This document shows, in pieces, positions 1 to 13,100 of a DNA stretch of 13,100 bases; within the stretch, counting starts at the first letter, position 1; the number at the start of each line of letters is the position of its first letter. The stretch spans positions 1 to 13,100 of the forward strand of contig CAVPXM010000056.1 of NCBI GenBank assembly GCA_963709405.1. The letters are read 5' to 3'. A program made the translations under genes and the position numbers. Source of the DNA: an uncultured Nitrososphaerales archaeon. Lineage in GTDB: Archaea > Thermoproteota > Nitrososphaeria > Nitrososphaerales > Nitrososphaeraceae. Below the pieces are notes generated by a model. The model worked only from the letters and a program-made list of their open reading frames with translations, made no database searches and was not told the DNA's origin.

Positions 1-400
1 CTTGTGGTGGATAAACATGAAAACACCAGGTAATATTTCTTACACCTTCCTTTCTAAACAAATCGATAATGTGCCTATACTCCATTCAAAGCTCCCCTGT
101 ATTATTTCGTTATGATACCATTGGGTAGAGTTTGTTTGCTTAATCGCCTTGGCTGGGGTATATAGACTGAATTTCTGTAATATTTGTGGTTGTAAGGCGT
201 CGATGTAATTGCCTTATTTTTCTATGCGGTTAGATTGTTCAACAGTTAATAATTGTTTATTGAAACTTTCTTGATCTTTGATATTAGCACATATGATAGG
301 ACTCTTCAAATTAAGAAGATAAGACTGCAAGTGACAGGAGAATTATAATTAATATTGAACTGACAACTATCAGTCTTTTCTTGTCAATTAGACCCCGCAT
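1..400 (-). pseudogene. Degraded paralog of the GH26 glycoside hydrolase at 10541-11713, with an internal deletion; runs off the window start
   Basis: Manual minus-strand translation from ATG 400: MRGLIDKKRLIVVSSILIIILLSLAVL, frameshift near 315, then NLKSPIICANIKDQESFNKQLLTVEQSNRIEK*GNYIDALQPQILQKFSLYTPAKAIKQTNSTQWYHNEIIQG. This aligns with NLNLPIVYADDKDHERVKNQL...AAKAIKQINSTQGLHTGIIQG of the intact gene. After a junction at about 80-93 it reads YRHIIDLFRKEGVRNITWCFHV, versus YRHIVNLFREEGATNVKWAFHV. In-frame TAA at 214-216. Confidence 0.9.
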
Positions 401-424
401 CTTCGATAGCGGAGTAACAGAAAT

Positions 425-1081
425 TTATGATTTTGTAGCTCGATCCGCCTTTTAATTGCACCACAACATTGTATACCGCAGTCAAATTATAGGTAGGATA
501 ATAAAGGTAAACATATAGAAGATAATACCCTGAACTAGCTGTGTGTGGCATAACAAAGTTGCCGAAACCTCCTGTGTAATTTCCTAGGTTGATTGGAGTA
601 CCGAATTGTATATCGCTCTCAGGATCAACATCTGCGACATCCGTGTGAGGCGGGGGAAAGGCAGAAGTTATCGGGAACCAGTTTAAGCCGCTTTACTGTA
701 CATTATGTCTGCGTCTGTGCTCGAATCGATAATGAACTTCTCACCGGTCACAAAGGTCGAATTCGCTGTAGATAATTCATAATCTGGATTAGATACCGCG
801 AGAGATTCTGTCGTGTACCTAAATTATTACCTAGAATTATAAATTGTTCATCAAATTGGTGATCTTAGTGTTGAATTATTATGGTCAGATAATATAATGC
901 TTATATCATCTGGAGGGTCTAAAATACTTAGTAGTACTTAAGCGCTGCAGTTGAGATACCCTAGAATTATTCCGACTTGATTTAGCATACAAGTATCGGT
1001 CATTGAAAAGATGTAAGCTTGGACCCACAACAAGAAGCAATTTAGACACATTGGCATAAATATGAAAAATCTCTTTTTCAT
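425..1081 (-). pseudogene. Multiply frameshifted paralog of the 217-aa secreted protein at 6982-7635
   Basis: ATG 1081 (MKKRFFIF...), with TATA-like TTAATATA at 1104-1111. Segments QLQRLST, PPDDISI, FDEQFIILGNN, NPDYELST...GEKFIIDS and PITSAFPPPHTDVADVDPESDIQFGTPINLGNYTGGFGNFVMPHTASSGYYLLYVYLYYPTYNLTAVYN match the intact protein in order across several frames. Probable original TAA at 425-427. Confidence 0.92.
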
Positions 1082-1232
1082 TGAAACTAGTGAGACCTAC
1101 AAGTATATTAATCTGATCAAGTAATGGTGAGTAAAATTATTAAACGAGCACTCACAGTTGATCTAAACTCGTTTGATAACGCTTACCGAATCGGTTTAAA
1201 AGCCAAGAGAATTTTTTTTGACTTTAGACGTC

Positions 1233-1258
1233 CTATTTTTAGTAACTATTTTTAGTAA
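1233..1258. repeat. 13-bp perfect tandem duplication (CTATTTTTAGTAA)x2
   Basis: Read directly from the sequence. Confidence 0.9.
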
Positions 1259-1393
1259 CTCTTATTTTTTTCTATCTTTACTGTTTTTAGTAAAGAATTT
1301 TTTGGAATTTATTATTGCAAATACTATATCTCTGGTTGATAAACACAGCAGTTGGAATACTAAATTAAATAAAATTAATTCGATAATTCATAA

Positions 1394-1413
1394 TCCTGAT
1401 TAGTCCTGATTAG
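1394..1413. repeat. 10-bp perfect tandem duplication (TCCTGATTAG)x2
   Basis: Read directly from the sequence. Confidence 0.9.
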
Positions 1414-1920
1414 ATATGATATTATTATCATGTTTAATTTGAGCTACCTTTTCTATATTTGTTGGCTATAACTTGTCCAAAATATTCAGGTTTTGGATAT
1501 TTTGATATAAACAGTTCATTATGTTTCTTACCTCAGAATATTTTCTTATTATATTAATTTCAGAAGAACTCTGGATAATATTTAACTTGATTTCATTCTT
1601 GCTTTGCTTTATTTTCTCTTATCATAATGGAACGATGACGTTGACATGCTCTATCAATAAATAATTCATGGGTCATTTAAGAGCGAGTCAGTAATAGTCA
1701 CAATTGTTTTGATTATAACTTGGGTTGATATCTTCAAGCGAACCAAAAGACTCATGTATGAAGATGGATTTATTTGCAACTGCAAGAGTGAATCCTTTAG
1801 GTAGATGTTTTATTATCATGCTTCTTGCATTTTTCGAAAGATGGTTTTATCCTCTTTTAATTCATCATTAACAAATTTCATCCTTGATATTTTACGACTG
1901 AAATCCCATCTATGTAAACG
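1400..1920 (-). pseudogene. Possible decayed coding remnants of unknown identity, cut by the IS left end
   Basis: Protein-like stretches such as MIIKHLPKGFTLAVANKSIFIHESFGSLEDINP and EKIKQSKNEIKLNIIQSSSEINIIRKYSEVRNIMNCLYQNIQ, broken by stops. No confident family assignment. Confidence 0.3.
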
Positions 1921-2010
1921 CTCTCTGTTGCACGATTTGCTATGTTATAAGTGATACTTATTTGATATTTGAGCACTTCGGATTTAACTTGCTGATGCTA
2001 TCTTTCTAGT

Positions 2011-2757
2011 ATGATTGACTGGCCTTCACATAATCAATCACCCAGTAAGACGTGGTCAGGTACTCTTGGATTTTGATATACTTGATGGATGTGATCATGA
2101 ATTATCTCAAATGGATCATGGTAAGATTGGTGAACAATATGATCATCCGGATTCATTTATGCAGCTTCTAGGTTATATGAGAGTATATTTCCATCTACCA
2201 TATAGACAGACACACAGGGGTTGTTGCCATAGCACATGCAAGTACCGAAAGGTTCCAGGTATACCACATTATAGTACTATTAGTAGACGCATAAACAGGC
2301 TAGAGATCAAAATCAATGAAAAATTAGGAAATGATATTGTCATTGCCTTAGATAGATATTGTCATTGCCTTAGATAGCACTGGTATTAAAGCAGCTAATC
2401 GTGGAGAATGGATGCGGCATAAATGGCATGTTAGAAAGGGATATCTAAAGATACACTTAGCAGTTGACATCAAGAAGAAAAGAATCCTATCTCTGGAGGT
2501 AACAAGTGAAGAGGTACATGATGGCAGAGTGTTAAATAAGCAAGTGGATAATGCTTCTGCTCGCTGGAGATAATCATGTAAAAGGTGTATTAGCTGATGG
2601 TATGTATTATAGTAATAACAACTTTAGATATCTATCAAGCAACCACATTAAACCTTGTATAAGAAAGATAAGAAGGAATTCAAAGGTGAGACCGACCGAC
2701 TAATTGTCAAGCGAGAAATACGTCTGTAATAAGACAACAGACAAATTTCAAAAGATG
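2011..2757 (+). pseudogene. IS5-family DDE transposase, frameshifted and 3'-truncated
   Basis: Reconstructed segments: MIDWPSHNQS / VRRGQVLLDFD...HLPYRQT...PHYSTISRRINRL...DIVIALDSTGIKAANRGEWMRHKWHVRKGYLKIHLAVD...EVHDG / VLADGMY...QQTNFKR. The first two catalytic Asp motifs (DSTG, ADG) are present; the catalytic Glu region is absent. Confidence 0.93.
2333..2376. repeat. 22-bp perfect tandem duplication (GATATTGTCATTGCCTTAGATA)x2 that frameshifts the transposase
   Basis: Removing one copy restores DIVIALDSTGIK in frame. Confidence 0.95.
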
Positions 2758-2925
2758 TATACTTTTGTGGAAGGCCTATAACGTGGTTAAACCCAGAAAT
2801 ATTTTCTGGATTGCCCAAATCATAGAAGGGTAAATCTTTCAGTAGTTCAAACTCCTGTATGCTCCCGCTATCTAACTGCTGCCTGCATACTTATCTAGCA
2901 GTTTGTTTAAGTTCTGTAGTGTCAT
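2758..2925 (-). pseudogene. N-terminal fragment of a putative terminase-large-subunit-like protein
   Basis: ATG 2925 overlaps the upstream TGA (ATGA). Reads MTLQNLNKLLDKYAG, frameshift, QQLDSGSIQEFELLKDLPFYDLGNPENISGFNHVIGLPQK, then abuts the IS remnant. FNHxIGLPxK is a motif I recall from terminase-like P-loop proteins of Nitrososphaeraceae; the ATPase motifs themselves are not in the window. Confidence 0.5.
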
Positions 2926-3339
2926 CTATCAATACTTCGGTATTTTGAGGCTCTATGATTCTCAACAAATCTGATTGCTCTATCAACCACTGTACCAGAA
3001 GATAGTAAATCAAACTTCATGGCATAACATTCCTTAACTAATGTTAGGGCTTGCATTCTTTCTCTCCTGTCTGAGTCTGAATCTATTGACATGGCCCAAG
3101 CATCTTTCATGATATTGTTCAATCCATCCAGGCAGTTTTCATATTCGGCTGGCAGGTATTCATCGATATACTTCTTGATATTCTCTTTAGCCTTCAGTCT
3201 AAGATATGCCAAGTCCTTTTCAATCAGACCTAATGATACCTGTAGTTCTGCTGAATATCTCTTGAATATAACCTTTGATAGAATATTCTGTTACTTTCTC
3301 TCTACGCCATTGGATTCTATCTACAGTTTTGCTACTCAA
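2922..3339 (-). pseudogene. HTH-domain protein (possibly terminase-small-like), one frameshift near 3255
   Basis: SD-like GAGGTG (3345-3350) precedes TTG 3339. Reads MSSKTVDRIQWRREKVTEYSIKGYIQEI, frameshift, SAELQVSLGLIEKDLAYLRLKAKENIKKYIDEYLPAEYENCLDG..., joining the 96-aa ORF. N-terminal HTH pattern followed by a helical domain. Confidence 0.75.
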
Positions 3340-3352
3340 ATGTACACCTCTG

Positions 3353-3733
3353 TTAATACCTATAGTCGTCGTTATTATCGTTTCTTCTAACTATTGTTCG
3401 GTTATGATCGGATGAGTCTGTTAATGGTATTTCTGACCTGATTATGGTGGCACCTGAGTTAATCAAAAACTGGTCAGAACTAGGTTCTAGGACGTACTTG
3501 GCATACTCATCATAAACGATCATGCCTTTGCCTTTATCCTCATTTATTGTAAATATTAACGGCTGGCCATTATCTTGTTTGTTTACGGCTGCCTTTAGGC
3601 CCATGCCATTGCCACCTGTCGGCTGGCGGGTATTGTTGATATTGGTAACGCCTGTTAAATCTATAACCTTATCATGCTTGTTACTGACATTCAGTCTTTC
3701 CCTTTGCTTCTCTTGTTTATTCCTACGGTACAT
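3353..3733 (-). CDS. Hypothetical protein (126 aa), first gene of the left arm
   Basis: Open frame from ATG. Its stop lies just before the SD of the HTH gene, consistent with an operon. Confidence 0.65.
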   Translation of the reverse strand: MYRRNKQEKQRERLNVSNKHDKVIDLTGVTNINNTRQPTGGNGMGLKAAVNKQDNGQPLIFTINEDKGKGMIVYDEYAKYVLEPSSDQFLINSGATIIRSEIPLTDSSDHNRTIVRRNDNNDDYRY

Positions 3734-3790
3734 TTGATTTGATTCTTCGTAATATTCTAATACAATCGGTGCTTAAAAATATACAAACAA

Positions 3791-4571
3791 ATGGTCATAG
3801 GATTTACCAGATCGAAAGAAGGAGAGCAAGCATATGTCAAGGTAGGACTTAGATATGATGATGAGTTGCAAGGCGAACTATATAGGGATTGGTTACGTGC
3901 AACTTCAGCGGATGGACTATCCAACTACACGAATCATAAGGAAAAGGAAATGAATCAGTTGCAAGTGGTTCAGGTAAATAATCCTGATTATACTGGCGAA
4001 GAAGGTGACAGTATGTATCGATACTTTATTGTATACTCATGGATGCACCGACGTCTTGACCACGCTTGCAATGTCACAAGCAGGTATGTTCCAAACGTTG
4101 GAAAATATCCCATTCCACAGGCCCACTAAAAAAATCACAAACATGGATTTCGGTAAGCAGAAGAGAGAGGCTGGCTACGCTGAGAACATTACTCCAGGTT
4201 ATTCAATCCCTTGGACTAAGGAGAACATTCAGAAGATTCTCAAAGAAGTATCGCTGCCGGTTGATGGCACTCTATCATGTTCTGTGGGGCCAGTCAATGG
4301 TATAACAATCTCTGTTGAAACTCTGCAAGATTTGATGAATGGAACCCCATTTGAAGAGTTGTTACATTTTGGAAGAACTCCAACAGATCATGAACGCAAA
4401 CAATGGATAGAGAAGCATGGAGGTTCAGAAGCAGATAATCGAAGATTAATCGAGTTTGCTAGGAAGAGGGCTGATAGTGATTTGCAAGAGAGACCTGTCA
4501 CAGCAACACAAGTACAAGAGTTGATACGAAGGGAAATCAAGGAAGGCAAACAATCCCAAGATGGGCATTAG
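3791..4571 (+). pseudogene. Hypothetical protein of about 260 aa split by one frameshift near 4123
   Basis: The 112-aa and 188-aa ORFs join as ...GKYPIPQA-TKKITNMDFGK... if one C is removed from GGCCCACT. The stop overlaps the start of the next gene. Confidence 0.65.
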
Positions 4572-6434
4572 ATTCTTAGGCACACCAATCGAGCAGTTCG
4601 ATCGGCTGTGCATAGAGGAAGAGATTGTTAAGATTACAATCTCCTGTTTCAAGAGAGAAGAGATAGGGCATCCTGATGGTAGTACTACTATGGAGGAAGT
4701 ACGAACAGGTGACTGGGGAATGCAGATAAAATCGAGTAAAGACATTCTCCAGTTTGTAGATGACGATGATAATGACAGCCACCCCAACAGTGGTAAAAGT
4801 AAAAATAACAAGGACGAAGAAGCAGTCGAAGCAAAAGAGGTCTTTGTTCGCAAATACAGCACGGACATACCTCTAGCAGAACAGATCAAGATTGGAGGCC
4901 GGGGGAAGTTTCTTCAAATAATAGATGGCAAACCAGTGCTTAATGACTCTATTGACTTGAGCCAGGAAAAAGGGATCATTCTGAAGCCACATCAAAGCAT
5001 CGGTAGCACCCTCCTATCATGGAGTACGAGTATAATGACGTTCACGAGACTGAATATTTCATCGAACTGGCAAAGAGGATGTCTGTAGATGATTTGTATT
5101 TCCTGGTGAAATCCATCTACAAAGATGTGATTGCTACCAATGAGAAGGAGCTCATCGTCTTGCCAGCAACTGACACCGTTATGAGTTTATTCCAGGATCT
5201 CTTTGTCACCACTCATTACCTATTACTTACTGGACCACCTGGCTGAGGAAAGGAGCTATTCTCGTCACATTTAAACTTCTGGGCTATCGTGTCGTATTGG
5301 CAGGAGATATGTCAGGTGCTAACCTTCTGGATCTTCCAGGGTCAGCTGAACGCTGTCAGGTCACCATCGCAGAGGACGAGCTCGACAACATAGGCGACAA
5401 TCCAGACATACAGCGAATCTATAAGATGGGGGTACGAGGATATAGGACTTGTTACCAGAACAGTAGATCCTAGCAGTAGCAATAGAGACATCCGATTCTA
5501 TAATCCTTACTGCATTAAGATATTTGGCAGCGAAAAGAGTTCTGATTCAAAGGAACTTGGAGGGTTTAATGACAGAACTTTCCGATCGGAGGTCAAGAAA
5601 GGAAAAGCAAAGCTACAGATTAAAGAGATTAAAAAACATATGGAACGTCCGTTTGATAAGCAACTTCCAAAGTACAGAAAAATCGTGTCTAGGATAAACT
5701 TCTTACGTAAAGTGTCATTGATATTTAGGCTATTGCATCATGCCGATACGATCGAACAAGTTCCCCTTAACATATTTGCAAGACCACTTGAGCTATGTGG
5801 CCCAGATATCAGAGTCTTCAACTCCGACACACTAGCTGATCCAAATAGAAAGGCGCTACCTGAAGTAATGAATGCTTTGAGTCACTTCCTGAAGAAGAAG
5901 GGTGAACTAGACAAGAAGACGATTGAAGTTGTGATTTATGGCGTACTTAGTGAACTGTTTAAACAGATTGATATAGAAGAAGGGGCACCAGGCACGTCCA
6001 CTATTTCGGACCAAGATTCTTGCAAAAAAGAAATGCATAAGGATGTTTACGGAGTCGAAAAAACAATCTATGTCATACCATATAACGAAATCTGCAGCAG
6101 AGTCATGAATGAGGTTGAAGGTAGTCTAGTCTCGCCTAGGACGTTCGAATCTCCTGATTATGATCGTGTAACACATGATAGTCTACTGGAAAAGTGTAGG
6201 AGGGTATTTGATGGGAGTGATGCGAGTTTAGGTACTGGCAAGAATAAGAAGAAAGCACTTCGATTTGATAAAGATACCAATGTCCACAGAGGATCGAAAA
6301 TTGTGACAGGTCTAAAGAATAATAGAAGCGCAGCAAATGGTTCAACAGATCATAAGAGCAATCAAAATAAGCCGATTAAACAAAATGTGTCACCTACCCC
6401 GACAATTGCAGTAATAGACATTGAAAGGGTCTAA
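4561..6434 (+). pseudogene. P-loop AAA+ ATPase (replication helicase-like), about 620 codons, at least three frameshifts and one in-frame stop
   Basis: Walker A HYLLLTGPPG*GK (5232-5252, TGA at 5244-5246), Walker B VTIAEDELD (about 5360-5386), then IYKMGY, a sensor-like KIFGSE and an arginine-finger-like FNDR. Frameshifts near 5010, 5253 and 5430 (G5 run) link the 175-, 75- and 264-aa ORFs. Confidence 0.85.
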
Positions 6435-6580
6435 ATCAGGAAGAAATTGCCCGAGAATCGGATGTGTAGAGCAATCTACAGTAAACAGAAATTTACAATA
6501 CATTAAACATGAAGCAAAAATCAAAATAGAAATGTAGCTTAGAGAAGAGATCTTGTTTGAATATGTGTGATACATGGCAG
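6425..6580 (+). pseudogene. Second HTH-domain remnant, paralogous to 2922-3339
   Basis: KGLNQEEIARESDV / EQSTVNRNLQYIKHEAKIKIEM*LREEILFEYV*YMA aligns with KGYIQEI-SAELQVSLGLIEKDLAYLRLKAKENIKKYIDEYLPAEY. Confidence 0.7.
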
Positions 6581-6981
6581 TACTTGGTTTGGAACTTTTA
6601 GTAGTACAGATGATGAAACGTCGGAATCCAACTTTTATAATGAATAAAATATTTGAATGCGTTATGAAAATTAGAAGGTTAAGGTCTCCTATTTCTGATT
6701 ATCAGGAAAGAATCTAATATATTTTCAATAAAATCTACTATTGATCCTTTGGCACGACTTAATACAACAATCGGTCCATTTTATTGAATATATCAAATTC
6801 AATTTACAACAGCTGGCCACATTGGATCAGTATCATATTATTAGAGGAGGCTGTCTGTGATTTCTTTTCTAATCCGGCATATAGCACTAGATAACTTTCG
6901 GCTATTCAAGAATAAAATTATATAATATATTCACAACCGTAGTGTTAATTTAATCACTCCTAATATAATCAAGGGAAAAAA

Positions 6982-7635
6982 TTATAGTGTTGTTCCTCTA
7001 TTGCTGCTTGTCACCTGCACTGGTGTGTTATATACTACAGTCATATTGTAGGTTGGATATTGAAGGTACGCATACAGGAGGTAATATCCTGGACTTGCTG
7101 TATGTGGTATGACAAATGTGCCGGAATTACCAGCATAATTTCCAAGAATGAGTGGTGTTGAAAGTGCTAAATCGAATTCAGGATCAACATCTTCTACAGT
7201 TGTATCGGCTGGTGGAAATGGTGAAGTTATCGGAACTAGCAGTACAGCTACTGATCTGTACCTTTCTGTGTCTGGGTCAATAGTTGAATTTATGTTGAAA
7301 TTTTCTCCGACCCTAAGGGTTGGGACAGGTGTGGATAATCCAAAGTCAGGATTCACAATGGCAACACTCTTCGGACTACCGATGCTTTGGTTATTGCCTA
7401 AAAGTATGAACTCTTGATCGAAGGATGCATTTTGGTGATTACCATATAGGAGGCTTACATCATCTGGAAGATAGAGAATATTGTCAGTGCCTAGCCGTTG
7501 TTGCTCTGACAAGCTGTTATCTATCTCTTGCGGTTGACCATAGACAGGTTTACTTTTGAAAAAAGGCACGCCTGTACCTGAGACAACAAACAATGCTAGT
7601 GATACTGCGATGAATACTGTACACACTTTCTTCAT
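6982..7635 (-). CDS. Secreted or surface protein of unknown function (217 aa), probably with a beta-rich C-terminal domain
   Basis: Intact ORF with a Sec-type signal peptide (MKK, hydrophobic core, VYG/Q). Beta-strand-like GTFVIPHTASPGYYLLYAYLQY near the C-terminus. Two diverged paralogs in the window support that it is a real gene. Confidence 0.9.
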   Translation of the reverse strand: MKKVCTVFIAVSLALFVVSGTGVPFFKSKPVYGQPQEIDNSLSEQQRLGTDNILYLPDDVSLLYGNHQNASFDQEFILLGNNQSIGSPKSVAIVNPDFGLSTPVPTLRVGENFNINSTIDPDTERYRSVAVLLVPITSPFPPADTTVEDVDPEFDLALSTPLILGNYAGNSGTFVIPHTASPGYYLLYAYLQYPTYNMTVVYNTPVQVTSSNRGTTL

Positions 7636-7659
7636 ATTACTATAATGAGTTGATACCTA

Positions 7660-7667
7660 TATTTAAA
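7660..7667 (-). promoter_or_regulatory. Archaeal TATA box for a probably leaderless transcript of the 217-aa gene
   Basis: TTTAAATA on the minus strand ending about 25 bp upstream of ATG 7635. The paralog at 1081 has TTAATATA at a similar distance. Confidence 0.6.
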
Positions 7668-8021
7668 GAGAGAGAAGCTAAGTTGTTACTATGCCTGGAG
7701 GCACATCTAACGAAGACACTATGGCTGTTTGGCTGAACAAGTTTTCTTCAACTTATCATATAAATTATTTAATCGGACAAAAGCATAAGGTTTTTTGGAT
7801 TGATATATTTAATACAAATCGAATTAGACGTGAATCGATCACGACGAATATTAATCAAATAGGTTTTATAGATTCACGAATTTCGGGCCTTTTTTATAAA
7901 TTGCTGGTTAGCCTTAGAACCGCACTTCTTAGGTTCGCAAGTTTGCACTGGTTTTATTTTAGTAATCTACATAGAAATCGGTTTATTCTTTTCAGTTAAT
8001 AGTTGAAGTAGCCGCTGGATC

Positions 8022-8095
8022 TTGTGATCAAGTACCACCACCACGTAGAAACCTTGATCACAATGTACCAACGGCCAAAATACCATTGTGATAAA
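8022..8095. promoter_or_regulatory. Three pseudo-palindromic boxes at 32-bp periodicity (putative operator array)
   Basis: TTGTGATCAA (8022), TTGATCACAA (8054), TTGTGATAAA (8086). Boxes 1 and 2 form an 11-bp perfect inverted repeat. Located in the divergent intergenic region. Confidence 0.45.
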
Positions 8096-8552
8096 CATGT
8101 TATTTATCTAAATTAACTATGTTATCTAATGTATAATAGCAAGACTGTTTATGCAATATTGACTGTCCATCATGCAGTCGATCGTTAAATCTAATTCAGT
8201 CGATATGTCAAAAGTAGGTAGGAATTATCCCCTAAGATGACTGAATTCTACAACGGTGGCCTATGTGGTTTAGATAAGTAATTGTTTTAATAAAGCATCT
8301 TGATCGTATCTTAACTAACATTAGTGACGGAACCAAGTTAATTAAGGCTTAATAAAAAAACCTGTTTTCATAATCTTAATTGAATATAAGAACAAACGAT
8401 ATTGACACTTCTCGCAGTAGTGGTGCTGATTTCACCAGTTCTCATCAGAGAAGCAGTTGTAGCAATTCCAATAGAGTAGAGTTTACGGATGATCCTCACA
8501 GCGAAAAAAGAGTACAGTGTCAATCATGACAAAAATTTACTAAGCAATAGAA

Positions 8553-9696
8553 ATGACATTTGCTTTGATAACAGGTACAAGGCCTGAAATAATAAAAATG
8601 ATTCCACTTATGAAATCGCTCGATTCGGAAGGGATTGATTACAAGTTCATCCATACTGGTCAGCATCATGATTTTGAATTATTCCTCAAATTTATTGAAG
8701 ACTTTAATGTTAAAATGCCGGATTATAATATCAATTTAACACCATCTTCTGGATCTATAGAACAACTTTCTGAAATGATATTAAAGATTGGCAGGATTCT
8801 AAAGGAACTCCAGCCATCGTCAGTAATAGTTCAAGGTGACACAAACAGTGTAGTTGCTTCAGCATTTGCTGCCGATAAAATCTAGAATTCCGCTAGTTCA
8901 TGTGGAAGCAGGATTAAGAAGCTATGATTGGAGAACACCTGAAGAGCATAATCGAAGAATAGTAGACCACATGTCAAATGTACTGTTCGCTCCTACTACT
9001 CAATCAGAAAGAAATCTGAGAAATGAGCAAGTTCAAGGAAGGATATTCATGGTAGGAAATACCATTGTAGATGCTGTGGAATTATGTATGCAGTTGATGA
9101 GTACTAAATATTGTTACAATCATAGTGATAAAGAGAGTATCTTAAATAAAATTAACTTAAAAATAGATCCAGCCAAATGTGTACTTTTAACTCTTCATAG
9201 AGAAGAAAATGTAGACAACCGCGATTCTTTAAAACAAATACTAAGCGCATTGGCTGATTCTGGTCTTCATTTTGTCTGTCCTATGCATCCTCGTACTGTC
9301 AAAAGGATTCATGAATTCGGTCTTGAGGATCTTATTTCGACTAGTATTAAGGTAATTGAACCGGTTGGTTATTTTGATTTATTAACACTTCTTAAAATAT
9401 GCAGATTTGTAATTAGCGATTCAGGTGGAATACAAGAAGAAGTGACTTCTCCACATATAAATAAACATGCTCTGATTTTACGTGACTCTACGGAGAGACC
9501 GGAGTCCATAGCATCTGGTCATACAATTATGTGTCCAATAGATTACAATGAGATTAGGATGTCAATTAGAAAGATTGAATTAGGAGAATTTCCAGCAACA
9601 CAAGATGTCTGTCCTTATGGAGATGGAAATTCAGCGCATAAAATAGTCGAAATACTGAAGAGCCCAATGATGCCCATAAAATGCAAAGTCGTATAA
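8553..9696 (+). pseudogene. wecB: UDP-N-acetylglucosamine 2-epimerase (non-hydrolysing), single +1 frameshift near 8874-8880
   Basis: Motifs GTRPEIIK, HTGQH, VQGDT, HVEAGLRS, PEEHNR, GNTIVDA, TLHREEN, DSGGIQEE, RDSTERPE and YGDG. Removing one base in GCCGATAAAATCTAG joins the two ORFs as AFAA(I/D)KSRIPLVHVEAG. Could be a sequencing indel. Confidence 0.95.
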
Positions 9697-9742
9697 CCAA
9701 GCCTATAGAAAATGATATGTTAAGATACGATACTTAAAGTAT

Positions 9743-9910
9743 ATGGATGGATGGATGGATGGATGGATGGATGGATGGATGGATGGATGGATGGATGGAT
9801 GGATGGATGGATGGATGGATGGATGGATGGATGGATGGATGGATGGATGGATGGATGGATGGATGGATGGATGGATGGATGGATGGATGGATGGATGGAT
9901 GGATGGATGG
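9743..9910. repeat. Perfect tetranucleotide microsatellite (ATGG)42, 168 bp
   Basis: Read directly; translates as (MDGW)14 from ATG 9743. Confidence 0.97.
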
Positions 9911-10296
9911 AGAGTTAGTTCGAGTCCCGCCAGTGTTGTCATATTAATTTATGCTATTTTTGCCATGGGAATATTTGTGTTTACAGACATGTTGTTACTG
10001 TATCTAACAAATAGAGTCATTGGAAAAAACACAAAGATAAGATATCTGAAGTATCAGATATAGAAACATATCAAACACCAGATTCTGAATTACCCATAAT
10101 ATTTATTCTTCTACCATCTTATGGAGAAGAAGTAACTCTCCCAGAACTAGTATAGTTAAAAGCATAGTCAACTTCGACTATCCAAAGGATAAGCTAGGCA
10201 TTAGGATATTATAGTTGGCCTGATGATTATCCTACTTTGAAAACTATAATGGCACTACCCAATCAATTCGATCTTGCTGATGGAATTAAAATATAA
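9743..10296 (+). pseudogene. N-terminal remnant of a cellulose-synthase-like family 2 glycosyltransferase
   Basis: TM helix [24 protein letters not shown], then across frameshifts DSELPIIFILLPSYGEEVTLPELV, KSIVNFDYPKDKLGIRI and PDDYPTLKTIMAL. This matches the LPxxxILxPxYxE...DYPxxKL...DD pattern of CESA-like GT2 enzymes. The DxD and QxxRW regions are absent. Confidence 0.85.
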
Positions 10297-10473
10297 TATC
10301 TACGGCCTACAATTATCCCTGATATTAATAAAATTACAGACACATCTTCGTTCCTTCCTTGCGTGCTTTCCACATCCATATATTTTAACTACTTTAATAT
10401 GTTCTTATATTAATTCAATATTGTTGCATTCATTCTCAAATATCTACGAGATTCAAATATGATACGAGGTAAG

Positions 10474-10540
10474 TTGTCGTATCTGTTGCATTAAGATATC
10501 CTATTGAAAAGTATTAGATAGGCCGTCCTTGAAAAGCAAA
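10474..10540 (-). pseudogene. Short degenerate copy of the GH26 nucleophile region, directly after the stop of the intact gene
   Basis: 10474-10493 matches 10726-10745 at 19/20 nt. Broken translation SRTAYLILF..GYLNATDT versus SKTAKLGIFEWGYGNATDT. Confidence 0.6.
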
Positions 10541-11713
10541 TTAGTTATCATAGTATGTCGATATGTATGCAGGAGTGGCAATTCCTTCTCTATATGCAGC
10601 CAGATTCTGCGGACTGGAATTTATTCTTCGATCATAAGGCTCTCCTGGATCTCCAATAACATGTTCGTTCCATACTTGTAATAATTTTATTCTAGGATAT
10701 TTTATTGGAATTTCAGCTAATGTTCTTGCCGTATCTGTTGCATTACCATAGCCCCATTCGAAAATGCCAAGTTTCGCAGTCTTTGAAATAGCTGCAAACT
10801 GAGCGTAGACTTCTTTAAGACTTCCTGCACATCCTCTCTTGTCATAGTCTCCATAACAACTTGTACCAACCCATTCTATGATATCATCTCCAGGGTACCA
10901 TTTGTAACCATTATTGTTGTCTGTAGCATCGACATGAAATGCCCATTTAACATTTGTTGCACCTTCTTCCCTGAAAAGGTTCACAATATGCCTGTATGCC
11001 GCCTTGTAAGGGCCTGGCCCCTCTTTGCTCCATGGAAATGAATTAGTGTTTACCTCTGGCCCGTACTCTATCAACAATTTCGTGCCAAAGCTTTTGGCTG
11101 CTTGTGCGTAGGTTCTTAACTCAGTGTCAAATATTCCTGCTATAATATTTTTATGAGTATATGGTCCTGCATCTGAAAGTTTGTCCCCTTGTCTAATCCA
11201 ATTTTGTATTCTGATAAAAGGAACAGCACCAGTAGTCCTGATGGAAATGCATTTATCAAGAGGAAAATGTATTCCATGAAACCAGTTGTCGCTAAAATAT
11301 GCAACACCTATCTTTTTTCCAGCCAGATTGTTAAAGGCATTTACCAAAGTTGCATTAGCATCTTCATTGCCAGATTCATCAACCATAGCCCCTTGTATTA
11401 TACCAGTATGAAGCCCTTGGGTTGAATTTATTTGCTTAATTGCCTTGGCTGCATTATCTAGACTGGATGCCTGAGATATTTGTATTTGTATTAGTTTTTG
11501 TTTTAAGGTATCATTATAATTATCAAATTTTACTATGTGGTCTGATATGTCTGCGATTATTAATTGATTCTTAACTCTTTCATGATCCTTATCATCAGCA
11601 TATACTATAGGAAGGTTCAAATTCAAATTTAAGATTATAAGTGATAAGATAATCATTGCCATTAAATTAACAGCTATTGCTCTTCTTTTGTGATTAGGGT
11701 CTCTCGTCTTCAA
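10541..11713 (-). CDS. Secreted or membrane-anchored glycoside hydrolase family 26 (beta-mannanase-like), 390 aa
   Basis: N-terminal hydrophobic signal. GAVPFIR, IIAGIFD, GPEVN (putative acid/base E220, 11054-11056), AAYRHIVNLFREEGATNVKWAFH, WYPGDDIIEWVGTSCY and LGIFEWG (putative nucleophile E319, 10757-10759). The true start may be the TTG or a downstream ATG. Confidence 0.88.
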   Translation of the reverse strand: MKTRDPNHKRRAIAVNLMAMIILSLIILNLNLNLPIVYADDKDHERVKNQLIIADISDHIVKFDNYNDTLKQKLIQIQISQASSLDNAAKAIKQINSTQGLHTGIIQGAMVDESGNEDANATLVNAFNNLAGKKIGVAYFSDNWFHGIHFPLDKCISIRTTGAVPFIRIQNWIRQGDKLSDAGPYTHKNIIAGIFDTELRTYAQAAKSFGTKLLIEYGPEVNTNSFPWSKEGPGPYKAAYRHIVNLFREEGATNVKWAFHVDATDNNNGYKWYPGDDIIEWVGTSCYGDYDKRGCAGSLKEVYAQFAAISKTAKLGIFEWGYGNATDTARTLAEIPIKYPRIKLLQVWNEHVIGDPGEPYDRRINSSPQNLAAYREGIATPAYISTYYDN

Positions 11714-12158
11714 TGCAACTATGGCGATAACTAGCTATTTATGACTATTATTTTTAACTGATAAATATCTACAAGTCATAGGATATTCAACAGTTCCAAA
11801 GTCTATTATTATGAACTGCAAATATGGATAGCTAACCTTATTCTCTCCTAGTTTTGTATACTAACATCCAAAAATACTAGGTGTTTTCCTTCAAGGGTAG
11901 ATAGTTTAACTTAAGCTAATAATGACGCTGCTGCTATCAATCACATCTTTATAGTCCTAAACGAACCCGACGAGGCCGTAAACAAATGCAGCAAACGATA
12001 GTGGTTTTAAAGCAGAAGAACTTCAGAATAGCCTAACAGACGATGCAGTAAGAGTAAAATGTCATGTATCTAAAAGAGAAGATGGCTCATCTTCTGATTC
12101 CTATTGTTACACAAGACACTTAAAAAATGACATATTAATATAATCAAGCCGAGAAAAT

Positions 12159-12233
12159 TTATGCTCTTGTTCCTCCATTGCTGCCTTTCAACTGTACTGC
12201 AGTATTGTATACCGCACTGATATTATAAGTAAG
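12159..12233 (-). pseudogene. C-terminal fragment of a third paralog of the 217-aa secreted protein
   Basis: LTYNISAVYNTAVQLKGSNGGTRA* versus PTYNMTVVYNTPVQVTSSNRGTTL* (intact) and PTYNLTAVYNVVVQLKG (left pseudogene). The 3' flank TAATATAATCAAG at 12136-12148 is identical to 6961-6973. Confidence 0.85.
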
Positions 12234-12257
12234 CTGCATTATAATATAGTAATAATT

Positions 12258-12782
12258 TTATTGTTCTATATCACTAGTACGAATAAAGTTCATTGATCCT
12301 CCAGGAACTGAAGTAGTTCTGGCTCTCGTTAACTTCATTGTTGCTTTAGATAGCTCAGATGATGGTATAACAAATGCGTTTCGTGCGGCCTTGATTATAT
12401 CCATAACTTTCAACATATTTTCTACTATTTTTTGTTCGTTACCATCATTGCTATTATTATACAAATCATGGAAATGGTGATGCATATCTTCAGGCCAATA
12501 AAAAGGCTTTTCTATTTGAACCCATTTTCCGGGCTTAAACCAGGAAACACCATTCAGATCACTTCTTTGAATTTCACCAAGTTGAATGGATTCATGTGCA
12601 TTAAACCAATCTTCAATCCTATCATCTACCCATCCGGTGAGCCTACAAAATAAAATATTTACATGTGAGGAATAAGATTCGCCCAGATAATCATATTTAG
12701 GATCATCCCACATCGGATCAAAATCAAATGTATCTCTTTGTTTTAAAACCCCAGTTTTTGGATCTGGTAATATTGTACTCAA
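12258..12782 (-). pseudogene. C-terminal fragment of a PvdP-like (type-3 copper, tyrosinase-fold) protein
   Basis: YDYLGESYSSHVNILFCRLTGWVDDRIEDWFNAHE...GEIQRSDLNGVSWFKPGKWV resembles, from memory, the CuB-region motif SSHVNPVFWxxHGWxDDRIEDWF of PvdP-like proteins. The expected His is Thr here (12636-12638), and the N-terminal part is missing. Confidence 0.7.
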
Positions 12783-13100
12783 TTGCTTTCACTATAGGCT
12801 GTGTCACAAAGAATGGGGAAGCAACTATTTTTCTAAATACCTCGACAGTTTTGTGCGAAGAATCTAATTTGAAGTTTATCATTCCGTTTCGTCCAGGCAC
12901 ACATATAATAGTACAATCATTTCACTCCTCGTTCCAGTACCTTATGGCTTTGATACGTGAATATCTATCACTTGCAATTGATTTTAATGCATCATGGATC
13001 CAAGCAGTCTTATTCCCTTGCGGAGGACCCTCTAGAACACCAAATCCGAAAATGGCAAGTGGTTTTTTAAGAGAGATAGCTCCAAGTTGAGGATATCCGG
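12724..13100 (-). pseudogene. 3' part of another GH26 paralog, with nucleophile Glu replaced by Gly and an in-frame TGA; runs off the window end
   Basis: GYPQLGAISLKKPLAIFGFGVLEGPPQGNKTAWIHDALKSIASDRYSRIKAIRYWNEE*...KLDSSHKTVEVFRKIVASPFFV aligns with YAQFAAISKTAKLGIFEWG...YPRIKLLQVWNE...INSSPQNLAAYREGIATPAYI. GGA at 13045-13047; TGA at 12922-12924. Confidence 0.85.

Follow-up and report, generated by a model that had tools for sequence, protein, structure and literature searches.

Gene content and decay of the locus

The window, that is, the whole stretch of 13,100 nucleotides that was analysed, belongs to a Nitrososphaeraceae archaeon and carries a gene cassette in broken form; some soil ammonia-oxidizing archaea (AOA) have the cassette intact. 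It contains the following features:

2..315, minus strand: GH26 pseudogene (chimeric, type A/B), 5' half; its other half is 12796..13098
453..925, minus strand: 217-aa gene in pseudogene form, lying upstream of the chimeric GH26
6982..7635, minus strand: intact 217-aa gene; all-beta, secreted or anchored product with an N-terminal hydrophobic segment
8553..9696, plus strand: wecB (non-hydrolysing UDP-GlcNAc 2-epimerase), an accessory paralogue, in two PF02350 pieces
9743..9910, plus strand: (ATGG)42 microsatellite between wecB and the GT2 remnant
9921..10321, plus strand: remnant of an XagB-like GT2 pseudogene of the CESA fold; it has lost its start and its 3' part and contains stops and four insertions
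10541..11713, minus strand: intact gene of a secreted GH26, type A, 390 aa, catalytic E220 and E319
12154..12230, minus strand: 3' fragment of a gene of the 217-aa family
12796..13098, minus strand: 3' half of the chimeric GH26 (type A/B) pseudogene, which continues at the window's other end

As the sequence-only reading had noted, a secreted 217-aa protein and a secreted GH26 flank the pair formed by wecB and the GT2; both flanking ORFs are intact, and the GH26 exceeds the cut-off of its family (PF02156, 31.9 bits vs 20.2). The several copies reported for both genes come down to one intact copy of each, a pseudogene and a 3' fragment of the 217-aa gene, and a single chimeric GH26 pseudogene, whose halves lie at both ends of the contig; in contig C47, which belongs to the same genome, these halves are continuous and 154 nt apart. 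Near the cassette genes lie remnants of transposases as well as repeated ORFs.

The GT2 remnant does follow wecB, but its proposed start, 46 bp past wecB, had to be rejected: the ATG at 9743 is the first unit of the microsatellite and opens a 106-aa ORF, and in the alignment the start codon of GT2 orthologues falls near 9921, at which point the window reads TCG. The remnant is a true pseudogene covering 130 of 470 aa: positions 9923-10321 align to residues 2-130 only of a 470-aa orthologue, and relative to it they contain two insertions of 5 nt and another two of 1 nt; the catalytic motifs DxD, TED, and QxxRW are absent from the window. The inactivation of the GT2 holds, as contigs of the independent runs X1, X2, and X4 give gapless matches to the broken stretches. 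The same verdict probably does not extend to wecB, the frame of which is split by a single extra base at 8872. This frameshift is probably an assembly error, because the base is missing from all three bridging runs (X1, X2, and X5; X4 has no contig across the position), its deletion restores a 380-aa ORF, and 7 of the 26 distinct housekeeping-type loci checked in the same assembly are split by frameshifts as well; accordingly, wecB is unlikely to be a true pseudogene. A 79%-identical WecB orthologue scores 301 against the TIGR00236 cut-off of 210, and the C-terminal piece from the window alone reaches 197.5. The window's own copy of the cassette is dead; the functional reading developed below concerns the intact form.

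Intact GT2 orthologues and their relatives

Orthologues of the GT2 are patchily distributed, being present in 11 of the 238 genomes of the family; an orthologue (WP_458719703.1) is also recorded on a contig of 3.2 Mb that bears the label Candidatus Nitrosocosmicus sp. R. The intact proteins resemble XagB/Sfz2 over their full length and often have an adjacent GT-C-type gene, the XagB assignment following JGI name labels rather than a comparison with the XagB sequence itself. The motifs expected of a processive enzyme are indeed in place: QxxRW and TED are found in all 81 of the closest homologues and [YF]D[AS]ED in 78 of the 81, and the GT2 aligns motif by motif with BcsA. The archaeal proteins (418-483 aa) form a clade of their own in a quick tree (SH-aLRT 95) and lack the c-di-GMP domain MshEN (PF05157), which is carried by their next relatives, bacterial and bathyarchaeotal. 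No cut-off of the NCBIfam synthase families was reached.

The closest comparison is with the xag system of Xanthomonas and the sfz system of iron oxidisers, which have a GT2 of the same family (33-40% identity, under 'XagB' labels) with the D, DxD, TED, and QxxRW motifs, a neighbouring GT-C-type gene and, in many loci, a glycoside hydrolase. Unlike these systems, the archaeal loci have a GT2 of a separate clade, devoid of MshEN, and no BcsB gene named by Pfam in those scanned; their additions are TackOD1, wecB, the 217-aa module, GH26, and a protein resembling GH76. More broadly, a synthase is paired with an extracytoplasmic hydrolase in BcsA-BcsZ, PgaC-PgaB, Listeria Pss, and Streptomyces CslA-GlxA-CslZ-LpmP, the latter including also an oxidase and a lytic polysaccharide monooxygenase (LPMO). 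The archaeal loci resemble the Streptomyces system in holding PQQ-dehydrogenase genes and an LPMO-fold protein, but this protein has no histidine brace, and no NCBIfam cut-off was reached that would tie the archaeal GT2 to any of these systems by orthology. Of the traits of synthase systems, then, the GT2 motifs (in the orthologues) and a hydrolase in part of the loci are found, whereas the c-di-GMP receptor domain is not.

The predicted GT2 model (pLDDT 92) has about four membrane helices. In the fold comparison, the top hit is PcManGT from Pyrobaculum calidifontis (PDB 6yv7; Z 27.9, 340 aligned residues, rmsd 4.2); the model also matches BcsA (Z 24.6, rmsd 3.5 over 401 residues) and viral hyaluronan synthase (Z 23.9, rmsd 4.3 over 384 residues). 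PcManGT, which we take to be a non-processive enzyme, is likewise archaeal, has a minimal cellulose-synthase-like fold, and is also matched by the GT2 sequence (E 1e-6). Hence an alternative, somewhat unlikely in our opinion, whereby a PcManGT-like, non-processive GT2 would load mannose or ManNAc onto polyprenyl-phosphate, the GT-C would transfer the sugar to surface proteins, lipids, or glycans, and the GH26 with the 217-aa module would remodel the coat. Besides the resemblance to PcManGT, the small number of membrane helices fits this route, as does the GT-C, the most tightly linked gene, given that enzymes of the GT-C type require lipid-linked donors; so does the occurrence in a second family of a TackOD1-GT2-GT-C core with no hydrolase. 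It is opposed by the greater number of residues that align with BcsA and hyaluronan synthase, by the recurrence of endo-glycanase partners (GH26, GH113, GH5), which suit a polymer, and by the bacterial XagB/Sfz2 kin, linked to exopolysaccharide in the available text of PMC4643136 and, by gene neighbourhood, to BcsB. PcManGT differs from the cassette GT2 in sequence (15% identity) and is about 110 aa shorter, and the GT2 clusters by sequence with XagB-like proteins. On balance, we lean slightly towards a processive polymer.

Gene neighbourhood and the role of wecB

Within 10 kb of the GT2, GT-C and GH26 are each found in 6 of the 11 genomes, the GH76-like gene in 5, and wecB and the 217-aa gene in 3 each. 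The GT-C (PF02366/PF13231) is the tightest partner, only 12-100 bp away in 6/11, but is missing from the window. The sequence-only reading is supported as to a glycan module but did not capture its centre: the core of the cassette is not the quartet of GT2, wecB, GH26, and 217-aa gene. Neither outcome that the sequence-only reading had named as its refutation came about in full, as the orthologues have QxxRW and these four genes do co-occur strongly, the GH26 and the 217-aa gene being present in 9/11 GT2 genomes vs 11/226 and 4/226 other genomes, respectively, and the wecB subtype in 8/11 vs 6/226, although these counts treat related genomes as independent and are therefore overstated. Yet all four are physically linked in only two of the 11 genomes. 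In another family, two genomes carry the operon TackOD1-GT2-GT-C, with no wecB, GH26, or 217-aa gene in the 17-20 kb fetched around the two loci. Of 76 distant metagenome loci, 10 have the GT2-GT-C pair too; among such loci, GH113 (3 loci), GH5, GH81, GH114, or BcsB also occur, and BcsB adjoins a Geobacillus GT2 homologue. The archaeal GT-C showed no direct sequence link to the Geobacillus GT39 neighbour (E 0.04) and no solved relative was found for it; tblastn ties it to neighbours in other GT2 loci. A TackOD1 gene lies upstream of the GT2 in 7 loci.

Gene order and orientation are variable, with many duplicates and pseudogenes, and the cassette genes are dispersed in genomes G069, G081, and G024. 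The variable order and the duplicates could be taken to indicate that genes for scavenging or for remodelling the matrix (GH26, the 217-aa module, CE4, GH5) have gathered beside unrelated transferases on DNA that moves and duplicates, their adjacency being non-functional. The nearby transposase remnants and repeated ORFs agree with this view, and so does the catabolic interpretation of secreted GH5/CBM32/CE4 proteins of soil AOA in the available text of PMC11131427. We nevertheless regard it as decidedly improbable, considering that the presence patterns of GT2, GH26, the 217-aa gene, the GH76-like gene, and wecB overlap over four to five genera and that GH26 adjoins two different GT2 types.

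The role of wecB calls for separate consideration, as the sequence-only reading envisaged a polymer possibly containing ManNAc or mannose. A processive GT2 could build a ManNAc backbone from the UDP-ManNAc supplied by the adjacent WecB, with Listeria Pss as a comparable case of a ManNAc polymer. In the window, genome G001, contig C60 of G020, and locus L112, wecB is directly upstream of and co-oriented with the GT2, and it is nearby in G023 and L113; these arrangements, the co-occurrence of the subtype, the CE4 deacetylase genes near the cassette loci, and the two further wecB-like genes in core regions of genome G000 all speak for such a backbone. The model for it is the E. coli NfrB-NfrA-YbcH system with WecB (the N4 glycan receptor), where a GT2 with processive motifs is likewise linked to wecB and where, in the available text of PMC8669469, nfrB-wecB adjacency is taken as evidence of UDP-ManNAc use. 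However, the archaeal GT2 is not an NfrB orthologue (pairwise E 0.063; PRK14716 20.9 bits vs 409; a long separate branch), the archaeal loci have neither MshEN nor an outer-membrane pore, and the wecB link is partial: besides the low count within 10 kb, wecB was found in none of the 76 distant loci and not beside the GT2 of the second family, and in places without the cassette GT2, the same subtype stands beside a small soluble GT2 and the GH76-like gene. The closest solved relative of the GH26 is no mannanase either (see below). We therefore consider a ManNAc backbone improbable; since the GT2-GT-C core occurs without wecB, a hexose, either glucose or mannose, is the likeliest sugar of the backbone.

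The catalytic Glu pair of the GH26 (E220, E319) is invariant in a 55-row alignment, and the closest solved relative of types A and B is the lichenase domain of CtLic26A (the GH26 domain of 'Endoglucanase H'; E 2.6e-42), which shares both residues but, unlike the archaeal enzymes, retains the His preceding the acid/base Glu. Mannanases match at E 1e-12 or weaker, so that the GH26 does not appear to lend support, as a mannanase, to a mannose polymer.

The 217-aa protein belongs to no Pfam or NCBIfam family, its profile has no match among PDB sequences, and the ESM Atlas returned only unnamed archaeal clusters, below 0.9. When its structure was predicted for the protein alone, LPMO and chitin-binding domains made up the best 16 of 50 structure-search rows (best LPMO-type match Z 9.6, rmsd 3.2-3.4, 136-138 aligned), with a modest margin over the next unrelated row (Z 7.9); Foldseek gave TM 0.3-0.43. 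An active LPMO is rejected, as the histidine brace is missing: the predicted mature protein begins with Gln, and no His is invariant or near-invariant in alignments of 50 and 35 rows. The protein is thus predicted to be an LPMO-like beta-sandwich with no His brace. One protein cluster (P0266/P0293) has it as a fusion with GH26; it is thus paired with the GH26 and not with the GT2, and is likely a GH26 accessory module; in genomes lacking the cassette GT2, its gene adjoins CE4 genes.

A putative archaeal polysaccharide synthase

The reading that we favour, albeit with less than even confidence, is that the intact cassette encodes a synthase-type system. The XagB-like GT2 of the cellulose-synthase fold would polymerise a beta-linked chain and extrude it, the adjacent GT-C would decorate the chain outside the membrane, and the GH26 with its 217-aa module would trim or release the polymer. 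WecB, joined by the cytoplasmic GH76-like protein, would be a later addition that provides UDP-ManNAc for side branches, for a cap, or for a variant of the chain, and TackOD1, directly upstream in several lineages, may take the place that c-di-GMP control through MshEN has in the bacterial relatives. In favour of this scheme we count the GT2 motifs, the fold matches to BcsA and hyaluronan synthase, the linkage of GH26 and GT-C, the GH26-217 fusion, the distant loci with endo-glycanases or BcsB, and the lack of a flippase or ABC exporter among the neighbours scanned in the GT2 loci. Against it we count PcManGT as the best fold match, the low number of membrane helices (about four), the NCBIfam synthase cut-offs that were not reached, the dispersed genes, the GH26 next to another GT2, the 217-aa gene beside CE4, and the lack of a BcsB/PgaD-like partner among the proteins to which Pfam gave names in the archaeal loci scanned. 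In bacteria, XagB/Sfz2 are tied to exopolysaccharide in the available text of PMC4643136 and PMC8250860; on the opposite side, the CAZyme genes proposed for biofilms showed no differential expression when AOA grew as biofilms, according to the available text of PMC12448741.

The cassette is an archaeal variant of a bacterial kind of system, and the archaeal variant is new. Being patchy (11/238 genomes), it cannot be a universal coat. The available text of PMC11559005 and PMC12448741 describes biofilm formation by soil AOA and, for Nitrosocosmicus, a presumed amino-sugar glycocalyx in place of an S-layer. It is conceivable, although we would not call it probable, that soil AOA own a synthase machine consisting of an XagB-like GT2 under the control of the zinc-ribbon protein TackOD1 rather than c-di-GMP, a GT-C as decorator, WecB-fed ManNAc, and a GH26 steered by a copper-free binding module of LPMO fold, which makes the matrix or glycocalyx of its carriers. 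If so, synthase-type secretion would be extended to archaea without c-di-GMP, the uncharacterised TackOD1 domain would gain a candidate target, and the 217-aa protein would define a new kind of accessory module, LPMO-like in its fold. The cassette thus offers assayable candidate enzymes for the coat or biofilm matrix of soil AOA.

Window structure and the fate of its GT2 gene

The source genome comes from the Nitrososphaeraceae, soil ammonia-oxidising archaea, and its assembly (4.83 Mb in 100 contigs, the window being contig C56 in full) is noisy: among 29 queries of the housekeeping type taken from relatives, 27 matched, at 26 distinct loci, and frameshift-split genes were found at 7 of these. 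Since both ends of the window duplicate the end of another contig (C47:105355-110622) and join there, C56 is either circular or one unit of a repeat that the assembly collapsed. The features are:

1-3981 and 12234-13096: duplicated ends, 98-99% alike to C47, where they meet across 154 nt; their GH26 pieces together make up a single chimeric pseudogene
1911-2757: remains of a transposase gene (PF13737) that recurs many times in the genome
2922-6434: unassigned ORFs that suggest an integrated mobile element; one ends in LLLTGPPG, presumably a Walker-A-like motif, and homologues of a 96-aa one lie on some ten contigs, and also near 217-aa or wecB genes in two relatives (G004, G020)
7889-8306: non-coding repeat, sharply bounded in several sequencing runs and 92% similar to C50:19304-19722; possibly a MITE driving deletions
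9743-9910: (ATGG)42 microsatellite, 168 nt with the frame kept, the sole long ATGG run in the genome
9921-10321 (+): remnant of the XagB-like glycosyltransferase gene (GT2)
10541-11713 (-): intact GH26 gene, type A
12258-12782: 174-aa ORF, duplicated in C47, matching part of the tyrosinase PvdP (E 2.5e-30, far under the cut-off); probably a gene fragment that has nothing to do with the cassette

The 217-aa ORF, wecB, the GT2 remnant and GH26 lie where the sequence-only reading had placed them; instead of the several copies that it ascribed to the 217-aa gene and GH26, the window holds one intact copy of each. The inactivation claimed for this copy of the system applies to GT2 but probably not to wecB. 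The GT2 remnant keeps residues 2-130 of 470, ending near 10321, has lost its start codon and contains four insertions (two of 5 nt, two of 1 nt), and contigs from independent runs match it without gaps (X1, 9911-10256; X2, 10161-10318; X4, 10099-10158 and 10165-10321), so that the window GT2 is truly dead. The extra base that splits wecB, at 8872, is absent from all three runs with a contig across the site (of four runs, from four studies), and its removal yields 380 aa, as in a 79%-identical orthologue. The ATG noted 46 bp 3' of wecB is present, but belongs to the microsatellite, the seed of which may be native, since the ORF of an orthologue (locus L028) has a start further upstream, MDGWG. 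One X4 contig connects 8301 with the remnant at 10165. Related strains apparently carry another GT2 copy, oriented away from GH26, because contigs of X1, X4 and X5 continue from 12124-12127 into a second, diverged GT2 start (in X4 with 114 letters between).

The cassette and its core in relatives

With the window remnant not counted, GT2 occurs in 11 of 238 family genomes (E<=1e-60). GH26 is present in 9 of these 11 versus 11 of 226 others, the 217-aa gene in 9 versus 4, the window wecB subtype in 8 versus 6, a GH76-like (alpha/alpha)6 protein in 9 versus 4, and a PMT-like membrane sugar transferase (GT-C) in 6 versus 26, the last figure and all denominators taking in the unpublished genome G234, on which nothing else stated here depends. 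Within 10 kb of GT2 on one contig, GT-C is found in 6 of the 11 genomes, at a spacing of 12-100 bp, GH26 in 6, the GH76-like gene in 5, and wecB and the 217-aa gene in 3 each; these counts are lower bounds because 4 of the 11 GT2 contigs are shorter than 8 kb. The proposed co-localisation of wecB, GT2, GH26 and the 217-aa gene within 10 kb is borne out in G020 and G023, but only in these two of 11, and cassette genes are scattered in G069 and G081 despite long contigs. A loose island of genes is the least probable of the readings we consider. The glycan cassette is real and partly syntenic. Its best intact example, G023:C10, has the order dehydrogenase, 217-aa gene, GT-C, GT2, two GH5-like domains (one fused to GH26), GH76-like gene and wecB; in G001:C89, wecB-GT2-GT-C stands opposite GH26 and the GH76-like gene. 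The metagenomic loci L112 (wecB-GT2) and L113 (TackOD1-GT2-GT-C/dehydrogenase fusion-GH76-like-wecB) are in line with these arrangements.

Among 401 sampled genomes of the order, ACT-TackOD1-GT2-GT-C recurs in two genomes of another family, where the 20 and 17 kb fetched contain no wecB, GH26, 217-aa or GH76-like gene. At 76 distant metagenomic GT2 loci (32-40% identity, many short, from the best 80 of 587), GT-C is found in 10 and wecB and GH26 in none. Synteny in the family, the other family and the distant loci thus shows GT2 and GT-C to be the conserved core, the other genes of the sequence-only reading being additions in part of one family. A Pfam scan of distant-locus neighbours (84 of 97 ORFs, 26 selected loci) gave GH113 in three loci, mannose-1-phosphate guanylyltransferase/isomerase-type genes in two, and GH5, GH81, GH114 and BcsB once each.

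The zinc-ribbon protein gene TackOD1 lies directly upstream of GT2 at seven loci (L061, L069, L113, L114, L115, L210, L211); tblastn found no match to it in the source genome, and its function is called obscure in PMC5847659. Glucose/sorbosone (PQQ-type) dehydrogenase genes stand 3' of GT-C or are fused to it (L113:3266-6256, L142, L069, L021, L023), a pairing seen in archaeal loci and one high-GC distant locus. A PriX-like gene lies near GT2 in G020. Another unit, seen at loci without the XagB-like GT2, comprises the wecB subtype, a small soluble GT2 and the GH76-like gene; the GH76-like protein (L030:10850-12073 and orthologues) has no hydrophobic N-terminus, and the wecB subtype is shared by 12 of the 13 genomes with it. 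A second module, in G007 (L025:9370-14367) and G206 (L092:5850-14918), combines GH26 type B with a GT2 of another kind, a distant wecB and a 172-aa gene. The best match of its GT2 is PgaC/IcaA, under the cut-off, and in G206 a galactose-oxidase-like gene comes next, resembling Streptomyces cslA-glxA.

Predicted enzymes and their proposed polymer

All catalytic motifs of BcsA have an aligned counterpart in the nearest intact GT2 orthologue (470 aa, from G001), and among the best 81 of 2391 homologues (46-93% identity), QxxRW and TED are present in 81 and the DxD pattern in 78. The GT2 model (pLDDT 92) has one membrane helix at the N-terminus and about three towards the C-terminus; it best matches PcManGT (Z 27.9), with BcsA at Z 24.6 and viral hyaluronan synthase at 23.9 next. 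Since we take PcManGT to be a lipid-acceptor transferase, the QxxRW motif, sought as a mark of a processive enzyme and duly found, would be no proof of processivity. A non-processive route, whereby GT2 would make the lipid-linked donor for GT-C, accords with this fold match and less readily with the BcsA alignment; we regard it as unlikely, if worth keeping in mind. In a quick preliminary tree (76 rows, root not fixed), the Nitrososphaerales GT2s form their own clade (95), separate from a mostly bacterial XagB-like clade (100). Among the matches listed, several homologues carry the source label 'XagB', and the next relatives (Paenibacillus, Cohnella, Bathyarchaeota) have an added MshEN domain, an architecture reported for Sfz2 (PMC8250860). 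NfrB was ruled out as an orthologue by sequence comparison.

Both catalytic glutamates are invariant in the window GH26 and the 55 of 87 homologues aligned with it. Of the solved structures, the Endoglucanase H GH26 domain (E 2.6e-42), presumably a lichenase, comes closest to it, with a beta-1,3-xylanase (2.5e-15) and mannanases (1e-12 or weaker) further off. Other GH26 copies bear CBM32, PKD or Ig domains. Residues 6-102 of the window GH26 (about 11410-11700) by themselves match long ORFs without a GH26 part in G018 and G023; the N-terminal region is possibly a separate mobile domain.

The 217-aa protein, with 52 close homologues and, among 50%-identity representatives, 33 matches, is fused C-terminally to GH26 in cluster P0266 (524 aa; two members, JGI and ENA), and the free gene adjoins GH26, CE4, GH5-like or wecB genes. 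Its model (pLDDT 80) combines an N-terminal helix with a beta-sandwich, LPMO-type domains being the top 16 structural matches (best Z 9.6, next unrelated 7.9); no conserved histidine was found in alignments of its homologues. The fusion and the fold match favour the accessory role suggested earlier, namely, that of a putative non-catalytic polysaccharide-binding accessory of GH26.

We tentatively favour a processive GT2 that would build a hexose backbone, which GT-C would decorate and GH26 would trim; all enzymatic steps of the mechanisms considered here are ones that we infer. The same processive system with a ManNAc backbone, as the sequence-only reading had it, is distinctly improbable; wecB lies within 10 kb of GT2 in part of the family genomes and is missing at the distant loci.

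Cellulose-synthase-like genes are already known in archaea, since multiple GT2/GT4 genes in soil ammonia-oxidising archaea (AOA) and BcsA-like GT fusions in Methanobacteriaceae are on record in the literature (among PMC11559005, PMC8669469, PMC4643136, PMC8250860, PMC12448741, PMC12153357, PMC10374906, PMC11131427, PMC5847659). Earlier CAZyme lists were proposed for AOA biofilm, the genes being reported as not induced in biofilms (PMC12448741). The literature searched gave no description of the cassette in archaea and seems to contain none of the XagB-type cassette, of its link with TackOD1 or of the 217-aa module. The cassette is an archaeal version of a type of system known from bacteria.
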